Virus record (IMG/VR): IMGVR_UViG_3300028654_000384
Span: 151,858-215,857 of that record
DNA: 64,000 nt
Reading direction: 5' to 3' (one strand)
In this document: positions 1 through 64,000 of the stretch, piece by piece
Position numbering within the stretch: position 1 is the stretch's first letter
How the letters are laid out: every line of letters starts with the position of its first letter
Translations under genes and position numbers: made by a program
The notes under the pieces: generated by a model
Told to the model about the DNA's origin: nothing
What the model saw: the letters and a program-made list of their open reading frames with translations, nothing else
The model's database searches: none

Positions 1-144
1 GATGAAGGCAACATCGATGTCTGGTAACATTTCGTAGAGAACAGGATTGTCGCCGTGAACCACGCCCCTTTTCGGAGTGACGCGTTTGATGCCCTCCGTT
101 CGGCTAGTGACAAAGGTGCCGGGCACAAGGCGAGTAGTGCTCAT
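1..144 (-). CDS. Small SH3/KOW-like paralog (PGxL family), truncated by window edge
   Basis: Manual translation MSTTRLVPGTFVT...; ATGA overlap with 141..434. Confidence 0.6.
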   Translation of the reverse strand, partial: MSTTRLVPGTFVTSRTEGIKRVTPKRGVVHGDNPVLYEMLPDIDVAFI

Positions 145-434
145 TTCGACACCACGTTGAGCCATGATTGACTCATCCAACCTACCCTGTTCAACGCTGA
201 CACGTAGACGATGACCTCGAGAGTATATGAGTCCGACGCACCTAGAATGAGCACCAACGAGCCGAGCGCGATCGCCGTGGGGATGTTACCGTAATCACTG
301 TCACTGATCGTGCCACGTGGCCACAACTGACACCACACGCGCGTCACTGCTAGTTGGCCGATCAACGCGACGGATACAGTGTTCACCGGCGCTCCAAGTG
401 CTCGACGCGTTGAATCACCGACGTGTAGATCCAA
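141..434 (-). CDS. PGxL/SH3-like family protein
   Basis: GQLAV..LW..GSLVLIL..VSALNRVGW pattern shared with array; start uncertain. Confidence 0.65.
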   Translation of the reverse strand: MDLHVGDSTRRALGAPVNTVSVALIGQLAVTRVWCQLWPRGTISDSDYGNIPTAIALGSLVLILGASDSYTLEVIVYVSALNRVGWMSQSWLNVVSK

Positions 435-640
435 CCCACCGCGCTAGTTAGTGACTCAATGACCTGTGCCCGTCGGTCGCCGCCGGTATCGAACGTAATC
501 GCAATGACAAGACCAAAGTTGAAGTCACACAGGCGTCGTCTATGTCCCATATCACCATAGACGCCCGGACGCCAAGAAGACGCGTGAAGTGATGTCGGGT
601 ACCAGATCAGGTCACCAGGATGGAAAATGCGGGTCACCAC
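383..640 (-). CDS. PGxL/SH3-like family protein
   Basis: HPGDLI...FGLVIAI...AVGWIY. Confidence 0.65.
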   Translation of the reverse strand: MVTRIFHPGDLIWYPTSLHASSWRPGVYGDMGHRRRLCDFNFGLVIAITFDTGGDRRAQVIESLTSAVGWIYTSVIQRVEHLERR

Positions 641-644
641 AATC

Positions 645-926
645 TTATCCTACACCGACAACTATTTCGGTTACACCGTGCCAGTGGGTGCCACGTCCCA
701 TCACCTCTTCACTGATTTCGTGAATGTACAGACGACCGCGCATTAATAGGATCAATTCGATTACGTCGTCGGACCGCAATCTTCGCCTGCTGATGATCAT
801 GGCAAGGGTGTCTGCGTTGAACACCGTGAACCTGCCCAGCGTGAAGTGATTGAGAGGTCGATTATCAACGAGTCGTGCATGCATCATCGTCAGGGAAGTG
901 ATGAGGTCACCCGGTTCAAACTTCAT
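645..926 (-). CDS. PGxL/SH3-like family protein
   Basis: MKFEPGDLI...LAMIIS...LMRGRL; overlaps stop of upstream gene. Confidence 0.65.
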   Translation of the reverse strand: MKFEPGDLITSLTMMHARLVDNRPLNHFTLGRFTVFNADTLAMIISRRRLRSDDVIELILLMRGRLYIHEISEEVMGRGTHWHGVTEIVVGVG

Positions 927-1228
927 GGGGTGATCACCTTGATGAAGGTGCTGTTGATCCAACCCATGCCCTGCGCGGTGACGATGAAGACATAATGTCC
1001 CATCACCGTCGCCATAACTGTGCTAGCGACGATTCCGACGTAGAGCGAATCAATGTACGTGTAATGACTGTCGTACACGTGGCCGGATACATCCGTATGA
1101 ACGATGATGCACACGTCGCCCGGATAGTATGCGTGTCCCATGATGCGCGGGGGCAGTGCCGTCCACGAATAACCTGGGTGCCTGAAGGTCACCAGCGCGC
1201 CCGGTGTGGCCTGAGCGGGGGTGATCAT
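923..1228 (-). CDS. PGxL/SH3-like family protein
   Basis: TPGALV...PGDVCIIV...VTAQGMGWI; ATGA coupling. Confidence 0.7.
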   Translation of the reverse strand: MITPAQATPGALVTFRHPGYSWTALPPRIMGHAYYPGDVCIIVHTDVSGHVYDSHYTYIDSLYVGIVASTVMATVMGHYVFIVTAQGMGWINSTFIKVITP

Positions 1229-1497
1229 GCGCGCACCAGGTCGGTGGGAAACACCCACCCCACGCGATGGCCGAGCAAGACACAGATCCATTGAGTGCCT
1301 GGTGAAAAGATGTGGGATACGTCCTTCACGTAATTGATGACGAGGCACCGTTTACCACGGCGATACCATCGGAGGCCACTACTATTTTCCCCGGGATGAG
1401 TGATCCTGACTGCAACATCCTCGCCGTGTCGCCGCGCGTGCGACGACCCATGGAGGCAACACAGCGTCCCGGGCAGGAATTGCTCCTCATGGGTCAT
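1225..1497 (-). CDS. PGxL/SH3-like family protein
   Basis: LPGTLC...RCLVIN...WICVLLGHRVGWVF. Confidence 0.7.
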   Translation of the reverse strand: MTHEEQFLPGTLCCLHGSSHARRHGEDVAVRITHPGENSSGLRWYRRGKRCLVINYVKDVSHIFSPGTQWICVLLGHRVGWVFPTDLVRA

Positions 1498-1550
1498 CGA
1501 GTTCTTTTCATCCTATCACACCATGGCGTCGACTTGCACGGTACACTCAA

Positions 1551-1826
1551 TCAGAGCGGTTCCAGGTCAGTAAGAAAGACCCAACCCAGCGAGGCATCGG
1601 CAAATAACAAGCAGACCCATCTCGTGGATGACAGGCCAAACCGCCAACTGTTGATGACCAGACACACCACGCCAGCAGCATACCAGACGACGACGCGTTC
1701 CATCGGCAGGCCTTGGTGGGTGCCCAGATCGGGGTGCACGATCCGAACGGCAATCTTGTCACCATAGTCTCTTCGGAGGCACGCTAGTGTGCCGGGCAGC
1801 AACTTCTCCTCGTTGGTCATTGTCAT
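1551..1826 (-). CDS. PGxL/SH3-like family protein (close paralog of 1225..1497)
   Basis: LPGTLA...VCLVIN...WVCLLFADASLGWVF. Confidence 0.7.
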   Translation of the reverse strand: MTMTNEEKLLPGTLACLRRDYGDKIAVRIVHPDLGTHQGLPMERVVVWYAAGVVCLVINSWRFGLSSTRWVCLLFADASLGWVFLTDLEPL

Positions 1827-2038
1827 CTGTTTTCGAGGAAGTACACTGAAACCCAAACCAAGCGCTCCGCGTGCAGGACGAGAACATAGTCCAGGAGGGC
1901 GTCCCATTGCTGAACAATGAGGCACGCGTCACCTGCCTCGTGTGCGTGTCCCAGCGCCAACGTCTTGCGATCTTTCCACCCAATCCACGCGTGCATGAAG
2001 ACTGCCAGCATTCCGGGAATGACGTCATGCGGCGTCAT
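1823..2038 (-). CDS. PGxL/SH3-like family protein
   Basis: IPGMLA...GDACLIV...VLHAERLVWV; ATGA coupling. Confidence 0.7.
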   Translation of the reverse strand: MTPHDVIPGMLAVFMHAWIGWKDRKTLALGHAHEAGDACLIVQQWDALLDYVLVLHAERLVWVSVYFLENR

Positions 2039-2310
2039 GCCAACACCAAGTCACTGTCGAAGATCCACCCAACAATGCCGTCTGACGTTAGCACACAGAT
2101 CCACCAGATGTTGGCTGACCACACGTAGTCAATGATCAAACCAGCAGTGCCACACCGGGCATATATCACCAGTGATGGTACCTCATCTTTGGGGTGCCTA
2201 GTGCGGATGCTGACCGTTACCAACTTCCTCTTATTGTAGAGAAAGATCAACGTCCCACGTGCATGGATCGTAGGCTGCACAAAGGGTGCTGGGGTTGGTG
2301 TGGAGATCAT
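2035..2310 (-). CDS. PGxL/SH3-like family protein
   Basis: RGTLI...GTAGLII...WICVLTSDGIVGWIF. Confidence 0.7.
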   Translation of the reverse strand: MISTPTPAPFVQPTIHARGTLIFLYNKRKLVTVSIRTRHPKDEVPSLVIYARCGTAGLIIDYVWSANIWWICVLTSDGIVGWIFDSDLVLA

Positions 2311-2582
2311 GGAACATCACTCGTCTTCGCTATGCGAACGGCGCGGAAGATCGCTCCGATCACGTGGCTGCCTTCGAGCGCGCGAGATAACCCATTACAG
2401 TTCAACCACGTCAGGATGCCTTCGGCGCGGGCGACCAACAGGTTAACGCCACCGATGAGCACGAAGCGATGCTCGACGGATGACCATATCTCTTCATGCG
2501 TGACAACCTCATTGCCGTTACGGGTGTACACCCACTTGATGAGGTCGCCGGGCTTCAATTCACTCGGCGTCATCAGGTGCAA
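2307..2582 (-). CDS. KPGDLIEW family protein (member A; decayed CRISPR-like repeat at 2364..2392)
   Basis: KPGDLIKWVY..EEIWSSV..FVLIGGVNLLVARAEGILTWL. Confidence 0.75.
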   Translation of the reverse strand: MHLMTPSELKPGDLIKWVYTRNGNEVVTHEEIWSSVEHRFVLIGGVNLLVARAEGILTWLNCNGLSRALEGSHVIGAIFRAVRIAKTSDVP

Positions 2583-3351
2583 CCCAATCCTGACCCTTGG
2601 TGAATGAACCGCGGTTCTCGATGCCCGTCTTGGTCAAGGCGACGACGAACGTTTTCCCGCTACAACCCCACCTGTTCTTGCTGACCTCGAACAACAGGCC
2701 CCCAAACGTCGGGCTCTTCTTGTTCTCGTCGTACGACAGGTGGGCATGGACGTCGATGGCGTGGCGGATGGTGTTCTTGCCCGCGAATTCTCCACCCTTG
2801 GTACATTGTCCCACGAAGATGCAGAAGGCGAAGTTCTGCTGGCACCAGGCGACCAACATCTCAGTGCAGCGCACCGGGGTGTTGCCCGTCGTCCCACCGT
2901 CCTTGTACTTCATGTCGTTCAACGTCTGCAGTGAATCTTGCAGTAGGACGATGACCTTGCCCGGGTTGGCCTTCTTGACGCCGTCGAGGAACTTCAACAG
3001 CTTAGGCAGGTTAGTCTCCTCGGCGACCATGAAGTCGTGCTTCAACTGCAACCGTTCAACGGCCAGCTTGGCCTGAAACAGGCTCTCTTCGCCCGTGTTG
3101 TAGACGACGATGTGACCCGCACCCGTCAGCGTCGACGCCAACTGGCGCACCAGCGTTGACTTGCCGGTGCCCGGGCCACCCGTCAGCATCAGCGTCGTCG
3201 TCGCGGTGAAGCCACCTTCGCCGCCCAACGCCTCGTCGATCCAATCGAGGCCCGTCGAGTGCTTGACCCGCAGTTCGGGTGGCACCGCGATGGTGCTGAT
3301 CTTCGTCCCAGCCTTGAAACCACGCCCAACGTGCAGATTCATCTCGGCCAT
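2560..3351 (-). CDS. radA: RadA/Sms-like RecA-fold ATPase (ATPase domain only)
   Basis: Walker A GGPGTGKST, YNTGEES, DSLQT, GQCTKGGEFAG and KNRWG mirror RadA motifs (GEES, DSIQ, HVTKDG..AGP, KNRFG); no Zn finger or Lon-like domain. Confidence 0.8.
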   Translation of the reverse strand: MAEMNLHVGRGFKAGTKISTIAVPPELRVKHSTGLDWIDEALGGEGGFTATTTLMLTGGPGTGKSTLVRQLASTLTGAGHIVVYNTGEESLFQAKLAVERLQLKHDFMVAEETNLPKLLKFLDGVKKANPGKVIVLLQDSLQTLNDMKYKDGGTTGNTPVRCTEMLVAWCQQNFAFCIFVGQCTKGGEFAGKNTIRHAIDVHAHLSYDENKKSPTFGGLLFEVSKNRWGCSGKTFVVALTKTGIENRGSFTKGQDWVAPDDAE

Positions 3352-3375
3352 TGTCTCGGCATCTCCGTCGGTTGA

Positions 3376-3411
3376 GATCTAACTCTACCAGGTTCGTGGT
3401 GGAACTTGCAC
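3376..3411 (-). promoter_or_regulatory. Phage consensus promoter (radA)
   Basis: TGCAAG-17-TAGAGT-TAGATC, short leader with GGAG. Confidence 0.75.
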
Positions 3412-3413
3412 TA

Positions 3414-3527
3414 TCACCGAGCCAGGATGAACATGCCCAGTGCGACCCACGAGGCGCCACAGACGACGAGGGCAGCGCTCCAGAACATCACCATCTCGGC
3501 CCGACTTGCCTTTGCTTCCTTCATCAT
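3414..3527 (-). CDS. 37-aa single-TM peptide, leaderless
   Basis: MMKEAKASRAEMVMFWSAALVVCGASWVALGMFILAR; ATG 6 nt after -10 box. Confidence 0.6.
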   Translation of the reverse strand: MMKEAKASRAEMVMFWSAALVVCGASWVALGMFILAR

Positions 3528-3563
3528 GATCTAATCCTACCACGGTCGCCGGCGAACTTGCAC
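3528..3563 (-). promoter_or_regulatory. Phage consensus promoter, leaderless
   Basis: TGCAAG-17-TAGGAT-TAGATC-ATG. Confidence 0.8.
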
Positions 3564-3570
3564 TGTCCCC

Positions 3571-3593
3571 GAATTATACCCCGGGTGTAATCC
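3571..3593. promoter_or_regulatory. 9-5-9 palindrome (operator-like), copy 1
   Basis: GAATTATAC-CCCGG-GTGTAATCC just upstream of the 3528..3563 promoter. Confidence 0.65.
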
Positions 3594-3737
3594 TAGCCTG
3601 CCTGTCCCGGGACACCCCCGGACCCACCCAGGTGCGGCCCGACGGCCCACAGGACGGCCCAGGTCACCTTGCCACGGGCGGGAGGCAGTTCCACCCCTTC
3701 GATTATTGTGGGTGCCCGGTGACAAGGCACGTGGACG

Positions 3738-3773
3738 GTGTAAGTCCCCGGTGAATCGTGGTAGAGTTAGATC
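3738..3773 (+). promoter_or_regulatory. Phage consensus promoter, leaderless
   Basis: TGTAAG-17-TAGAGT-TAGATC-ATG. Confidence 0.8.
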
Positions 3774-4073
3774 ATGGTAGCAAATAGGTCTCGCCTCAAC
3801 GTGCCCATCCACAGTGCTCGCAAGTTCAGGTGGAGCAACGATTTCACCGGCAGTGCCGAGGTGTCTGACTTCAGCCGAACAATCAGCTCGCGGGTGTACA
3901 CCGATGCCGCGGACGTGGGTTTCATCTGTGAATCACCGCGGACGGGTAAACAGGTGCTGTTCACGTTGTGTGAAGAAGAACGGCACGATGGTGAGTTGGT
4001 GTCGGAGACCTACGTGTCGTGCGCTTTTGGGGGTTGGGTGCCCGACATGCGCATCATAATCTTCAACGACTGA
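3774..4073 (+). CDS. Hypothetical protein, leaderless cassette
   Basis: ORF begins exactly at promoter ATG. Confidence 0.7.
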   Translation: MVANRSRLNVPIHSARKFRWSNDFTGSAEVSDFSRTISSRVYTDAADVGFICESPRTGKQVLFTLCEEERHDGELVSETYVSCAFGGWVPDMRIIIFND

Positions 4074-4074
4074 A

Positions 4075-4110
4075 GTGCAAGTTCAACTCCGAACCTGGTA
4101 GGATTAGATC
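4075..4110 (+). promoter_or_regulatory. Phage consensus promoter, leaderless
   Basis: TGCAAG-17-TAGGAT-TAGATC-ATG. Confidence 0.8.
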
Positions 4111-4407
4111 ATGATCAAATACAAGCGTGCCCCTGCCGGGTACATTGCCCAGTTCTTCACAGACGAGAAGCTCCCATACCCGGGCGCGGTCAACCAGGAT
4201 TACCGTGACAACCATTTCATGGACGTGACAGGAGACTGGTGTCCCACTCTCCCGGAGGCGATCGAGTCAGTCAAGAAACAACGTCCCAAGGAGATCAAGA
4301 AGCTCCAGAAAAAGCTCGAAGCGCTTGAGGCGAGAGCTCAGGAACTGAGGGCTTACATCAAACAACTCCAGGAAACGTCAGCGACCTCCGTCGAAGAGAA
4401 AGTCTGA
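4111..4407 (+). CDS. Hypothetical protein with C-terminal coiled coil
   Basis: Leaderless start; heptad-like KKLQKKLEALEARAQEL. Confidence 0.7.
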   Translation: MIKYKRAPAGYIAQFFTDEKLPYPGAVNQDYRDNHFMDVTGDWCPTLPEAIESVKKQRPKEIKKLQKKLEALEARAQELRAYIKQLQETSATSVEEKV

Positions 4408-4448
4408 GGAAGATCTGTGCAAGTTCAACTTCGAACCTGGTGGTTGCA

Positions 4449-4484
4449 GTGCAAGTTGCCCTGCAACTGGCATAGGATTAGATC
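4449..4484 (+). promoter_or_regulatory. Phage consensus promoter, leaderless
   Basis: TGCAAG-17-TAGGAT-TAGATC-ATG; preceded by a broken copy at 4417..4446. Confidence 0.8.
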
Positions 4485-4727
4485 ATGGCAAAGAGAACCC
4501 TCAAAGTCGGCGACGAATTCCACAAGGGCCTGTGCATTGTGCGGGTGATGACCCTCGAGAACCCGGGCAGGTTCCCGGTACGCTACGTGTGGGTCGTCGA
4601 GGCCAATGGCCGCCGCGAAGCGGACCATTGTGGCCGTGAAATGGCCGGCGTCAATTCGGTCAGCGGCACCTTCAAGTTCCTCGAAGGCGAGGGCTTCACC
4701 TATCACCCGGTGCAAGTCACCGCCTGA
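4485..4727 (+). CDS. Hypothetical protein, leaderless cassette
   Basis: ORF at promoter ATG; its 3' end overlaps the next promoter. Confidence 0.7.
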   Translation: MAKRTLKVGDEFHKGLCIVRVMTLENPGRFPVRYVWVVEANGRREADHCGREMAGVNSVSGTFKFLEGEGFTYHPVQVTA

Positions 4728-4745
4728 TCGTGGTAGAGTTAGATC
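4710..4745 (+). promoter_or_regulatory. Phage consensus promoter, leaderless
   Basis: TGCAAG-17-TAGAGT-TAGATC-ATG. Confidence 0.8.
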
Positions 4746-5177
4746 ATGGCAAAGAAAGTAGCAAAGAAGTCATCCAAGGCGACACCGTCTCACTACTGCG
4801 TCGGCGACACATTTGTACACTCCGACCACAACGCGGGAGTGCACATCCGGGTAGTAGCTGTCACCTCTAACTCGGTGTCTTACACGTGGCACTATTCGCC
4901 CGGTGGTGTCGGCGAGCCACCGTGGAAACAGCCCGTGTCACATTCACAGTTTCAAACGCTGCTCACTGACTTTGGCTTCACAAAGCAAAGCTGTAACAAG
5001 AGACGCGCGGCGCTCGTCGATCACATTGCACTGGCGGTGTGCAATGCGTTCAACCGAGAGGTCAGCAACGCGCTCAGTGAATTGACTCCCGTGTCGCCCG
5101 GGCTCATTGAACACGATGGGGCGATGATCATCATGAAAGATGCAGTGCACGCCGCCATTCAGCGCTTGACTTCGTAG
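4746..5177 (+). CDS. Hypothetical protein, leaderless cassette
   Basis: 143 aa ORF at promoter ATG. Confidence 0.7.
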   Translation: MAKKVAKKSSKATPSHYCVGDTFVHSDHNAGVHIRVVAVTSNSVSYTWHYSPGGVGEPPWKQPVSHSQFQTLLTDFGFTKQSCNKRRAALVDHIALAVCNAFNREVSNALSELTPVSPGLIEHDGAMIIMKDAVHAAIQRLTS

Positions 5178-5182
5178 GAGCA

Positions 5183-5218
5183 GTGCAAGTCTTCCGTCAC
5201 TCGTGGTATCCTGATCTC
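5183..5218 (+). promoter_or_regulatory. Phage promoter variant
   Basis: TGCAAG-17-TATCCT; AAGGA SD-like downstream. Confidence 0.55.
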
Positions 5219-5244
5219 TCCACCCATAATCAAGGAATGAAGCC

Positions 5245-5484
5245 ATGTCGATGCGATCCACCAACTCTCCCCGCCGTGTCTACTCCCGCAACAACGTCGT
5301 CCACGTGCTGTTCGCCGGCACCGTCTTCGGCCCCAACGGCGACACCAAGGTGCGCCTCGACACCCCCGTCCGCATCACCGGCAACGGCGACGGGACATGC
5401 ACCATCGTGCAGCGCCGTGCTCACGCCAAGGGCATCACCGAAGTGTGGCCGCAGGTCAAGGTGCCCTGCACCCCGCGTGGTTAG
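5245..5484 (+). CDS. Hypothetical protein
   Basis: GC3-rich codon pattern, downstream of promoter variant. Confidence 0.6.
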   Translation: MSMRSTNSPRRVYSRNNVVHVLFAGTVFGPNGDTKVRLDTPVRITGNGDGTCTIVQRRAHAKGITEVWPQVKVPCTPRG

Positions 5485-5487
5485 GTC

Positions 5488-5760
5488 GTGATTCACACAG
5501 GTCCCCGGGTACACATTCCTCACGGTGACTCAAATGATCGAACGGATGCGAACCTGCTGCCCGGTACCCTGGCCATCGCCGGTGCCCTCTGGCACGACGT
5601 AGACCTACAGCAACCCGTGGTGGGCACCAATTTTCTGTGTCTCATCGTCGGCGAGGTGTGCAATGGCAACATCTGGCGACCCACGTTGGTCAGTGCGCTC
5701 GACGGAGGGGTGCTGTTTGGCTCAGCCTTCTATTTGGAGCCGACGACCGTTAGGTCGTGA
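5488..5760 (+). CDS. PGxL/SH3-like family protein (inverted relative to array)
   Basis: LPGTLA..LW..FLCLIV..NIWRPTLVSALDGGVL; shares WRPTLV with 6205..6471. Confidence 0.65.
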   Translation: MIHTGPRVHIPHGDSNDRTDANLLPGTLAIAGALWHDVDLQQPVVGTNFLCLIVGEVCNGNIWRPTLVSALDGGVLFGSAFYLEPTTVRS

Positions 5761-5990
5761 CTTCGCTCAAGTGCCCAGGCCTCGCGCACGCCGAAACAGC
5801 TGACCCACAGCAATTGATCACCAAACAGGATGAACGGGTGGTCACCGGTGATATCTTGGCACGAGATGACGAGGCACAGCGTGGGGCGCTGCACCTGGGT
5901 GACATAGTCAGCGGGTAGCATTGTCTCATTGCTCCACAACACCGCGCCCGGGACGACGGTGATCAATTGTCCGGGTCGCAGCACGCTCAT
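5730..5990 (-). CDS. PGxL/SH3-like family protein
   Basis: RPGQLI..VLW..LCLVI..FGDQLLW. Confidence 0.7.
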   Translation of the reverse strand: MSVLRPGQLITVVPGAVLWSNETMLPADYVTQVQRPTLCLVISCQDITGDHPFILFGDQLLWVSCFGVREAWALERSHDLTVVGSK

Positions 5991-6208
5991 GTCGGCACCC
6001 GATGCAGGTACACGTGGCTACACCACAGTAGCTGATCATCACCGGTGAGGACGAGTGCCAGTTGCCATTTTTTTGATGTCCTGATCACAGCGATGATGAG
6101 TGACACGCTATCGGGCTTGTTCAATACGTTAAAGCCACGCATCCTTCCGTCGTCGCAAGTTCTCCACCCGGCGTCGCAGAGGACCAGCTGTCCGGGCACC
6201 AGTTTCAT
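5987..6208 (-). CDS. PGxL/SH3-like family protein
   Basis: VPGQLV..SLIIAV..LTGDDQLLW; ATGA coupling. Confidence 0.7.
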   Translation of the reverse strand: MKLVPGQLVLCDAGWRTCDDGRMRGFNVLNKPDSVSLIIAVIRTSKKWQLALVLTGDDQLLWCSHVYLHRVPT

Positions 6209-6471
6209 ACCTGCCTCAGGTAGTGTTCACTAGTCCACAACAATCGCCCATCACTAGTGACGACGAGTGTCGGCCGCCAGTTGTTAGAAATGACACCAGC
6301 AGAGGTGCCGATGACGAGGCACAGTTCTTCACGCCAGACGCGGCGAACATAATCGATCAGTGTTTGATTGAACCACAGACCCGCACCTGGGATCAGGAAT
6401 GTCAGTTGACCCGGTTGATAGAGCCAATCGTCACCTGTCACAACAGCCTCCAACGTCCGGGGTGGGCCCAC
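6205..6471 (-). CDS. PGxL/SH3-like family protein
   Basis: QPGQLT..GLW..LCLVI..TSDGRLLW. Confidence 0.7.
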   Translation of the reverse strand: MGPPRTLEAVVTGDDWLYQPGQLTFLIPGAGLWFNQTLIDYVRRVWREELCLVIGTSAGVISNNWRPTLVVTSDGRLLWTSEHYLRQV

Positions 6472-6656
6472 GTCAGGCCCAATCGACCGTCGATCAACAA
6501 CAACGTCGGGTGACCGTGATTTGATCGACGACCGACGACCAGCGCGACCCGGCCGGCTTCGATGACGGTGCCGTTCTGATCAGATGAACTGACCATGATG
6601 GGTGCCGTGATCTCAATCAGTGCTCCTGGGACGGGCGCGGTGGGTGACGGCATCAT
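6438..6656 (-). CDS. PGxL/SH3-like family protein
   Basis: VPGALI..GRVALVV..IDGRLGL. Confidence 0.65.
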   Translation of the reverse strand: MMPSPTAPVPGALIEITAPIMVSSSDQNGTVIEAGRVALVVGRRSNHGHPTLLLIDGRLGLTWAHPGRWRLL

Positions 6657-6898
6657 ACTCCCACTATGGAGTTACGATTGATCTCACACAGTTTGCCGCG
6701 CGCAAGGCAAATCACGTAATCAGCATCAACCTTAGAATGGGTGATGACGAAGAAACACTCGCCAGGCCAAGCAGTGCTGGGCATTTCGTTGACGAAAGCG
6801 ATGATGTCTGTTGTCATCCACCACAATGTGCAGGCGGCGTGCGTCGGCATGGTCAAGGTGCCCGGAGAGAACTTCACGTCGGCGGGTGACAACACCAT
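6653..6898 (-). CDS. PGxL/SH3-like family protein
   Basis: SPGTLT..TLWW..GECFFVI..YVICLARGKLCE. Confidence 0.7.
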   Translation of the reverse strand: MVLSPADVKFSPGTLTMPTHAACTLWWMTTDIIAFVNEMPSTAWPGECFFVITHSKVDADYVICLARGKLCEINRNSIVGV

Positions 6899-6941
6899 TA
6901 ATCATACCCCTGGTGTCGGTCAGTGTTCAAGCGTTGAACAT

Positions 6942-7142
6942 TCACAGCGACTTTAACCAGGCATATGCAACCTCGCACAGTCGCCCCCGTGCGATACAAA
7001 TGACGTACTTGGGGGAATAGCCGGCACCAATGATGAGGCAAGGCTCGCCGTGAACGGCGTTGTTGGGGTCACAGTCGCCCAACCACCACAACAGACAAGG
7101 CAGTTGGGTGATAACGGCCAAGGTGCCAGGTTGCAGCTTCAC
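6942..7142 (-). CDS. PGxL/SH3-like family protein (close paralog of 6653..6898)
   Basis: QPGTLA..LLWW..GEPCLII..YVICIARGRLCE. Confidence 0.7.
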   Translation of the reverse strand: MKLQPGTLAVITQLPCLLWWLGDCDPNNAVHGEPCLIIGAGYSPKYVICIARGRLCEVAYAWLKSL

Positions 7143-7366
7143 CTGACTTCCTCCCCTTCGACGGCGTGTCGGTGACACCAGCCCAGCCGTCCGGTCGCCA
7201 GCACCCGGACGCGGAATTCAATCGGGTTCACTTCAACGATGAAGACAAGGCTTCCGGGGCGCAAAGAACCAAGGTTCACGCCGTCCGCGCCGTCGGCGCA
7301 CGTCCACAGCGCCCATGCGCCTCCTTCGAGGTCACCCACCTTCCTGAGTTGACCGGGGGCGATCAC
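7139..7366 (-). CDS. PGxL/SH3-like family protein
   Basis: APGQLR..ALW..GSLVFIV..LATGRLGW; GTGA coupling. Confidence 0.7.
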   Translation of the reverse strand: MIAPGQLRKVGDLEGGAWALWTCADGADGVNLGSLRPGSLVFIVEVNPIEFRVRVLATGRLGWCHRHAVEGEEVR

Positions 7367-7572
7367 CAAAATGCCTCGACGGTCAGCCAACCCAGGCGCC
7401 CTAGGGCAAGAACACAGAAGTAGCCACGGTGCCCGGGGCCCGAGACGATCAAACAGACAGTGCCAGCAGGGAGCCTGGTGCTCCAGTTGGGGCCTGCGTT
7501 TCGCAGTTCATTCATGTCGAGCGCCCACACGGGCCTCTCGGGCCGGGTGATGGTGCCCGGTGATATCATCAT
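7363..7572 (-). CDS. PGxL/SH3-like family protein
   Basis: SPGTIT..GTVCLIV..YFCVLALGRLGW. Confidence 0.7.
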   Translation of the reverse strand: MMISPGTITRPERPVWALDMNELRNAGPNWSTRLPAGTVCLIVSGPGHRGYFCVLALGRLGWLTVEAFW

Positions 7573-7781
7573 GCCAGTGCGAGGTAGTGAAGGCAACCGA
7601 TCTGGTCGCCGATGATGACGTCGACATACTCGCCGACGTCGCTGCGCTTGGCGATGATGAGGCACAGGCAACCCACGGCCACATCACCTATGACGTAAGT
7701 CGAGCCTCCGTTATCATTCCTGAACCGCCACAGGGCAAAGTGGGGGCTTTTGACGGCGTGCAGGTCACCCGGAACCAACAT
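7569..7781 (-). CDS. PGxL/SH3-like family protein
   Basis: VPGDLH..ALW..GCLCLII..IIGDQIG. Confidence 0.7.
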   Translation of the reverse strand: MLVPGDLHAVKSPHFALWRFRNDNGGSTYVIGDVAVGCLCLIIAKRSDVGEYVDVIIGDQIGCLHYLALA

Positions 7782-7993
7782 CACGTGGCGTCCCTCATAC
7801 CGAACGTGTGGAGCCAACCACTGCGTTCCAGGCGCGAGACAAAGACGTGCACGTAGGCACCGTCGAATCCCAATACCAGGCAGACGTCGCCACGCTGCAT
7901 GTCGCCAACCTTCAGGGCACCAAGCCCCCGAAAGTTTCCAGGGTTGCGATCCCACAGGCGGCCGGATCCATCGCAATCGACGACGCGGATCAC
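7781..7993 (-). CDS. PGxL/SH3-like family protein (SRLxRxGW subgroup)
   Basis: RLW..GDVCLVL..VFVSRLERSGW; GTGA coupling. Confidence 0.7.
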   Translation of the reverse strand: MIRVVDCDGSGRLWDRNPGNFRGLGALKVGDMQRGDVCLVLGFDGAYVHVFVSRLERSGWLHTFGMRDAT

Positions 7994-8199
7994 GGCACCA
8001 CCCTCCCAGCGCTGGTCCGGAGCCAACCCGCTCGCTGGTGCCGTGAGGCAAAGACACGGATGTACTCACGACGCGGAGGCCAGGCCTCCAACAACAGGCA
8101 GACGTCATCCATGTGGACAACTTCAATCGGCCCGTGCCCATGGGCGGCGCGGGGGAGCTCGGGCCACAGGAAGGCGGTCTGATTGACGAGGAAGATCAC
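7990..8199 (-). CDS. PGxL/SH3-like family protein (SRLxRxGW subgroup)
   Basis: FLW..DDVCLLL..VFASRHQRAGW. Confidence 0.7.
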   Translation of the reverse strand: MIFLVNQTAFLWPELPRAAHGHGPIEVVHMDDVCLLLEAWPPRREYIRVFASRHQRAGWLRTSAGRVVP

Positions 8200-8414
8200 G
8201 ACAGCACCCACTTGTTGAGCCAACCAAAGCAACCTGCAGCGAGGACGAAGACGTAACCACAGTCGCGGTCGACCATGCCCACGATGAGCACCGCACCGTT
8301 GAGTGTAACGTAGCCCCGCTTATTGGTGCCGACTGTGGCCAGTATGGGATCGGTGTCCCACAGCACAGCACCGATGTTGGCGAAGAACAGGGTGCCGGGC
8401 TCGAACCCAGACAT
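8196..8414 (-). CDS. PGxL/SH3-like family protein
   Basis: EPGTLF..VLW..AVLIV..FVLAAGCFGW. Confidence 0.7.
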   Translation of the reverse strand: MSGFEPGTLFFANIGAVLWDTDPILATVGTNKRGYVTLNGAVLIVGMVDRDCGYVFVLAAGCFGWLNKWVLS

Positions 8415-8659
8415 CACAACACCTCCAAGTGGAAGGTGTTGAGCCAACCCAACTGACCCTCACCGGTGACGATGAAGGCAAATACCTGCCCGTCTAGTCT
8501 CCTCACGACCTGGGCCGCGGCGAGGGCGACGGTGTTACCAGCAGCGCGCAGGTTCGCGTAGTCAGCACTAGTGATTGAATCAGGCGACGGCACCCGTGGC
8601 CACAACAGGCCACCGAGGGGTGGGACGAGGTGACCGGGTTGAAGTTTGACGGAAGACAA
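8414..8659 (-). CDS. PGxL/SH3-like family protein
   Basis: QPGHLV..LLW..FIVTGEGQLGW; TTG start tentative. Confidence 0.65.
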   Translation of the reverse strand: MSSVKLQPGHLVPPLGGLLWPRVPSPDSITSADYANLRAAGNTVALAAAQVVRRLDGQVFAFIVTGEGQLGWLNTFHLEVL

Positions 8660-8666
8660 GGTGCAC

Positions 8667-8873
8667 TCACCTGCGACTGCGATAAAAGGCACGCTGGGCA
8701 TCGGGATGATAGGCGACCTTGGCCAGCACCTGAGTGCCCCGCGAGATGTGCCCGGGCAAAAAGGCATAGCGCTCGGCACTGGCACAGTCGAAGGACACGA
8801 TGGTGCCCCTGTCGTCGGTGGTCAGCAGTTCATTGGTTTCGAAAGAAGGGGAGGAGGTGGCCATGATGGTCAA
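8667..8873 (-). CDS. Hypothetical protein
   Basis: Fills gap in the minus-strand array; not a clear family member. Confidence 0.4.
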   Translation of the reverse strand: MTIMATSSPSFETNELLTTDDRGTIVSFDCASAERYAFLPGHISRGTQVLAKVAYHPDAQRAFYRSRR

Positions 8874-8902
8874 TGGTAAGCCAGTATTGGCACAGTATGC
8901 AC

Positions 8903-9145
8903 TCAGGTGATGTCACACAGGTACCGCAACTTGACCCAACCGCACCGGTGCAAGCGCGAGACAAAGACATAGGCATCATCGACGTCACGGCCGACCGACA
9001 GCACCAGGCAGACATCGTCCACCCGCAGGACCTCGGTGTCAATGCCGTAGCCCGCGCCAGGCCGCGCACCGAGCCACAACAGGTTCACGCTGCAAACCCT
9101 CTTGAGGGTGCCCGGCGGTGAGGAGGAGGAGGAGGGTTGCATCAC
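8903..9145 (-). CDS. PGxL/SH3-like family protein (SRLxRxGW subgroup)
   Basis: PPGTLK..LLW..DDVCLVL..VFVSRLHRCGW. Confidence 0.7.
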   Translation of the reverse strand: MMQPSSSSSPPGTLKRVCSVNLLWLGARPGAGYGIDTEVLRVDDVCLVLSVGRDVDDAYVFVSRLHRCGWVKLRYLCDIT

Positions 9146-9403
9146 CGTGATGACCATGACAGAATGTCGTGCCGAACCCAGCCGACCTTCATGAGGCGGG
9201 AGGCAAGGACGCAGACATAGGCGACGTTGCGCTGGTCGGGGGTGACCCCCGGTTGAATGTAGACAACAGCAGACAGGCGTCGCCGGCCCACAAGTCATCG
9301 GTGTGGAGATCCCACAGCCCGGGCCCTCGGGGTGCATGCGACGCCACAGGAGGCCGGGCTGCGCGGTGAAGAACAGGGTCTGGACCGGGGGCATCATCTG
9401 CAT
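9142..9403 (-). pseudogene. Doubly frameshifted PGxL/SH3-like paralog
   Basis: Family motifs lie in three successive frames (QTLFF..LLW / AGDACLLL / YVCVLASRLMKVGW); shifts at a CCCC and a GGGGG run; last frame ends with GTGA coupling to next gene. Confidence 0.6.
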
Positions 9404-9760
9404 CTAGACCTCCCCCAAAGAATCGAGGCGAACCCAACAGATTCGCTGCAAACGTGAGACAAAGACACGGGCATAGGACGTGCTCGCGCCGGGAAAGGGA
9501 CTCACTGCCAACAACAGGCAGGTGTCACCCACTTCGAGTGCACTAAGTGCGTCATCGTTCGCCGTGACTGAGCAACCATCGGGCCAGGCAATGACGTGCG
9601 AACAGGCAAACAGCAAGGCGGGGGTCGGATCGGTGAAGACCAACGTACCTGGCCTCGGGAACCGAGGCGCCTTCGGTGGGAGTTTGGCTCCCACTGGCAT
9701 GTCGGTCGTCGTGCGATGAACTCGTTCGTCGTCGGGAATCGACACTGGGGTGATGATCAT
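9404..9760 (-). CDS. PGxL/SH3-like family protein (SRLxRxGW subgroup)
   Basis: RPGTLV..GDTCLLL..VFVSRLQRICW. Confidence 0.7.
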   Translation of the reverse strand: MIITPVSIPDDERVHRTTTDMPVGAKLPPKAPRFPRPGTLVFTDPTPALLFACSHVIAWPDGCSVTANDDALSALEVGDTCLLLAVSPFPGASTSYARVFVSRLQRICWVRLDSLGEV

Positions 9761-10300
9761 GGGGCTAGCAACACATCTCGCAGGTCGCTGCGGCCGAGCC
9801 AACCCAGGTGGGGGTTGGACCCGCGCGTTAAGATTGGGCGGGCGTGTGGTCGCACCACACGCAGGCGCGTGCATGTGATGATTGATCATTTGAGGGTGCG
9901 AGAGGGGCACTGATGTGTGGTAGGCACGTATGGTGATAGGCTACGGTGTCCACGGTTTGACGGGCGCTGGAGGCTGCGTGAAGGGGTGAAAGGGGCACCA
10001 TGAAGCGTGGAGGTGAACCGCGTGACGGCTGAGCATTGCGAGAGCATTCGTAACGAATATATTCGCTGTCGATCTGCGAGGTCGCAGCGAGAGAGCTCGT
10101 CGCCAAGTGAAGTGACTTCACCCATCCCCTCTGCGTCACACGGTGCGTCCGCCAAATCTGCCGCCCACGTGCTCAGTCTGGCTGCTGCAAATAGCCGACC
10201 CAACTGCACCTCCGCTCATGCGGGTGGGATTGTCTCGCACGTTGCTCGCGCATCGCGTCCTTCGTTGCAAGGCGCTGCTGGTCCAGGCATTGGGTGCACC

Positions 10301-10576
10301 TTACACGATGTAGAAGTTGCCGTCGATGCCCAGGTAGCTGCCCACTGCCATGACGCGGCCCAGCGTGTTGTGGCGACGGGCGGCCAGCGACTGCTTGCTG
10401 TGGAAGCTGATGGTGGTGGCTCGCTGTGCCCAGTAGTAGCTCTGGCCATCGACTGCCACCATGGTGGGCTTCCGCTGCAGGGCGGCCTGCAGTGCCTTGG
10501 TCACCGCGTCGTTGGCGACCCAGTGGAGCTTCGCGGTGACGACGGTGATGGGGATGTGGTCTTGTGCGTTCTTCAT
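10301..10576 (-). CDS. Hypothetical protein
   Basis: MKNAQDHIP..., strong GC3 bias, GGAG upstream. Confidence 0.7.
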   Translation of the reverse strand: MKNAQDHIPITVVTAKLHWVANDAVTKALQAALQRKPTMVAVDGQSYYWAQRATTISFHSKQSLAARRHNTLGRVMAVGSYLGIDGNFYIV

Positions 10577-10854
10577 GGTGGTCTCTGCTCCGGGCGTTGT
10601 GGTGATCTGAAGATGTTCAATTGCTCTCGCGAGCACGTGTCGTGTCGTCGTGCGCCCGACAACAACTCGTGGGTTTGGGCGCACTTCACTCGAGCGCTCG
10701 CTCGCGAGCAGGGGTGTCGTCGAGCGTGTGTGCTCGCATCGCAGGTCGCTACAACGACGCGTGTCGTCCGCCTGCGTGCACCCGAAAGATCGCGTATCGG
10801 GTCGCACGTGGCGCCCGGGCGTGCAGGGGTTTATGCGACCTTACGGGGTGACCC

Positions 10855-11037
10855 CTACGGCACCTCGATGACGTGTGACTGGGCGATGAGGTTGCCGTCG
10901 CTGTCGAGGGTGACGGTGTGGACCCACTGGCCGTCGCAGTACCAGCAGCACTCGAGCTCGATGAGGGGCTCGGTGGGAATGTTGTTGATGAGCCGGGTGT
11001 GCCAGAGGTGGTCACCGGGGCAGAAAGTGGGGTCCAT
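10855..11037 (-). CDS. Hypothetical protein, leaderless (PGDHL N-terminus)
   Basis: ORF starts at promoter ATG. Confidence 0.65.
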   Translation of the reverse strand: MDPTFCPGDHLWHTRLINNIPTEPLIELECCWYCDGQWVHTVTLDSDGNLIAQSHVIEVP

Positions 11038-11073
11038 GATCTAATCCTACCAGGAACGGGTGGTCTCTTGCAC
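11038..11073 (-). promoter_or_regulatory. Phage consensus promoter, leaderless
   Basis: TGCAAG-17-TAGGAT-TAGATC-ATG. Confidence 0.8.
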
Positions 11074-11080
11074 TGTCCAT

Positions 11081-11103
11081 GAATTATACCCGGAGTGTAA
11101 TTC
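11081..11103. promoter_or_regulatory. 9-5-9 palindrome, copy 2 (between divergent promoters)
   Basis: GAATTATAC-CCGGA-GTGTAATTC. Confidence 0.7.
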
Positions 11104-11121
11104 TGGCAGACAACGTGAGTA

Positions 11122-11157
11122 GTGCAAGTCTCAAGTAAACCGTGGTACAGTTAGATC
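11122..11157 (+). promoter_or_regulatory. Phage consensus promoter, leaderless
   Basis: TGCAAG-17-TACAGT-TAGATC-ATG. Confidence 0.8.
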
Positions 11158-11403
11158 ATGGACCCCAACAGCAGCTTCGAGATGGAGTGGATCATCTGCA
11201 TCAACTTGCAGCCGGCGCCCTCGGTGATCACCAAGCTACCCAATGTCTACTTGACCAACGTGAACGTCGACACCCGGGTCACCACCAACATCTACCAGGC
11301 GCAGGGTTACCACTACAAGTCAGACGCTCGGGTCGCTGCCGAGCTGACCGGTGTGGTCTACGACATTCGCCGACGACGTGACTTCCGCGCCTCAACGGTG
11401 TAA
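11158..11403 (+). CDS. Hypothetical protein, leaderless cassette
   Basis: ORF at promoter ATG; stop GTG-TAA is the next -35 box. Confidence 0.65.
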   Translation: MDPNSSFEMEWIICINLQPAPSVITKLPNVYLTNVNVDTRVTTNIYQAQGYHYKSDARVAAELTGVVYDIRRRRDFRASTV

Positions 11404-11433
11404 ACTCCTCACCGTACGTGGTAGAATGGTACT
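11398..11433 (+). promoter_or_regulatory. Phage promoter variant
   Basis: TGTAAA-17-TAGAAT. Confidence 0.6.
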
Positions 11434-11519
11434 TGATGGTGGATGAAGCAGTCCACACAGTGAGGGCGCTCCCCTCACCAGAACTCCCTCCAACAGGAAC
11501 ACAGGAAAAGGAACATCCC

Positions 11520-12152
11520 ATGTCAGACACGCAGAACGACCCGACCAGCACGTCCGAGATCGACAAGGCCATCAACGCTGCCAAGGCACGCAAGGCCGCG
11601 CGCGGTGAGAAGGTCATCTCTGCCGACGGCACCCCCAAGGCCGCGAAGGCGCCCCGGGCACCCCGCGCTCCCAAGGCCACCGACGAGGCCAAGCTCGCCC
11701 TCAAGGCAGCGAAGGCAGCCACCGCCGCCGCCAAACGTGCAGCGCGCCAGGCAAAGAAAGCGGCCGCAGCGCCCAAGGCGACGGCCCACATGAAGAAGGT
11801 CGAGAAGGCCGCCGAGCGCCTAGGCACCCTGTCCGACGCCGCTTCCCTCATCTTCAACGAGGCGACGGCGAGCCTGTCGGCCCTCGAGCTGGGCATCCTC
11901 GCCGGCCACCTGCAGCACTTCAACCGCGTCAAGGCGACGTCCCGCGCCGCGGCGACCCGCCCGTCGGTGGGCCAGACTGTCACCATCGTGTCGGGCGACC
12001 CCCGCTACGTGGGCCGCACGGGCACCGTCACCAAGTCGCAGCGCATCCGCATGTACGTGCAGCTCGACGGCGTCAAGAAACCCGTCTACCTGTTCACCAG
12101 CGACGCAGTCCTCGCGAATGACGAAGCGACCGAACAGTCCGCATCGGCGTGA
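11520..12152 (+). CDS. Lys/Ala-rich histone-H1-like protein with C-terminal KOW/SH3-like domain
   Basis: AKAAKAATAAAKRAARQAKK low-complexity basic tract; VGQTVTIVSGDPRYVGRTGTV KOW-like motif. Confidence 0.7.
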   Translation: MSDTQNDPTSTSEIDKAINAAKARKAARGEKVISADGTPKAAKAPRAPRAPKATDEAKLALKAAKAATAAAKRAARQAKKAAAAPKATAHMKKVEKAAERLGTLSDAASLIFNEATASLSALELGILAGHLQHFNRVKATSRAAATRPSVGQTVTIVSGDPRYVGRTGTVTKSQRIRMYVQLDGVKKPVYLFTSDAVLANDEATEQSASA

Positions 12153-12382
12153 AGGTGATGTTGCAGTGGGTGGTGCCGGCACTCGTCGGCACCACTTTGC
12201 TGTCACCCGCTCAGGCCCACCCGTCTCCCACCCACAATTCGACGACACAGTGTGAGGCCATCAGTGACCCCGACCACCGGCACTTTTGCCGAGCGGTGGT
12301 GGGCCACGACCCCCTCGAGTGCGAGCTGATCCACAACCACGACCTGCGGCAGCTGTGCCGCGCCGAAGCCACACCGAAGTGA
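12149..12382 (+). CDS. Secreted small Cys-rich protein
   Basis: Signal-peptide-like N-terminus; two CxxIxxxDxRxxCRA repeats. Confidence 0.7.
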   Translation: MKVMLQWVVPALVGTTLLSPAQAHPSPTHNSTTQCEAISDPDHRHFCRAVVGHDPLECELIHNHDLRQLCRAEATPK

Positions 12383-12398
12383 AGAGGAGCAACGCCGG

Positions 12399-12698
12399 AT
12401 GACCAGGAAAGAATTCTGCCACCAACTGCTGCTGTCGAACCTGCTGAGCAAGGGCCAGGACTACAACAGAGCCGACAAGCCCACCGAGCCCGAGGTCGAC
12501 GCCGTCAAGCGCCGCTGCACCTTCATCGGCAGGCTGGCGGACGCGGTGCCCATCGGCTTCTTCGATGACGAGCACCCGGGTGCGGTGTCCCTCGGCCTCG
12601 ACGAGAGCGCCGGCCCATTTTGCCCACCGCAGTCCGACGCCACCGACCCACAGGTCACCCTCACCCAGCGCGTCACCGGCAGCATCGATCCCAAATAG
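12399..12698 (+). CDS. Hypothetical protein
   Basis: GAGGAG SD, GC3 bias. Confidence 0.65.
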   Translation: MTRKEFCHQLLLSNLLSKGQDYNRADKPTEPEVDAVKRRCTFIGRLADAVPIGFFDDEHPGAVSLGLDESAGPFCPPQSDATDPQVTLTQRVTGSIDPK

Positions 12699-12753
12699 GC
12701 CTCCCAAAGTTGAACATTCTTCGGATCACAGATCCAGAAAGTCACGGTGCGCG

Positions 12754-12960
12754 GTGAATAAAAAGGCGAGACAGCTCAACAGCTTCAAGATCAAGGCCTC
12801 GCAGCAGGGGCTGACGAGGGCGCGAGCAGAAAGACTGATCAGCCAGCAGTGGGACACGCTGACCGACGAGCAGCACGCTCAACTGGCCGCCCACAAGAAC
12901 AACCACGTCAAGGTGAAGCTGGCAGTGAAGTTGGCGCAGCAGAAGGCACAGCAGGGATAG
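12754..12960 (+). CDS. Hypothetical basic helical protein
   Basis: GTG start, K/Q-rich. Confidence 0.55.
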   Translation: MNKKARQLNSFKIKASQQGLTRARAERLISQQWDTLTDEQHAQLAAHKNNHVKVKLAVKLAQQKAQQG

Positions 12961-12987
12961 ATAACGCGCCGAGACCATAAATACAGC

Positions 12988-13263
12988 ATGCACTGGCAAC
13001 CACCCTTCCCGGCGCGCCAACTGGAGCTGCAGTGCCCGAGCTGCGGAGTGCAGGGCCACGTCTGGGCGCGGGTGTCGGCCAGCTACTGCGACGGCGACAC
13101 CGTCGACGCCTACTGCGGGCACTGCCATCAACCCCTCGAGGTGACGGCACGGGTCAGGGTCGCCTTCGTCGATGCCGCGTGCTGTGAGACGGGCTCGGTG
13201 GAGCCGGCGGCCGACGAGCGGGGGATGGACATGCTGCAGCACGACCCGCGGCACCACGGGTGA
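12988..13263 (+). CDS. Zn-ribbon protein
   Basis: CPSC...CGHC. Confidence 0.65.
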   Translation: MHWQPPFPARQLELQCPSCGVQGHVWARVSASYCDGDTVDAYCGHCHQPLEVTARVRVAFVDAACCETGSVEPAADERGMDMLQHDPRHHG

Positions 13264-13581
13264 GCGACCCCCTGAGCGGGCGGCCGGTTGAGGGCCCACC
13301 GCAGAGCCACGGCGGGGCCCCGTCGAGACCCCATGGCCCCACCCCATGGCCCTGGAGGGGCAGGCAACCTTTGTGGGGCCTTTCTGGGGGAGGCTCGAGC
13401 TTGACCTCATCGCACAAATCACGTGCAATTCCCGCGCCTAATCAGCCCATCTGTGTGCATCTGTGTGGCTTTGTGATGTATGATGTAGCGCGAGAGCAGG
13501 TGGGAGTGAAGCTCCCACTTCACCACATTCACCGCGCCCACACGAAAATCCCGTGAAGCAAAGTGAGGCATACTTACCACC

Positions 13582-13920
13582 ATGGACATGACAGCATTTT
13601 GGGCCACCGTCCCGCCGCAAGACAAGTTGGCCGTGGGCCAGCTGAAGAATTCACCTTCGCTGGCCGCGGCCAGGCAGGACTTTCTCGGTGACGCGCCGAC
13701 GGAGTTCGCTTCCACTGTCATCCCCAACATCGGGCCCAGCGGCGCGACGACCGACGACGACGAAGAAGACCTCGCCGAACGCGATCCCGATCAGGAGATC
13801 ACCGACGCCGACGGGCCCTCGGTCAGCGGCGACAAGGCCCTGATGGCCTACCAACCGTCGATCGATGCCCTGTACCTGTGGTACCCCGACGACAAAACTT
13901 GGCGCATGTGGAACTATTGA
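13582..13920 (+). CDS. Hypothetical acidic protein
   Basis: GAGG SD, acidic tract, GC3 bias. Confidence 0.7.
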   Translation: MDMTAFWATVPPQDKLAVGQLKNSPSLAAARQDFLGDAPTEFASTVIPNIGPSGATTDDDEEDLAERDPDQEITDADGPSVSGDKALMAYQPSIDALYLWYPDDKTWRMWNY

Positions 13921-14372
13921 TGCCGTGCCTTGATGCCGGCATGGCCATTGAAGTGAGTGTCGGGCCCAGGAACTGGGTGACCCTTTTGGGTCATGTCGGT
14001 TCCCGACACTGGCCCTCACCGCGCACCCTGATCCTGTTGCTCACCCTTCTCCAGGTCTCTGCTTGCGGCGGCACCCTGGTTGGGCCCGTCTTCGAGTATC
14101 AGGTGGGGGCACAGCCCCCACCGCCTGCACACCCCACTTCCGGCTTTGCTGCTTCAACGTGGTCGCCGACGAACAGTAACCAGGCCATCGTCTATGCTCA
14201 AGCGGCGACCCCTGCCGCGGTACCGCCCATCCACAAGCGCCACACCACCGTCGCCTCGGTGCAGTGGCCGTGGATCGCCGTCGCCGCCACCGTCCTCGTC
14301 GGCGGCACCCTGGCGGGCCTGGCGGCGTCAGGTTGTTTCGATGGCAACTGTGGCAAGACACTGGGCTGGTGA
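13920..14372 (+). CDS. Putative membrane protein/lipoprotein
   Basis: LLLTLLQVSAC hydrophobic segment; C-terminal TM. Confidence 0.55.
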   Translation: MPCLDAGMAIEVSVGPRNWVTLLGHVGSRHWPSPRTLILLLTLLQVSACGGTLVGPVFEYQVGAQPPPPAHPTSGFAASTWSPTNSNQAIVYAQAATPAAVPPIHKRHTTVASVQWPWIAVAATVLVGGTLAGLAASGCFDGNCGKTLGW

Positions 14373-14448
14373 CGTGCCCAGCACGTCACGCACCCGGTGC
14401 ACCCAAGTCCCTTCGGGACGTTGGGCTGGTGATTGTCATGAAGGGACG

Positions 14449-14504
14449 AAATTGCTTCAGTCCTCACGGACTTCAGGACGTGAATTACACCCCGAGTATA
14501 ATTC
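14449..14504 (+). repeat. 56-bp element, inverted copy at 47902..47957; includes 9-5-9 palindrome copy 3 (14482..14504)
   Basis: 54/56 identity to reverse complement of 47902..47957. Confidence 0.9.
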
Positions 14505-14512
14505 GACGGGGA

Positions 14513-14548
14513 GTGCAAGCGCACTGACTTCTGGCTTACAGTTAGATC
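14513..14548 (+). promoter_or_regulatory. Phage consensus promoter, leaderless
   Basis: TGCAAG-17-TACAGT-TAGATC-ATG. Confidence 0.8.
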
Positions 14549-15292
14549 ATGAGGACGATAGGAATCATGACGATGGCCTGCCTGGTGGGAGCAACGCTCC
14601 CACTGGTTGCCTGTGGCGGCGCGCCCCCGGCAGCGCCCCCCGAGCTGACGAGTGCCTGCGCCGGCCATACCTGCAGTGGGGGTTCCACCCCCACCAGCCC
14701 CACCGACCCTTCACTTGCCCCCACCGTGTCGCCCCCAAGCGCTTCGTCGGTGCCGGCGAAGGAATCCCCTTCGCCTGAGGCGGGGATTTTACCTGATGCC
14801 GCCACGGTGCCAGTGGGGGCAACGCCCCCACCAGCCCCACCATCGACCCCGCTTCCCGACGCTGCCAGTGAGGGTTCAACCCTCACCGCCGTCGATATCG
14901 ATGCAGGTACCATGGTCAGTGTCCCCGAAGTCGATGCCGGGCCCGATGCGCCGGTTATGGCCGTGCTTCAAACCGACGCCGCGCCACTGCCCGATCCCTG
15001 TGCTGGTGCGAGTGGGGGTTCCACCCCCACCATGGTTCCTCGTGCCTATCCGGGCGGCGGTGGCATCGGTTGTGCGCGGCTCGCGGGTACCGGCACCTCG
15101 GTGCCTTGCCAGTGCTTCGTTACTGCTGGTGAGGGCGGCACCCTCACTGCCACCGCGCTGGCCCTTACCGTCTGCGGGCCGACGGGCTGCAACTGCATCG
15201 CCAACGACGGCGAGGGCCCGGCTGACCGCCCGTACTGCATCGGGCCCAAGTGCACCGCTGACCAGATCGCCAACCAGACGTGCTGGTATTGA
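14549..15292 (+). CDS. Lipoprotein with Pro/Ser/Thr linker and Cys-rich C-terminus
   Basis: Lipobox LVAC-GG; DAG/PDA-rich linker; 8 Cys in the C-terminal domain. Confidence 0.75.
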   Translation: MRTIGIMTMACLVGATLPLVACGGAPPAAPPELTSACAGHTCSGGSTPTSPTDPSLAPTVSPPSASSVPAKESPSPEAGILPDAATVPVGATPPPAPPSTPLPDAASEGSTLTAVDIDAGTMVSVPEVDAGPDAPVMAVLQTDAAPLPDPCAGASGGSTPTMVPRAYPGGGGIGCARLAGTGTSVPCQCFVTAGEGGTLTATALALTVCGPTGCNCIANDGEGPADRPYCIGPKCTADQIANQTCWY

Positions 15293-15340
15293 TGCCGAAG
15301 GTGGGAGCGAATCGCTAGCGATTCGCTCCCACTGCAACAA

Positions 15341-15376
15341 GTGCAAACACTGCACCAACCGTGTTAGGATCTGATC
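15341..15376 (+). promoter_or_regulatory. Phage consensus promoter, leaderless
   Basis: TGCAAA-17-TAGGAT-CTGATC-ATG. Confidence 0.7.
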
Positions 15377-15571
15377 ATGGACAGCTACTCGTACCGCATC
15401 ATTCCCATTGCCGAACGCCATGGCGTTCTCGCCGAACAAAAGGCTCTGCGCCCCGGCGAACGCCTGTGGGTGATCACCACTGCGATGTATGGGGCCTTGT
15501 ACGCCGAACGCGCTACCCCTTTTCGCAGCAGGTTTCGCGGCAAGTCGAAGACGCGAGGTGAACACCGATGA
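15377..15571 (+). CDS. Hypothetical protein, leaderless cassette
   Basis: ORF at promoter ATG. Confidence 0.65.
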   Translation: MDSYSYRIIPIAERHGVLAEQKALRPGERLWVITTAMYGALYAERATPFRSRFRGKSKTRGEHR

Positions 15572-15728
15572 TGCGCGGTCCATCCATTTCCGTCAACGTT
15601 ATGTGCATTCTGGCCTGGGCCTCTCTGTCGGTGTACTTGACATGCCTGGCCATCTCCGCGGTGGAGCACCTCGGTGATGCTGGTGAGGGCGGGACCCTCA
15701 CTTCCGACGTCGTCATGCGGGAGCACCA

Positions 15729-16388
15729 GTGAGGTGGGTGATCTTTGCCATCATCATGGTGCCCATCGCTTGGGTGGTCATCATGTGCACGCTGTCACAC
15801 GTAGCGTATAAACGGTCACGAGGAGACGATAGATGAACAATGCTAGCACATTTCTCATCATTCTCTGCGCCGGCGCGCTCGTCCTGTTTTTCATGTGCAG
15901 GCCTGAGCTCCTCGACAATCATCCATCGTCGTTGGGCACCAACACGCTGGTCCAACATCACACTCCACCGTCTGATGCCGCCCGTCTCGACGCTGTCGAG
16001 AAACGGCTCCACGACATCTGTTCGATGAACGTCCTAGCGGGGTGCCCGTGAAGAACCACATTGTGCTCATCTACATCATCGGCGTCTGTGCTAGCACCGT
16101 GTTTTTCATGTGCACGCGCGACGCCATCATTAGGCTGGCCGCCCGGGCGGGAGCCGAGCTCGCGCCTTCACCTCCTGCCCTACATGAACATATCCCGCAT
16201 GAATGGTCAGCGACTGTCGACGACCGCCTCGACCGCCTGGAGAAGCAACTTCATACCTGTGATGCGGGGTGCCCGTGAAGAACATCAGCTTTTTACTCGT
16301 CCTAATCGCCGTTTGCAGCATCGCCCTGGTTCTCATGTGCACCGCTTTTGCGGCGCCTGAGCTCCGCGCAGCGTTGAGGTGCCAGTGA
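15729..16388 (+). CDS. Four tandem small single-TM paralogs (15729..15836, 15833..16051, 16048..16278, 16275..16388)
   Basis: Each has an N-terminal TM ending MC(T/R); two share DxRLDxxEKxLH..AGCP; stop/start overlaps. Confidence 0.65.
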
Positions 16389-16660
16389 CAAAACGTCATG
16401 CACCCAAGTCGCGCAGCGACGTTGGGCCAGTGAAAAAGTCAACTCGTAAGGTCGTGGAGAACATCAAGGCACAGGGTTCCGTCTTTGCTCCCCGCGACGA
16501 CGTCTATTCGTTGATGCCACAGTGGCCCATCGACCCTCGCCTCGACAAGTGGTCGCCCATCGCCCCGCCCGTTGACTGTGACCTGTGTCACCGCACTGCG
16601 ACGTGGCGGCACACCCGCGGCGCCCTTCGCTGCGACAGGTGCCCTCGTCCGAAGAAGTGA
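16379..16660 (+). CDS. Basic protein with C-terminal Zn-binding motif
   Basis: CDLC..H..CDRC. Confidence 0.6.
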   Translation: MPVTKRHAPKSRSDVGPVKKSTRKVVENIKAQGSVFAPRDDVYSLMPQWPIDPRLDKWSPIAPPVDCDLCHRTATWRHTRGALRCDRCPRPKK

Positions 16661-16670
16661 GGAATTCCCC

Positions 16671-16904
16671 ATGAGCAATCGTCGTTTCATTGTCACCCTT
16701 GAACTGTCGACCGATGCGCTCGCCGACGCTGACGAGGTGTTGGATGCAGTGGGCCGCGCGCTGACTGCATCGTTGCAGCTACCTCACACGGCCGGGGTGT
16801 GGACGCTGGGCATCGTCGGCATGCCCGACGTGCCGGCGACCCGCGACGATGTCGCCCACGCTCAGCGCGACGTTTCCATTGAACGTGATCCGAGGTTGAA
16901 CTGA
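16671..16904 (+). CDS. Hypothetical protein
   Basis: GAGGA SD; coupled to next ORF. Confidence 0.6.
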   Translation: MSNRRFIVTLELSTDALADADEVLDAVGRALTASLQLPHTAGVWTLGIVGMPDVPATRDDVAHAQRDVSIERDPRLN

Positions 16905-17137
16905 TGGCATCTTATGTCGTCGTCCCACTGAAGCTGACCAAGCCTACGTCGGGTCACACCTTCGATCGCCTCGACGTTGCCGCCTCGCTGGCGGCCATGC
17001 TGCAGCCCGGCGACCGCGTCGTCAGCGTCTACCCCGTCCGTGGCCTCGTCCGCAATCAGTGGGACCCCGCGGCCACCTACTTCGAACTTGAGGCCCTCGT
17101 CGAACGAAAGGAACCCGCATCCCATGAAGAAACGTAG
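16904..17137 (+). CDS. Hypothetical protein
   Basis: TGATG coupling, GC3 bias. Confidence 0.6.
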   Translation: MASYVVVPLKLTKPTSGHTFDRLDVAASLAAMLQPGDRVVSVYPVRGLVRNQWDPAATYFELEALVERKEPASHEET

Positions 17138-17417
17138 CAAGAAGGAACGCCGCGACCTGTCACCCATCCACCCGCCCATGCCCGTCGAACAGGCCGAGAC
17201 CTATGCCCGGGCCCTGCAGGCACAGAAGGACCTCCGCGCGCAGCTGGTCAAGGCCACCCCGAAAGGGGCCGACGCGCCCTGCATCGGCCTGGCCGACACG
17301 TGCACCGGCACGTATCAGCTGTTGGTCTGGTGCAATGCGGGTCGACCCGCGGCGTTGCCCGCCACCTTCGAGGGTTTTGCAGTCGACTTTAGGGGTCACC
17401 TGCCCCGCGCACTGTGA
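17124..17417 (+). CDS. Hypothetical protein
   Basis: AAGGA SD, basic N-terminus. Confidence 0.6.
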   Translation: MKKRSKKERRDLSPIHPPMPVEQAETYARALQAQKDLRAQLVKATPKGADAPCIGLADTCTGTYQLLVWCNAGRPAALPATFEGFAVDFRGHLPRAL

Positions 17418-17565
17418 TTCGCTGCCGGCACCACACTCGAGGTAGAAATGAAAAGAAGCGTAAAACAGTTGGCGTCGGACGCGTACCAAGACCTGCGTAG
17501 TCTACCCCTTGATTGTTGTGCACTGATCCTGTATGGGTTCTGGCGCTTGTATGCTAAGCTTGACA

Positions 17566-17814
17566 ATGAGCAGTCAGCAGCTTGAATACCTGCCCGGTCG
17601 CCTCGCCCGCGTGGCCTTTGAGTACTATCACTTGTGGACGATCGACATGAACACCGACCTCGCCACCCGCTCTCGCGTCGGCGATGGTGCTGTCGTGCGC
17701 TGCGGCATGGTGGGCCTCATCGTATCGCCGATCGGCGGTGCGGGCTACGTCGTGGCACTGTTCGGTGATAAGTGGGGGTGGATCCACCACCGCGCGTTGG
17801 CAGCGGTGCAGTGA
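17566..17814 (+). CDS. PGxL/SH3-like family protein
   Basis: LPGRLA..HLW..GMVGLIV..ALFGDKWGWI. Confidence 0.7.
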   Translation: MSSQQLEYLPGRLARVAFEYYHLWTIDMNTDLATRSRVGDGAVVRCGMVGLIVSPIGGAGYVVALFGDKWGWIHHRALAAVQ

Positions 17815-18044
17815 TGAATTACTTGCCCGGTCGCCTCGTCGTTGCTAGCTACAACCACTATGGCCTGTGGCTGACGGCGAAGGCGGTCGGTCTCGTGGCG
17901 GTGGTGCAACGCGGTGAAGTGGGCCTCATCGTGTCGGCGACGCGTGGGGCGGGGGGTTATGAACTGGTGCTGTTCGGCGACAAGGTGGGTTGGATACACC
18001 ATGATGCATACGTGGTTTACACCGCCACCACCACACCCGTGTGA
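17814..18044 (+). CDS. PGxL/SH3-like family protein (tandem paralog)
   Basis: LPGRLV..GLW..GEVGLIV..VLFGDKVGWI. Confidence 0.7.
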   Translation: MNYLPGRLVVASYNHYGLWLTAKAVGLVAVVQRGEVGLIVSATRGAGGYELVLFGDKVGWIHHDAYVVYTATTTPV

Positions 18045-18169
18045 CGTGGTGGGGATTTCCTGGTGTGCGCGGAAGGCATGAGCCATTGAACACCGAGGTT
18101 GGGCAAAGTAGGATTGGTGGCGAGGGGGTGGGCCTTTGGTGTCCACGAATACCCAAAGAAAGGTCCATC

Positions 18170-18802
18170 ATGAAACAGTTCATCAACAACAACGCCATCA
18201 TCATCGCCATCATAGGCGCCGGCGCCCTCGCCTTCGCCGTCAGCCTCTGGGCACTGCACCTGTGCAACTAACATGAACAACATCAACATCGGCTTTGGCA
18301 TTCTGCTCGGCTCGTTGCTCGGCGTGTTGCTTGGCATCGCGATCATGGCGGTCATTTCATCTTCGTGCTGGTGACTAAATGAACATCGTCTTTGGCCTCA
18401 TGCTCGGCGCGATGTGCGGCGTCGGGATCGTCGTCATCATCTTCGTCATTGTTGCGCTGGTGACTAAATGAACGCTGTCCGTTCAACCCATGAAACAACC
18501 TAAACCACGCAAGTGCAAGGCCGGGCCCAACTGCGCCACGGCACCCGACCAAGAACTGGCGTGGGATTGGTTCAATCCCCGCGCACAGTACTGCAAGATG
18601 TGTCAGAATACGTCTCGTCGAAAGTTTCGCCCCTCACTGTGAGAACACCATGAAAAACAGCTTCCTCGCGTGGGCCTTCATCATCGTGCTTGTTTGCCTT
18701 GCGTTCTATGTCTTGCACTTTGCGATGTCTTGCACTGCGACAAATACCTGCAACGGACACAGTCGTCTGGCGTCACCGCCCGCCGAAAGAAAACACCCAT
18801 GA
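18170..18802 (+). CDS. Run of five micro-ORFs (18170..18271, 18273..18374, 18379..18471, 18490..18642, 18650..18802); four single-TM, one Cys-rich
   Basis: Manual translation: 30-50 aa hydrophobic peptides packed 1-18 bp apart. Confidence 0.55.
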
Positions 18803-19038
18803 ACAATCACCTTCGAACTTTCACTGTCACCGCGTTCATCATCCTCGCCGGCTGCGCCTCAAGCGCGGGGGCGCCCCTCATCCCCGTCAAGCCCGTCGCC
18901 ACCCACTATGTCACCGTCCCCAACCAAGAACAGGCGTGCAGCGGGCCCCTGTCGTGCGGCAGTCGCGGGGGTTTCTGCACCATGCGGTGCACCGGTGACG
19001 TCGCCCCCTTCGACTGCACCGTGCTGGAGTGCCATTGA
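18799..19038 (+). CDS. Small Cys-rich lipoprotein
   Basis: Lipobox LAGC; 5 further Cys. Confidence 0.65.
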   Translation: MNNHLRTFTVTAFIILAGCASSAGAPLIPVKPVATHYVTVPNQEQACSGPLSCGSRGGFCTMRCTGDVAPFDCTVLECH

Positions 19039-19039
19039 C

Positions 19040-19249
19040 ATGGAAAAGTTCAAGGACGACTTCAAGTTCGATGGCGATGATGCGGCATGGCTCGAGTTCA
19101 TGAAGGCGGCGATGCCCATCGCCGCAAAGTTCTGGGGTTCTGATGTTGGCGGTTCATACCGCGATGAATTCATCAAGGACGCCGCCGTGCTCGCTGACGC
19201 TGCACTGGCCGAGTGGAACCGCCGACGAGGCACCCGCACACCCCTGTAA
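19040..19249 (+). CDS. Hypothetical protein
   Basis: GGAG SD, GC3 bias. Confidence 0.6.
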   Translation: MEKFKDDFKFDGDDAAWLEFMKAAMPIAAKFWGSDVGGSYRDEFIKDAAVLADAALAEWNRRRGTRTPL

Positions 19250-19359
19250 AAACCCCTGATCCCAAGCCGTGAGGTGGGCTGTAAGTGACCCCTCCCTACA
19301 TGGCAAAGGCACGTGCAACCCACCTCACGGCTTGGGATCCTTTCTACAGTGTTGCTAAC

Positions 19360-19638
19360 ATGAAGCCCGGAGACATGATCGAATGGCGCTACGAGTCGAG
19401 CGATAAGCCCATCGCCCGTGATGAATATGTCTGGTCATCGGTGATGAACCGTTGGTTGCCCATCGGCGGTGTACACCTGTTGATCAGTCGTGACAATGAC
19501 GAGCTGACGTGGCTCTACACAAGTGCCGGTGCCACGCGCATCGGCAAGGCACTGGTTAGTGACAGCAACCTGGGTCGCTTAGATAAACGAGTGTTCGATG
19601 GGTGCTACCCCGTCGTAGTGCAAGGTCACCTCACTTAG
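19360..19638 (+). CDS. KPGDLIEW family protein (member B)
   Basis: MKPGDMIEWRY..EYVWSSV..WLPIGGVHLLISRDNDELTWL. Confidence 0.75.
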   Translation: MKPGDMIEWRYESSDKPIARDEYVWSSVMNRWLPIGGVHLLISRDNDELTWLYTSAGATRIGKALVSDSNLGRLDKRVFDGCYPVVVQGHLT

Positions 19639-19822
19639 GTCTATAATGGTCTTTCAACGCTAGAAAGCAGTGCAATGCAGGTCTATAAGCACACGGAAAT
19701 TCAGGCGGTGTTGGCCATGTTCTCCGCCTTCAACATCGAAGTTGAAGTGGTCGAGGGCGGTGCCAACCAACCCATGACGATCCACACCAAGTTGTTTCAA
19801 CGCAAAGACGGAGAGTACGCTG

Positions 19823-20941
19823 ATGAACCCGAAGAGACTGTTTAGCTCGCTCGCCGCACTGCTGGTGGGGCTGGGCGTCGTTGGCACCGCCAGTGCGCAG
19901 GAAACGGGTCACGACAAGGATATTCACGATCGTGATTATTGCGACAAGGTGCAGGCCCGCGCCCATGCTGATGCGTGGTTGTTGTTCTCGCCGTCGCTGC
20001 AGGTGCAGGGCATCAAGTACCCGGCGGGGGCACCGGGCGTCGTCGCGGTTGGTGGATCAGAAACTCCCGGTGGTTATCAGGTTCGTAGCTCACTATTGTG
20101 GAGCCCGCTCGATGCCTACAAGGGCACCGTCGAACAAGCCGTCGCAAATAAGGATTGCCTGCAACACTCGGCCATGGTCGATGCCCAAAATCTTTTGGAG
20201 ATGATGAATGACGTCGGCCGAGCACCTGCATTGCAGGCCGAGGTGACGTACCTCAAGTTCCATGCCGACGATATGAACGACATTCTCACCAATGTGCATA
20301 AACGCCTTGTGATTGGTCACAGCACGATCATCGAACTCGCTGCTGTACAGGCAGGCATCGATCTGCTTGAACGCAAGCTCGCCGCAGCGCAGGGTCAACT
20401 GTCACTCATCGAAACGAAGGATTATGTCGTTACACCACGCTCGTCGACAGAGATCGTCGAGCGATTACAACGCTACTCAATGGAATATGAGAAAGAGACG
20501 GCACGACTCAGATCGATCGATCCATGGGCTATCAGCGTGTCAGGCGGCGTTGTCCCGCCCATGGGCGACGGTGGTTCGGCGGCGTGGTTTGGCATGGTGA
20601 CGGTGCAGTATAATTTCGGGGGTTTCGTCCGCGGGGCTGATGAGAGCAAGTATCTCTCAGCCCGCCAGCACGAACTGCAATATGCTCGTTACGAACTTGC
20701 TGATCAGGTTCGGCGTTTACAAGATGGCATTCAGGTGGGCATCGAATCTGCGGATGCCGAAATCGTCACGCTTGACAAGCGTATCAGTGAACTTAATGAC
20801 CTATGTGAGCAGTTAAAGCTTCATATTGAAGCACCCAATGCTATGAGCACATTAGGCGTCGTTGAGCTTCAGCACATGGATGCGGTGAGTGATAGGTTGT
20901 ACTTGATCGAACTACGTCGGCAATTGTCGGCGTGGAAGTGA
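19823..20941 (+). CDS. Secreted TolC/outer-membrane-efflux-like protein
   Basis: Signal peptide; two repeats of long helices alternating with amphipathic strands (YQVRSSLLWS; WFGMVTVQYNF); architecture-level call only. Confidence 0.5.
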   Translation: MNPKRLFSSLAALLVGLGVVGTASAQETGHDKDIHDRDYCDKVQARAHADAWLLFSPSLQVQGIKYPAGAPGVVAVGGSETPGGYQVRSSLLWSPLDAYKGTVEQAVANKDCLQHSAMVDAQNLLEMMNDVGRAPALQAEVTYLKFHADDMNDILTNVHKRLVIGHSTIIELAAVQAGIDLLERKLAAAQGQLSLIETKDYVVTPRSSTEIVERLQRYSMEYEKETARLRSIDPWAISVSGGVVPPMGDGGSAAWFGMVTVQYNFGGFVRGADESKYLSARQHELQYARYELADQVRRLQDGIQVGIESADAEIVTLDKRISELNDLCEQLKLHIEAPNAMSTLGVVELQHMDAVSDRLYLIELRRQLSAWK

Positions 20942-20963
20942 TGAAAGTAACGAGAGAGGGAAT

Positions 20964-22052
20964 ATGACAATGGAACAGACCATGGAAACTGCACGCGCCT
21001 CTGCACAAATTAACGTGGGGCGGTTTTGGAAGACGCGTGTCTTCTCGTTTGTGGCATTAGCATCAATGGTGGGTGGCTGCGGCGCCATGGTGCGAGAGGG
21101 CTATTTTGTCACTACCGATTCCTTCGTTGCCCCGGCGATTTTGTCGCCTAATAACGATCTCGTCCTCGACGCACGTTTGAAGCTGGAACAAATCATGTTA
21201 CAGAAGGGTATTGCCGAACAGGCATTGACGGAAGCCGAGGGCGACATCAATGCAGGTGAACAAGCAACGATCAAGTTGATCGAATTGCGTGACACCATTA
21301 GTCATGCACTGACGTGGACCAGCAACTTGACAGGTGCGCAAGTGACGATGGGTAACGCCGATGTTAAGGTCATTGCGACACAGAAGGATGAGTTACAAAA
21401 CATGATTGCTCGTCAAGAGCAGCTAGTTGAAGACGCTAAATTGAATATGAATGGCGGGTTGATCGCGCGTCCTGATTATGACCGCGAGGTGCAGGCGCTT
21501 GACTCGCTGAAACTAGCACAGTTCGAAAATGACAGGACGCGTATGGCTAGCGACCTACAGTTGAAACAGGCTAGTATGGGTCAGCAGGCGCTACTTGCGG
21601 GTAAGGGCACCAAGATGCCGATGCCCGATCAGGTCATGGTATTGAACTCATTGATTACGGTCGAGGTGCAGTTGTTGCAGACGGAAGAATTGCAGAGAAC
21701 GAAGATTGCTGAGAAGGAAAAAGATCAGGAAGAATTGAAGAAGATTGAGTCGCTAGAGAGCGATCTGCGATCGCGGCCTATTTTCAAGGCAATTGATAGT
21801 AACGTAGATTTGAGCTTTGCACCATATTCTGCTTTGAAGAATATTGTTGTGGGTGCGAAAGTGATGAATTGTGTTTGGGGAGTTTTCAATTGTAAGGAAG
21901 TTGGAAAAGTGAAAGAAATTATCTCTGGTGAGGCAGTTCTTCCCGCAATTTTTGGAACGGGGCAAACAAGAGGACAATTTATTGCAGTTGAGCTAAATGA
22001 TGCAGATCATGATGCTTCAATGAAAAGTACGATTCTAAGAATCCGAAACTAA
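20964..22052 (+). CDS. Membrane-fusion (HlyD-like) or coiled-coil periplasmic adaptor
   Basis: N-terminal TM anchor, long coiled coil, beta-rich C-terminus; position between TolC-like and GT2 genes. Confidence 0.5.
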   Translation: MTMEQTMETARASAQINVGRFWKTRVFSFVALASMVGGCGAMVREGYFVTTDSFVAPAILSPNNDLVLDARLKLEQIMLQKGIAEQALTEAEGDINAGEQATIKLIELRDTISHALTWTSNLTGAQVTMGNADVKVIATQKDELQNMIARQEQLVEDAKLNMNGGLIARPDYDREVQALDSLKLAQFENDRTRMASDLQLKQASMGQQALLAGKGTKMPMPDQVMVLNSLITVEVQLLQTEELQRTKIAEKEKDQEELKKIESLESDLRSRPIFKAIDSNVDLSFAPYSALKNIVVGAKVMNCVWGVFNCKEVGKVKEIISGEAVLPAIFGTGQTRGQFIAVELNDADHDASMKSTILRIRN

Positions 22053-22062
22053 AGGACATCAG

Positions 22063-23805
22063 ATGGATACTATTCTTTGGCGTTTGCATGATTCCATGCA
22101 TCTTGCATGGGTTGTTATTTTTGCACTCGTAGTCAGTCTTTGTTTGCTCAACGTCCACTACATTCCTGTAGTATTTCGTACAGCATTCAGAAGGTTGGTA
22201 TCTGGCAATTCTTCACATACGCCCAAGAATATGGGCAATTGCCCTACTGGACTTGTAATCATTCCATCGCTGCTTAGAAACGAAGAAGATTATACCGCCA
22301 TCATTGCCACAGTAGAAAGTTGTGCTTCTAATCAATACCCCAATGATTTGTATATCATAGTTAGTATTGATGGGAAGAACGAGAATCAAAAATTATTTGC
22401 ACAACTAGCTAACTGGCTCGATTCAAGATCGTACTCTAACACTGTAAAACTGCACCTCACATATGATGAGGTTCGTCGTAGCAAAATGATGGCTATCGAT
22501 CGTGGGGCACAGTATATGAAAGCCCTTGTTGCTAGTGGCGCGGTGTCATCCTTTCCCACCATCTATTTTAGCATCGACGCTGACTCTATTCTTAGTGAGC
22601 AAGCTCTCAATAGAATGGCATCTCAGCTAAATACTCCACACCCAATTACCGGTAACAAAAGGCGAACTATTGCCGGAACTCCGATGGTTCACTCGCACGT
22701 GTTATGGCAAGGTTGGCGCTCATTCTTTACGATTGAAAATCAGATCTATCTCAATGTTGCTCGTATGTTTATGATGTCAGGTGTTGCTCGTAGCAATTTG
22801 GGTGTTATTCCTTACATTGGAGTGCCAGGAGCTATTTACGCTACTTGGAGTGAGATTCTATTGGATGCTCCTAAGTTTATGGGTTACATAAGATCCATTA
22901 CATTTATTGACTGGCTACGTTGGTGGGTGGGAATTCCTCTTCCTACGTTTGCAGAATCTAGCGCTGAGCCAATTCCTCAATTGTTGACAGGAAACACAGA
23001 TGATACAAGTATGGCGGTTGTAATTTCAATCTCTACTTGGCAAGACAATAGGTTTGTTCTTGAGTTGCCAAGATCTCCACTTCATGCGTTTGGCAGATTG
23101 CTTCGCTCTTGGTTTATTGAACGAACGCATAATCACGATCCAGAATCGAAAGCTTATACTTATGTTCCTCCTTCTATTAAGGGATTGTGGCTTCAACGAA
23201 AACGATGGAACAGCTCGAGAATTGAATTAAATTTGAGATTCTCAAAAGCATTTTTGTTTTGCTGGGACACTGGATTTCCGTTTATGTTTCAGCTATCTAT
23301 TGTTGGAATAATTTTCTTTCGAGTGTTGCTGACATACGTTATAATTCCATTCGTCATATTTGGTGAAGCCTCCAACGTCTTCTATTGTTTGATGGTGGGT
23401 ATGACGTTGAGTTTTATTTGTAATCTCATTCTTACATTGACCGCACTTGCAATGGATACTGAACGACGTAGATATTGGGCGGTGTTGCTTGCGTTACCAA
23501 CGGCTGGTTTGTTTTCTCTCGTGTTCGGTGCAACCGTAGGTATTTGGGGATTTATGAAAGACGTATTGTGGAAAGGAAACAATGTTAAATTCACACCAGC
23601 TTCTACGTTGATAACTGGTGGAAGTCAGCGAATTGCAATTGCATTTCGTGTTCAGCGATTCCTATCAATGTGTATTCGTTCATTACGATATGGTGATGTT
23701 CCGTTCGGTCTTTGGTGGGGATCTTGGTATGAAAGAGTGCCCTATGTTCGTAACGGTTATGCAGATTGGTCTAACAAAAAGAACAGTCAATACGTGCTAA
23801 AATGA
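22063..23805 (+). CDS. Processive membrane GT2 polysaccharide synthase (chitin/hyaluronan/cellulose synthase superfamily)
   Basis: D (SIDG), DxD (IDADS), TDD, QxxRW (QRKRW); one N-terminal and about three C-terminal TMs. Confidence 0.85.
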   Translation: MDTILWRLHDSMHLAWVVIFALVVSLCLLNVHYIPVVFRTAFRRLVSGNSSHTPKNMGNCPTGLVIIPSLLRNEEDYTAIIATVESCASNQYPNDLYIIVSIDGKNENQKLFAQLANWLDSRSYSNTVKLHLTYDEVRRSKMMAIDRGAQYMKALVASGAVSSFPTIYFSIDADSILSEQALNRMASQLNTPHPITGNKRRTIAGTPMVHSHVLWQGWRSFFTIENQIYLNVARMFMMSGVARSNLGVIPYIGVPGAIYATWSEILLDAPKFMGYIRSITFIDWLRWWVGIPLPTFAESSAEPIPQLLTGNTDDTSMAVVISISTWQDNRFVLELPRSPLHAFGRLLRSWFIERTHNHDPESKAYTYVPPSIKGLWLQRKRWNSSRIELNLRFSKAFLFCWDTGFPFMFQLSIVGIIFFRVLLTYVIIPFVIFGEASNVFYCLMVGMTLSFICNLILTLTALAMDTERRRYWAVLLALPTAGLFSLVFGATVGIWGFMKDVLWKGNNVKFTPASTLITGGSQRIAIAFRVQRFLSMCIRSLRYGDVPFGLWWGSWYERVPYVRNGYADWSNKKNSQYVLK

Positions 23806-24761
23806 AAATTTTATCGCTTATAGCTCTAGTACTGTCTTCGTGTGTAAGTAGCAATCTCTATTTTAGAGAAGTTCACGCTAAAAAGCCAACATTTTCATTA
23901 GAGGAGAAAAAAATGACAGTCATAAACAACGATTCTGTGCGTGGACTATTTGTGTGGGATGATGTTGCTAACTCAGAAGAGGAAATTACCAGTTTAGTAA
24001 CTTTTTGTAAAGTAAAGGAAATCAACGTAGTATATGCATCATTGTATAGTCACTTACTTGTAAAAAAAGATTTTGTCGCAGTTCAAAATCTACTCAATAG
24101 TTTGCATTCCAACGGAATAAAAGTTCATGCATTGTTTGGTAATTCAGATTACGGTTCCAAAAAACAATGGGTTGTTGAAAACGTTGGCGAAGCAGTAGTT
24201 CAATATAATTCAGTATCATCTGATAAAATCGATGGTGTGTTGCTAGACGCTGAGTATTGGTCTGGTAGTGCTGGACATCATACGCAAGCCGATGCGATAG
24301 GCATGATGGATCTAATAAGGGCACTAAAAATAAAAACTGGCACGCCAGTTGGATTTAGCCCTCCGTACTGGTTTGCAGATCCTAAAAATAATCAAGCGCT
24401 GGACGTTGTTTATGATGGACACACAATGAAAGAAGGTCAGCACATGATTTATGTTGCGGACTACGTTGTAGTGCAGGACTATTTTAGTGATCCACAAAAA
24501 CAGATTGAACATTTCAATCCGTGGTTTGATTTTGCAGTTTCTACCGGTAGAAATGTTGGTTTGGTGTTGGCATCAGAAGTTAGTGAGCCATCGAAACTAG
24601 CTCATGCCTATTCCTATAATAGACTACAGGTGGGTGATGAGGCGCACATGCAGTCTAGCCTGGCCAGCGTTTCGCAATTCTATACAATGAAGCACGGTGC
24701 AGACAGGGTATGGTGGGGTTGTGCTATTGAGCAGTATCGTTCGTATCGTCAGATGAAGTAA
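23802..24761 (+). CDS. Lipoprotein with TIM-barrel glycoside-hydrolase-like domain
   Basis: Lipobox LSSC; IDGVLLDAEY resembles GH18 DxxDxDxE with the middle Asp replaced. Confidence 0.55.
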   Translation: MKILSLIALVLSSCVSSNLYFREVHAKKPTFSLEEKKMTVINNDSVRGLFVWDDVANSEEEITSLVTFCKVKEINVVYASLYSHLLVKKDFVAVQNLLNSLHSNGIKVHALFGNSDYGSKKQWVVENVGEAVVQYNSVSSDKIDGVLLDAEYWSGSAGHHTQADAIGMMDLIRALKIKTGTPVGFSPPYWFADPKNNQALDVVYDGHTMKEGQHMIYVADYVVVQDYFSDPQKQIEHFNPWFDFAVSTGRNVGLVLASEVSEPSKLAHAYSYNRLQVGDEAHMQSSLASVSQFYTMKHGADRVWWGCAIEQYRSYRQMK

Positions 24762-24793
24762 ATGCGCATTCGATATCATTGCATAGATTTACG

Positions 24794-24994
24794 ATGACCA
24801 CTCCCAATCACTACTGGTACATCCTCGACAACGCGGGAGCTGACTGCTGCATGCCCTTCTGCGACGAGGAGAAATTCCGCGCCGAGTTCTGGCATGACTA
24901 CCTGTCGCGCGCCAACCCGACCCGCGGTCCCTACTCACTGGCCTTCCTACCTTACCAGAAACCGGCCGAGTATATTCCGCCGCCCAATCCGTAA
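24794..24994 (+). CDS. Hypothetical protein
   Basis: GC content returns to genome level; GC3 bias. Confidence 0.6.
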   Translation: MTTPNHYWYILDNAGADCCMPFCDEEKFRAEFWHDYLSRANPTRGPYSLAFLPYQKPAEYIPPPNP

Positions 24995-25001
24995 TCGGTC
25001 A

Positions 25002-25033
25002 GTGAACACCACAACCTACATGGTGTAGGTTGT
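25002..25033 (+). promoter_or_regulatory. Promoter variant overlapped by a perfect 10-bp inverted repeat
   Basis: TGAACA-17-TAGGTT; ACAACCTACA-TGG-TGTAGGTTGT at 25011..25033. Confidence 0.55.
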
Positions 25034-25073
25034 TACAGCATACAACTAAACCATTCCAAGGAGAGAACAACAC

Positions 25074-26114
25074 ATGTCGAAACGTATCATCACGGTGCTC
25101 GCCGCAATCGCGCTGGCATCAGTCACCTCCGCCGCATCGGCCGAGGACTTCTCGCTCCACGTCGAAGGCGGCCCGGCGCTTCAGCTCCGCGCCCCCAACG
25201 GCGACATCGTCGACCACAATCGCTTCAAGTTCGGCGCTAGTGGTGAGGTCGACGGCCTCATCGCCTTGATCCCCAACCTCGCAGTCGGTCCGACGGTGTC
25301 GGCGGTGTTTCTGCCGCAGTCCACCCCCAATACCGAAGGCGCTGTCATGTGGCAGTTCGACGGCACCGTCCGCCTGCAGGGCGCGCGCTCGGCCGGCTGG
25401 TCGCCCTACATTCAAGGTTCGCTCGGCGCTGCGAAACAGGCGGCGATCTGGAACCCGGGTTTCATGACGCAGGTCGGCGTCGACTTCGCCCTCAATCAGG
25501 AGCACTCGTCGTGGCTCGGCCTTTACGTGGGCTGGGACAAAGTGCTCGACACCTACAACGCCGCTGACAAGCAGACGGCGCTGCTCTCTCGCCAAGACAC
25601 CAGCGTCGGCACCGCAGGCGTCAGCATGTCGTTCGACTTCCCGTCGAAGCACGCAAAGCGCACCCTCGGCGTCATCACGGTGCAGGAACCGGCACCCGCC
25701 TGCCCGCCCGCTCCCGCTGCCCCTGTCGCAGCGCCCGCTCCCGCGGCCGACGACGGCACGGCACTGTTGGCACCGTCGGTACAGTTCGACAAGGACAGCT
25801 TCGTTGTCAGCGCAGACGCTCAGGCGATGCTGACCGACTTCGCCTCGCAGTACAATGCTGCTCCCGGTGCGAAGAACTACATGCTGATGGTCGAGGGTTA
25901 TGCCTCGTCGGAGTGCAGTGCGTGCGAAGTTACGCACAACCTCGTACTGTCGAATAGCCGCGCCAACGCGGTCGCAGACGTCCTCGTCAACAGTGGCAAG
26001 GTCGATCGCACCATGATCCACCCGGTCGCCTTCGGCGGCGTGGGCGCCCCGAACGATGCGAGCAACCGACGCGTCGACACGATTGTCATTCGCCTCGTGA
26101 AGATCCAGAAGTAA
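25074..26114 (+). CDS. OmpA-family outer-membrane protein (beta-barrel, Pro/Ala hinge, peptidoglycan-binding domain)
   Basis: Signal peptide; QFDKDS..VEGYAS..HNLVLSNSRANAV..NRRVD OmpA-C motifs. Confidence 0.9.
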   Translation: MSKRIITVLAAIALASVTSAASAEDFSLHVEGGPALQLRAPNGDIVDHNRFKFGASGEVDGLIALIPNLAVGPTVSAVFLPQSTPNTEGAVMWQFDGTVRLQGARSAGWSPYIQGSLGAAKQAAIWNPGFMTQVGVDFALNQEHSSWLGLYVGWDKVLDTYNAADKQTALLSRQDTSVGTAGVSMSFDFPSKHAKRTLGVITVQEPAPACPPAPAAPVAAPAPAADDGTALLAPSVQFDKDSFVVSADAQAMLTDFASQYNAAPGAKNYMLMVEGYASSECSACEVTHNLVLSNSRANAVADVLVNSGKVDRTMIHPVAFGGVGAPNDASNRRVDTIVIRLVKIQK

Positions 26115-26178
26115 CAGACGTAGACGTCTCGGTGTGCTCGGTCATCTCACGGTGGCCGGGCCTTCGCCGTTAAGAAGT

Positions 26179-26430
26179 ATGAACTTCATCAAGCCACCCT
26201 CATCACAATGCGCATGGATCAACAAGCTCAAGCAGCCGTCGCCTCGCCTGTCGCTGTGGGTCAACCTGCTCATCGGGCTCTACACGGGCTGGTGTCTGGC
26301 ACACTCGCCGCCCCACGTTAATGCGTTGACAATCATCAGGCTGTTGACACTTTCCTACAACGCGTGGGTCGTGTCGTACTTCGTACAGCACGTCATCGTC
26401 AAGACTTTCAAGTCACCCCGCGCCCATTGA
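26179..26430 (+). CDS. Small two-TM membrane protein
   Basis: Two hydrophobic segments. Confidence 0.55.
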   Translation: MNFIKPPSSQCAWINKLKQPSPRLSLWVNLLIGLYTGWCLAHSPPHVNALTIIRLLTLSYNAWVVSYFVQHVIVKTFKSPRAH

Positions 26431-26434
26431 GCGG

Positions 26435-26470
26435 GTGTAAATTGGACGCAGCTCGACTTAGGATCTAACT
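26435..26470 (+). promoter_or_regulatory. Phage promoter with SD leader
   Basis: TGTAAA-17-TAGGAT; AAGGAG before ATG 26492. Confidence 0.65.
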
Positions 26471-26491
26471 CTCTACCCAAGGAGTTCGTTC

Positions 26492-27286
26492 ATGAAGAGT
26501 ACGTTGATAGGTCTGTGCGTTGCCCTGTGCTGCGTGGGTGTTGCGACCAACGCCATGGCACAGGACAAGGGTACCAACAGCGCCGACGTCGCGGATCAGG
26601 CGTCGACCGTCGTGCACAACGACGTGCAGGTTGCGAACGATCTGGTGAACCAAGTCGGCACGCAAGAGCCCGTGGTTGCACCGCCAGCAGTTGCACCCGT
26701 GGTGCCTGCCCCCGCGACCGTGGCACCCGTCGGCGATCACACCCACGATCAGTGGTACCATCGGGGCAACTACGAGTACTACTCTCCCACCGAGTACCAC
26801 CCCGACATCCGCGCCTCACTGCACCCGCACCAGCTCCACGCGGGCCTGTACCTCGACGCGGGTTTCCCGAGCGGTGCCAGCGCCGGCGTGCTGGTGTCGC
26901 CCTGGCTCCCGTGGTTGAAGCTGGGCGTGGGCGGCAACTACAACTACGTGGGTGAGGGCCTGTCGGGCCACGTCACCCTCGATCCCTTCCACTTCCCGGT
27001 GTCGCTGACGCTGACGGGTGAGGCGGGCGGCTTCTTTCCGTCGACGATCCCGGGCATCAAGAACAGCCCGACCGTCGCCTATACCTACGAGAGTGCGTTG
27101 CTGGGCCTCGAGCTTGGCTCACAGCGTCACCTGCGTTTCTTCCTGCGGGGCGGCATCAGCCACGTCGATGCCAGCGTCAGCAACTTCGGCACCGCCTTCA
27201 CGCTGCCCAACGGCGTCAGCATCGGCGAACCCAACATGAGCCTCGTCGCTCCCGCGGGTAAATTCGGCATTGATTGGTTGTTCTAA
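26492..27286 (+). CDS. Outer-membrane beta-barrel protein
   Basis: Signal peptide; alternating strands; C-terminal GKFGIDWLF (BAM-type terminal Phe). Confidence 0.75.
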   Translation: MKSTLIGLCVALCCVGVATNAMAQDKGTNSADVADQASTVVHNDVQVANDLVNQVGTQEPVVAPPAVAPVVPAPATVAPVGDHTHDQWYHRGNYEYYSPTEYHPDIRASLHPHQLHAGLYLDAGFPSGASAGVLVSPWLPWLKLGVGGNYNYVGEGLSGHVTLDPFHFPVSLTLTGEAGGFFPSTIPGIKNSPTVAYTYESALLGLELGSQRHLRFFLRGGISHVDASVSNFGTAFTLPNGVSIGEPNMSLVAPAGKFGIDWLF

Positions 27287-27297
27287 AGGAGCATGCG

Positions 27298-27819
27298 ATG
27301 AAAACTCTAGGTCTGTTCGCGCTGGTCGCTACGCTGGGTGGCTGTGTCACCGGCACGCTGTCCGACACCGTCCACGTCACCGAAGACATGCAGTTCGCGG
27401 TGCCCGTCATCGGCGGCTTTAGCCCACCCATCTGTGGGTCGGCCAACGCGCCCGTCTTCACCACGACGCAGGGCACCTCATTCGACATGAGCGACGTGGT
27501 GTCGCAGTTGCAGAAGCAGGGCACCCTCGCCGTCGACTTCACTGACAACGGCATCAGCGGCGACCTGTCGGCATTCAAGCACGCCCGCATCTTCATCAAC
27601 AACGATGGGTTGCCCCCGGCACTGTTGTCGGAGACCGACTTCGTGCCCGTCAACGGCCACGTCAACCTGCCCATCCTGCTCGATCACGCGGTGCTCGTTG
27701 CCGACGTGGCCCGGGGCAAGGTCAACGTCACCGTCGACTTGAGCACCTGCATTCCGACCAGCGCCGTCGACGTGCACTACACGATGAACGCTGACTTGGC
27801 ACTGACCGTCAGCAAGTAG
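27298..27819 (+). CDS. Lipoprotein, beta-sandwich-like
   Basis: Lipobox LGGC; AAGGAG SD. Confidence 0.7.
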   Translation: MKTLGLFALVATLGGCVTGTLSDTVHVTEDMQFAVPVIGGFSPPICGSANAPVFTTTQGTSFDMSDVVSQLQKQGTLAVDFTDNGISGDLSAFKHARIFINNDGLPPALLSETDFVPVNGHVNLPILLDHAVLVADVARGKVNVTVDLSTCIPTSAVDVHYTMNADLALTVSK

Positions 27820-27934
27820 GGGTACCATGTTCATCTTTCTGGCGATTGTACTAGTAGTCATCGTAGCGTGTTTCCTTCTTGATCGACAACCCGGCGAGAA
27901 CGTGAGACCACCATAAACGCCGGCGCGGTGTGCA

Positions 27935-27970
27935 GTGCAAGTCTCCACCGATCCGTGGTACTGTTAGATC
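27935..27970 (+). promoter_or_regulatory. Phage consensus promoter
   Basis: TGCAAG-17-TACTGT-TAGATC, 14-nt leader. Confidence 0.7.
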
Positions 27971-27984
27971 AACAGAGAATACCA

Positions 27985-28446
27985 ATGAACACCAAGATTG
28001 CCCTCACCCTTGCATCCCTCGCCCTCATCCACTGCGGGGGTTCGGCCTTCACCAGTGCAGCATCACAGTCGTCAGGCACCTACAAGGCCGGCAGGTTCAC
28101 GTACACCTGGGCCATCACGTCGCAGACGCCGCAACAGACCTGCGTCACCGTCACCAACCCAGCACAATCGCCATCGGAGCAACAGCAAACGACGTGTGTG
28201 GCCCACTGGTACGGCTTCGTGCCGGTGAAGGGTGGCACCGTCCCCGAGGCGGTCGATGAGAGCGGCGACTGTGCGGGACAGGCCTACGCCGATGGCGACC
28301 TCGGCGCGAATTGCCCACCAGGCACCCAGTACGTCTATGACTGCAACGATGGCACTCAACCCGAAGGGGTCGGGGCGTGGACGAAGTTGTGGCCCAGTGC
28401 AGTCTCCCACGATCCCAAAGCCGGCGTCTTCTGCATCGCGCCGTGA
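27985..28446 (+). CDS. Cys-containing lipoprotein
   Basis: LALIHC-GG lipobox-like; 6 further Cys. Confidence 0.7.
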   Translation: MNTKIALTLASLALIHCGGSAFTSAASQSSGTYKAGRFTYTWAITSQTPQQTCVTVTNPAQSPSEQQQTTCVAHWYGFVPVKGGTVPEAVDESGDCAGQAYADGDLGANCPPGTQYVYDCNDGTQPEGVGAWTKLWPSAVSHDPKAGVFCIAP

Positions 28447-28447
28447 A

Positions 28448-28483
28448 GTGTAAGTTAACACCCAACAGTGATAGGATCTGATC
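28448..28483 (+). promoter_or_regulatory. Phage consensus promoter, leaderless
   Basis: TGTAAG-17-TAGGAT-CTGATC-ATG. Confidence 0.75.
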
Positions 28484-29104
28484 ATGGCATACGACGAAGC
28501 ATTCTTCACCGCCTACCGCGCCTACCTGCAGGAGACCCTCGTCAGGAAGAACCACAGGCGAGCCTTCGATCACCTCATCGGCCTGATGACCGACGGGCCC
28601 ATCGATTACGCTCCTCGCGTCGTCGACCTGGGTTGTGGTACCGGTGAGTTCTACGAGCGGGGTTATCACCGCGACTACGTCGGCATCGATCTCAATCCAC
28701 GCATTGCCTGGCAGGGCGCCAAGGTGATCAAGGCCTCCAGCGTCGACGTCGATGCATGGAGCAAGCAGCTACCCTTCGAGCCCAACACCTTCGTCAGCGT
28801 GTTCTCGATCGAGCCAATGCGGGGCGCGTACTATCGCTACGAGCTGTACGATCGCCTGTTCAGGGAGTTGCCGTCGCTGCAGTTCGGCATGTCGGCAGGT
28901 TTCTACTATGACAATGAGCGTATGGGCGACCGCAAGGTCAGCGAGGCGGGTGGCATCGTCAGCTGGCAGACCAACCAACTGTTGGGCAAGGACGGTGATC
29001 GCAGCCTGTACAATGAAGAGTGGCTGACGATGCGGACGCCGTCGCAGATGTTCGGGCCCGACGTCGTCGAGGTCTGGAAGTTCTTCAGTCGAGTGCAGCC
29101 GTGA
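28484..29104 (+). CDS. Class I SAM-dependent methyltransferase
   Basis: Motif I VVDLGCGTGE; YVGIDLN. Confidence 0.8.
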   Translation: MAYDEAFFTAYRAYLQETLVRKNHRRAFDHLIGLMTDGPIDYAPRVVDLGCGTGEFYERGYHRDYVGIDLNPRIAWQGAKVIKASSVDVDAWSKQLPFEPNTFVSVFSIEPMRGAYYRYELYDRLFRELPSLQFGMSAGFYYDNERMGDRKVSEAGGIVSWQTNQLLGKDGDRSLYNEEWLTMRTPSQMFGPDVVEVWKFFSRVQP

Positions 29105-29535
29105 AGCAGTGGTACTTTCCGCTGGCCCGCGTCGAGCAGGATGACAACTACGGTTGTGCCATTGCGTCGGTGGCGACGGTCTGCGGCGTCACCTATGGTC
29201 GAGCGCGAGCCGAGTTCTTTCCCAAGCGGCGCGACTTCGACGACAACCGAACGCTGTGCGTGCGCGGTCACCACATGCTGCGCGTCATTCACAAGTTGGG
29301 CTTCAAGGCGCACTTCCACCATGGGACCTACGGGCACTTCAGGTGCCCGGTGCTGGTGCCCTTCGCGTGGTTCCCGCCCGATCCCAATTGGATCCACTGC
29401 GTCGTCTGGGATCCCTTCGGAGAAGAGTACATTGATCCCGGGCCCGATCACAACGACCCGGCGCCCAACAACAGGTACACCAAGCTGTGGCGCAAGAGCA
29501 ACTTTCGCGTCATCGTCGTCACCGGCAAGAGGTAG
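29101..29535 (+). CDS. Stand-alone C39-like (papain-fold) peptidase
   Basis: QDDNYGCAIAS nucleophile motif; HCVVWD His/Asp motif. Confidence 0.65.
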   Translation: MKQWYFPLARVEQDDNYGCAIASVATVCGVTYGRARAEFFPKRRDFDDNRTLCVRGHHMLRVIHKLGFKAHFHHGTYGHFRCPVLVPFAWFPPDPNWIHCVVWDPFGEEYIDPGPDHNDPAPNNRYTKLWRKSNFRVIVVTGKR

Positions 29536-29540
29536 GTCAC

Positions 29541-29822
29541 ATGGTCACCAAGAGCATCGCCAAGCGCCTCGACGCAATGCAGAAGCACAAGCAACCCAAG
29601 GTGCCCGTCTTCCCGCCGTCGGCACAGACGACCTATGACAAGGCGCTGTGCATCAGCACCGAAGGTGGGCCCATGGCGTGGGTTGCCTACGGCATCATGA
29701 GCCGCATGAGCGTGCTGTATGCAGCTAACACGGATGCCTTCGACAATGAGAAGATGATGGCTGCCATGTTGACCATGGTGAACACGCTGTCGGCGTACGT
29801 CGATGCCACAACCTCAACATGA
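29541..29822 (+). CDS. Hypothetical protein
   Basis: GAGG SD, GC3 bias. Confidence 0.6.
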   Translation: MVTKSIAKRLDAMQKHKQPKVPVFPPSAQTTYDKALCISTEGGPMAWVAYGIMSRMSVLYAANTDAFDNEKMMAAMLTMVNTLSAYVDATTST

Positions 29823-30144
29823 GCTGAAGGGCGGCGGGACACTACGTCCTGGCGACTTGATCGAGTGGGTCTATACCGTCGGCAGGGACCTCGTCTATGC
29901 TGACGACATGATGTGGTCACCAGAGATGCAGTCGTCGGTGGCGATCGGCGGCGTCCACCTGTTGGTCAGTCTCCGCGTCGGCCTTGGACTTGCATGGTGG
30001 GAGATGACGTGGTTGCCACTGGGCGACGGCCCGGATCGTATGGGATTGTGTAGCATCGCCATTGTTCATACGTCTCCTGCACGACCCAGGCGAATGACCG
30101 AAGGTGCTCGGGGCCATGGCCAGCCGCGCCGGCGCTACCTATGA
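29803..30144 (+). CDS. KPGDLIEW family protein (member C); start uncertain
   Basis: RPGDLIEWVY..MMWSPE..IGGVHLLVS..TWLPL. Confidence 0.7.
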   Translation: MPQPQHELKGGGTLRPGDLIEWVYTVGRDLVYADDMMWSPEMQSSVAIGGVHLLVSLRVGLGLAWWEMTWLPLGDGPDRMGLCSIAIVHTSPARPRRMTEGARGHGQPRRRYL

Positions 30145-30151
30145 TAGGGGA

Positions 30152-30215
30152 AACTACCTTCGTTCGAGTGCATCATCCTAGGGCGGCTCGTGGAATTGTA
30201 CCCGAGGTGTAATCC
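30152..30215 (+). repeat. Dispersed element AACTACCT-N16-TCCTAGGGCGG plus 9-5-9 palindrome copy 4 (30193..30215)
   Basis: Same arrangement at 47852..47924 and 57444..57517. Confidence 0.7.
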
Positions 30216-30223
30216 CGAGACAA

Positions 30224-30259
30224 GTGCAAGTTCACCCCTGACCATGGTAGGATTAGATC
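30224..30259 (+). promoter_or_regulatory. Phage consensus promoter, leaderless
   Basis: TGCAAG-17-TAGGAT-TAGATC-ATG. Confidence 0.8.
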
Positions 30260-30556
30260 ATGGCAAAGCAGACGGCAAAAGCAACGATCGTCAACGGCAT
30301 CCACGTCCTCCACACCGACGGCGGACGCAAGACCTACGGCATCACCGTCCGGGCGACGGGCACCGAAGCCGACGTCGAGAAAAAAGGCTTCAAGCGCGAG
30401 TGGGACCTCAATGCCCGCTACATTCTCGACACCACGTTCGAGCGTCTTGAGGGACTGTTGGGCCTGTCTCGCCTTGAACACGTTGCCCTCATCGTCGCCG
30501 CTCAATCGAAGATGAACGAAGAGGCGGCCGCCGAGGCACAGCGCTTCACCAAGTAA
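30260..30556 (+). CDS. Hypothetical protein, leaderless cassette
   Basis: ORF at promoter ATG. Confidence 0.7.
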   Translation: MAKQTAKATIVNGIHVLHTDGGRKTYGITVRATGTEADVEKKGFKREWDLNARYILDTTFERLEGLLGLSRLEHVALIVAAQSKMNEEAAAEAQRFTK

Positions 30557-30584
30557 ATCAGGTGCAGGTGATCACGGAGATCGA

Positions 30585-30794
30585 ATGAAACTCATCAAGT
30601 GTACACAGACAAACGACGGCCTCATCCACTTCGAGCCCGATGATGCCGAAGATCAAGCGTTGCTCGACGAGTGGGAAACGTTGAAAAAGTGCATGTTGAC
30701 CGGCGATAGGTTACGCGGCAACATGCATGAAGTGCATGTTTACGATCAGATGAATGCGCTGCGCGAGAAGATCATGAAGAGGTTGACGCCGTAA
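30585..30794 (+). CDS. Hypothetical protein
   Basis: GGAG SD. Confidence 0.6.
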   Translation: MKLIKCTQTNDGLIHFEPDDAEDQALLDEWETLKKCMLTGDRLRGNMHEVHVYDQMNALREKIMKRLTP

Positions 30795-30817
30795 TTTCAT
30801 GAAATTCTTGCTACTTA

Positions 30818-31762
30818 TTGGGCATGTTGCGTAGACTCGGCGAATTACGTGAATTCATCGCCCTCGAACTGATGTTCGAGGCGTTGAACGTCGGGGCCAT
30901 GGCAACCCGCGGTGCGAACGGAAAGGGCATCGTCACCGACTCAAGTCGCTCTGAGGACGGTCATGCATCGCACTTTGTCGCGGTGTCAACGAGCGTCAAA
31001 GCAGCGTACAAGATTGCACACGATGCAGAACTACCCAAGGTGCTCGGAGCCGTTGTTGGCATCGAGAAGTCGCCAGTCAAGGGCAAGCAGGTGTGGCAGT
31101 TGAAGACGCTCTATGCTGACAATCCTAGCACGATGATGGTGCTGTTGGCCACGGCGTTGTCACGCTGGGGCGTCATCGTCCCCGACACAAGCGTCAGTCC
31201 TGCCGTGTCCGCCGTCATCAAGCGCTACTACGAGATGTACAAGGGCGACCCAACACGCGTCAAACAGTGTTTTGACCGCGACATGAGCTTTGAGGAAACG
31301 CGTGACTACAAGGAGGCGCCATGGCGCTGGGCCGCATACTTGGGGCCTGTCCCGGGATTCAACCTTGATGCAGTCATCAAGGCGGGTGATGATGCAGTGG
31401 CATCTGCCACCGACCCTACCAACCCACCCGTCAAGGATGAGAAGCGTACCAGGGCTTGGATCCGCATCGTCGGCGAACAGGGCTTTGGAGCGGCCTTTGC
31501 CGATCCTGACAAGACGGGTCGCAAGGCCGTCGAGGCCTCTGACTTCAGCGCCATGCTACGCAATGCACGTCATGGATTTGACGATAGTGACAAGTTGCTG
31601 TTATCGCTGATGCGTGCGTTGGGAGCGGGCGAGAAGACGCGCGCTCGTAAGATTGCGCTTGACTGGTACGCCGACAACAAGACACACGTCAACGACCTGT
31701 TCAAAGATGATGTAACATGGACCGAACACGGTGTGAACTTGCTGACCGATCCCGACGCGTGA
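30818..31762 (+). CDS. Hypothetical protein with N-terminal LREFI..E motif
   Basis: 314 aa ORF; LGELREFIALELMFEA. Confidence 0.75.
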   Translation: MGMLRRLGELREFIALELMFEALNVGAMATRGANGKGIVTDSSRSEDGHASHFVAVSTSVKAAYKIAHDAELPKVLGAVVGIEKSPVKGKQVWQLKTLYADNPSTMMVLLATALSRWGVIVPDTSVSPAVSAVIKRYYEMYKGDPTRVKQCFDRDMSFEETRDYKEAPWRWAAYLGPVPGFNLDAVIKAGDDAVASATDPTNPPVKDEKRTRAWIRIVGEQGFGAAFADPDKTGRKAVEASDFSAMLRNARHGFDDSDKLLLSLMRALGAGEKTRARKIALDWYADNKTHVNDLFKDDVTWTEHGVNLLTDPDA

Positions 31763-31798
31763 GTGCAAGAACACCCACCACCGGTTTAGGATGGAACC
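31763..31798 (+). promoter_or_regulatory. Phage consensus promoter, leaderless
   Basis: TGCAAG-17-TAGGAT-GGAACC-ATG. Confidence 0.75.
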
Positions 31799-32749
31799 AT
31801 GGATCCCATCGAAGTCCTCGAACTGTGTGCACGTGCTAGCGACGAAGGCGCGCCCTCCGACGTCCTCGTCCCGCACGTCTTCACCTCGGGTGACTATGAG
31901 GCGATGTGGCGGCGTGACCCCGACAAGGTGCGTCAGATCCTCGATCGACTGATGTGCGGTGTTCACGCCGATGACGGCCTCGACCTGTTGATGAAGTCGG
32001 GTGCGCTGAACGCCTTGTTGCCAGAGTTGGTGGCGATCAAGGACTTGGGCGATGACCCCGCCTCCACGCTGCACAAGGACGTGTGGACGCACACACAGAA
32101 CGTGGTGATGGGCGTGCCTGCCGTGGTGGAACTGAGGTATTCTGCGCTCTTCCACGATGTCGGCAAGGCGCTGACCCGCAAGTTCGACGGTCGCAAGGTC
32201 ACCTTTCACAACCACGACGTCGTCGGCGCACGCCTCGTCCTCAACGTCGAGCTACGCCTCGGCCTGTTTGGTGACGACGGTGCACTGTTCTCGACTGTCC
32301 GCAGCTTGGTGTTGAACCACCTGCGGCCCGCGGGTTACAAGAAAACGTGGACCGACTCGGGGGTCAGGCGCCTGCTCGTCGACGTCGGCGGGCTCGAGGG
32401 CTTTGAGCGCCTGATGCAGTTGTCACGCGCCGACCTGACGACCAAGAACCCGACGAAACGCGCCAACTGTGTTCGCCGCGGCGATGAGCTCGAAGCACGG
32501 GTGCGGGCAGTGCTCGCGGCTGATGCGGCGCCGAAGCTACCCAAGGGCACGATGGGCCTCATCATCGAACGTCGGGTGCTGCCCGTGGGCCCCGCGTTGA
32601 ACCTCGTCCGCGACGGGCTCGAGCAGATGCTGCGGGTGGGCACCTTGCCCACGGGCCACGATGCACAGTGGTACGCGACCGAGGGCCTCAGGCTGTTGTT
32701 GGCACAGGGCCCGGTGGTGGGCATCCACGATAAATTGGTGAGCACCTAG
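31799..32749 (+). CDS. HD-domain protein resembling the C-terminal half of CCA-adding enzyme/poly(A) polymerase
   Basis: LLPEL..HKDVWTHT..ALFHDVGK..TFHNHDVVGA..LNHL..LSRAD; no N-terminal GGxVRD nucleotidyltransferase motif. Confidence 0.8.
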   Translation: MDPIEVLELCARASDEGAPSDVLVPHVFTSGDYEAMWRRDPDKVRQILDRLMCGVHADDGLDLLMKSGALNALLPELVAIKDLGDDPASTLHKDVWTHTQNVVMGVPAVVELRYSALFHDVGKALTRKFDGRKVTFHNHDVVGARLVLNVELRLGLFGDDGALFSTVRSLVLNHLRPAGYKKTWTDSGVRRLLVDVGGLEGFERLMQLSRADLTTKNPTKRANCVRRGDELEARVRAVLAADAAPKLPKGTMGLIIERRVLPVGPALNLVRDGLEQMLRVGTLPTGHDAQWYATEGLRLLLAQGPVVGIHDKLVST

Positions 32750-32759
32750 CGCAGAGACG

Positions 32760-32795
32760 GTGCAAGCCGCCGGTGACATGGCCTAAGATGGAGCC
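32760..32795 (+). promoter_or_regulatory. Phage promoter variant
   Basis: TGCAAG-17-TAAGAT. Confidence 0.65.
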
Positions 32796-32796
32796 C

Positions 32797-33018
32797 ATGG
32801 AAACCTTGAGCACCGAATTGGTGGGATTGCCCCGGAAATTGGCGTCGGTCCGGATGCGTTTGGTCGATGCTCGTGTTGGCCTCGACCTGTTCATCGCCGA
32901 GGCACAAAAAGCGCTGGCCACGCGCGAGCTGACGGTTGATCAACACGTGTCGCTGTCGGCGATCTTGGCATCGGTGGAACTCGAGGCCATGCGCTTTGAC
33001 GTCATCGGCGCACCGTAA
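32797..33018 (+). CDS. Hypothetical helical protein
   Basis: Downstream of promoter; start approximate. Confidence 0.6.
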   Translation: METLSTELVGLPRKLASVRMRLVDARVGLDLFIAEAQKALATRELTVDQHVSLSAILASVELEAMRFDVIGAP

Positions 33019-33069
33019 CTATAGTCGCTTTGTGTGGATGATTGGCGACGCGGCTAACTAGTTAAGATC

Positions 33070-33534
33070 ATGTTTTCTATGTCCGATCTCATTGGTGCCG
33101 GCTTCCTTGGCATCAGTGCTGGCGCAGGCTTTGCTGGCGCTGTTTTCAGGAAGATGTACGGTGGGCCGGCGCCGAGTGTGGACGGAGTGAGCTTCCCGCC
33201 TCGATCAAAACCCGCCACGCGGCTCTTTGCATCGGGCACAGTGCTGGTCACTGGTTCAGGCGAACTCATCATTGACGAGGTGTTGCCGGCGATCAAGACG
33301 ATCCTCGAAAACCCCGACATCTACATCGTCATTGAGTTTGACCCGAACGCACCTGCACCGCCTCCCTGCGCTGGTGGTTTGCCCGATGAGTGCGATTGGA
33401 CGCTGTGTTTTAAGCACGTCCATGACGACACTCACATCGATCCGAAACAACGCCACGAAGAACTCAAGTTGAAGATTGAGTGGCGAGTGGCGGCTGCGCG
33501 TTTCCTCACCTGGCGGATCTACTTCCCGGTCTAA
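33070..33534 (+). CDS. Hypothetical protein, paralog of 33539..33850, N-terminal TM
   Basis: Shared LVTGxGxxIIxE, PPC..PDE and LKIxWRVxxAR motifs. Confidence 0.7.
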   Translation: MFSMSDLIGAGFLGISAGAGFAGAVFRKMYGGPAPSVDGVSFPPRSKPATRLFASGTVLVTGSGELIIDEVLPAIKTILENPDIYIVIEFDPNAPAPPPCAGGLPDECDWTLCFKHVHDDTHIDPKQRHEELKLKIEWRVAAARFLTWRIYFPV

Positions 33535-33538
33535 GGCA

Positions 33539-33850
33539 ATGGACGATCGGCACTACCCCCACCCAAAGCAACGCGTGCTGGGCCACGGTAATTTGCTGGT
33601 CACCGGCCATGGCCATGTCATCATTGAAGAACGACTGCGACGTAGCCGTGCATTGCTGGTGAGATCGATTGAAGCCGTCTATGTTGCGTTTAGTGCCGAC
33701 GATCCCCCGTGCCCGCCCTGCAGCTCATCAGCGCCTGATGAGCTGTCGTGGGAGACGATCGAGCGTCACCGTGGCGAGCTGTACCTGAAGATCAATTGGC
33801 GCGTGTCATGTGCACGCACGATCAATTGGAAGGTGTTTGAGATAGAGTGA
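33539..33850 (+). CDS. Hypothetical protein, paralog of 33070..33534
   Basis: Same motifs, no TM. Confidence 0.7.
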   Translation: MDDRHYPHPKQRVLGHGNLLVTGHGHVIIEERLRRSRALLVRSIEAVYVAFSADDPPCPPCSSSAPDELSWETIERHRGELYLKINWRVSCARTINWKVFEIE

Positions 33851-33854
33851 GGTC

Positions 33855-34814
33855 ATGAGCCTCACCTTCCTTGTCTACGGCTGGTTCAACAAGCAAAACG
33901 TCGGCGATGAGCTGATGAAGCAGGCACTCCGCGTCATCTTTGAGCCCAAGAGCGTCGACCTGCGCTTCGTCGATCACATCAGTACCCAACAATTGGTGGG
34001 CGTCGATGCCGTCGTGTTCGGTGGTGGCAGCATCCTCTACGATGATCCCGTCATCGATGCCGGAGTGTTGGCGGCGTTGTTGGCACGTGAAGTGCCCACC
34101 TTCTACGTCGGCGTGGGCGGCGAGACGGCGGTGGGCCGGGTACACCAACAATTACTCGACGTCGCCGAGCTCACCTTCTTTCGGGAGCTCGATGTACCTG
34201 ACCTGGTCTATGCGTTGGAGCCCGACCTCAGCACGTTGGCCCACCCGCCCAAGGGCGTGCTCTTCGTGCCCAACGTTGAGGTGGTGCCCACCCATGCCGA
34301 GCCACACTGGGCCCACGTGGCGTGGGAGCACTTCAAGAACGAGGTGGCACAGTGCCTCGATCAGTTCATCGATCGCGGCGTGCCCGTCTCCTTCCTGCTG
34401 ATGTGCAACGGCGAACAGAAGCAGGACGCATGGCCTGCGGCCGAGCTGATGGGCAGGATGCTGCGACGAGCGCCTCGCCTGTGGACGTATGCAGCGACTG
34501 ACCTGTCGATCACTCGCTTGATGCGACACTTTGAGTGTGTTGTCACGCAGCGTTATCACGGCATCATCCTGTCAGAACTGGCGGGGGTGCCCTACGTCAG
34601 CATCGCCCACCACGACAAATTGAAGCTCGCGCAACCACACCGAGGCCAGCACTTGGCATACCACGCCATGAATAAAGACATGCTGACGGATGCACTGGAA
34701 TTGGCTCGCACCACGCCCATCGCGCCGCACCGTGTCCCGCGCAAGGTGTACGATGACATGGTCGATCAGATCATCAGCGTCGTCACCGGCGGAAGAAAGA
34801 GTGGGCACACATGA
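33855..34814 (+). CDS. Polysaccharide pyruvyl-transferase-family protein
   Basis: YGWFNKQNVGDEL, FGGGSIL, RYHGIILS signature motifs. Confidence 0.8.
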   Translation: MSLTFLVYGWFNKQNVGDELMKQALRVIFEPKSVDLRFVDHISTQQLVGVDAVVFGGGSILYDDPVIDAGVLAALLAREVPTFYVGVGGETAVGRVHQQLLDVAELTFFRELDVPDLVYALEPDLSTLAHPPKGVLFVPNVEVVPTHAEPHWAHVAWEHFKNEVAQCLDQFIDRGVPVSFLLMCNGEQKQDAWPAAELMGRMLRRAPRLWTYAATDLSITRLMRHFECVVTQRYHGIILSELAGVPYVSIAHHDKLKLAQPHRGQHLAYHAMNKDMLTDALELARTTPIAPHRVPRKVYDDMVDQIISVVTGGRKSGHT

Positions 34815-36109
34815 ACAGGTTCGTTGCATCACGAAGAGGCAGCATCTATGCAGTCTCCAGTGCCCCCATCGTGGCTCCCGATGCTGTCGACACCGAAGTC
34901 GTTGAAGTACCAGACGTCCACGCTGACGTCGACACCGCCATGTTGATCACACACTTTCGGGTGCGCGGCGGCAAGGTACAACCGCGACGGGGCTCACCCG
35001 GCACCGCCAGTGCGTTGAAGTTGGCGCTGGTCGGCAACTGGAAGATGCGGTGCGGCATTGCCACGTACAGCGAGAACCTGTGGCCCGAAATCGCCAAACA
35101 CGTCGGCGACTTCAAGCTGTTCATCGAGAAGAATGAGCAACCCACTGGGCCCACCAACGTCATCGGCGACGTCGCTGTCCCACCTGAGAAGGTGCTGGCG
35201 TGCTGGCGGAGGGGCGAGCCGCTGGCCGAGCTGGTGAAGGCGATCAAGGACTATGAACCTGACGTGGTGCTAATTCAACACGAATTTGGCCTGTGGCCCA
35301 ACGCAGGACACTGGCTGTCGCTGATGAGCCAGTTGAGCAACTACCGCGTCATTGTGACGATGCACAGTGTGTTTCGACACCGTGACAAGACGATCGTCGA
35401 GGCGGCGATCCCCGAGATCGTGGTGCACCTCGAGGGCGCCAAGCGAGTGTTGAAAGAGGAGAAGGGGGTGCCCGGTGAGGTCTATGTCATCCCACACGGG
35501 TGTGCTCCAGTCACTGACGTTGAGCGCCTGTGGAATTTCTATAAGTCAGATCGAACGCTAATGCAATTCGGATTTGGCTTTAGATACAAGGGGTTTGAGC
35601 TGGCGATCAAGGCGACCGACGTGCTGCGGCGCAGGTACCCCGACGTCTTCTTCACCGCGTTGTTCAGCGAGTCGCCTTACAACTTGATCGATCACCAGGT
35701 CTATTACGACGAATTGATGCACCTCGTCGATGACCTCGATCTCCATAACAACGTGGCAATCATCCGGGGTTACCAAAGCGACACTTCGCTTGACTCCTAC
35801 ATGCGGACGAATCAGGCGATCCTGTTTCCCTACATCAGTCACCCGGAACACGAAGTCTTCGGTGCCTCGGGCGCCGCGCGGCTGGCGATGTCGAAGATGG
35901 CACCCATCGTCACTACGAGTGTCAATCACTTCAGCGACTTGCCGACGTTGAAAGCAGACACCCCTGAACAGATCGCCGATGCTCTTGACGCGATGTTCTC
36001 CAATCCGATCGCTCGCAAAGTGCAGGTCGATCGGCAACTAGCTTACTTGAACGACAACACTTGGGCTCGGGTTGGCGTCCGCTATGTAGAACTGTTCACG
36101 AAGGTGTAG
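34811..36109 (+). CDS. GT-B (GT4-like) glycosyltransferase
   Basis: CGIATYSENL, PDVVLIQHEFGLW, VTMHSV, VIPHG, FGFGFRYKGFE, FGASGAARLAM. Confidence 0.85.
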   Translation: MNRFVASRRGSIYAVSSAPIVAPDAVDTEVVEVPDVHADVDTAMLITHFRVRGGKVQPRRGSPGTASALKLALVGNWKMRCGIATYSENLWPEIAKHVGDFKLFIEKNEQPTGPTNVIGDVAVPPEKVLACWRRGEPLAELVKAIKDYEPDVVLIQHEFGLWPNAGHWLSLMSQLSNYRVIVTMHSVFRHRDKTIVEAAIPEIVVHLEGAKRVLKEEKGVPGEVYVIPHGCAPVTDVERLWNFYKSDRTLMQFGFGFRYKGFELAIKATDVLRRRYPDVFFTALFSESPYNLIDHQVYYDELMHLVDDLDLHNNVAIIRGYQSDTSLDSYMRTNQAILFPYISHPEHEVFGASGAARLAMSKMAPIVTTSVNHFSDLPTLKADTPEQIADALDAMFSNPIARKVQVDRQLAYLNDNTWARVGVRYVELFTKV

Positions 36110-36117
36110 TGTTATTC

Positions 36118-36480
36118 ATGGTCAAGCACGTAAATGAAAGGGCGACGCCTAAGACTGTGTTGTCGCGCGATAGTGACACGTATAGGCGGATCTATGACCT
36201 GCTTGAGGAACACACGTACAGCTTCATCACTGACGAGTGGAGCAAGAATCCGACTACTAATTCAGTTCGCATCGAACAACTTGAACCATTGTCACGCGAT
36301 GATGTGTTGGCACAAGCCATCAAGGACGGTGTGGCGCAAACAAAGGCAATCGACGCAGTCAAGCGTTATGAGCAACACGTATTGTTACACATCAATGATC
36401 AACGCGTCGTGGTGACCAAAAACGTGGCAAGTACAACCATGAAAGTGTTAGCTGATCATGTCGACGTAGAGGACACGTGA
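36118..36480 (+). CDS. Hypothetical protein
   Basis: Coupled to next ORF (GTGA). Confidence 0.6.
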   Translation: MVKHVNERATPKTVLSRDSDTYRRIYDLLEEHTYSFITDEWSKNPTTNSVRIEQLEPLSRDDVLAQAIKDGVAQTKAIDAVKRYEQHVLLHINDQRVVVTKNVASTTMKVLADHVDVEDT

Positions 36481-36734
36481 CCAAAGAATACCTCGATCTA
36501 AGCGACGCCGTCTTCTACGAACTCAACGGTCACAACATCATCGTCCGCGCTGACGTGCCCTACGCTGACATCGGTGAACACTTGTTGTTGTCAAAGTGTC
36601 AACGCTTCGTCGCCGCCGTCTCGCAGCAACCTTCGCAGCCCGTGTTGCTGTTCACGCTGGCAGACGGGCGCCGCTTCATCACTAGTGACACCACGCAGGT
36701 CGCACAAGACTACCTGAAGAAGCAACAGAATTGA
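36477..36734 (+). CDS. Hypothetical protein
   Basis: GAGGA SD; GC3 bias. Confidence 0.6.
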   Translation: MTKEYLDLSDAVFYELNGHNIIVRADVPYADIGEHLLLSKCQRFVAAVSQQPSQPVLLFTLADGRRFITSDTTQVAQDYLKKQQN

Positions 36735-36747
36735 CCTTCACCCGGGG

Positions 36748-37383
36748 GTGGGTTATGATCAGTCGGTGAGCGGCATAACTTCTTCTGCGGACAATAAAGA
36801 ACAAAAATTGTCGCCGGGTCAGATTAGTGGTATCAAGCGAAAGGCCCGCTTTGAAGCATTTATGGAAGCTTTATGGCCACAGATTCAGGAACTTTACTAC
36901 ATCAAACAAATGGCTTTGATTGAAGTAGTTGATGAATTACATCGTCAAGGACATCTTAAATTATCATACAGTCGTTTGCACAAATGGTTGAAGAGAAAAC
37001 ATCTGATGCAACCTAAAAAAATCAAAGTCATACAATGTGGTGTGCCATGGTGTGGTAAGATGTTTCATCCCACGAGTTCTACACAAAAGCGATGTAATGT
37101 CTGCGCACCAGATGGTGCTGCTAATAATCGTTGGAACAAATATCAGATGACACAACCACAATTTGATGAATTTCTTGTAAAACAATCTGGACTTTGCATT
37201 GGTTGTTTACGAACACTAACGCCTGGTGTCATGGGTAAAGGTCTTCCTCACGTAGATCATTGTCATATTACAGGTCGAGTGCGTGGAATCTTATGTATGA
37301 GTTGTAACACGGTGTTGGGTCAATTACAAGATGACCCATCAAGGTTACGTCGTTTGGCTACATATATTGAGAAAAATCGATGA
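36748..37383 (+). CDS. Endonuclease VII (His-Me finger) family protein, probable homing endonuclease
   Basis: QSGLCIGC..HVDHCHITGRVRGILCMSCN..LG; AT-rich relative to flanks. Confidence 0.85.
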   Translation: MGYDQSVSGITSSADNKEQKLSPGQISGIKRKARFEAFMEALWPQIQELYYIKQMALIEVVDELHRQGHLKLSYSRLHKWLKRKHLMQPKKIKVIQCGVPWCGKMFHPTSSTQKRCNVCAPDGAANNRWNKYQMTQPQFDEFLVKQSGLCIGCLRTLTPGVMGKGLPHVDHCHITGRVRGILCMSCNTVLGQLQDDPSRLRRLATYIEKNR

Positions 37384-38408
37384 CGATCCATGATCCACTT
37401 GTCAGACGTGTTTTACCTGTCGGAACAATAGATTTATGCGTCGGTGAATCGCACCTGGTACGGCAGGCACTTCGTGACACCTTCACCCCGCCGAGTACCT
37501 TCGACTTGCTAGACGTTACAAACAATTGTGATTATCAGGAACCAGAGGGTTATCCACCACTGGTACAATCGCTTGAGAGGCGTCATGGCCAACATGTTGT
37601 CATTACCGCTGGAGCAAAACAAGGATTGGCGGCATGCTTCTATGCTGCAAAGCGTATGGGTATGGACGGATTGACAATGAGAACTCCGTATTGGTCACAG
37701 ATGCCGCATGCAGCTAAGATTATGGGTCTTATGCCTCATTTTACAGATGCGCCCATCAATAATTGCGCACATTTAATTGTCTCACCAAATAATCCAGATG
37801 GCCACGTGATGTCGCTTGCCGATGCAGCAGTGTTGAAGGAGCAGTGTCGTCAGTTGGGGGTACCACTCATTCACGACGCTGCTTATCACACGCCAGTCTA
37901 TCTCAATGAAATGACGTGTGCTGACCCACTACCAGATCTGGCAGATATTACGATCTATAGCGTCGCCAAGATGTATGGGATGTCAGGTCTCCGCATAGGG
38001 TGGGTTACTTGCAAGGACTTGGACTTTAAACAACACGTCTGCGACTACGTCGAAACGACGACGGTGGGTGTGTCGGTGCTGTCACAGCGCACCGCTCACC
38101 GCATCATTCAACTGGAAGAGACGGTCCCCGGCCTCCGCGAATTGTTCACCCACCGCGCCCAACAATTACTGATCGAAGCGAAGAAAGTCGCAGCGAAATT
38201 GGACCCTGACGTGTTGGATGCAACAGGTGTCGAGCAATCGATCGGGATGTTTGGCTGGTTCAAGGTAGGCCCGCGATTCGACAACGAGATCGCGAGGATT
38301 GCAGTGGCTCACGGCGAGCACTTCGGCGATGAGACCCGCGTTAGGCTCAATCTCGCCGTTGAACCTCACCTGCTCTACGAAGCGATCAGTCGCCTCAACA
38401 GGCTGTGA
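37380..38408 (+). CDS. PLP-dependent aminotransferase class I/II
   Basis: IDLCVGE, ITAGAKQGL, SPNNPDG, IHDAAY, SVAKMYGMSGLRIGW. Confidence 0.9.
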   Translation: MTIHDPLVRRVLPVGTIDLCVGESHLVRQALRDTFTPPSTFDLLDVTNNCDYQEPEGYPPLVQSLERRHGQHVVITAGAKQGLAACFYAAKRMGMDGLTMRTPYWSQMPHAAKIMGLMPHFTDAPINNCAHLIVSPNNPDGHVMSLADAAVLKEQCRQLGVPLIHDAAYHTPVYLNEMTCADPLPDLADITIYSVAKMYGMSGLRIGWVTCKDLDFKQHVCDYVETTTVGVSVLSQRTAHRIIQLEETVPGLRELFTHRAQQLLIEAKKVAAKLDPDVLDATGVEQSIGMFGWFKVGPRFDNEIARIAVAHGEHFGDETRVRLNLAVEPHLLYEAISRLNRL

Positions 38409-38439
38409 AAGTTACCACACGACTGGCATAGGATCAATC
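38405..38439 (+). promoter_or_regulatory. Phage promoter variant, leaderless
   Basis: TGAAAG-17-TAGGAT-CAATC-ATG. Confidence 0.65.
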
Positions 38440-38685
38440 ATGCCGTTGTTAGGTCAACAGAGTTTGAACATGCGGTTTCGCTACTGTGAGTGCGGTTGCA
38501 AGGGCTATGCATCGTCGACTCACTGGATCTTTTGGGACTTGATGAACAAGTTCGACGCCTACCGAGGCCACGGCTTCTCCGGCGTAAAGCTCCGAACGTG
38601 CAGCACACGGGCAGATGCAGAATTGGCGTGCAACAATGACGTTGAGCTAGCTCGCGTAATCAAGTGCATGCAGGTGTCGACGTGA
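38440..38685 (+). CDS. Small Cys-motif protein
   Basis: CECGCKG; starts at promoter ATG. Confidence 0.6.
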   Translation: MPLLGQQSLNMRFRYCECGCKGYASSTHWIFWDLMNKFDAYRGHGFSGVKLRTCSTRADAELACNNDVELARVIKCMQVST

Positions 38686-38876
38686 GGGAATCGGGGTGGG
38701 TGAGTGGTGACGGCCATGAGGCCGGAAACGACGCGCTGGTGTGTTTCAAGACGCGGCGGTGGTGGCGCCTATTTTTCATCACTGGCGCTCGCGTCAGCCC
38801 TCCACGACAGGGCGATGGGTTCTGGTACTTGGGTGTCGAAGGGGTGTCGTGGTTGCACCTGGCGGGTGAGTGGTGA
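38682..38876 (+). CDS. Hypothetical protein
   Basis: GTGA coupling on both sides. Confidence 0.5.
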   Translation: MRESGWVSGDGHEAGNDALVCFKTRRWWRLFFITGARVSPPRQGDGFWYLGVEGVSWLHLAGEW

Positions 38877-39112
38877 GAGAGTTTCGGATAGGACCACACG
38901 CTGTCAATGATCCACAGACATGGCCTCCGGGGTCACTGATGAAGTATGACACTAGTGTGCGTGACGCAGACGACCGCCGCCTGCACCGCAATGACTTTGG
39001 GTTGGTCGTTGCGAACGATGGTGAGTGCGTCAGGGTCTTGTGGAAGGGGTTGCGCTTTTCCCACTATCAAATCAACCTTCTCAATCCCGATGTCATCTTT
39101 CCGATCTTGTAA
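38870..39112 (+). CDS. PGxL/SH3-like family protein
   Basis: PPGSLM..FGLVVA..VRVLW. Confidence 0.6.
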   Translation: MVREFRIGPHAVNDPQTWPPGSLMKYDTSVRDADDRRLHRNDFGLVVANDGECVRVLWKGLRFSHYQINLLNPDVIFPIL

Positions 39113-39130
39113 GGATGCTTGCCTATTTAG

Positions 39131-39433
39131 ATGGTGAAGTACCAGATCGATGAACGCCAAACGCGTGATGCAGTAGGTGAAGCTCTCAAGAGTGATAGGT
39201 TCGTTCGTTTTTTTCCACACATCATCACCAAGTGGTACGAGACGCACGTCATCACGTTCAGTGACTTGCCCCGTGCATTGCCAATTTCGCGGGACGACTG
39301 GACGGAGCATGATCACCACCGTGCAATGGTCGAACGAACACATGCAGTCGTGACCGTGGGTGATGATGCATCGTTCTCCTGTGTCGTTGAACGTGTAACA
39401 GCTGATCACGTTGTAGTGTTACTCGGGAGATGA
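39131..39433 (+). CDS. Hypothetical protein
   Basis: In-line ORF of 100 aa. Confidence 0.55.
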   Translation: MVKYQIDERQTRDAVGEALKSDRFVRFFPHIITKWYETHVITFSDLPRALPISRDDWTEHDHHRAMVERTHAVVTVGDDASFSCVVERVTADHVVVLLGR

Positions 39434-39436
39434 GCG

Positions 39437-40489
39437 GTGTTGCAACCTGGTGATCGCATCATTGATGTCAAGTTGACGTTCAAGAGACCGGGAACATTGC
39501 TTGGTATCAGCTACGACGACCTAGGTCATGCAACAGTTCTGTGGGATGATGGTGAATTCGAGCAAGGTGTGCCAATCGAGAACATTGGGCCATGGGAACC
39601 ACACAACTTGAAGGAATGGTCGGGTAGTAGGATACGTAGATCCATGCGAGTTCGCCTTGGCCTGCTGCGTGAGTACCTCCGTGAGGTGGTGCTTCGCGAG
39701 ATGGTGCCCATGTCGGGCATGACGTCGCCGTCTGCACCCGGTGATGACGATGCAACGGTGCCGGGTCACCTGCCCAATGAGTTGCCGCCGAGCGCCACGT
39801 TGTCTGACGAGGAGATCAATGGCGGGGGCCTTGATGAGACGGACGATCGGACGGTGGGTGACGGCGACGGTGAGGGCGGCATCGACGATCCTGACACCAA
39901 CCCCGAAGGCAAGATGGCACCGCACCTGCGCACCGACGACGACACATCATTGGGATCGCCTCCTGAAGAACGGCCCAACAAAGGCTTCTATGAGTCGACG
40001 TGGCTCAACCGTGAGATCAAGCGCTTCATGCTGCAGGAGAATCCCGCCGGCGCGGGCATGGTCGATCCTGTTAAGCCACCCCATGGTTTCTATAGCGATT
40101 TTGATGCCGTAAAAGACCACGGCGATGTCGCCAAGATGCAGGGTGCATGGTACAGGTCACCTGGTCGCGAACCCGGCGGCGAGGGCGATCCCTTCAGGGG
40201 CGAGGACGCCAATGCGCAGTTGGGCTTTCACCCGCCCGCCGGCGAGAACACCCCCGACGCGGCACCACCCGAGACGATGGGCATGGCAGGCGTCGCCGCC
40301 CGGCGCGCTCCACCTGAATGGACGTTGAATGCGGGCAGCGACACATCGAAGGTGTTGGGAGCAGGCGCAAAGCCGTCCGACGGCGCAGGCTCAATGGACA
40401 GCGATTCAGGTGAAGGGGGCGACGACGGAGCGGGTGATGCCGACAAAGAGCCCAACGACGAAGGGGCCGACGATGCGACCGCCGACTGA
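39437..40489 (+). CDS. Acidic low-complexity protein with N-terminal SH3-like segment and LREYLRE motif
   Basis: QPGDRI..VLWDDG; LGLLREYLREVVLRE; D/G/P-rich tails. Confidence 0.7.
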   Translation: MLQPGDRIIDVKLTFKRPGTLLGISYDDLGHATVLWDDGEFEQGVPIENIGPWEPHNLKEWSGSRIRRSMRVRLGLLREYLREVVLREMVPMSGMTSPSAPGDDDATVPGHLPNELPPSATLSDEEINGGGLDETDDRTVGDGDGEGGIDDPDTNPEGKMAPHLRTDDDTSLGSPPEERPNKGFYESTWLNREIKRFMLQENPAGAGMVDPVKPPHGFYSDFDAVKDHGDVAKMQGAWYRSPGREPGGEGDPFRGEDANAQLGFHPPAGENTPDAAPPETMGMAGVAARRAPPEWTLNAGSDTSKVLGAGAKPSDGAGSMDSDSGEGGDDGAGDADKEPNDEGADDATAD

Positions 40490-40492
40490 CAT

Positions 40493-40528
40493 GTGCAAGT
40501 TGCTTCATCGTTGGCATAGGATGTGATC
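40493..40528 (+). promoter_or_regulatory. Phage consensus promoter, leaderless
   Basis: TGCAAG-17-TAGGAT-GTGATC-ATG. Confidence 0.75.
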
Positions 40529-40894
40529 ATGCCTGGCTTCATCCTCCGCGTGTACACTTACCACAACGATCCCGTCGCGATCACCAACAACGTCCTGTTG
40601 AGATCGCGGTACTCCCACGACGAACCCTTCACTGCCGAGGCCATCGTCAATGACCTGATGTTGGGCGAGCCCTTCGACGGCCTGCTCGACGACATTGAGG
40701 CCAAGTGGGAGTGCAAGATTGCCTTCTGTGACGATGACATCTACGACGGCGTGCGAGTCGTGGAACTCGACGTCTTCGAACCCACCTACAAGACTGCTGC
40801 ACAAGCACGGCAGGTCCTCGATGAGATCGCTGCACAGGCGTCGGGGTGGGTGAAGGGTACCGTGCAACCTGAACCGAATAGGTATCAGTCATGA
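40529..40894 (+). CDS. Hypothetical protein, leaderless cassette
   Basis: ORF at promoter ATG. Confidence 0.7.
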   Translation: MPGFILRVYTYHNDPVAITNNVLLRSRYSHDEPFTAEAIVNDLMLGEPFDGLLDDIEAKWECKIAFCDDDIYDGVRVVELDVFEPTYKTAAQARQVLDEIAAQASGWVKGTVQPEPNRYQS

Positions 40895-41373
40895 ATAGAA
40901 CATCGTTCCTCGGTCTCATCGCCTCGGCAATTCTTGCCCTGTTGAGCGGTTGCTCCACGGCGTACGACGCTCAACCGGTTGCCTACGGCGTGTCAACGCC
41001 CACTGCCAGCGTCGCCGTCGTGGGGACTGATTACGTCTATCCCACCGGCGCCATCATCGTTGAGCCGGGCTACTACTACACCGACACCTACGTCGATGGT
41101 TACCCATACCGCAACTACTACCGCTTCGGCGGCGGTCGTTGGAACACGGTGGGGCATTATGCTCGGCCAAACGTACGCATCGGCGTCGGAGCAGCCGCTC
41201 GGGGCGGTCACCCGTACGTCAATCACGGCAGCATGCACGGTGCTCCTGCAGGCCACGCGGTGGGCCCCGCACACGTGGGTGGGGGTAACCACGGAGGCGG
41301 GGGCAGTCACGGTAGTGGGCACGCCGGGGGCGGCGGTCACGGCGGCGGGGGACGCGGAGGAGGGCACCGATGA
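40891..41373 (+). CDS. Lipoprotein with Tyr-rich core and Gly/His-rich disordered tail
   Basis: Lipobox LSGC; GGGNHGGGGSHG tail. Confidence 0.75.
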   Translation: MNRTSFLGLIASAILALLSGCSTAYDAQPVAYGVSTPTASVAVVGTDYVYPTGAIIVEPGYYYTDTYVDGYPYRNYYRFGGGRWNTVGHYARPNVRIGVGAAARGGHPYVNHGSMHGAPAGHAVGPAHVGGGNHGGGGSHGSGHAGGGGHGGGGRGGGHR

Positions 41374-42044
41374 AGAAGCAGACTGCATCGCTCAAGGCGT
41401 TACGCAAGGCCATCGCCGAAGCGCTGGAGAATGACGACCTCAACTCCATCGAGGTGGGGGACGTCGTCGAAGTGGATCTCGATGAAATTGGCATTCTGCC
41501 CGTGCGGGTCATTGAGCTGTTCGATGACGTCAATGCCGTGGCGGGTGGCGAGGCCCCGCGCAATCCGGGTGAGTTCTCCGGACCTGGCTTCTTGGGTGAG
41601 ATTGACCCCGAGTCGGGCGAATCAGGCCGCATGGTCTTTTCGCTGAATCAGGTATTGCCGGGTAGCAAAGCCAAGGGCTACTTTCCACGTGACGTCGACG
41701 ACGTTGATCTCGATGCGCGACCCGACGTTGACGAAGGTGACAAGGTCGACGGCTACGTCGCCAACACCGACGGCGATCCACACAAAGAAGACCACGCTGA
41801 TCCGACGGGACGTAACTGGGGTGCTAGCCTCGATGAACTTGACGAGAGCAATTACAGTAGCTTCGGTGGGATCAATGAAGACATCACTGAAGAGGTAGGC
41901 GAGACGTTCTATCGCCTGCTGATGAAGCACTTCTCGGCCGAGCACCTAAAGCGCGGCACTCTGGAGATTCTGCGGCGCAACGTCGAAGAATGTGTCAGCG
42001 AACAAGTCGACAAATTGACTGGCATCACCAGCTGGCGCAGGTAG
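41370..42044 (+). CDS. Acidic hypothetical protein with LRKAIAEALE N-terminal motif
   Basis: 224 aa; IEVGDVVEV SH3-like segment. Confidence 0.7.
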   Translation: MKKQTASLKALRKAIAEALENDDLNSIEVGDVVEVDLDEIGILPVRVIELFDDVNAVAGGEAPRNPGEFSGPGFLGEIDPESGESGRMVFSLNQVLPGSKAKGYFPRDVDDVDLDARPDVDEGDKVDGYVANTDGDPHKEDHADPTGRNWGASLDELDESNYSSFGGINEDITEEVGETFYRLLMKHFSAEHLKRGTLEILRRNVEECVSEQVDKLTGITSWRR

Positions 42045-42046
42045 AC

Positions 42047-43471
42047 TTACTCGACGTGGATCACGCCGTCGACGTCGACAAGCACCAACCAACACACGTT
42101 CGATGGCACGCTGACCGTCTGCTTGTGCTCGGGCACCTGCAGCAGGATTGAGCTGGGCGTCAGGTTGCGGACGGTCATGGTGTGAGACTTCAGCGGCGCC
42201 GGCGGAAGATTGATCGTCAACCCGACGACCGTTCCCTCGAGCCGCAGGTTCTTGGTGGTTGCATCGGGCGTGACGCTCAGCGTCACCTGTCGTGGCACCG
42301 CTGCCACATAGCGCGACCACACGCCGTTGCCGTCGAGGGTCGCCTTCAACCAACCCTGCAAGTTGCCGTTGGGCCCCGTCGTGGCGACGGTCATGTTGCC
42401 CGCAGTGCCGCCTTCTGTCAGTGACGGTACGGGCTTTGACGTGTCGAGCGGCGCGCGGTAACGTTCAACGAGGCTGGCGATCCTATCCTTCGACTCCACG
42501 GCCAACTGCGTCATCGTGGCCCGAATGTGAGCGTTGGCCTCATTGGGCTGCCACGTCCACCTGGGTGCGCGGTCCTTCTCGACGGCCAGCCACTTGTCGA
42601 TGGCGTTGTAGAAACCCGTGCTGACGCCGCCGTTGCGGTACGGGTGCCGCAGGCTGCCGCGCTGGTGGGCAACGAAGGGCACATCGCCGTCCACATGGAA
42701 TTCTTCGTGATAGTCGCCGAGGCCCTTCAGGACGATGGCGGTGCCCGAGCCCTTCAGGTGCTTCCACCCGACGTAGTTGATGTTGCGAGAGTGCAGGTAT
42801 TCCGGGATCTGCCAACCCACATCGCACAGCACCTGGTAGCCCACGGGCAGGTTGTAGATCTTGGCCTGACCTTCATTGGTGATGTTGAGGGTGTTGCTCT
42901 TGCTGGGCACCACCTTGAGATCGCGCCAGCGGTGGGCCGGCGACATCGCCAGCCACGCGGTGTACGGGATGCCCTTGAACGTCTGGTTGGTGCCGTTGCC
43001 GCTGGAGAAACCTCCGATGTCTTCGAAGGTGGCACCGCAGATGCCGGTGCCCCTGTCGAGCAATTCGTTACGAACGTAGTCATCCCACCCCTTTGCCAAC
43101 ACCACAGTGTCGCTGTCGACGTTGAGGTGGATGTCGCCATCGTCTGTCATTGCCAACCCGTGCTCGATGACGACGCCGTGGGCCATCGAACCACCCTGGC
43201 CCCCGACGCCGCCGTCGGTGCTCGGCACGCAGAATGTCTGTGTATTCGGCAGTGATCTCAACCGTTCCGCTGCGGTGGGCCCAATGCAGTGCACCGTCAT
43301 CTTGAGGGCCTCGGGATGGTTGGCCAACATTCGCATTGTTTCCCACATAAATGTGACGTAGGGTACGGTTGACTTATCGCTATGACAGTGGGCGTGGATG
43401 ACGGGTGTGTCCATGTGGGTGCGCTCGCCTTTCGGGTATCTTACGGCGAATTGTGTGACGTGGGTCGGCAA
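42047..43471 (-). CDS. Putative GT-A glycosyltransferase with C-terminal extension
   Basis: HG..IEHGL and LNVDSDTVVL DxD motif then GICGA; only sizeable minus-strand gene after 11 kb; strong GC3 bias. Confidence 0.6.
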   Translation of the reverse strand: MPTHVTQFAVRYPKGERTHMDTPVIHAHCHSDKSTVPYVTFMWETMRMLANHPEALKMTVHCIGPTAAERLRSLPNTQTFCVPSTDGGVGGQGGSMAHGVVIEHGLAMTDDGDIHLNVDSDTVVLAKGWDDYVRNELLDRGTGICGATFEDIGGFSSGNGTNQTFKGIPYTAWLAMSPAHRWRDLKVVPSKSNTLNITNEGQAKIYNLPVGYQVLCDVGWQIPEYLHSRNINYVGWKHLKGSGTAIVLKGLGDYHEEFHVDGDVPFVAHQRGSLRHPYRNGGVSTGFYNAIDKWLAVEKDRAPRWTWQPNEANAHIRATMTQLAVESKDRIASLVERYRAPLDTSKPVPSLTEGGTAGNMTVATTGPNGNLQGWLKATLDGNGVWSRYVAAVPRQVTLSVTPDATTKNLRLEGTVVGLTINLPPAPLKSHTMTVRNLTPSSILLQVPEHKQTVSVPSNVCWLVLVDVDGVIHVE

Positions 43472-43479
43472 AGTGCACA

Positions 43480-43515
43480 GTGCAAGTCACTTCGACGTGG
43501 TGGTAGGATGTTAAC
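43480..43515 (+). promoter_or_regulatory. Phage consensus promoter, leaderless
   Basis: TGCAAG-17-TAGGAT-GTTAAC-ATG. Confidence 0.75.
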
Positions 43516-44037
43516 ATGGCGTCCACTCCCGTACCCGGCAAACGAACCAAGTCGATGGAACTCAATGCGATCCGAGGATCAATGAACGAGTCGCCCCCAC
43601 CGCCACCCCCGAACATGACCACCCGCGAGTGGTTCGCTGGCTTAGCGTTGATGAACGCTGCGTTGATGAAGGACTTGCCGGTGACCATGCGTGCAGCTGA
43701 AGCCGTCCGCCTCGCCGACGAACTGATGGCGGCACTGGCGGTGCCACGGGTGCCGAGCAAGGCATCGATGGAGGCACCGTCGGAGACCGACATGGGTGCG
43801 TGGGATCAACACGTTGTCGACAAGCGTGAGAAGTCGACCCCGGGAACGCGAGACACCAACCCGGCATGTGCCATGGCCCGAGGCGACGTCGACGCGGGGC
43901 AATCTAAATCCACCGAAGCCAGCGTTCACTTTCGCCGTGCTAACAATGAATTGACGGCGGCACTCGACGACCTGCATGATACTTCAACGCAGTCGCCGGG
44001 CAGGTACTCGACGCTCAACGTCAATGACGATGAGTGA
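43516..44037 (+). CDS. Hypothetical protein
   Basis: MTTREWFAGLALM..A..AVRLADELM motif; leaderless start. Confidence 0.7.
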   Translation: MASTPVPGKRTKSMELNAIRGSMNESPPPPPPNMTTREWFAGLALMNAALMKDLPVTMRAAEAVRLADELMAALAVPRVPSKASMEAPSETDMGAWDQHVVDKREKSTPGTRDTNPACAMARGDVDAGQSKSTEASVHFRRANNELTAALDDLHDTSTQSPGRYSTLNVNDDE

Positions 44038-44038
44038 C

Positions 44039-44272
44039 ATGAAACCCGGTGATCTGATCGAGTGGTTCTACACGTCGAACGACAAAGCAGTTAAACCTCG
44101 TGAAGAGCTGTGGTCGTCGATCGATAAACACTACGTGACCATTGGCGGCACCCACCTACTGATTTCCCGTGCTGACGAGGTGCTGACATTCCTCACCATG
44201 GGCAGTGACAAGGGGTTGCTCCGCGCGCGCGAGGATGATTCGGGGAGTGAACACGAGTGCATAAAAAAGTAG
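44039..44272 (+). CDS. KPGDLIEW family protein (member D), translated through a solitary CRISPR-like repeat
   Basis: MKPGDLIEWFY..EELWSSI..IGGTHLLISRADEVLTFL..GLLRAREDDS. Confidence 0.75.
   Translation: MKPGDLIEWFYTSNDKAVKPREELWSSIDKHYVTIGGTHLLISRADEVLTFLTMGSDKGLLRAREDDSGSEHECIKK
44214..44242 (+). CRISPR. Solitary type I-E-like repeat unit
   Basis: GGTTGCTCCGCGCGCGCGAGGATGATTCG, 27/29 identical to the array repeat. Confidence 0.65.
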
Positions 44273-44280
44273 GATGACAC

Positions 44281-44979
44281 ATGCTGATCGTGCTATCAGG
44301 TGAAGCGGGTGCAGGCAAGGACGCCGTTGCTCGGGTGTTGGCCGAGCACCACGGCTACATCATGCACTCGCTGTCGGCGCCGCTCAAGCGCTTCGCCGAA
44401 GACATGTTCGGCTTCAGCGACACACAGTTGTACGGGCCCTCGCGGTACCGCAATGAACCCGACCCGAGGTGGGCGCGCCCGTGTTCGACGTGTGGTGGCT
44501 TGGGCAAAGTCTACGGCACTGACATTCCGCATGCCCAGTGTAGGGGCACCGGCAAGCTCAATGACAATTCGCCACGCCGTGTACTGCAATTGCTGGGTGA
44601 CGAGTGGCTACGCCAGATGATCCACCCCGATGCGCTGACGATACGCGCGAGATCTGAACTGGAAGACTTGCTAGCCGATGATTGCAGTGTCGTCATCAAT
44701 GATGCGCGCTTTGCCAATGACCGCGACAATTTACGTGCATGGTTGGGGGCCCACCGGGTCGACGTCAGGGCGCTGGGAAAGCAGGTCAAGTCAGCCGCCT
44801 GGCGCAGCCATGGCAGTGAATTATCGAGGCCCACCGACGATGAAGTCGAGTACGTGCTGGTGAACCCGGAAGAGTTTCCGTTTCCTGGGCTCAAGACGCG
44901 TGTGGACGACATGCTGGTGAAGTTGGCCTCAAGAATTGAGGTGCCCGAAGGGCATGCAGTTCCTGCACGGACGCCATGA
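44281..44979 (+). CDS. Deoxynucleoside monophosphate kinase (phage type)
   Basis: LSGEAGAGKDAVA P-loop; LSAPLK; PRRVLQLLGDE; VINDARFAND; HGSE. Confidence 0.85.
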   Translation: MLIVLSGEAGAGKDAVARVLAEHHGYIMHSLSAPLKRFAEDMFGFSDTQLYGPSRYRNEPDPRWARPCSTCGGLGKVYGTDIPHAQCRGTGKLNDNSPRRVLQLLGDEWLRQMIHPDALTIRARSELEDLLADDCSVVINDARFANDRDNLRAWLGAHRVDVRALGKQVKSAAWRSHGSELSRPTDDEVEYVLVNPEEFPFPGLKTRVDDMLVKLASRIEVPEGHAVPARTP

Positions 44980-45389
44980 AATATCGACCTGAAATCAGTG
45001 GCGAGCTGCAACTCCATTCGATTCCCATCTTCATCGAACGCGTCGGGCACGTTGATCCCATGCGGTGCGGCACCTTCGTCGAGCTGTTGCACAAGCAGGC
45101 GACGGTGAAGTTATACGCCGACTTCGACGATCGCGCCGGCGGGCTGGCCATATGCGAGGCGGGGGTGGGGGTGGTGTTCGACCACGTATGGCACGTGGAT
45201 CCGTTGGAGCTGCGCTCCGCACAAGCGGTGGAGCACGTGCACTCGCAGTCATATGGGCACCTGAAGTTGAAGAATGTCTATGAATTCCTGTGGTACCGAG
45301 TGAGGTTTAATCGTGGCACCTTCTTGGCGAGGTACAACTGGTTGACGGAAGGAGTGACGGCGCCGGTCGAGCAAAAAGTGTCGCCGTGA
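44976..45389 (+). CDS. Hypothetical protein
   Basis: ATGA coupling to kinase gene. Confidence 0.65.
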   Translation: MKYRPEISGELQLHSIPIFIERVGHVDPMRCGTFVELLHKQATVKLYADFDDRAGGLAICEAGVGVVFDHVWHVDPLELRSAQAVEHVHSQSYGHLKLKNVYEFLWYRVRFNRGTFLARYNWLTEGVTAPVEQKVSP

Positions 45390-45398
45390 CGTAAAACG

Positions 45399-45434
45399 GT
45401 GAAACAAGCTGACGTAGCCTGATATAGTACTTGA
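45399..45434 (+). promoter_or_regulatory. Promoter variant upstream of tRNA cluster
   Basis: TGAAAC-17-TATAGT. Confidence 0.55.
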
Positions 45435-45445
45435 TACCGGCAAGA

Positions 45446-45520
45446 CGAACCGTAGCTCAGCATGGTTAGAGCATCGCACTGATATTGCGAGGGTCAGGGG
45501 TTCGACTCCCTTCGGTTCGA
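45446..45520 (+). tRNA. trnI: tRNA-Ile(GAT)
   Basis: Full cloverleaf; TCGCA-CTGATAT-TGCGA; TTCGACT; CCA not encoded. Confidence 0.9.
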
Positions 45521-45751
45521 CGACGAAATCACACAAGAAGAAATCATGAATACCCAACCCGCACAGAAAAAGCTCGTAAAGCAGTGGCAGCGTTATGCTG
45601 TTGCTGCCAATCAAGATACGTGAGCGCGGAGCCTCTCAGCTTCGCAAACGCTCCGAAGCTGGTGAGATGAAGGTGAAGAAAGAGCCGACACCGAACCAGC
45701 CGAGGAGGAAAGGAACTTCCCTCGGCAATCGTCGTTTCGACACAACACACT

Positions 45752-45832
45752 GGTGTGCTATACCGCTATGGAGACGGGGCAGTCTGTAACACTGTCGCTT
45801 AAGCTCGCAGGGTTCGATTCCCTGGCGCACCA
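45752..45832 (+). tRNA. trnY: tRNA-Tyr(GTA)
   Basis: GGTGTGC/GCGCACC; CTGTAAC loop; long variable arm; TTCGATT. Confidence 0.9.
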
Positions 45833-45882
45833 CGACTGCGATGACGAAGGTCATCACGATCATTGACAATCTGCGTTCCTAT

Positions 45883-45956
45883 TGCTCGATAGCCAAGTTG
45901 GTACGGCAGCGCACTGTTAATGCGCCCATGCGCAGGTTCGAATCCTGCTCGAGCAG
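45883..45956 (+). tRNA. trnN: tRNA-Asn(GTT)
   Basis: GCGCA-CTGTTAA-TGCGC; TTCGAAT; G73. Confidence 0.9.
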
Positions 45957-45957
45957 C

Positions 45958-46028
45958 TCGGGTATCATACAGTGGTAGTATGACTGACTCTGACTCAGTT
46001 CACGGACGTTCGAATCGTTCTACCCGAA
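45958..46028 (+). tRNA. trnQ: tRNA-Gln(CTG)
   Basis: ACTGA-CTCTGAC-TCAGT; TTCGAAT. Confidence 0.85.
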
Positions 46029-46029
46029 C

Positions 46030-46102
46030 GGGCTCGTAACTCAATTGGTAGAGTACTCGGTTCTTACCCGAGAAGTTGAAGGTTCGACTCCTTTCGGGCT
46101 CA
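46030..46102 (+). tRNA. trnK: tRNA-Lys(CTT)
   Basis: CTCGG-TTCTTAC-CCGAG; TTCGACT. Confidence 0.85.
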
Positions 46103-46103
46103 C

Positions 46104-46178
46104 CTCCTCGTAGTTCAGCGGAATTAGAACGTCGGCCTGCGAAGCCGAAGGCCGTGGGTTCGAGTCCCACCGAGGAGA
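46104..46178 (+). tRNA. trnR: tRNA-Arg(GCG)
   Basis: TCGGC-CTGCGAA-GCCGA; TTCGAGT. Confidence 0.9.
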
Positions 46179-46275
46179 CGTGGCACCAGTAACTCAGTGG
46201 GAGCAATCTCATACCCTTCCCTTGACGAAGGTGTAGGTGAACAAGTGCCACTGCATGTTGTATGATTCAACTCAC

Positions 46276-46345
46276 GGAGGAGTAGCTCAGTGTAGAGCAG
46301 TGCCTGTACCGGCACAGGTCGTAGGTTAAACTCCTGCCTCCTCCA
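46276..46345 (+). ncRNA. tRNA-like RNA with 6-nt anticodon loop (TGTACC) and TTAAACT T-loop
   Basis: Perfect acceptor GGAGGAG/CTCCTCC, D-arm GCTC/GAGC, stem GTGCC/GGCAC. Confidence 0.75.
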
Positions 46346-46351
46346 CGATAC

Positions 46352-46422
46352 GGGAGAGTAGCTCAGAGAAAGAGCAGTGCCCTTGCTGGCGCAGGTCGGT
46401 GGTTTAATTCCATCCTCTCCCA
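46352..46422 (+). ncRNA. tRNA-like RNA with 6-nt anticodon loop (CTTGCT) and TTTAATT T-loop
   Basis: Perfect acceptor GGGAGAG/CTCTCCC, D-arm GCTC/GAGC, stem GTGCC/GGCGC. Confidence 0.75.
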
Positions 46423-46443
46423 CCGTCACTTCACGTGACGCAT

Positions 46444-46519
46444 GCCCTCGTAGCTCAGTTTGCAGAGCGCCGTCGATTTTAGACGGAGGTCGGTGGTCCG
46501 ATTCCATCCGAGGGCTCCA
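46444..46519 (+). tRNA. Atypical tRNA, nominal anticodon TTT (Lys), lacking U33, T-loop TCCGATT, CCA encoded
   Basis: GCCCTCG/CGAGGGC; CCGTC-GATTTTA-GACGG. Confidence 0.6.
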
Positions 46520-46531
46520 CATTCAACACAC

Positions 46532-46603
46532 GGATTCAGAACTCGAGTGGCAGAGTTCCCGGCTTTTACCCGGGTAGTGACGGTTCGAGCCCGTCTGGAT
46601 CCA
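46532..46603 (+). tRNA. trnK: tRNA-Lys(TTT)
   Basis: CCCGG-CTTTTAC-CCGGG; TTCGAGC. Confidence 0.85.
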
Positions 46604-46679
46604 CGCAGACGAGTGACGCGGTTCACTGAAGCTTCATACGCTTCAAACGCCATGGTTCGACTCCGTGGGTCTGCAACCA
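46604..46679 (+). tRNA. tRNA with CAT anticodon (Met/Ile2/initiator-like), atypical
   Basis: GAAGC-TTCATAC-GCTTC; C1:A72 mismatch; 6-bp T-stem; CCA encoded; no GGG/CCC anticodon stem. Confidence 0.7.
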
Positions 46680-46683
46680 CTTT

Positions 46684-46756
46684 CACCCCGTAGATCAGCG
46701 GCAAGATCGCTTGCTCGACACGCAAGAGACCGTGGGTTCGAGTCCCACCGGGGTGA
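46684..46756 (+). tRNA. trnV: tRNA-Val(GAC)
   Basis: CTTGC-TCGACAC-GCAAG; TTCGAGT. Confidence 0.9.
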
Positions 46757-46886
46757 CGACGCGAATGAGCGTCAGTGTAAGTAACTAACAACAGTACACA
46801 TTGATATGGGTAGGTGAAAGCCGTCTCGGCCGGGACGATGAGTAACCACAGTACCTAAGCACTTCGGTGCTGGTGCAACCAAACAT

Positions 46887-46963
46887 GGGGCCAACAGGCG
46901 AGTCGCGCAGCAAAGCCAACATGGAAGCTGAGCGCACGGCGGGTTCGACTCCCGCTGGCTCCA
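46887..46963 (+). ncRNA. 77-nt RNA resembling the tRNA-like domain of tmRNA (no mRNA-like domain)
   Basis: GGGGCCA/TGGCTCC with G3.U70, A73, canonical T-arm GCGGG-TTCGACT-CCCGC, no D-stem, long helix in place of anticodon arm. Confidence 0.55.
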
Positions 46964-47031
46964 CGAGTGACACCTACTGGATATTGCTAGCATCAAAAGT
47001 GGTGTGACATCGGGGAGAGACCCGACAATTT

Positions 47032-47102
47032 GGGGCGTTGATCTACCGCGATGATTCCTGACCTGCAATCAGGCCGACCGGGTTGGATTCCCGGACGCTC
47101 CA
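47032..47102 (+). tRNA. trnA: Atypical tRNA-Ala(TGC)
   Basis: GGGGCGT/ACGCTCC with G3.U70; CCTGA-CCTGCAA-TCAGG (C33); T-loop TTGGATT. Confidence 0.7.
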
Positions 47103-47115
47103 CTCGTTGTGAATT

Positions 47116-47186
47116 GGTGATGTGCGCCACGGGAGGCGACTTCCCTGTCTAGGAAGCGTACGCGGGTTCGAATCCCGTCATCATCG
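47116..47186 (+). tRNA. trnD: tRNA-Asp(GTC)
   Basis: CTTCC-CTGTCTA-GGAAG; TTCGAAT; G73. Confidence 0.85.
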
Positions 47187-47187
47187 C

Positions 47188-47262
47188 AGGGGTATCATTC
47201 AGCGGCTAGGATGTCCGCCTCCAAAACGGATCACCTCGGTTCGAGTCCGAGTGCCCCTGCCA
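47188..47262 (+). tRNA. trnW: tRNA-Trp(CCA)
   Basis: CTCCAAA loop; TTCGAGT; G73 plus encoded CCA. Confidence 0.85.
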
Positions 47263-47272
47263 CTTTTCTCAC

Positions 47273-47340
47273 GTCACTGCTTCGGCGGCCGAAGTGAACC
47301 ATGGGCACATCGCGCGCACGTTCGAGTCGTGCCGGTGACA
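47273..47340 (+). pseudogene. Degenerate tRNA (acceptor and T-arm intact, anticodon arm unpaired)
   Basis: GTCACTG/CGGTGAC; GCACG-TTCGAGT-CGTGC. Confidence 0.5.
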
Positions 47341-47369
47341 CACATAAATAGGAACGCAGGTTATCACAC

Positions 47370-47446
47370 TGGCCACTCGTCTAAAGGCAGGACCCCGCGC
47401 TTTGAACGCGGATGAAATGTGGGTTCGACTCCTACGTGGCCAACCA
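47370..47446 (+). tRNA. trnQ: tRNA-Gln(TTG)
   Basis: TGGCCAC/GTGGCCA; CCGCG-CTTTGAA-CGCGG; CCA encoded. Confidence 0.85.
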
Positions 47447-47482
47447 GTGTAACTCCCCTTCAACCCATGTTAGGGTAAGACC

Positions 47483-47797
47483 ATGGACTCGTCTGTACCC
47501 TACCGCGTCGGCGACATCGTCTCCATGACGGGCCCTTTCGGCGCTGACAGCGGGGCATTCGACGGTATCCTGTGGCGCGTGGTCATGATCAAGGAGATCA
47601 CCAAGCACGCCCACAACCTCCGCATCGAATTCTGTTGGTGCGCGACGGGCAGCTCCAGCCTCAGGCCCAAGTGGATCGCGGCCTCACGCGTCAAGCAGCG
47701 CTTTGACTTCGTTCGGCTCGGGCAATTGCGGATGCAGCTCGATGACCTGTGTCGGCAGGCGTTGAATCGTGAAGTCGATCCCATCCCGTTCGGATGA
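47483..47797 (+). CDS. SH3-like hypothetical protein
   Basis: YRVGDIV..WRVVMI. Confidence 0.6.
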   Translation: MDSSVPYRVGDIVSMTGPFGADSGAFDGILWRVVMIKEITKHAHNLRIEFCWCATGSSSLRPKWIAASRVKQRFDFVRLGQLRMQLDDLCRQALNREVDPIPFG

Positions 47798-47851
47798 AAG
47801 CCTGTGCCCTTGACCACGTTCAGGAGTGAACTCGTGGGTCGGAAGGTGGGT

Positions 47852-47957
47852 AACTACCTGCACGTGGGTTGGTTATCCTAGGGCGGTCTGTGGGTGGTCA
47901 GGAATTACACTCGGGGTGTAACTCACGTCCTGAAGTCCGTGAGGACTGAAGCAATTT
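47852..47957 (+). repeat. AACTACCT-N16-TCCTAGGGCGG element, palindrome copy 5 (47902..47924) and inverted copy of 14449..14504
   Basis: Direct sequence comparison. Confidence 0.85.
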
Positions 47958-47964
47958 GGTAGCA

Positions 47965-48000
47965 GTGCAAGTCACCCCATGACCGTGGTAGGATTAGATC
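47965..48000 (+). promoter_or_regulatory. Phage consensus promoter, leaderless
   Basis: TGCAAG-17-TAGGAT-TAGATC-ATG. Confidence 0.8.
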
Positions 48001-48249
48001 ATGGCAATCAAAGCACTCAAGTACAAGCGCGAAATCCGCAAGCCCAACGGCATGACCATCGTTCACAACGGCTGGTGCACCACGCTGCCAGACTCCGCAG
48101 AGGAGATGCGTCAGCTCATCAGGCAGGGGCCCAACAGTGGGGGCAACGTCTTCTGCCGTGGGACGGGTGACGACTACATCCTCAACAATCCGTGTGTCGT
48201 CAGGTACTACCTTGACGGAAAGTTCGTCAGGGCATTCACCTGCAAGTGA
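48001..48249 (+). CDS. Hypothetical protein, leaderless cassette
   Basis: ORF at promoter ATG. Confidence 0.7.
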   Translation: MAIKALKYKREIRKPNGMTIVHNGWCTTLPDSAEEMRQLIRQGPNSGGNVFCRGTGDDYILNNPCVVRYYLDGKFVRAFTCK

Positions 48250-48251
48250 CG

Positions 48252-48287
48252 GTGTAAGTCGCTGTCGATTCCTGATAGGATCAGATC
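48252..48287 (+). promoter_or_regulatory. Phage consensus promoter, leaderless
   Basis: TGTAAG-17-TAGGAT-CAGATC-ATG. Confidence 0.75.
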
Positions 48288-48497
48288 ATGATCACCGTCA
48301 ACCGAGATAAGCTCAAGAGCCTGCTGTACACGCCCCCTCCCGCTCCCGTGGGCTTCAATAGGCCACCGCCGAGCTACAAGGGTTACGGAGCGTGGCTCGA
48401 CTACAAGTCGGAGTTGCAGGACGCAGTCGATGAGCTGCTCGAGCAAGGCCTGACCGAGCAAGAAGCCGCGCGGGCCTGCAACCAGCTGTTGTCGTAG
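48288..48497 (+). CDS. Hypothetical protein, leaderless cassette
   Basis: ORF at promoter ATG. Confidence 0.7.
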   Translation: MITVNRDKLKSLLYTPPPAPVGFNRPPPSYKGYGAWLDYKSELQDAVDELLEQGLTEQEAARACNQLLS

Positions 48498-48501
48498 ACG
48501 A

Positions 48502-48537
48502 GTGCAAGTCTTCACCCGTTCGTGGTACAGTTAGATC
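48502..48537 (+). promoter_or_regulatory. Phage consensus promoter, leaderless
   Basis: TGCAAG-17-TACAGT-TAGATC-ATG. Confidence 0.8.
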
Positions 48538-48690
48538 ATGGTGAAGTTCAACGTCACGGTGATCGATCGCGGTGAACAACGCATCGTCGAGGTCATGACG
48601 GCCAAGACGGAAGCAATTGTCCGTCGGTCGTTCCGTCGCCTGCAGAAGCAGCACGGCCGCGAGAACGCGGTGCTCGTTGGCCCAGTGTAA
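48538..48690 (+). CDS. 50-aa hypothetical protein (below ORF-track cutoff)
   Basis: MVKFNVTVIDRGEQRIVEV...; stop is the GTG-TAA of the next promoter. Confidence 0.65.
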   Translation: MVKFNVTVIDRGEQRIVEVMTAKTEAIVRRSFRRLQKQHGRENAVLVGPV

Positions 48691-48720
48691 GTTCCACTTC
48701 GATCCTGGTACAGTTAGATC
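48685..48720 (+). promoter_or_regulatory. Phage consensus promoter, leaderless
   Basis: TGTAAG-17-TACAGT-TAGATC-ATG. Confidence 0.8.
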
Positions 48721-49116
48721 ATGGCCACCAAGCGAACCCCAAAGCGGTCCCCTCTAGTTCAAGCGGCTCTCACCCACCTCAAGACGACGGCCGACTACAA
48801 GGACGGCATCCCGAGGAGCTACATGCGCGGTGATGCCGAGAGCGGCGCCACCGAGTACGCCCTGCTCGCCTACGTCGAGGAGTTGGAGAAGCGTCCCAAG
48901 AAGGCGACGAAGAAGGCGACCTCACCTGACCTTCGTGATGCAGTCATCACCCGCATGCGAGACATGCTCCGTGAGGTGCAGGCGCTCCACTTTCACCGGC
49001 CCGACGCCGACGCGATGCAGTTCTGTGTAGGTTGTGGCGGTAACCCAAACCACACGCCACAACACGATGATGACTGCATCGTCGTCCGCCTTGCCCACCT
49101 CCTCGATGAGGTCTGA
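48721..49116 (+). CDS. Hypothetical protein with C-terminal CxxC/H/C Zn motif
   Basis: FCVGCG..HDDDC. Confidence 0.7.
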   Translation: MATKRTPKRSPLVQAALTHLKTTADYKDGIPRSYMRGDAESGATEYALLAYVEELEKRPKKATKKATSPDLRDAVITRMRDMLREVQALHFHRPDADAMQFCVGCGGNPNHTPQHDDDCIVVRLAHLLDEV

Positions 49117-49142
49117 AAGCCGACGCTTGCAGAGGTCTAACG

Positions 49143-49178
49143 GTGCAAGGTCACTGACGATCGTGGTACAGTTGTTCT
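49143..49178 (+). promoter_or_regulatory. Phage promoter
   Basis: TGCAAG-17-TACAGT. Confidence 0.7.
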
Positions 49179-49183
49179 AGAGG

Positions 49184-49444
49184 TTGACTCCGGTGCCCGA
49201 AGAAGAATTCACCAGCCATCGTTGTCCCACCTGCGGGGGTGTCAGTCACCCGGCATCGGGGTGTGCTTACACGCCCACCTTCATAGTCTGCGGCCCTTGC
49301 ACTCGCGAGGCGTGGAAATGGATCATCGAGATGACGGCATCGAAAGGTCGTCGCAAGGGCCGCCCGGCCTTCTACGACCATGTCAACCGCATCAGCGCAC
49401 CCATCGAAGTGAACGTTGAAGAAGCAGAGGTGCCACATGAATGA
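49184..49444 (+). CDS. Zn-finger protein
   Basis: CPTC..C..CGPC; AGAGG before TTG start. Confidence 0.6.
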   Translation: MTPVPEEEFTSHRCPTCGGVSHPASGCAYTPTFIVCGPCTREAWKWIIEMTASKGRRKGRPAFYDHVNRISAPIEVNVEEAEVPHE

Positions 49445-49736
49445 GCGACCTGCAGAGTGCTACGTGCCCGTCGTTGAGGGCGAACGTTGGTACTACGCTA
49501 CGTACAACGTCGAGCTGGCATACCCGGCAGTGTTCTTCTACTTCTCGGAGTGTTCAACGGGTCACAATTTCACTATGAAGATGTCGATGACGTCGGCGGG
49601 TGAGATCGAGGTCGAGAAAGACCACGGGTGCGGCAATGAGTGCGGCTGCTCCACGATCTGCACCTACGTCCCCGTCGCCATCATGGCAGAATTCATGCGT
49701 CAGCACGGCTACACGATCGAAAAGAACGCACCATGA
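49437..49736 (+). CDS. Cys-rich hypothetical protein
   Basis: HGCGNECGCSTIC; ATGA coupling. Confidence 0.6.
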   Translation: MNERPAECYVPVVEGERWYYATYNVELAYPAVFFYFSECSTGHNFTMKMSMTSAGEIEVEKDHGCGNECGCSTICTYVPVAIMAEFMRQHGYTIEKNAP

Positions 49737-50005
49737 AGCCCGGCGACCTGATCGAGTGGTATTACTCAACGCCTAGCCTCAAGAGCATGCCAGTCGTCAA
49801 GCATGAAAGCATGTGGTCGACCGTGACGGAGAGGTGGGTGCCGATCGATGGGGTCTACACGCTAGTTAGCATCGCCGATGACATCATGACGTGGTTTCAC
49901 CCTAGCAAAGGTTTGGTGTCCGCGCGGACATATGACCATGAGTCAAGAGGCGTCTCCATCACACGAGGCTTCGTCAGGCCGCGGGTCTGTGATGTCACTT
50001 CGTGA
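49733..50005 (+). CDS. KPGDLIEW family protein (member E; decayed repeat-spacer-repeat tail)
   Basis: MKPGDLIEWYY..ESMWST..WVPIDG..TWF..KGLVSARTYD....GFVRPRVCD. Confidence 0.75.
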   Translation: MKPGDLIEWYYSTPSLKSMPVVKHESMWSTVTERWVPIDGVYTLVSIADDIMTWFHPSKGLVSARTYDHESRGVSITRGFVRPRVCDVTS

Positions 50006-50268
50006 AACCCGGCGATCTCATCGAGTGGGTGTACACGTCTGACAACAATGTCGTTGTCACGAATGAAGAGATATGGTCGTCGGTGATGAAGGAGTACGTC
50101 CTCATCGGCGGCGCTCACTTGCTAGTCTCTCATCGCGATGGAATTCTGTCGTGGCTACCCCTGGGTGTACGTCACGCGCGATTGCTCTACGCTAGCGACT
50201 TTCTAGCGACATGCGGGGGCCGCATGTCGCGGCACCTCGGTTGCTTCGCTCACGCGAGGATGATATGA
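50002..50268 (+). CDS. KPGDLIEW family protein (member F; repeat-spacer-repeat tail)
   Basis: MKPGDLIEWVY..EEIWSSV..IGGAHLLVSHRDGILSWL. Confidence 0.75.
   Translation: MKPGDLIEWVYTSDNNVVVTNEEIWSSVMKEYVLIGGAHLLVSHRDGILSWLPLGVRHARLLYASDFLATCGGRMSRHLGCFAHARMI
50180..50267 (+). CRISPR. Degenerate repeat - 30-nt spacer - repeat unit
   Basis: 50180..50208 degenerate; 50239..50267 GGTTGCTTCGCTCACGCGAGGATGATATG forms a 6-bp stem with 4-nt loop in the I-E register. Confidence 0.55.
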
Positions 50269-50528
50269 AACCCGGCGACCTGATCGAGTGGGTGTACACG
50301 GATGATGGTTCCCCCGCCGTGCCACGTGAGGAGTTGTGGTCATCGATCGAGAAACGTTGGGTGCTGGTCGGAGGCGCCCACCTGCTGATAGCACTAGCCG
50401 ACGGGATATTGACGTGGTTGCCTCTGCACGCATCCCATAAGGGGTTGCTCCACGCGCGCGAGGATGATACGATGAGCAACGACAACGGCCGCGCCTCGGG
50501 GGCGGTTGCTCCACGCGCGCGAGGATGA
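50265..50528 (+). CDS. KPGDLIEW family protein (member G), translated through CRISPR repeat1-spacer1-repeat2
   Basis: ...KGLLHAREDDT-MSNDNGRASGA-VAPRARG-stop. Confidence 0.75.
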   Translation: MKPGDLIEWVYTDDGSPAVPREELWSSIEKRWVLVGGAHLLIALADGILTWLPLHASHKGLLHAREDDTMSNDNGRASGAVAPRARG

Positions 50529-50593
50529 TACGGCTGCCGCTCTCAAATTTCACGCGAATGGCAGGGTTGCTCCACGCGCTCGAGGATGGCGCG
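50443..50593 (+). CRISPR. Type I-E-like CRISPR mini-array: 3 repeats (29 nt), 2 spacers (32 nt)
   Basis: Repeats at 50443, 50504 (identical) and 50565 (degenerate 3' end); 61-nt period; 18/29 ungapped identity to E. coli GTGTTCCCCGCGCCAGCGGGGATAAACCG. Confidence 0.75.
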
Positions 50594-50633
50594 CCAACCT
50601 GACTGAGTGTCGTTTCACGACGCCGCAGGCGGA

Positions 50634-50669
50634 GTGTAAGGTACCCTGCAACTGGCATAGGATCTAATT
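50634..50669 (+). promoter_or_regulatory. Phage promoter with SD leader
   Basis: TGTAAG-17-TAGGAT; AAGGAG before ATG 50686. Confidence 0.7.
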
Positions 50670-50685
50670 CAAGGAGTCACATCTC

Positions 50686-50865
50686 ATGGCGACGATCAAC
50701 ATCAGTGACAAGCAGTTGGACACGTTGAAAGCGGTGCTCAACGCCAGTGATGACCTGTGTAGTTGTGTCATCGCTAGTGACATCGGGTCGATGAAGCGCG
50801 CTCTAACGCTGGCCGGCGCACTGTCCGAACTCAAACGCCAGGGTTTCCTCAAAGACGTGAAGTGA
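50686..50865 (+). CDS. 59-aa hypothetical protein
   Basis: AAGGAG SD; MATINISDKQLDTLK... Confidence 0.65.
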   Translation: MATINISDKQLDTLKAVLNASDDLCSCVIASDIGSMKRALTLAGALSELKRQGFLKDVK

Positions 50866-51094
50866 GCCACAAGACCTGTACACCGCCCACTGGGTGGTTA
50901 CATTGGTCTTAATTGGTTGGGCCGTCGGCACAACAGCTTCAATTACCCATCATGGGTCACAGTGTCACAACAAGGACGAGGTCATAGTGCAGAAGAGCCA
51001 GAAGAATTCTCGGTTCACAGCATCTAGTGGTGTACGTACGCGGCAGCAAGTCATTTCCCAACCCGAGGTCGTCAGCGCAGACGTCCTTGGTACC

Positions 51095-51370
51095 ATGCTC
51101 GATGAAGATCTCATCGTGCGCCTTCGAGTGCTCGATGAAGCGTGTCGGACGGCGACGTCGTCGGGCATTGACACTCGACCGTGGGAAGAGGAGATTGCCT
51201 ACGTCAAGCGTGAGCAGCACCTCCGGCGCGCGCGCCGTGAACAGCACTTGATCTACGCTCGCAAGATCGAGCAGGAGTTCAACGATTCCGAGCGCGGGTT
51301 GCCTGCGGGTGACTTTGACAACTCGGCATTCGTCTACGCGGCATCGGGCGGTCGTCCGAGGTGGAACTGA
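51095..51370 (+). CDS. Helical hypothetical protein coupled to sigma gene; start uncertain
   Basis: TGATG overlap with sigma ATG. Confidence 0.6.
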   Translation: MLDEDLIVRLRVLDEACRTATSSGIDTRPWEEEIAYVKREQHLRRARREQHLIYARKIEQEFNDSERGLPAGDFDNSAFVYAASGGRPRWN

Positions 51371-52206
51371 TGACGATCGAAAATCGTACTGCGCACAACG
51401 TCGTCGGCACTTACCTCGACAACCTACAACACTTTTCACAGCTCAAACACCCGGAGCTCGTGGAGCTGTTCAAGTCCTACGAAGTCGGTTGCACCCGCGA
51501 TGAGACGGGTGAGGTCACCGATCGTACTCCCGAGGCCTTCAAGCTGCGCAACAAGATCTTGGAGTGCAACCTGCGACTGGTGGTGTCGATCGCCAAGCAG
51601 TACCGAGGTCACAACCTACCGATCGAAGACCTCATTCAAGAAGGCAACATCGGCCTGATGAAGGCAGTCGATCGGTTCAAGTGGGAGAAGGGCTTTCGCT
51701 TCTCGACCTACGCCACGTGGTGGATCAAGCAGGCCATTGGTCAGCACGTCCTCAAGCGCAAGCGGATGATTCGCTTGCCCGCTCACGCGGCGACGGTGCA
51801 GCGCAAGATGTTGCAGGCGGCCGAAGAGTACCGTGAAAGCAACAATTGCGAGCCCACGACTGAGGAGCTGATGGGCCTGACCGGCGCCAGCGCGACGGTG
51901 ATGAAGGCGACGATTCACTCGGGTCGTGGCACCATTTCGTTGCAGCAACCCCTGTCGTCGAGCGGCGAAGGCGACACTCTCGAGGACAAGGTCGAAGACG
52001 ATCGCCCGGGCTCGAATCCATTCGAGAACGTGGCCGAGAAGCAATTGCTCGAGATCACCAAGATGGTGCTCGGTGAGCTGTCGGCCAAGGAGGCGGCGAT
52101 CCTTCGCCTGCGCTTCGGCCTCGTCGAGGACGCGACTGATGACCAGTCGTATCCCATCACCGAGGAAGAGGCACGCCAAGTCATGGCGGGGAAAGGCCTG
52201 ACATGA
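51370..52206 (+). CDS. Phage sigma70-family (RpoD/group 1-3-like) sigma factor lacking region 4.2
   Basis: NLRLVVSIAKQY, DLIQEGNIGLMKAVDRF, GFRFSTYATWWIKQAI, IRLPAH, LSAKEAAILRLRFGL; ends before the RERIRQIE helix. Confidence 0.92.
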   Translation: MTIENRTAHNVVGTYLDNLQHFSQLKHPELVELFKSYEVGCTRDETGEVTDRTPEAFKLRNKILECNLRLVVSIAKQYRGHNLPIEDLIQEGNIGLMKAVDRFKWEKGFRFSTYATWWIKQAIGQHVLKRKRMIRLPAHAATVQRKMLQAAEEYRESNNCEPTTEELMGLTGASATVMKATIHSGRGTISLQQPLSSSGEGDTLEDKVEDDRPGSNPFENVAEKQLLEITKMVLGELSAKEAAILRLRFGLVEDATDDQSYPITEEEARQVMAGKGLT

Positions 52207-52332
52207 TCAGGTGGATTGCACTCACTGTCGTCGCCGGCGCCGGCGCTGCTTTCGCGGCAGGTTGCTGGTGTGGTTGGCAGACAACGCTACGGGTCATCGA
52301 TAGTGTCGAGCGACGAACGAGGCGCATGCCAG

Positions 52333-52635
52333 ATGCAAGCGCTTGACTTCTTCACCGTCTGTGCCGGGGTGAGCCTCATCATCCTGTCCGCGGGCTTCAT
52401 CACTGCACTCATCGTCAAGGCACACAGATCTGCTCGCGTTGATGCACGCGTAGCGGCACCCGTACAACACGAACGTCAACCATTAGAACCCACTGACCCA
52501 CTGGCACGCCGCCTACACGAATTTCAGGAGACGCGCTTTGCCTCTCCCATCGTCAGGCGCCAACTCGAACAGGACGTAGTCCCGATCCGTGATGCATCAA
52601 CGTTGCCGCGACCACCGCGCAGGAGCCCTAAGTGA
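52333..52635 (+). CDS. Single-TM membrane protein
   Basis: FFTVCAGVSLIILSAGFITALIV. Confidence 0.6.
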   Translation: MQALDFFTVCAGVSLIILSAGFITALIVKAHRSARVDARVAAPVQHERQPLEPTDPLARRLHEFQETRFASPIVRRQLEQDVVPIRDASTLPRPPRRSPK

Positions 52636-52862
52636 AGGACGGACCCATCTACGTGTACGATGTTCGGAGCCAGTTCATGGAACCCGTCTTCATCGTCTAC
52701 AATACTGATCACGTCGACGTCTTTGTCAAGGCCTTGGGCCTCGACGACGCCAACCTCCTCGCCTCTAAAGAAAGGCTACATCCGTACGAGGGCAATCGCT
52801 ACAAGAACACGGGTAGCGGCGGATTTTGCCCGCCGCCCAAGGTAAAAGTCAACACTCGCTAG
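52632..52862 (+). CDS. Hypothetical protein
   Basis: AGGAG SD; GTGA coupling. Confidence 0.6.
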   Translation: MKDGPIYVYDVRSQFMEPVFIVYNTDHVDVFVKALGLDDANLLASKERLHPYEGNRYKNTGSGGFCPPPKVKVNTR

Positions 52863-52875
52863 GAGAATCACGCCG

Positions 52876-53178
52876 ATGGCACTGCACCGAGGTACCAAGG
52901 TCGATCGCGGTTACGCCACTGTCGCCGACGATGAGGGCGATAACTACCGTGAGATCGCCGACATGATGACGGAGATGGGTTTCTCGATGAACCATTCGTC
53001 GGCACGCAACTACGTGCTGCGCGTGATGCGGAAGTTCGCCCGAGCCTTCGTCGAGCAGTGGAACATCGCACACGATGATCAGAAGATCGATGAGATTGCC
53101 AAGAATCCGCAATTTCAACACGGCATCGCCGACCTGCTCCAGATCATCGAATCACAGCGCCGCGGGAATGGCGTATAA
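52876..53178 (+). CDS. Stand-alone sigma4-like helix-turn-helix protein
   Basis: GDNYREIADMM..MNHSSARNYVLRVMRKF resembles sigma region 4.2 (SYxEIA..S..TVRSRL.RARxKL); AGGAG SD. Confidence 0.6.
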   Translation: MALHRGTKVDRGYATVADDEGDNYREIADMMTEMGFSMNHSSARNYVLRVMRKFARAFVEQWNIAHDDQKIDEIAKNPQFQHGIADLLQIIESQRRGNGV

Positions 53179-53195
53179 TCAATGAGGGACACCAG

Positions 53196-53657
53196 ATGAG
53201 TAGAGATGGCCGTGGCAACCCAGGAAGGTACGAGCTGAAGAATCAGCCGAAGTTGAAGCTCGTTGACCTGTTGCGTCGCCGCAAGATGACGTTGAAACAA
53301 CTGCTCGATGAGTTTGGCATCTCGACCTATGAGGCCTTGCACATCAGGTGCACCAGGATGGGCATCACTGCACCCACGCAGGCCGAATTTGATGTGGTGA
53401 TGCCGCCCGTCAAGGCTTGGGTCAACAGTGCGCAGGAAGGCGTTGTCGTCGTTGAAGCCCCGCGTGTCGTCGATGAGATCACCGGTCGGCAGATCGATCC
53501 CGATGCGCCCGTCGAGGTACCCTCCGTCACCGTGACGTCGGTGCCCTTCGTGCCCCCGACGCCCATGCCGCCCCCACACTGGGGCGGTGCCCTACCGCCC
53601 ATCGCTGACACACAGAAAAAACAGCGCAGGAAAAAGGATGACCAATCCACTGAGTGA
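53196..53657 (+). CDS. Hypothetical protein
   Basis: GAGGG SD; Pro-rich and basic C-terminus. Confidence 0.65.
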   Translation: MSRDGRGNPGRYELKNQPKLKLVDLLRRRKMTLKQLLDEFGISTYEALHIRCTRMGITAPTQAEFDVVMPPVKAWVNSAQEGVVVVEAPRVVDEITGRQIDPDAPVEVPSVTVTSVPFVPPTPMPPPHWGGALPPIADTQKKQRRKKDDQSTE

Positions 53658-53702
53658 AGTGTAGGCCCTTATGAACGCCCTGAAGCAGGTGGTACTTAGA
53701 TC

Positions 53703-54095
53703 ATGATGGACTTGATCGTCAAGGGACTTTCGACCTGGTTCGCGGATCGCCTGCAAGGCATGCCCTGCACTCCTGAGACGACGGCTTATGTGGCTGGGGT
53801 GCTGGCCAAACGGAGAACCGAGGACGACATGAGCACCGAATCCCTGGTGCTCGCTTATCACGCCGCTTCAATCATCGGCGACTTTGCGGGTTTTCAACGC
53901 ATCGGTGACTACGTGCTGTGGATCGACTCGATCTACCCAGAATTCATCAACGATCACCGCCAAGTCATCGAGACAATCGGTCGCCAATCTTACTCGTCGT
54001 GTCACCGGATCCTCAAGGGCCAGTGGAAAATCTACGATGAACTTGCGCAGACGCTTCCTTTGATTACTGCCACGGTGCGCCAAAAGCTAGTGTAA
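53703..54095 (+). CDS. Hypothetical helical protein
   Basis: TAGATC-ATG start; FQRIGDYVLW..GRQSY. Confidence 0.7.
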   Translation: MMDLIVKGLSTWFADRLQGMPCTPETTAYVAGVLAKRRTEDDMSTESLVLAYHAASIIGDFAGFQRIGDYVLWIDSIYPEFINDHRQVIETIGRQSYSSCHRILKGQWKIYDELAQTLPLITATVRQKLV

Positions 54096-54124
54096 TTCGG
54101 CGCGAGGTATGTGCCTCAGACCGA

Positions 54125-54160
54125 GTGTAAGCTTGGCCGCCACCGAGGTAGATTGAAACA
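54125..54160 (+). promoter_or_regulatory. Phage promoter with SD leader
   Basis: TGTAAG-17-TAGATT; AAGGAG before ATG 54182. Confidence 0.65.
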
Positions 54161-54181
54161 ACCTACCAAGGAGCCTCTCTC

Positions 54182-55390
54182 ATGTCCACGACGTCCATGT
54201 CGATCGCGACCTTCAAGAAAGTCGCCGTCTGCCTGCCCCCGACCCGTTCGATCCTGCTCCGCGCCAATCACGGCGTGGGCAAGAGCAAGGTCATCAGGCA
54301 AGTGTCCACGCTGATCCGCCAGAAACTCCATGCCGACGGGGTCATTGACCTCGCCAAGAATCCGAACGCCTACCCGGTCATCGATCGGCGCGCCGGCCAG
54401 CTCACTGAGGGCGATGTCGTCGGCCTCCCGAGCACCGACGGCAACGTCACCCGCTTCAACCCACCTGACTGGGTCAAGAAAGCGTGCGTCGAGCCCTGCG
54501 TGTTGTTCCTCGATGAGCTTAACCGCGGCACCCAAGAGGTGATGCAGGCGATGTTTCAGATCGTCCTCGATCGGGAACTCAACGGTCACAAGCTGCACCC
54601 GTACACCCGGGTCTACAGCGCCATCAACGCCAGCGCGGCGTACTCTGTCAACGAGATCGACCCGGCGCTGCTCGACCGCTTCTACGTCATCGACCTCGAC
54701 CCCGATGCGACCGAATTCTGTGCCTGGGCGCGTAGCACCGACGCAGAGCAGGGCGGCAACCTCCACTACTTCATCCCCGACTTCATCACCTCGTGCGAAC
54801 AGTGGCTATACCCTGCCAAACAGGCCGAGCCGAGCAGCAAGCAGCCGAGCCCGCGATCGTGGGAAATGGTCAACGAGTCGCTGGTCCACACTGACCTCAT
54901 CGAGGACCCGCAGAACGACATGTTCTACCAGATCAGTCGAGGTTTTGTCGGCAATGAAGCGGCGATCGCCTTTCGCGACTACTGCATGAGCGTCGACAAT
55001 CGCCTGACGGGCGAAGAGATCGTCAACGACCTGGACAAGAAAGCGATCGCAGCTAAGGTGGCGCGCCAGACGCAGGATCGGCAGAACGGCCTCATTGAGA
55101 AGGTCGCTGCCTATGTCACCGACAACTGTGCGACGCTGACTGACAAGCAAGGCAAGAACGTCCACACCTTCATGAAGTCGCTGCCCGATGAGCTCAAGAT
55201 CTCGTTGTGGAGCAAGCTGACGAGCCACGGCATCGACAAGATCGAGCTGGCCAAGAGCATCCACAAGCACTGTGCAGAGACGGTGTTGTCGGTGTTCGGC
55301 GTGCCCATGGGTGAAGCCGGGATTGGCGTCACGCCTAACATACCCGGAGTCTTCAAGGAAAAGGCGAAGGACACCAAGGACACCAAGTAA
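54182..55390 (+). CDS. MoxR-like/dynein-related AAA+ ATPase
   Basis: Walker A ANHGVGKS; LFLDELNRG; AMFQIVLDR; SAIN; DPALLDRF; PSPRSWE. Confidence 0.9.
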   Translation: MSTTSMSIATFKKVAVCLPPTRSILLRANHGVGKSKVIRQVSTLIRQKLHADGVIDLAKNPNAYPVIDRRAGQLTEGDVVGLPSTDGNVTRFNPPDWVKKACVEPCVLFLDELNRGTQEVMQAMFQIVLDRELNGHKLHPYTRVYSAINASAAYSVNEIDPALLDRFYVIDLDPDATEFCAWARSTDAEQGGNLHYFIPDFITSCEQWLYPAKQAEPSSKQPSPRSWEMVNESLVHTDLIEDPQNDMFYQISRGFVGNEAAIAFRDYCMSVDNRLTGEEIVNDLDKKAIAAKVARQTQDRQNGLIEKVAAYVTDNCATLTDKQGKNVHTFMKSLPDELKISLWSKLTSHGIDKIELAKSIHKHCAETVLSVFGVPMGEAGIGVTPNIPGVFKEKAKDTKDTK

Positions 55391-55427
55391 GCGTCCTTCG
55401 ACCATCACACCGACGTCACGGAGAATG

Positions 55428-55817
55428 TCAATGAAACAGGGTCCTCGCAAGAACCTCCGTGACGTCGACCGGGCCATCATTCATACGGTGATGTTCGACC
55501 AGGGCATCATTCCGATGGAGAGGGTCGACAATGACATGCGGCGGGTGCTGGCCCAACTGCCGCCCGGCGAGGCTCGTGCCCTGCGCCGCAAGTTTCGCAA
55601 GCTGTGGCGCCGCGCGCTCAAGCAGCTCACTCAAGGCGCGTCCGAGCGTAATGCGAAGAGGATCGAGACGCTCCACGGCGTCGGCAAGAGCACGCCTTCA
55701 CGCGCGGAGTTCAACGCTCGCAAGCAGCTGGTCTTCGATCGCCTGTGGAGCGATCACATCGAGCCCATGATCAGGAACTTTGAGGCCGGTGCACCCGGCA
55801 AATTTACCCAAACTTAA
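55428..55817 (+). CDS. Basic helical hypothetical protein
   Basis: GGAG SD; LRRKFRKLWRR. Confidence 0.65.
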   Translation, partial: SMKQGPRKNLRDVDRAIIHTVMFDQGIIPMERVDNDMRRVLAQLPPGEARALRRKFRKLWRRALKQLTQGASERNAKRIETLHGVGKSTPSRAEFNARKQLVFDRLWSDHIEPMIRNFEAGAPGKFTQT

Positions 55818-55950
55818 ACTTGGCCTCGGGCGCTCGCCGTTATACGGTGAGGGGCCATAAATAATGTGAACCGCGGGGATGCGCTCCTCCGCCAGTAACA
55901 GGGCCAGCGCAGCCTACAGTCGGCAGTGACTGGCCCACTTTCTGTCCCCA

Positions 55951-55973
55951 CAATTACACCCGGGGTATAATTT
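55951..55973. promoter_or_regulatory. 9-5-9 palindrome, copy 6
   Basis: CAATTACAC-CCGGG-GTATAATTT. Confidence 0.65.
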
Positions 55974-55978
55974 GCCGT

Positions 55979-56056
55979 CAGTGTAACACGGCACGATGTG
56001 CCTACACACAGTGTAAGTTCCCGGACAATCGTGGTAGGATTAGATCATGTTGAAGC
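55979..56056 (+). repeat. 78-bp direct repeat (stem-loop + promoter 56011..56046 + first codons), copy 1
   Basis: Identical to 57522..57600 except a 1-nt indel. Confidence 0.9.
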
Positions 56057-56742
56057 AGAACGTTCAAGACACCTACGTAGCCGATCGTGCCGCTATCGCG
56101 CAGCGCATCCTCACCAGCCCGCTTGCTGCCTACGTGGGTTACTCGGGCGACCTCTATCGCCTCGACAAGCTGCATAACATCGCCCGCGACGGAAAGGCAC
56201 ACACCGGTTACTCATTCCTGTCGGTCGAGTTCAAGAAGGCAGGCACTGAGTGTTCGCTCGAAATTCGTGAAGAGGGATCCGGGTACTCTGGTGGTGTGAC
56301 CACCGACGCCGAAGGCAATGAGTATCACGAGTATACGCTGTCCTGTGCCGTCAACTTTCCCTGCCACGGCAGCACCGCCTGCGGTGCGGTGTTGGCCCGC
56401 CTCGCCTTCTATCAGCAGGTCGCATTGTTGGCCGCCGAGATCGAGGCCGAGTTTGTCGTCAATCGACGTGTCAACTACAAGATGACGCGGACCGCAGCCG
56501 AGGTCGTCGCCGACAACGCGAAGGTGGAAGCCCAGCGCATCGAGCAAGCGTATGCCGGTGTGACACTAAAGTATGGCGCTACCGGACTCCGCGTCGGCAA
56601 AGTGGTCGGTCTCGACCCCGAAGACCTCGGCAACTTGCCAGAAGGCAAGCGCGACGTCGAGACCAGCCGAGGCAAGAAGTTCTCGATCTCGATCAATGCC
56701 GATAATGGCATCAAGGTTGGCCTCATCACCCGCACCGCCTAG
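56047..56742 (+). CDS. Hypothetical protein, leaderless cassette
   Basis: 231 aa ORF at promoter ATG. Confidence 0.75.
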   Translation: MLKQNVQDTYVADRAAIAQRILTSPLAAYVGYSGDLYRLDKLHNIARDGKAHTGYSFLSVEFKKAGTECSLEIREEGSGYSGGVTTDAEGNEYHEYTLSCAVNFPCHGSTACGAVLARLAFYQQVALLAAEIEAEFVVNRRVNYKMTRTAAEVVADNAKVEAQRIEQAYAGVTLKYGATGLRVGKVVGLDPEDLGNLPEGKRDVETSRGKKFSISINADNGIKVGLITRTA

Positions 56743-56748
56743 GCTACC

Positions 56749-57045
56749 GTGCCCGCCTTCGCCACCGACAGCTACCCCGTCGGCACCCTGGTCACGACCC
56801 GCTATGATATGCAGTGCCCGCCACAACGTGCCAGCGTTGAAAAGTCAACTTTCCCAGTGCTGTTCTACGCCTTCATCGTACGGCCCGCGGCGCTGCCCCG
56901 GGGCACTCCGATGATCTATGCGGGGCCCATTCGTGCGGCGACAACGCCTGACCTGCGTGCTGAACGTGAGCACACCTTCATTGCACCCAAGTTCGGCCGT
57001 GTCATCATCTACCATCCCGACGTCAACGTTGAGCTCATACCATGA
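56749..57045 (+). CDS. SH3-like hypothetical protein
   Basis: YPVGTLV..PRGTPMIYAG..KFGRVII. Confidence 0.6.
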   Translation: MPAFATDSYPVGTLVTTRYDMQCPPQRASVEKSTFPVLFYAFIVRPAALPRGTPMIYAGPIRAATTPDLRAEREHTFIAPKFGRVIIYHPDVNVELIP

Positions 57046-57371
57046 CCGTGACCACCAACGAGAGATTAGTGCGCCACGATCGCCTAGTGCTAGGCACCCT
57101 GTGCGGTTACTTTCACCCGGCATCGAGCACTGACGCCGCCCGGGTCGTCACCGTCATCGGTACCTGGGATTGGGACCACAACGCTGTCGGCCATCCACGC
57201 GACCTCACTCGTAAACAGGCGCGCCAGGGCCAAGACCCACGCACCGACGAGAGCGCCCGGGGCTACTTGCTGATGCCGTCGGATGGTTCACCGTGGATCT
57301 TTGCGTTCTTCGGCGCCGTCGCCGAGGGTGACCTGAAGCCCCTGTTTCCCGCGCTGCGCCTCGTCAAGTAA
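57042..57371 (+). CDS. SH3-like hypothetical protein
   Basis: VLGTLC..VTVIG..YLLMPSDGSPW; ATGA coupling. Confidence 0.6.
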   Translation: MTVTTNERLVRHDRLVLGTLCGYFHPASSTDAARVVTVIGTWDWDHNAVGHPRDLTRKQARQGQDPRTDESARGYLLMPSDGSPWIFAFFGAVAEGDLKPLFPALRLVK

Positions 57372-57443
57372 CGAGGTGACTTGGCGGGTGAATTGTTCAC
57401 CCTCGCTTCGGTCACGTGGGCACACGTGTGACGGGATGAAGGC

Positions 57444-57600
57444 AACTACCTTCGCTCGACCGCATTGTCCTAGGGCGGCCTGTGGGATTGGTCGGAATTA
57501 CATCTCGGGTATAATTTTGAGCAGTGTAACACGGCACGATGTGCCTTACACACAGTGTAAGTTCCCGGACAATCGTGGTAGGATTAGATCATGTTGAAGC
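57444..57600 (+). repeat. AACTACCT-N16-TCCTAGGGCGG element, palindrome copy 7 (57495..57517), 79-bp repeat copy 2 with promoter 57555..57590
   Basis: Direct sequence comparison. Confidence 0.85.
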
Positions 57601-57812
57601 TGAAGCCATTGTTTCTCGAGCAGATCTCACCGCTGGCACATCGCCAAGACGTGAGCATGACCGCAGTTATGAACTTCTTGATGACGGTGCAGTACAACGA
57701 GACCATCGACGCCGCGCTCGAGAACCTCAGGAGCGATGCCGCTTCGTACGGGTGGAACGCCGCGACGATCAAGGCGATCCGCGCCGGCATCCACCTCGCT
57801 GCGAAGGTCTAA
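57591..57812 (+). CDS. Hypothetical protein, leaderless cassette
   Basis: ORF at promoter ATG. Confidence 0.7.
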   Translation: MLKLKPLFLEQISPLAHRQDVSMTAVMNFLMTVQYNETIDAALENLRSDAASYGWNAATIKAIRAGIHLAAKV

Positions 57813-57820
57813 ACACGGCA

Positions 57821-57856
57821 GTGAAAGTTCCACTCCGAACCTGGTAGAGTTAGATC
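57821..57856 (+). promoter_or_regulatory. Phage consensus promoter, leaderless
   Basis: TGAAAG-17-TAGAGT-TAGATC-ATG. Confidence 0.75.
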
Positions 57857-58171
57857 ATGTGGACAAAGGCAAGCATTGCACAGTTGCTGCGCACCCACGA
57901 CCATGCCGTCGAACGCGCCATCGTCGCCATCTACGAGCACCAGACGCTGGACGAGAAGGTGGCGCGCCACACGAAGCGCATCAATCCACGTGGCTTTCAT
58001 GCCAACCACACCATCACGGGTTCGTACTACGCCATCTTGGTGCTCGCGGGCCGGCGCTTGGTCGGCTATCACCTCGCCAACGCCCGCAACATCGTCCTGT
58101 GTTACACTACGCAATTGGCCGACAGGGCCAACGCCCGGGCCGCGCGCCTTGCCAAACGAGAAGTAGCATGA
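57857..58171 (+). CDS. Phage hypothetical protein
   Basis: MWTKASIAQLL..AVERAIVAIYEHQT..GF; leaderless. Confidence 0.7.
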   Translation: MWTKASIAQLLRTHDHAVERAIVAIYEHQTLDEKVARHTKRINPRGFHANHTITGSYYAILVLAGRRLVGYHLANARNIVLCYTTQLADRANARAARLAKREVA

Positions 58172-58323
58172 TCACCATCAGTCGTCCCCTGCAATTTGCG
58201 GCAGGTTTTGTCATGGTGTGGTTGCTGTTGATCCGCGCCCTGGTGTGCATCAACAGCCACACCCCTCTGCCTCCTCCGCACGCAGCAAGCACCGTCGTGC
58301 ACCCGCCCTACTACGCTAACTGA
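58168..58323 (+). CDS. Small single-TM protein
   Basis: FAAGFVMVWLLLIRALVC; ATGA coupling. Confidence 0.55.
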   Translation: MITISRPLQFAAGFVMVWLLLIRALVCINSHTPLPPPHAASTVVHPPYYAN

Positions 58324-58330
58324 GGTACCC

Positions 58331-58612
58331 ATGACACTCAAGCGCTTGTTGATGCTGACCGTCTGTCCCGTGCTCCTGTTGTTCCTCATCGTCGCATTGT
58401 TTGTGCTGATCCACTTCACGCAACCGCCTTGTACCTGCAAAGAAGTGATCAACATTCTCCCGCAACATGCTACTCGCGCGTATGTCACCTACCAGTGTAC
58501 CGACAACACCATCAACGTGGGTTCATATCACTGGAGCAATGACTTTACGTGTGCGGGTAAGACGTACCACGTCGGCGACTACATCCCGGGTTACGGAACC
58601 AAGCAGTTCTAA
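58331..58612 (+). CDS. Membrane-anchored small Cys-containing protein
   Basis: Long N-terminal TM; CTC..C..C. Confidence 0.65.
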   Translation: MTLKRLLMLTVCPVLLLFLIVALFVLIHFTQPPCTCKEVINILPQHATRAYVTYQCTDNTINVGSYHWSNDFTCAGKTYHVGDYIPGYGTKQF

Positions 58613-58636
58613 ACCATCATCACCACCGAGACATCC

Positions 58637-58918
58637 ATGAAAAAGCCCACCAAGACGAAGAAGGACCGCACCGTCGGTCTCCACGAGTACCGCTGCGCCG
58701 CGAACCCCGACGAGAAGGCCTTCGCCGATGCGACCGCGCACTGCGATCCGCCAATGTTGGGCTACTTGCTCAACGAACCAGGCTCGCAGTATCAGTATCC
58801 ACTCGACCCGACTGACCGCGACCGATGCGTCGCGGCAACGGTGGTGCAGTGGTTGGGTTCACCCGTCGGCAGGGCATTCTTGAGTGAGCTGGGTTGGGTG
58901 AAGAAGGACGGGCGCTAA
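58637..58918 (+). CDS. Hypothetical protein
   Basis: VAATVVQWLGSPVG..FL motif. Confidence 0.7.
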   Translation: MKKPTKTKKDRTVGLHEYRCAANPDEKAFADATAHCDPPMLGYLLNEPGSQYQYPLDPTDRDRCVAATVVQWLGSPVGRAFLSELGWVKKDGR

Positions 58919-58919
58919 C

Positions 58920-59156
58920 GTGGCCCGAGGCAGGTGGACGGACGCGGCCTTCAAGGACTATCCCAAACGCTACGCCACGCCCGACACGGTGCAGGAAGGC
59001 CAGTGGCTGTGCCATGCGCCGACGAAGACGTGGTTCGAGTTCTACGTGCTGATGGCTGACGGCGTGGCGGTCGGCTTCACTTTCGGTGACAAGGACTTCT
59101 TCAAGCCGCTGGTCGAGTGCTACCACCAGTGGGATCCCAGTGTCGACGCAGCGTGA
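58920..59156 (+). CDS. Hypothetical protein
   Basis: In-line ORF, GC3 bias. Confidence 0.6.
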   Translation: MARGRWTDAAFKDYPKRYATPDTVQEGQWLCHAPTKTWFEFYVLMADGVAVGFTFGDKDFFKPLVECYHQWDPSVDAA

Positions 59157-59370
59157 CCTAAAACCCGGCGACCTGATCGAGTGGGTGTATGAACCCGAGA
59201 ATGTGCTCGTGGCCGCCAATGAACAGCTGTGGTCATCGGTGATGAAGGCTTGGGTGTTCATTGGCGGTGCTCACTTGCTCATTGCCCGTGCCGAAGGCAC
59301 CCTGACGTGGTTGCCCCTCAGTGCACTTGACAAGAGGTTGCTCCACGCGCGCGAGGATGATACAGTGTAA
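59140..59370 (+). CDS. KPGDLIEW family protein (member H), ends in a solitary CRISPR-like repeat
   Basis: LKPGDLIEWVY..EQLWSSV..IGGAHLLIARAEGTLTWLPL..RLLHAREDDTV-stop. Confidence 0.75.
   Translation: MSTQRDLKPGDLIEWVYEPENVLVAANEQLWSSVMKAWVFIGGAHLLIARAEGTLTWLPLSALDKRLLHAREDDTV
59336..59364 (+). CRISPR. Solitary type I-E-like repeat unit
   Basis: GGTTGCTCCACGCGCGCGAGGATGATACA, 28/29 identical to the array repeat. Confidence 0.7.
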
Positions 59371-59400
59371 GTCAACACCTAATCGGGGTATGATCTGATC
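59365..59400 (+). promoter_or_regulatory. Phage consensus promoter, leaderless, abutting the repeat
   Basis: TGTAAG-17-TATGAT-CTGATC-ATG. Confidence 0.75.
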
Positions 59401-59622
59401 ATGGTCGCTAGCAATAGAACAATCACTGACGTCTACCGGGTACTGCAGGTATGGGTGCCCGATCACTTGATCCGCGGCGACATGCTCGAAGGCCTGGCCA
59501 TGGTGACTGGGAACCGCTCATTCACTGAGACCGTCAACAACCTGTTGGAGCTACACAGGAGTTTGCACCCGACGCCCGGTACGCCGCCCGCATCACCCGA
59601 GACCAATGAGATGTGCCCATGA
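59401..59622 (+). CDS. Hypothetical protein, leaderless cassette
   Basis: ORF at promoter ATG. Confidence 0.65.
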   Translation: MVASNRTITDVYRVLQVWVPDHLIRGDMLEGLAMVTGNRSFTETVNNLLELHRSLHPTPGTPPASPETNEMCP

Positions 59623-59849
59623 TCACTGCCCTACCGCTACCTGGCACCCGCCTCAAGTGCACCAGCAACCGCGATCGCCCTGAACTCGTCGAGGGTCAGG
59701 AGTACGTCGTGGTGCCAGAGGTCGCCCTCGACAAGATGCCCATCAACTACAAGCGCTTTCAACCTGACGACTTTCGGTTGATCGCCGTCGGTCAGGGCAG
59801 TCACGCCGTCGGCATCTTTCCCGTCGGCATCTTCGAGGTGGTGCCGTGA
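59619..59849 (+). CDS. Hypothetical protein (PGTRL N-terminus)
   Basis: ATGA coupling. Confidence 0.6.
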   Translation: MITALPLPGTRLKCTSNRDRPELVEGQEYVVVPEVALDKMPINYKRFQPDDFRLIAVGQGSHAVGIFPVGIFEVVP

Positions 59850-60139
59850 ATGTGCCCGCAGACTACGAGGCGTGCGGTGAGTGCGGCTTTGATCACGGCT
59901 ATGAACAGACCAGCGCTGCACGTTGGCATGCTAAGGATACGATCACCGTCGCCAACAAGTACGTCGACAATGAGAGCATCATGGCGACCAGCGCAGTCGT
60001 CGCCCTCGATGACGCACAAGACCTGTTCGACAAGGGCGCGTACCCCGAGGCGGCCAAGCGAGCATTGACGTCGCTGAGTTACAGCCTGGGCATCTTGTCA
60101 CCCGTTTACCAGCGGGCGAAGGCAAACCTGGGTTTGTGA
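59846..60139 (+). CDS. Phage hypothetical protein
   Basis: CGECGFDH; SA..ALDDA..RALTSLSYSLGI. Confidence 0.65.
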   Translation: MNVPADYEACGECGFDHGYEQTSAARWHAKDTITVANKYVDNESIMATSAVVALDDAQDLFDKGAYPEAAKRALTSLSYSLGILSPVYQRAKANLGL

Positions 60140-60145
60140 GTGGCA

Positions 60146-60181
60146 GTGTAAGTTCGGTGGTGACTGTGGTAGAGTTAGATC
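60146..60181 (+). promoter_or_regulatory. Phage consensus promoter, leaderless
   Basis: TGTAAG-17-TAGAGT-TAGATC-ATG. Confidence 0.8.
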
Positions 60182-60367
60182 ATGGACACCGCAACAATCA
60201 TCGGTCTCTCTATCCTCGCCCTCTTCATCATTGGTGGCATGTTCATTTTCGCCTTCGTGGTGGGCAAAACTTACGACGCAGCGCGGGCACTACCGACGAC
60301 GCTGGGTCACGGTGCAGGCTCGTTTGCTCGAGCGTACGCCGAGGCGAAGAAGGGCAACAACCCGTAA
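60182..60367 (+). CDS. Small single-TM protein, leaderless
   Basis: IIGLSILALFIIGGMFIFAFVVG. Confidence 0.7.
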   Translation: MDTATIIGLSILALFIIGGMFIFAFVVGKTYDAARALPTTLGHGAGSFARAYAEAKKGNNP

Positions 60368-60403
60368 GTGTAAGTCATCACACAACCGTGGTAGAGTTAG
60401 ATC
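60368..60403 (+). promoter_or_regulatory. Phage consensus promoter, leaderless
   Basis: TGTAAG-17-TAGAGT-TAGATC-ATG. Confidence 0.8.
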
Positions 60404-60553
60404 ATGGTGGACATCAGGCAACTGGCGGCTGAATGGCTGCAGGAACACGAGCACTACGAAAGCGAGCCCACGTATGAACAGGACCTCGCCGACCTAGTGA
60501 AGTTGCTAGAGGATGTCCTTGCACGTGCCACGCTGGATGGGATTGGATCATGA
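60404..60553 (+). CDS. 49-aa acidic peptide coupled to ligase
   Basis: MVDIRQLAAEWLQEH...; ATGA overlap with ligase. Confidence 0.6.
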   Translation: MVDIRQLAAEWLQEHEHYESEPTYEQDLADLVKLLEDVLARATLDGIGS

Positions 60554-61944
60554 CTGACAAATCGGTGGTCGACATTCTCGAAGAACTTGAGGCAACGGCG
60601 GGTTCGCTTGCCAAACGCGACGTGCTGCACCAGCACAGGCGCAACGAGTTGCTTAAGCAGGTGTTTGTCGCCGCGGGGGACCCGTACACCGTGTGGTATG
60701 TCAGCAAGGTGAAAATGCCCAAATTGGGTGTCCCGTCGCATGACATCTCCGAGGACGAGTTTGTCAATGACTTCATCAAGACGCTGCGCACGCAGCTGGC
60801 CACGCGTAAGGTGACTGGCAACGCGGCGAAGGCGCTGGTCGAGAGCCGCCTCGCCGACATGCCCAGTGAACTGTGCCAGAAGTGGTGCGTTCGAATTCTC
60901 CTCAGGAACCTGCGCGTCGGAGTGCAGGAGAGCACCGTCAACAAGGTGTGGCCGGGCACGCTGAAGTCCTTCGCCGTCGCTCTGGCCGAGACGCTGAAGA
61001 GCGAATTCGTCAAGGGTGAGGGGATCAAGCTCCTCGAGCCAGTGACGTACCCCGTCCGCGTGGAGCCCAAGCTCGACGGCCTGCGTTGCATCGCCGTCAA
61101 GAAGGACGGCGTGGTGACGTGCTACACCCGCAACGGCACCGTCATCGAGAACATGCCGACGATCAAGGCGGCGCTCGAAGCGGCGTCATACGACAACGTC
61201 GTCCTCGACGGCGAGGGCATGGCGGCCGATTGGAACCAGAGTTCGTCGATCATGATGTCGGGGCGTGGCTCTGACAAGGGACGGGCCAAGGACGACAGTG
61301 GCCTCATCTACAACGTCTTCGACGCGGTGCCTCTCGCCGATTGGGTCGCACAGAAGACAGAACTGACGTATGCTGAGCGCTGCAAACTGGTGTATGAGGT
61401 TATCCTTGCCTGCACTGAGTTCAAGCAAGGTACAAAGTCACCAGTGTGTCAGGTGCCGCACATCATGGCGCAGGACGAAACAGAGCTCAAGAAGTTCTTC
61501 GCCAAGTGCCTTGATGATGGGTTCGAAGGGGTGATGCTTAAGAGCATGGACGCTCCCTACAAGTGGAAGCGCAGCGACAACATCGTGAAATTAAAGCCCG
61601 TGACAACGTTTGAAGGTGTGATCGTCGGTCACTATGAGGGTCGGCGTGGGACGAAGCACGAAGGTAGATTTGGCGGCTTCAATGTAGTGCTGAGCAACGG
61701 CGTCATCACCCGGGTGGGCGGCGGTTTCAACGACAAGGTGCGGGCTGAAGTGCAGCTCGACGGAGCCGACGCCTGGGTGGGCAAGATCGTCGAGATCGAA
61801 GCACAACCTGACCCGCTGACGACTGACGGGTTGACGAAAGACGGCAAGGCCCGCTTTCCCGTCTACACCCGGTGCCGCGATGCTTCTGACGTCGATCCCA
61901 AGGTGTTGCGGGCCTACGCACAGTGGACACAGGAGAACCCATGA
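60550..61944 (+). CDS. lig: ATP-dependent DNA ligase
   Basis: Motif I EPKLDGLRC; VLDGE; YNVFDAV; FEGVMLK; VKLKP; OB-fold ARFPVY. Confidence 0.95.
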   Translation: MTDKSVVDILEELEATAGSLAKRDVLHQHRRNELLKQVFVAAGDPYTVWYVSKVKMPKLGVPSHDISEDEFVNDFIKTLRTQLATRKVTGNAAKALVESRLADMPSELCQKWCVRILLRNLRVGVQESTVNKVWPGTLKSFAVALAETLKSEFVKGEGIKLLEPVTYPVRVEPKLDGLRCIAVKKDGVVTCYTRNGTVIENMPTIKAALEAASYDNVVLDGEGMAADWNQSSSIMMSGRGSDKGRAKDDSGLIYNVFDAVPLADWVAQKTELTYAERCKLVYEVILACTEFKQGTKSPVCQVPHIMAQDETELKKFFAKCLDDGFEGVMLKSMDAPYKWKRSDNIVKLKPVTTFEGVIVGHYEGRRGTKHEGRFGGFNVVLSNGVITRVGGGFNDKVRAEVQLDGADAWVGKIVEIEAQPDPLTTDGLTKDGKARFPVYTRCRDASDVDPKVLRAYAQWTQENP

Positions 61945-62105
61945 CCTACCTCACCGATGAGCAACTCGAGGCACTTCGCAAGTACGTGGGCGAGAGGATG
62001 CACTCAACGCTACCAGCGCTCGAGCACATGTTCGCCGCCATCACCGAGCTGCAGGAACGCCGCAAGAAAGACACACAGGAGAACCCACATGCCGACCAAA
62101 GTTGA
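61941..62105 (+). CDS. Hypothetical protein
   Basis: AGGAG SD; ATGA coupling. Confidence 0.55.
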   Translation: MTYLTDEQLEALRKYVGERMHSTLPALEHMFAAITELQERRKKDTQENPHADQS

Positions 62106-62310
62106 AGACCTCAAACAACCTGAACGCCTGCCTGAAGACGGTACCGTCCGCATCGAGCGCACGGGCAATGGTGGCTTGATGATCTGCGAAGACGGCACCC
62201 ACACCGCCGTCATCCTGAGTGAATTCAACGCTTGGCGCGTTTTCGGTATGTTGTCACTGATGCTGGGCATTCCGCTACCTGCTAAGGTCAGCAAAGCGAT
62301 CAAACTGTAG
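62089..62310 (+). CDS. Hypothetical protein
   Basis: AGGAG SD. Confidence 0.6.
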   Translation: MPTKVEDLKQPERLPEDGTVRIERTGNGGLMICEDGTHTAVILSEFNAWRVFGMLSLMLGIPLPAKVSKAIKL

Positions 62311-62316
62311 GCTCAC

Positions 62317-62541
62317 GTGGTCAAGCCCGGTGACTTCGTGCAGATGAACTGCGGCATGATCGTGTCTGTTTTATTGCCCACTACCTATGGCGAGCCCATA
62401 CGCGGCGTGTGGCTGATCAATGGTCAACTGCGCAATTACACCATCGGGTACAGTCCTGCATTTATGCAGGCCGTCGGCGTGGATGACAGAGGCATCGATA
62501 GGCTGAACACTAGCGAACGAGGAGAACTGTTCAGGTGGTGA
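62317..62541 (+). CDS. KPGDFV subfamily small beta protein
   Basis: MVKPGDFV..GMIVSV..W..NGQLR.Y. Confidence 0.7.
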   Translation: MVKPGDFVQMNCGMIVSVLLPTTYGEPIRGVWLINGQLRNYTIGYSPAFMQAVGVDDRGIDRLNTSERGELFRW

Positions 62542-62753
62542 AGCCCGGTGACTTCGTGGGGGCAGGCGCCGGCATGATCGTGTCCGTAACAAGACCCGTG
62601 TATGATGGCGAGTCCGTTAAGGGCACGTGGTTTGTCAACGGTCAACTGCGACACTATGTCTTAGCGTACTCTTCCTCGCGCGCTTGGGCGACAGCAGGCG
62701 GCGACACCGACGCGCTGTACCTCGACACGTCAGGAGCGCTGCGCAAATGGTGA
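62535..62753 (+). CDS. KPGDFV subfamily tandem paralog
   Basis: MVKPGDFV..GMIVSV..W..NGQLR.Y. Confidence 0.7.
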   Translation: MVKPGDFVGAGAGMIVSVTRPVYDGESVKGTWFVNGQLRHYVLAYSSSRAWATAGGDTDALYLDTSGALRKW

Positions 62754-63055
62754 AGGTATCGCGCCACGGCACGGCCTACGAAGACCTCACCCATAGGATC
62801 TACCCGGGCACGCTAGTCGGCACTTCGTTGGTCATCGCGGTGAAACTTCACACGCCATATACGCGGACGACGTGGGTGCTGCTGATGCAGAGCGACAGTT
62901 CCCTTCGCAGGTACATGGTCGGCCGCAATACGGCAGGTTCATGGAACCTTAATCACCCGTTTGACTTCGTCCTCGATGAGCCCGGTGAGTGGTATGACAC
63001 CAGGTGGGAATTCATCGGTGATGGGGACGAAGCGCAAGGACAGCGATGGCTATGA
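62747..63055 (+). CDS. PGxL family small beta protein
   Basis: YPGTLVGTSLVIAV..WVLL. Confidence 0.6.
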   Translation: MVKVSRHGTAYEDLTHRIYPGTLVGTSLVIAVKLHTPYTRTTWVLLMQSDSSLRRYMVGRNTAGSWNLNHPFDFVLDEPGEWYDTRWEFIGDGDEAQGQRWL

Positions 63056-63336
63056 GGCCGGCGCCTTCATATCCTCGTGTATTGCTGCGACCTGGCGACA
63101 TGCTCGACGGCATGTTGGTGGTGTCGGTCGAGGCCAAACCTGTCATCTGGGACTGCATCACGGGCACCAGGTTGTGTGTTTGGTCGAATGGGTCGTCAGA
63201 GTTCAGGTGCTTTTTTCTCGCCGCGCGCAGACCGACCACCCAGGAACACTTCGATCTTCGTGCGATATTTCAACCGTCTATCTACGCTTATGACTTCTAT
63301 TACGTCGACCACCGAGGTAGGTTGACAACGTGGTGA
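63046..63336 (+). CDS. PGD(L/M) family small beta protein
   Basis: LRPGDMLDGMLVVSV. Confidence 0.65.
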   Translation: MAMRPAPSYPRVLLRPGDMLDGMLVVSVEAKPVIWDCITGTRLCVWSNGSSEFRCFFLAARRPTTQEHFDLRAIFQPSIYAYDFYYVDHRGRLTTW

Positions 63337-63337
63337 T

Positions 63338-63571
63338 GTGATGGTGAAATACCTCCTCGTCAAGCCGGGTGATTTACTACACAATTGCCTCGTCGTTCAC
63401 GTTGACTTTGCGCACGACTACGACATGGGCGTCGACGACAGCGTAATTGTCATCGCACGAGGAGACTGGCTTCGCGCCGACTGCGTGTACCCGTTCGTGC
63501 TGACCCGCCACCATATCATCGGTTGCCAGTGGTTTTCATGCCGCGAGCTGCAGAAAGTGCTGGGACTGTGA
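63338..63571 (+). CDS. KPGDLLHNC subfamily protein
   Basis: LVKPGDLLHNCLVV..G.WLR..GCQW. Confidence 0.7.
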   Translation: MMVKYLLVKPGDLLHNCLVVHVDFAHDYDMGVDDSVIVIARGDWLRADCVYPFVLTRHHIIGCQWFSCRELQKVLGL

Positions 63572-63804
63572 AGCATCTCCTCAAACCGGGCGACTTGATC
63601 GAAGGTCACCTAGTGGTGTCCGTAAACGTTGGGGATCGCTCCTACGCCGTCACCGGGACGTACTGGTGTGAGCGTGAGGTGAGGGCGTTTGTCGTGCTGG
63701 CAGAGGGCACACATCTGTCAGTCTTGCCGGCTGACGACAACGTCGATGTGATGTCGAGGATAATGGCGGGCGCCGACGTGTTCTATGAGGAGATGCTACC
63801 GTGA
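63568..63804 (+). CDS. KPGDL family small beta protein
   Basis: LKPGDLIEGHLVVSV; GTGA coupling. Confidence 0.65.
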   Translation: MKHLLKPGDLIEGHLVVSVNVGDRSYAVTGTYWCEREVRAFVVLAEGTHLSVLPADDNVDVMSRIMAGADVFYEEMLP

Positions 63805-64000
63805 AGCACCGCCTCATCAAGCCGGGTGATTTACTACACAATTGCCTCGTCATCAGCGTGTACGAACCGCTCGGCGTCGGCACCAACGTGGTGGTGCAGG
63901 GTAGGTGGCTGCGTCAGGGACGCGTTGCGGGGTTTGAGATCAGTACGATTCACATCAGCGGGTGTCACTGGTGCCAATACGCGGGCTTAGGTAGTAGGAA
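63801..64000 (+). CDS. KPGDLLHNC subfamily protein, truncated by window edge
   Basis: LIKPGDLLHNCLVI..GRWLR..GCHW; 63813..63851 is 38/39 identical to 63356..63394. Confidence 0.65.
   Translation, partial: MKHRLIKPGDLLHNCLVISVYEPLGVGTNVVVQGRWLRQGRVAGFEISTIHISGCHWCQYAGLGSR

What the first reader, a model, noticed from the sequence alone, without database searches (positions are those of the whole stretch)
46276..46422. Tandem pair of tRNA-like RNAs with 6-nt anticodon loops and non-TTC T-loops
Seen: both have perfect 7-bp acceptor stems, canonical D-arms, the same GTGCC 5' anticodon stem and AGGTC variable loop. Their loops are 6 nt (TGTACC, CTTGCT) and their T-loops are TTAAACT and TTTAATT. 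The same defect twice with intact stems argues for selection rather than decay. Known: 7-nt loops are required for normal decoding; phage tRNAs can counter host anticodon nucleases. Inference: tRNA mimics, for example nuclease decoys, synthetase/T-box/RelA modulators, frameshift-inducing tRNAs or non-ribosomal aminoacyl donors.
Basis: partly seen in the sequence, partly recalled or inferred. Interest (0 to 1): 0.7.

Follow-up and report, generated by a model that had tools for sequence, protein, structure and literature searches.

The report
Non-decoding tRNA mimics in a phage
Two neighbouring genes in a large soil phage encode RNAs folded like tRNAs but with anticodon loops one base too short, and they belong to a conserved, apparently undescribed family of phage tRNA look-alikes that seem built to be handled as tRNAs without reading codons.

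Summary
Window 46276-46345 and 46352-46422 fold as perfect cloverleaves with 6-nt anticodon loops (TGTACC, CTTGCT), GG-less D-loops and C56-substituted T-loops. ARAGORN calls both with two-base anticodons; Rfam's tRNA model gives 52.9 and 51.2 bits. Contigs from three other metagenome samples and a second IMG/VR contig show the same sequence, so this is not an assembly deletion. The host is an uncultured rhizosphere phage (contig 216 kb, about 63% complete).

The pair belongs to a wider family. Defining relatives only by D-arm and T-arm gave 48 distinct sequences in 58 viral contigs, many of them large. Nearly all keep perfect acceptor and T stems and most encode CCA. Only 4 of 48 have an arm that could decode normally, against about 92% of other phage tRNAs. 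The rest have GNRA or UUCG tetraloop caps, 5-6-nt loops, long hairpins or 7-nt loops without U33. Stems covary with no broken pairs. In a sister phage pair a short-loop member changed at 1 of 74 positions while the flanks changed 15%.

Best reading: selected, non-decoding tRNA mimics. A decoy role against tRNA-targeting host enzymes is my inference and untested. Expression and charging could not be tested.

The parts
46276..46345 (+). Odd tRNA-like gene 1: 7-bp acceptor GGAGGAG/CTCCTCC, A73, D-loop AGTGTA (no GG), anticodon arm GTGCC-TGTACC-GGCAC (6-nt loop), variable loop AGGTC, T-arm GTAGG-TTAAACT-CCTGC; no encoded CCA
   Evidence: ARAGORN; Rfam tRNA 52.9 bits; MFE is the cloverleaf, z -4.0; identical in independent contigs; member of the AGTGTA D-loop class
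46352..46422 (+). Odd tRNA-like gene 2: acceptor GGGAGAG/CTCTCCC, A73, D-loop AGAGAAA (no GG), arm GTGCC-CTTGCT-GGCGC (6-nt loop), AGGTC, T-arm GGTGG-TTTAATT-CCATC; followed by CC, not CCA
   Evidence: ARAGORN; Rfam tRNA 51.2 bits; MFE is the cloverleaf, z -3.1; member of the AGNGAAA D-loop family. Closest relatives are L010 (same D-loop and T-arm, arm capped by GCAA) and L341 (same acceptor stem)
46444..46516 (+). Third non-canonical member, called tRNA-Lys(ttt) by ARAGORN: D-loop AGTTTGCA (no GG), 7-nt loop GATTTTA with A33 in place of U33, T-loop TCCGATT, T-stem identical to gene 2, T73 followed by an encoded CCA
   Evidence: ARAGORN structure; Rfam 45.7 bits; aligns with the family; resembles the short-loop gene of the sister clade, L011 and L337
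45446..47446 (+). The phage's tRNA array: 15 ARAGORN genes, the only ones on the 216-kb contig. Most of the other 12 genes have 7-nt loops with U33 and a TTCGA-type T-loop
46238..46266 (+). Sigma-70-like match TGAACA-17-TATGAT ending 10 nt upstream of gene 1; a possible internal promoter and weak evidence only
   Evidence: 3 sites found against 1.3 +/- 1.0 expected in shuffles

Best explanation
The two genes, together with the odd tRNA just downstream, encode tRNA-shaped RNAs that are not decoding tRNAs. They belong to a phage family whose cloverleaf body is kept by selection: acceptor stem, short GG-less D-arm, variable loop, T-arm, and usually a CCA end. The anticodon arm has been released from the decoding constraint. 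It may be a 6-nt loop as here, a 5-nt loop, a GNRA or UUCG tetraloop cap, a long hairpin, or a 7-nt loop without U33. Shown: the structure, its conservation, and the degeneracy of the arm. Inferred: they are transcribed with the array, cut out by RNase P and 3' nucleases, and completed by the phage's own CCA-adding-type nucleotidyltransferase. Inferred from established knowledge: a 6-nt loop cannot present a normal anticodon. The weakest step is the role. I propose that they act as decoys or competitive ligands for host proteins that bind tRNAs, most likely tRNA-targeting defence enzymes such as anticodon nucleases or toxins that modify the acceptor end. A decoy of this kind would not enter translation. 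I put about 0.7 on 'selected, non-decoding tRNA mimic' and about half of that on the decoy role.
For: Real and correctly assembled. Structure under selection: 100% pairing in all four helices across nine relatives, 13 pairs changed on both sides, 0 of 500 shuffles as good, and slid registers collapse to 41-53% paired; the acceptor and anticodon stems were not part of the search pattern. Purifying selection on a short-loop relative: 1 of 74 changes against 15.4% in the flanks (P about 6e-5), and its two odd neighbours show 0 of 78 and 4 of 76, the four forming two compensatory pairs. Family-wide loss of the decoding arm: only 4 of 48 distinct sequences are capable of canonical decoding, against 6 of 8 like-for-like controls (P = 1.6e-4) and 886 of 964 GG-D-loop phage tRNAs; 12 of 38 have 4-nt loops, including GCAA and UUCG caps; 27 of 38 encode CCA. 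Odd 2's closest homolog, L010, has the arm capped by C-GCAA-G. The family was found only in viral contigs: none of 96 short-arm hits in cellular genomes has the AGNGAAA D-loop, against 10 of 31 viral hits. The phage encodes a PolyA_pol-family nucleotidyltransferase. A Lys-like UUU core with A33 recurs on at least four different bodies (window 46444, L337, L363, L369), which suggests mimicry of a known nuclease target. Phage tRNAs countering tRNA-cleaving defences are established (PMC11464382, PMC10264068).
Against: There is no expression data: no RNA run was listed. No host is known, and no tRNA-targeting defence system has been linked. The loops of odd 1 and odd 2 are not tetraloops and still contain anticodon-like triplets (GUA or UAC; UUG or UGC), so some decoding or synthetase recognition cannot be excluded. 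Known anti-defence phage tRNAs work as functional, non-cleavable replacements and not as decoys (PMC11464382). Acceptor stems vary widely across the family, which is unexpected for a decoy aimed at one acceptor-specific enzyme. No partner protein recurs next to the genes. The family was defined by my own sequence patterns, so its borders are arbitrary. For odd 1 and odd 2 themselves there is no population variation to test.
Confidence: 0.4

Rival explanations
1. Inactivated tRNA genes kept only as processing scaffolds. A loop deletion killed decoding, and the fold is maintained because RNase P and 3' processing of the tightly packed array need each unit to stay tRNA-shaped.
For: The genes lie inside a dense array, with 6 nt between odd 1 and odd 2. 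Short-loop genes arise sporadically in many unrelated tRNA bodies, in viruses and in cells. No specific partner or target was found.
Against: Scaffolding does not explain conservation of D-loop and T-loop sequence across dozens of unrelated phages, retention of encoded CCA in 27 of 38, or near-complete sequence conservation (1 of 74, including the loop) against 15% flank divergence. Deleting the unit would be simpler than maintaining it. Tetraloop caps look like a designed stable hairpin, not decay.
Confidence: 0.2
2. Still-functional decoders. These would be nuclease-resistant tRNAs (Val or Tyr type for odd 1, Ala or Gln type for odd 2) whose shortened loop escapes host anticodon nucleases while reading codons, perhaps inefficiently.
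For: Odd 1 aligns with a phage tRNA-Val(TAC) of the same body type, differing in the loop by U33G and loss of A37, and keeps A35, C36, A73 and G45, which I recall as ValRS identity elements. L011 and L028 differ only at the wobble-like loop position, UUU against CUU. Loop changes that evade nucleases are the published model (PMC10264068).
Against: It is established knowledge that a 7-nt loop with U33 and a purine at 37 is needed for normal decoding, and natural exceptions are very rare (PMC5009743). Relatives with tetraloop caps or 9-10-bp hairpins cannot decode at all. The G19-C56 elbow pair contacted by the ribosome is lost.
Confidence: 0.12
3. Non-ribosomal aminoacyl donors. They would be charged but excluded from the ribosome, feeding an aminoacyl-transferase, as the non-proteinogenic tRNA-Gly species of Staphylococcus do.
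For: From memory, those staphylococcal tRNAs also lack G18-G19 and the T-psi-C sequence. The acceptor stems here are diverse like isoacceptors, and CCA is retained.
Against: No anticodon-independent identity marks: G3:U70 in 1 of 38 and no G-1/C73 pairing. Arms capped by tetraloops remove the anticodon that most synthetases need. No Fem-type or other aminoacyl-transferase was seen next to any family member. None was searched for genome-wide.
Confidence: 0.07
4. Frameshift-inducing or doublet-decoding tRNAs used for programmed recoding of phage genes.
For: Loop size is the classic determinant of frameshift suppressor tRNAs (PMC5009743).
Against: The same review says that natural tRNAs with odd loop sizes, including phage ones, are not known to mediate frameshifting. 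Loop sequence is not conserved among relatives, and many relatives have no loop that could pair with a codon. ORFs in the window read through normally under table 11.
Confidence: 0.03
5. Sequencing or assembly artefact: one-base deletions in otherwise normal tRNA genes.
For: Some CTTTAA loops in long-read MAGs look like homopolymer errors.
Against: The sequence is identical in a second IMG/VR contig and in contigs from three other samples. The deletions are not in homopolymers. Diverged relatives share the trait.
Confidence: 0.01

Closest known systems
Nuclease-evading phage tRNAs (T5 tRNA-Lys against PARIS; mycobacteriophage C1 tRNAs against VapC and related tRNases)
   Same: Encoded in phage tRNA arrays; altered anticodon stem-loops relative to standard tRNAs; plausibly part of the conflict over tRNA-targeting defence (PMC11464382, PMC10264068).
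   Different: Those are functional decoders with 7-nt loops that replace depleted host tRNAs and differ by base substitutions. The genes here have 6-nt loops, and their relatives include tetraloop-capped arms, so they cannot act by replacement.
Phage T4 stable RNAs C and D ('species 1 and 2'), encoded in the T4 tRNA cluster (from memory, not checked here)
   Same: Small stable RNAs of unknown function inside a phage tRNA gene cluster, processed with the tRNAs and partly tRNA-like.
   Different: As I recall, they are not full cloverleaves of tRNA length. No sequence relationship was tested.
Murine gammaherpesvirus 68 tRNA-like genes
   Same: A virus-encoded cluster of tRNA-like genes, most of which lack a 7-nt anticodon loop ('only three possess a 7 nt anticodon loop', PMC4810235).
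   Different: It is a eukaryotic virus with pol III transcription units, linked (from memory) to viral microRNAs. There is no homology and the biology differs.
Non-proteinogenic tRNA-Gly of Staphylococcus and tRNA-Other of Bacillus cereus (from memory)
   Same: tRNA-shaped RNAs with altered D-loop and T-loop elbow elements that are kept out of ribosomal translation.
   Different: They keep a 7-nt anticodon loop and are charged, they are cellular, and their functions (cell-wall synthesis; regulation) are known or partly known.
tRNA-like domain of tmRNA; mascRNA-type tRNA mimics (from memory)
   Same: The acceptor and T-arm 'top half' is conserved, with the anticodon arm missing or reduced; handled by tRNA processing enzymes.
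   Different: tmRNA carries G3:U70 and an mRNA module; only 1 of 38 family members has G3:U70. mascRNA is eukaryotic.

Membership tests
Canonical elongator tRNA (Rfam RF00005) | Cloverleaf with 7-bp acceptor, 4-bp D, 5-bp anticodon and 5-bp T stems | tested here: met
   all stems perfectly paired in both genes
Canonical elongator tRNA (Rfam RF00005) | 7-nt anticodon loop with U33 and a purine at 37 | tested here: not met
   6-nt loops TGTACC and CTTGCT, confirmed in independent contigs
Canonical elongator tRNA (Rfam RF00005) | Elbow: G18-G19 in the D-loop pairing with psi55-C56 of a T-psi-C T-loop | tested here: not met
   D-loops AGTGTA and AGAGAAA lack GG; position 56 is A or T. T54, T55 and A58 are kept. 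A compensating 19:56 pair is possible in only 3 of 9 relatives
Canonical elongator tRNA (Rfam RF00005) | Aminoacylation and use on the ribosome | not testable with these tools
   No RNA run was listed. No acceptor-only identity marks were found in the family
Nuclease-evading replacement tRNAs of phages (T5 tRNA-Lys type) | Functional decoder: standard 7-nt loop with an intact anticodon | tested here: not met
   compare PMC11464382
Nuclease-evading replacement tRNAs of phages (T5 tRNA-Lys type) | Sequence change at or near the cleavage site of a host tRNase that targets the matching host tRNA | not testable with these tools
   Host and host tRNases are unknown. The changes at loop positions 32/33/37 are suggestive only
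GG-less D-loop phage tRNA-like family (defined here) | D-arm GCTC-AGNGAAA-GAGC or GCTC-AGTGTA-GAGC, variable loop ending GGTC, T-arm NNNGG-TTNNNNN | tested here: met
   Odd 2 matches the first class and odd 1 the second
GG-less D-loop phage tRNA-like family (defined here) | Perfect acceptor and T stems combined with a non-decoding anticodon arm | tested here: met
   47 of 49 distinct sequences have a 7-bp acceptor and 48 of 49 a 5-bp T stem; after filtering to acceptor >=6 bp and T >=4 bp, 44 of 48 have non-canonical arms; odd 1 and odd 2 both qualify
tmRNA-type tRNA-like domain | G3:U70 alanine identity pair | tested here: not met
   Odd 1 has A3-U70 and odd 2 has G3-C70; family 1 of 38

The most novel reading that the evidence does not exclude
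These genes are members of a widespread, so far undescribed class of phage-encoded 'anticodon-less' tRNA mimics, concentrated in large and jumbo phages. They are matured like tRNAs and act as inhibitors or sponges of tRNA-directed host immunity (anticodon nucleases, acceptor-end toxins). That would be an RNA-based anti-defence strategy distinct from the known replacement-tRNA strategy.
Probability: 0.3. Interest if true: 0.85.

Novelty: new variant of a known kind. Interest (0 to 1): 0.66.

Why it matters
Why phages carry tRNA genes is a long-standing question. The current answers, codon supply and replacement of tRNAs destroyed by host defences, both assume that the genes encode working decoders. 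Here a conserved, structurally intact set of phage tRNA-like genes has given up the decoding loop while keeping everything a tRNA-handling enzyme would recognise. If these RNAs are expressed, they point to a second use of the tRNA shape by phages, as a ligand and not as an adaptor. They would also provide ready probes for finding the host or phage proteins that bind them. In practice, annotation pipelines drop such genes as undetermined or pseudo-tRNAs, so the class is probably under-counted.

Tried and rejected
- **Assembly error:** rejected.
- **Close relatives among cultured phages:** none by DNA or by a 580-aa protein; a sigma factor gave only hits below 40% identity.
- **Relatives through the upstream dNMP kinase gene:** none found.
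- **RNA-seq evidence:** no RNA run was listed, so expression is untested.
- **First broad pattern:** it was off by one base and missed the window's own genes; corrected.
- **Loop-size calibration:** the 18-nt-arm scan returned mostly normal 7-nt loops with an extra variable-region base, and only about three distinct true 8-nt loops.
- **19:56 tertiary covariation:** it holds in only 3 of 9 relatives, and position 56 varies freely with a fixed D-loop, so I do not rely on it.
- **Weak Rfam YrlA match across the two genes:** 25.6 bits against a cut-off of 69; an artefact of adjacent tRNA-like arms.
- **tRNA repair or recycling genes on the contig:** no RtcB or peptidyl-tRNA hydrolase. The T4 RNA ligase 1 search matched none of the tool's control genomes either, so it is uninformative. 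The contig is only about 63% complete.
- **Partner protein next to family members:** none recurs outside one clade of related phages.
- **Literature:** no paper found describing short-loop or capped-arm phage tRNA-like genes. A review mentions 'tRNAs in a phage' with non-standard loop size, but its reference list is not held, so I could not identify that phage.

Full report
**What is there.** The window is the last 64 kb of a 215,857-base IMG/VR virus contig that CheckV rates about 63% complete. All 15 of the contig's ARAGORN tRNA genes lie in one + strand array at window 45446-47446. Most of the others have 7-nt loops with U33 and a TTCGA-type T-loop. Genes 7 and 8 (46276-46346 and 46352-46424) are called tRNA-??? 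with two-base anticodons. Rfam's tRNA model scores them at 52.9 and 51.2 bits against a cut-off of 29, and in the alignment the only shortfall is one base in the anticodon loop. Each folds alone into the cloverleaf as its minimum-energy structure, with ensemble frequencies 0.80 and 0.84 and z-scores -4.0 and -3.1. The D-loops, however, are short (AGTGTA, AGAGAAA) and lack G18-G19, so the D-arms are not canonical.

**Not an artefact.** A second IMG/VR contig (L005) is identical over 2,074 bases. The phage occurs in at least 17 rhizosphere metagenome runs. Contigs from three of them cover both genes with no differences and no gaps. These are assembler contigs, so rare variants could be hidden. 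No RNA run was listed, so expression is untested.

**The phage.** It has no close cultured relative. The array's neighbours are an aminotransferase, a dNMP kinase and a sigma factor. An OmpA-domain protein hints at a Gram-negative host. The contig encodes a PolyA_pol-family, CCA-adding-type nucleotidyltransferase. That fits genes which, like these two, lack an encoded CCA. No RtcB or peptidyl-tRNA hydrolase was found on this incomplete contig, and the T4 RNA ligase 1 search was uninformative because it matched none of the tool's control genomes either.

**Selection on the fold.**
- Odd 1 and odd 2 differ by double compensatory changes at 3-70, 4-69 and 51-63 and by a flipped wobble at 50-64, with no broken pair.
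- I found relatives with a pattern that specified only the D-arm, the variable loop and part of the T-stem.
- In an alignment of nine of them, all four helices are 100% paired and 13 pairs change on both sides. None of 500 shuffles matches this, and slid registers fall to 41-53% paired.
- In a sister clade that shares 54-59% protein identity with this phage, two phages differ by 15.4% in flanking DNA. Their short-loop gene differs at 1 of 74 positions (P about 6e-5). Its two odd neighbours differ at 0 of 78 and 4 of 76, and those four changes form two compensatory pairs.

**How unusual a 6-nt loop is.** In loci chosen by a canonical tRNA pattern, 4 of 696 unique phage tRNAs have 6-nt loops and none has 8. 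Across all fetched loci, GG-less D-loops occur in 14 of 37 six-nt-loop genes but only 28 of 964 seven-nt-loop genes. A matching scan for one-base-longer arms returned mostly ordinary loops and only about three distinct true 8-nt loops. A recoding review states that almost all tRNAs have standard loop sizes and lists 'tRNAs in a phage' among the few exceptions, none known to cause frameshifting (PMC5009743).

**The family.** This was the decisive step. I defined relatives only by D-arm and T-arm and left the anticodon-arm length free.
- The AGNGAAA class (odd 2's type) gave 38 distinct sequences in 46 viral contigs. Of these, 36 have a perfect 7-bp acceptor, 37 a 5-bp T stem and 27 an encoded CCA.
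- The segment that should hold the anticodon arm ranges from 17 to 25 nt, against 19 in a canonical tRNA. Predicted loops are 4 nt in 12 sequences (including GCAA and UUCG caps), 5 nt in 7, 6 nt in 8 and 7 nt in 5.
- The AGTGTA class (odd 1's type) gave 11 distinct sequences in 12 contigs, all with perfect stems. Three have tetraloop caps, two have 6-nt loops, five have 7-nt loops without U33, and one is canonical.
- After filtering out two poorly paired sequences, 4 of 48 could decode normally. This compares with 6 of 8 like-for-like controls (P = 1.6e-4) and 886 of 964 GG-D-loop phage tRNAs.
- Odd 2's closest homolog (L010, from a 332-kb phage) has the same D-loop and T-arm but an arm capped by C-GCAA-G. 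L341 shares odd 2's acceptor stem and has a 6-bp stem with a 6-nt loop.
- Thirteen of the 46 contigs are at least 100 kb.
- In cellular genomes the short-arm pattern found 96 loci, none with the AGNGAAA D-loop, whereas 10 of 31 viral hits have it.

**What the altered elbow means.** A phage tRNA-Val(TAC) in L004 has a normal 7-nt loop but shares odd 1's 5' anticodon stem, its 5' T-stem, a GG-less D-loop and a non-TTC T-loop. The reduced elbow is therefore not in itself proof of a non-decoder. What sets the pair apart is the arm. Against L004, odd 1's loop reads as the Val loop with U33G and A37 deleted. Odd 2's loop reads as an Ala-type loop without A37. Other registers (Tyr, Gln) are equally possible, so I assign no identity.

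**Mechanism.** The data show a selected tRNA shape and an arm freed from decoding. It follows from established knowledge that such RNAs would be recognised by RNase P and a CCA-adding enzyme but could not decode normally. The acceptor ends carry no anticodon-independent synthetase marks: G3:U70 occurs in 1 of 38 and there is no G-1/C73 combination. Efficient charging therefore seems unlikely. I infer a ligand or decoy role towards tRNA-binding host factors, most plausibly tRNA-targeting defences. The hints are these:
- The array holds three Lys-type genes.
- A Lys-like UUU core with A33 recurs on at least four different bodies: window 46444, L337, L363 and L369.
- Phage tRNAs are known to counter tRNA-cleaving immunity (PMC11464382, PMC10264068).

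The known cases, however, are functional replacement tRNAs with base substitutions and not mimics. No partner protein recurs nearby. The decoy step is therefore the weakest. The rivals are processing scaffolds, residual decoders, aminoacyl donors and frameshifters, and they are weighed in their own sections.

**Novelty.** Virus-encoded tRNA-like RNAs of unknown role have precedents: MHV68, where only three of eight tRNA-like genes have 7-nt loops (PMC4810235), and, from memory, the T4 stable RNAs C and D. I found no description of a phage family with a conserved tRNA body and a degenerate or capped anticodon arm. I rate it a new variant of a known kind.

**Limits.** The family borders rest on my own patterns. 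There are no raw reads and no RNA or charging data. The host is unknown. Odd 1 and odd 2 show no population variation.

Noticed in passing
window 46444-46519 (+): The gene ARAGORN calls tRNA-Lys(ttt) is also non-canonical: loop GATTTTA with A33 in place of U33, D-loop without GG, T-loop TCCGATT. Its T-stem is identical to odd 2's. The same 'A33 + UUU' loop core recurs in L337, L363 and L369 on different bodies.
   Followed up: partly
window 46180-46251 (+): The 96-nt gap between tRNA-Arg and odd 1 contains a 72-nt element closed by a perfect 7-bp stem (GTGGCAC/GTGCCAC). It is not called as a tRNA and folds only weakly (z -2.0). It may be a decayed tRNA-like unit.
   Followed up: partly
window 46276: A second IMG/VR contig (L005) starts exactly at the first base of odd 1, and Logan contigs of run X9 break at 46276-46281. 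This may mark an assembly-graph branch or a strain rearrangement point.
   Followed up: no
L011:2421-2655 (also L020, L027, L028, L033): In a sister clade of this phage the short-loop gene (TTTTAA; TCTTAA in L028) is flanked by two 'Ile(aat)' calls on different bodies. Both carry the same 9-nt loop AGTAATGAC closed by an A.C mismatch. This is a conserved three-gene cluster of odd tRNA-like genes.
   Followed up: partly
L237, L242, L261, L268, L287, L288, L299, L307, L322 and others (cellular genomes): Solirubrobacterales, other Actinomycetota and some Chloroflexota carry solitary tRNA-Arg-like genes with normal D- and T-loops, perfect covarying stems and 6-nt loops of the form N-TCG-M-A. This appears to be a conserved cellular short-loop tRNA-like lineage.
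   Followed up: partly
L244, L247, L248, L251, L305, L316 and others (long-read MAGs): Many 'CTTTAA' 6-nt loops in long-read MAGs look like one-base homopolymer deletions of the tRNA-Lys loop CTTTTAA. This is a caution for surveys of loop size.
   Followed up: no
L010:2638-7583 (332-kb phage) and L034:710-1915 (434-kb provirus record): L010 has a tmRNA, two CTA-anticodon suppressor-type tRNAs and a Gln-like gene with a 15-nt arm next to the capped-arm gene. L034 has three 6-nt-loop genes and a CTA suppressor-type tRNA. These phages may use recoded stop codons.
   Followed up: no
G000:C1:86870-88009 (outside the window): The phage encodes a 379-aa PolyA_pol-family nucleotidyltransferase with an RNA-binding domain, probably a CCA-adding enzyme.
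   Followed up: partly
window 22001-24000 and 36001-38000: There are two low-GC islands (0.41 and 0.47, against about 0.58 overall). The first overlaps a 580-aa ORF with no Pfam or phage match.
   Followed up: no

Follow-up and report, generated by a model that had tools for sequence, protein, structure and literature searches.

A tag-less mini-tmRNA in the tRNA cluster of a soil jumbo phage

A 77-base RNA gene in the tRNA cluster of an uncultured soil jumbo phage was identified as a stripped-down tmRNA, which retains only the tRNA-like half with its alanine identity and carries no tag message. The gene belongs to a conserved and mostly unannotated phage family, which suggests that these phages interfere with the host's rescue of stalled ribosomes, a function that is inferred from sequence and structure. 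The window analyzed here is a 64,000-nucleotide stretch of DNA that makes up the last 64 kb (positions 151,858 to 215,857) of the 215,857-base IMG/VR virus record IMGVR_UViG_3300028654_000384, estimated by CheckV to be 63% complete. Near-identical contigs of 359-361 kb exist in soil metagenomes, and the closest cultured matches of the phage are below 32% in protein identity.

The element is located at window positions 46887-46963 (+), and an earlier note, made from the sequence alone, described it as having an acceptor stem with G3:U70, A73, a T arm, no D stem, and an irregular helix capped by a 15-nt loop. Every one of these features was found at those positions, and the observation is thus confirmed. 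The 5′ strand of the 7-bp acceptor stem (GGGGCCA, 46887-46893, with G3 at 46889) pairs with TGGCTCC (46956-46962, with U70 at 46956), and the discriminator A73 is at 46963. CCA is not encoded, as the next bases are CGA. The acceptor stem is followed by a single-stranded D-loop analogue of 7 nt (ACAGGCG, 46894-46900), in which no D stem can be drawn, and which has A8 rather than the U8 of the tRNA-Ala genes and a conserved GG at 46897-46898. The GG aligns throughout the family and A8 is present in most members, and the Rfam tmRNA consensus likewise has G7-A8 and a GG in an unpaired D loop. A central, P2a-like helix (46901-46911 with 46927-46938) consists of nine Watson-Crick pairs, one G/A mismatch, and one bulged C, and is capped by the 15-nt loop AAAGCCAACAUGGAA (46912-46926). 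Its 3′ strand runs directly into the T stem, leaving no variable loop, and the T arm is GCGGG-TTCGACT-CCCGC (46939-46955), matching positions 347-363 of the tmRNA model. The MFE and centroid folds agree, but the single-sequence fold is not significant on its own (z = -1.57), and the evidence that the structure exceeds chance is comparative. The element was not called by ARAGORN, and no match to the Rfam tRNA model RF00005 was listed, even in a 91-base search at E up to 10.

The Rfam comparisons that the earlier note had proposed did not by themselves identify the element. The tmRNA model RF00023 aligns end to end with the message domain deleted, and with seven D-loop positions deleted as well, but the score was only 20.5 bits in local mode and 29.1 bits in the global genome search, against a curated gathering threshold of 47 bits. 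The mitochondrial tmRNA model RF02544 gave no match at E up to 10. When the same search was calibrated with ordinary annotated tRNA-Ala genes of three unrelated phages, these scored 23.7, 24.4, and 30.8 bits. The score of the window copy therefore reflects only the shared alanine acceptor and T arm and proves nothing by itself, and it was rejected as a discriminator.

The element lies within a one-strand array of 15 ARAGORN tRNA genes (45446-47446, +) that holds all tRNA genes of the record, between tRNA-Val and a tRNA-Ala(UGC)-like gene (47032-47102, +). The array is probably transcribed as one or two polycistronic transcripts; a promoter-like site lies at 45399-45428 and no terminator-like site lies on the + strand near the element, although the site counts are not above those of shuffled sequences. 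The tRNA-Ala(UGC)-like gene, the only remaining cloverleaf Ala acceptor of the array, was missed by ARAGORN but scores 38.8 bits on the Rfam tRNA model. It has G3:U70, C33 instead of U33, a degenerate D arm, and a UUGGAUU T loop, while relatives have canonical tRNA-Ala(UGC) genes at this place. Two adjacent tRNA genes (46276-46346 and 46352-46424, +) have good cloverleaves (Rfam 52.9 and 51.2 bits) but only 6-nt anticodon loops (UGUACC and CUUGCU), and could not be assigned by ARAGORN (Tyr or Val; Gln or Ala). Relatives carry tRNAs with 8-nt or 6-nt anticodon loops at similar places in the array, so the trait recurs in this phage clade, and frameshift-type decoding or non-decoding roles are possible. 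Other degenerate pieces include a 68-nt unit at 47273-47340 (+), with an acceptor-like stem (GTCAC.. with ..GTGAC), a CTTCGG/CCGAAG hairpin, and a T-arm-like hairpin (GCACG-TTCGAGT-CGTGC) but no cloverleaf, located where relatives have tRNA-Gln(CUG), which may be a relic or another tRNA-like RNA. In a 96-nt gap of the array, an uncalled tRNA-like remnant (46180-46257, +) has a 7-bp stem (GTGGCAC with GTGCCAC) enclosing a D-arm-like TAACTCAGTGGGAG and an anticodon-like hairpin (CCTTC-CCTTGAC-GAAGG) but no T arm. A 25-codon micro-ORF (MNTQPAQKKLVKQWQRYAVAANQDT; 45546-45623, +) lies between tRNA-Ile and tRNA-Tyr, and as similar peptides (..KQWQ..AAA..) are encoded at the same place in the relatives L027, L030, and L031, it appears to be conserved. 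Elsewhere in the window, the G+C content drops sharply to 0.41 (22001-24000) and 0.47 (36001-38000), against about 0.58-0.62 elsewhere; the first dip covers a 580-aa ORF (22063-23805) with no Pfam match, and recently acquired DNA is possible.

In order to find relatives, the phage collection was first searched directly at the DNA level with the array and with the element, and later with the variant from locus L082, but nothing was found. A pattern of acceptor stem plus T arm retrieved only a near-identical contig and an unrelated tRNA-like gene (L005), and a search of viral contigs for loci related to the dNMP kinase gene just upstream of the array gave no relative. A protein word search with the same kinase, followed by retrieval of the encoding contigs, was successful and gave more than 130 homologues (49-84% identity) on metagenome contigs of up to 361 kb. 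Six syntenic loci show the same array order: Ile, Tyr, Asn ... Lys, Met, Val, Ala(GGC), Ala(CGC), Ala(UGC), Asp, Trp, Gln, Gln. A scan for acceptor-plus-T-arm units left uncalled by ARAGORN identified homologues of the element in three of these loci (L025, L028, and L030), where they lie beside intact tRNA-Ala genes, whereas the other three jumbo relatives (L024, L027, and L029) have no copy, so the element is dispensable in some backgrounds. Just after tRNA-Trp, L027 (14298-14384) and L030 (14949-15041) share another uncalled and mutually similar tRNA-like element of about 87-93 nt, with an acceptor stem, a T arm with GGTTCGAT, and a conserved interior (CGAGGAAAG ... CTACGAGCA), which is not similar to the mini-tmRNA. 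A jumbo-phage relative (L025 2354-2815 and L026 2354-2815) encodes a homologue of ribosomal protein L7/L12 (PF00542) about 8 kb upstream of its tRNA array, which is another sign that the clade manipulates translation.

All copies share the loop motif AAAGCCGACAAUGGA, and scanning for this motif next to a T arm gave 20 viral contigs, 28 metagenome contigs, of which 22 were confirmed by the covariance model described below, and a single hit in 185,579 bacterial genomes, which was not confirmed by the model. Eight pattern hits in metagenomes and genomes (L047, L055, L056, L059, L062, L065, L071, and L074) are chance matches according to the model. Copies identical to that of the window occur in seven further contigs from other samples. 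Many of the hits are Streptomyces cluster BE phages; 82 records in the phage collection hold the element, which is unannotated in most of the records listed, as for example between tRNA-Val and tRNA-Leu in LukeCage. In Streptomyces phage GiJojo (PP725410), the copy (R2 model, see below, 59.7 bits at positions 1503-1580 of locus L086) is overlaid by gene 44, annotated as a hypothetical protein (17023-17265; L086 1501-1743), and this CDS call is probably wrong at least at its 5′ end.

In total, 24 distinct homologous sequences, not counting GiJojo, were aligned over 77-79 nt. Of the cells, 91.8% form standard pairs against 71.8% in shuffles, 18 of 25 pairs show compensatory changes, none of 500 shuffles reached the observed values, and slid registers drop to 30-52% paired. 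G1-G3 and the terminal TCCA are invariant, and G3:U70 is present in 24 of 24 sequences, while acceptor pairs 4-7 covary. All 11 pairs of the central helix vary with compensation and the helix length is constant. The family consensus of the loop is AAAGCCGACAAUGGA, with an internal CC/GG mini-stem, and the loop bases AAAGCC.ACA..GGA are invariant or nearly so; the window copy has one G-to-A change and a 1-nt deletion. The window lineage itself shows compensatory changes, as acceptor pair 7:66 is A:U and the second T-stem pair is C:G, the latter being A:U in most relatives. A covariance model (R1) built from 12 sequences, leaving out the window copy, L030, and DS6A, matched the window copy over its full length (1-77 of 77) at 65.0 bits (E 2.4e-13) and L030 at 77.1 bits, whereas no ordinary tRNA exceeded 33.4 bits. 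Translation from the loop to the 3′ end showed no conserved stop codon in any of the three frames. The stop codons in the BE copies are by-products of the stem sequence, and the GCC frame, which reads ADNG..., is open in 23 of 24 sequences.

The relation to tmRNA rests on the less-derived members of the family. L075, L066, and L069, and in part L073, carry the canonical tmRNA D loop GGnUUCGAC and the 3′ GGAC, which form the tandem G.A pairs (5′ GAC with 3′ GGA) at the base of P2a in the Rfam consensus. These four members score 67.9, 62.3, 61.5, and 52.4 bits, respectively, on RF00023, above the threshold, with the whole message domain (about 306 model positions) deleted. Several BE copies keep GAC...GGA. 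The window copy, with GGCGAGUC in its D loop and no GAC/GGA, and its nearest relatives (L044 and L032) have a shortened D loop without this motif and are thus derived members, and the ability of the window copy to bind SmpB is less certain than for its relatives. A TLD-only tmRNA has previously been reported from mycobacteriophage DS6A (PMC4131195), and we located this element at JN698994 28478-28557, where it scores 43.2 bits on RF00023. On the family models, DS6A scores 37.4 bits (R1) and 38.8 bits (R2, the second family model), against a best tRNA of 33.4 and 32.0 bits, which is only marginally above the tRNA background. The copy in GiJojo has the UUCGAC/GGAC signature and a loop, GAAAGCCGCACGCGGAGC, that shares CCGCACGCGG with the DS6A loop, an indirect link that is convincing by eye but rests on this one bridging sequence. 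T-arm matches of DS6A in Bordetella, Achromobacter, and Caulobacter phages turned out to be permuted full tmRNAs and not TLD-only forms.

In complete relatives, the mini form is not a replacement for a lost tmRNA. BE phages carry a full-length tmRNA about 11 kb downstream (93-96 bits; tags ANSNVAFALAA and ANSNVASAYALAA), in agreement with published BE annotations (PMC5764925), and the 99%-complete jumbo relative G003 carries one too (87.8 bits; tag ANDNGALPLRLAA). In the phage of the window, no full-length tmRNA was found in the 63%-complete 215-kb record, and none above the RF00023 threshold in an overlapping 99.8-kb record (G006). No SmpB gene was found in the record of the phage itself (G000), in the phage records G002, G003, and G004 (a 39%-complete fragment), or in LukeCage or DS6A, so any SmpB must be that of the host. 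Searches of the phage's own record for peptidyl-tRNA hydrolase and RF-1/ArfB domains were also negative. A CCA-adding enzyme of the PolyA_pol family (115.5 bits, 379-aa open frame) is encoded outside the window (G000:C1:86957-87337; locus L084), which fits tRNA-like genes that lack an encoded CCA.

The earlier note had interpreted the element as a minimal tmRNA-like RNA, with an alanine-identity tRNA-like domain and no tag reading frame, and this interpretation is supported, not by the Rfam score of the window copy itself but by its homology to the family. The note did not take into account that a phage precedent exists (PMC4131195, PMC11915505), that the window copy has lost the UUCGAC/GGAC signature, and that complete relatives also carry a full-length tmRNA. 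Its functional suggestions, rescue of ribosomes without tagging or sequestration of SmpB, remain inferences. What the analysis establishes is a conserved, structurally constrained, phage-specific RNA gene with invariant alanine identity elements, derived from the tRNA-like domain of tmRNA, and without an anticodon or a tag frame. The remainder of the model, which we favor with moderate confidence, is inferred, including expression, alanylation, SmpB binding, and entry into stalled ribosomes. In this view, the RNA would be transcribed with the tRNA array, cut out by RNase P and 3′ trimming, and receive CCA. AlaRS recognizes G3:U70 even in minihelices, and host AlaRS would charge the RNA with alanine for delivery by EF-Tu. 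The TLD-SmpB complex of tmRNA enters stalled ribosomes, and together with host SmpB the RNA would likewise enter ribosomes stalled with an empty A site and accept the nascent chain; peptidyl transfer to a TLD-only tmRNA is reported to occur in vitro (Shimizu and Ueda 2006, as cited in PMC3895274). Because there is no message to resume on, the chain would get no degradation tag, and the net effect would be either tag-free release of stalled ribosomes or competition with the tagging tmRNA for SmpB and stalled ribosomes. The coexistence with a full-length tagging tmRNA in complete relatives is awkward if the only role is to block trans-translation. The conserved loop, held at a fixed distance by a helix of constant length, probably contacts SmpB or the ribosome.

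A less likely alternative is that the RNA acts as a passive SmpB sponge that shuts down host trans-translation irrespective of charging and ribosome entry. A TLD-only molecule is reported to strongly inhibit tmRNA in E. coli, perhaps by titrating SmpB (Mao et al. 2009, as cited in PMC4131195 and PMC11915505), this inhibition did not need charging (PMC4131195), and none of the phages examined encodes SmpB. However, the invariance of G3:U70 and A73 in all 24 sequences, while the neighboring acceptor pairs covary, indicates selection for alanylation, which a sponge would not need, and favors a charged, ribosome-entering RNA. A sponge would also starve the full-length tmRNA that complete relatives encode, and it does not explain the strictly conserved loop. 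It is more doubtful that the element is an alanine-accepting tRNA mimic working outside ribosome rescue, such as a decoy for a tRNA- or tmRNA-targeting host defense nuclease or an Ala donor for an aminoacyl-tRNA-dependent transferase, with the conserved loop as the recognition site. Its position in a large phage tRNA array, a type of array proposed to counter tRNA-degrading defenses (PMC5764925), its conserved loop, which implies a specific partner, and its coexistence with a full tmRNA, from which it may differ in function, are in line with this. On the other hand, family members keep the tmRNA-specific D-loop and tandem G.A motifs, which are features of the SmpB-binding fold rather than of tRNA, and no conserved neighboring protein gene exists, as the flanks differ between BE and jumbo phages. 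A non-functional relic, either a decayed tRNA-Ala or an internally deleted tmRNA pseudogene, is very unlikely. The array does hold other degenerate tRNA-like pieces (47273-47340 and 46180-46257), the element lies where relatives have tRNA-Ala genes, and its single-sequence fold is weak, but it is conserved across two unrelated phage groups with compensatory changes in every helix and an invariant loop, and relatives hold it alongside intact tRNA-Ala(GGC/CGC/UGC) genes, which rules out a decayed tRNA-Ala. An ordinary or intron-containing tRNA-Ala, in spite of G3:U70, A73, the canonical T arm, and the position in a tRNA array, is refuted by the lack of a D stem, of a 7-nt anticodon loop, of anticodon-loop geometry in the conserved loop, and of any ARAGORN call or listed RF00005 match, and by an interior of 45 nt, far too short for a bacterial group I intron.

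A more speculative and improbable reading is that the mini-tmRNA is not just a truncated competitor but a distinct second component of a phage-run rescue system. The invariant loop reads GCC GAC AAU GG, that is Ala-Asp-Asn-Gly, which echoes the ANDNG start of the tag on the full-length tmRNA of a complete relative, and GAA(A)GC follows the P2a 5′ strand in both phage full-length tmRNAs; this similarity to the tmRNA PK1 and resume region is noted only as a lead. The loop, held at a fixed distance by the helix of constant 11-pair length, could be a vestigial or minimal message-like element, or a mimic that occupies the upstream-sequence site of SmpB or the empty decoding center. The RNA would then be a self-contained, tag-free ribosome-release factor, or a switch that decides which stalled ribosomes get the tagging tmRNA of the phage, working alongside the full-length tmRNA rather than against it.

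Until now, TLD-only tmRNA in phages rested on a single sequence, that of DS6A, and one heterologous experiment. The present element shows that this form, although scarcely studied, is a conserved and selected gene family, spread over at least three kinds of phage (uncultured soil jumbo phages, 82 cluster BE Streptomyces phage records, and GiJojo), with an invariant alanine identity and an invariant loop, and often located beside a full-length phage tmRNA. As the BE phages and their Streptomyces hosts are in culture, the old question of what phages gain from manipulating trans-translation becomes testable. The result also corrects annotation, as the gene is unannotated in nearly all BE records listed and current tmRNA and tRNA finders miss it, and it warns that a sub-threshold tmRNA score cannot separate such elements from tRNA-Ala.

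Among known systems, the closest is the TLD-only tmRNA of mycobacteriophage DS6A (tmRNA Website tmID 11587), a phage-encoded RNA of about 80 nt with a G3:U70 acceptor stem, A73, a T arm, an unpaired D loop with GG, a short P2a helix closed by a loop with an internal mini-hairpin, a short linker before the T arm, and no tag frame, and whose loop shares GAAA.CCGCACGCGG with that of GiJojo. The window element matches this layout, being a phage-encoded closed tRNA-like domain within the range of about 65-85 nt, with P2a closed by a loop and no tag frame. The DS6A element is nevertheless a distant relative, as it keeps UCGAC in the D loop, which the window copy has lost, its loop lacks the GACAAUGG core, and DS6A is a 60-kb temperate phage with no tRNA array. 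Full-length bacterial and phage tmRNA (SsrA, RF00023) shares with the element the alanine-identity acceptor stem, the T arm with a canonical T loop, A8, the unpaired D loop with GG, and a P2a helix leaving the junction next to the T stem, but the element has no pseudoknots, no resume codon followed by a stop codon, and no tag, with about 300 model positions absent, and complete relatives carry a separate full-length tmRNA with tags ending in LAA. The CDS-less organellar tmRNAs of jakobid and oomycete mitochondria (RF02544), and the about 65-bp plastid forms in Mallomonadaceae, are likewise reduced to the tRNA-like domain without a tag frame and are thought still to act with SmpB (PMC11915505), but theirs is an independent reduction in organelles, and they lack the conserved AAAGCCGACAAUGGA loop as far as the literature describes them. 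With tRNA-Ala, the element shares G3:U70, A73, the T arm, a position among the tRNA-Ala genes of the array, and an acceptor stem identical to that of the tRNA-Ala(GGC) gene of relative L025, but it has no D arm, no anticodon arm, no variable loop, and A8 instead of U8.
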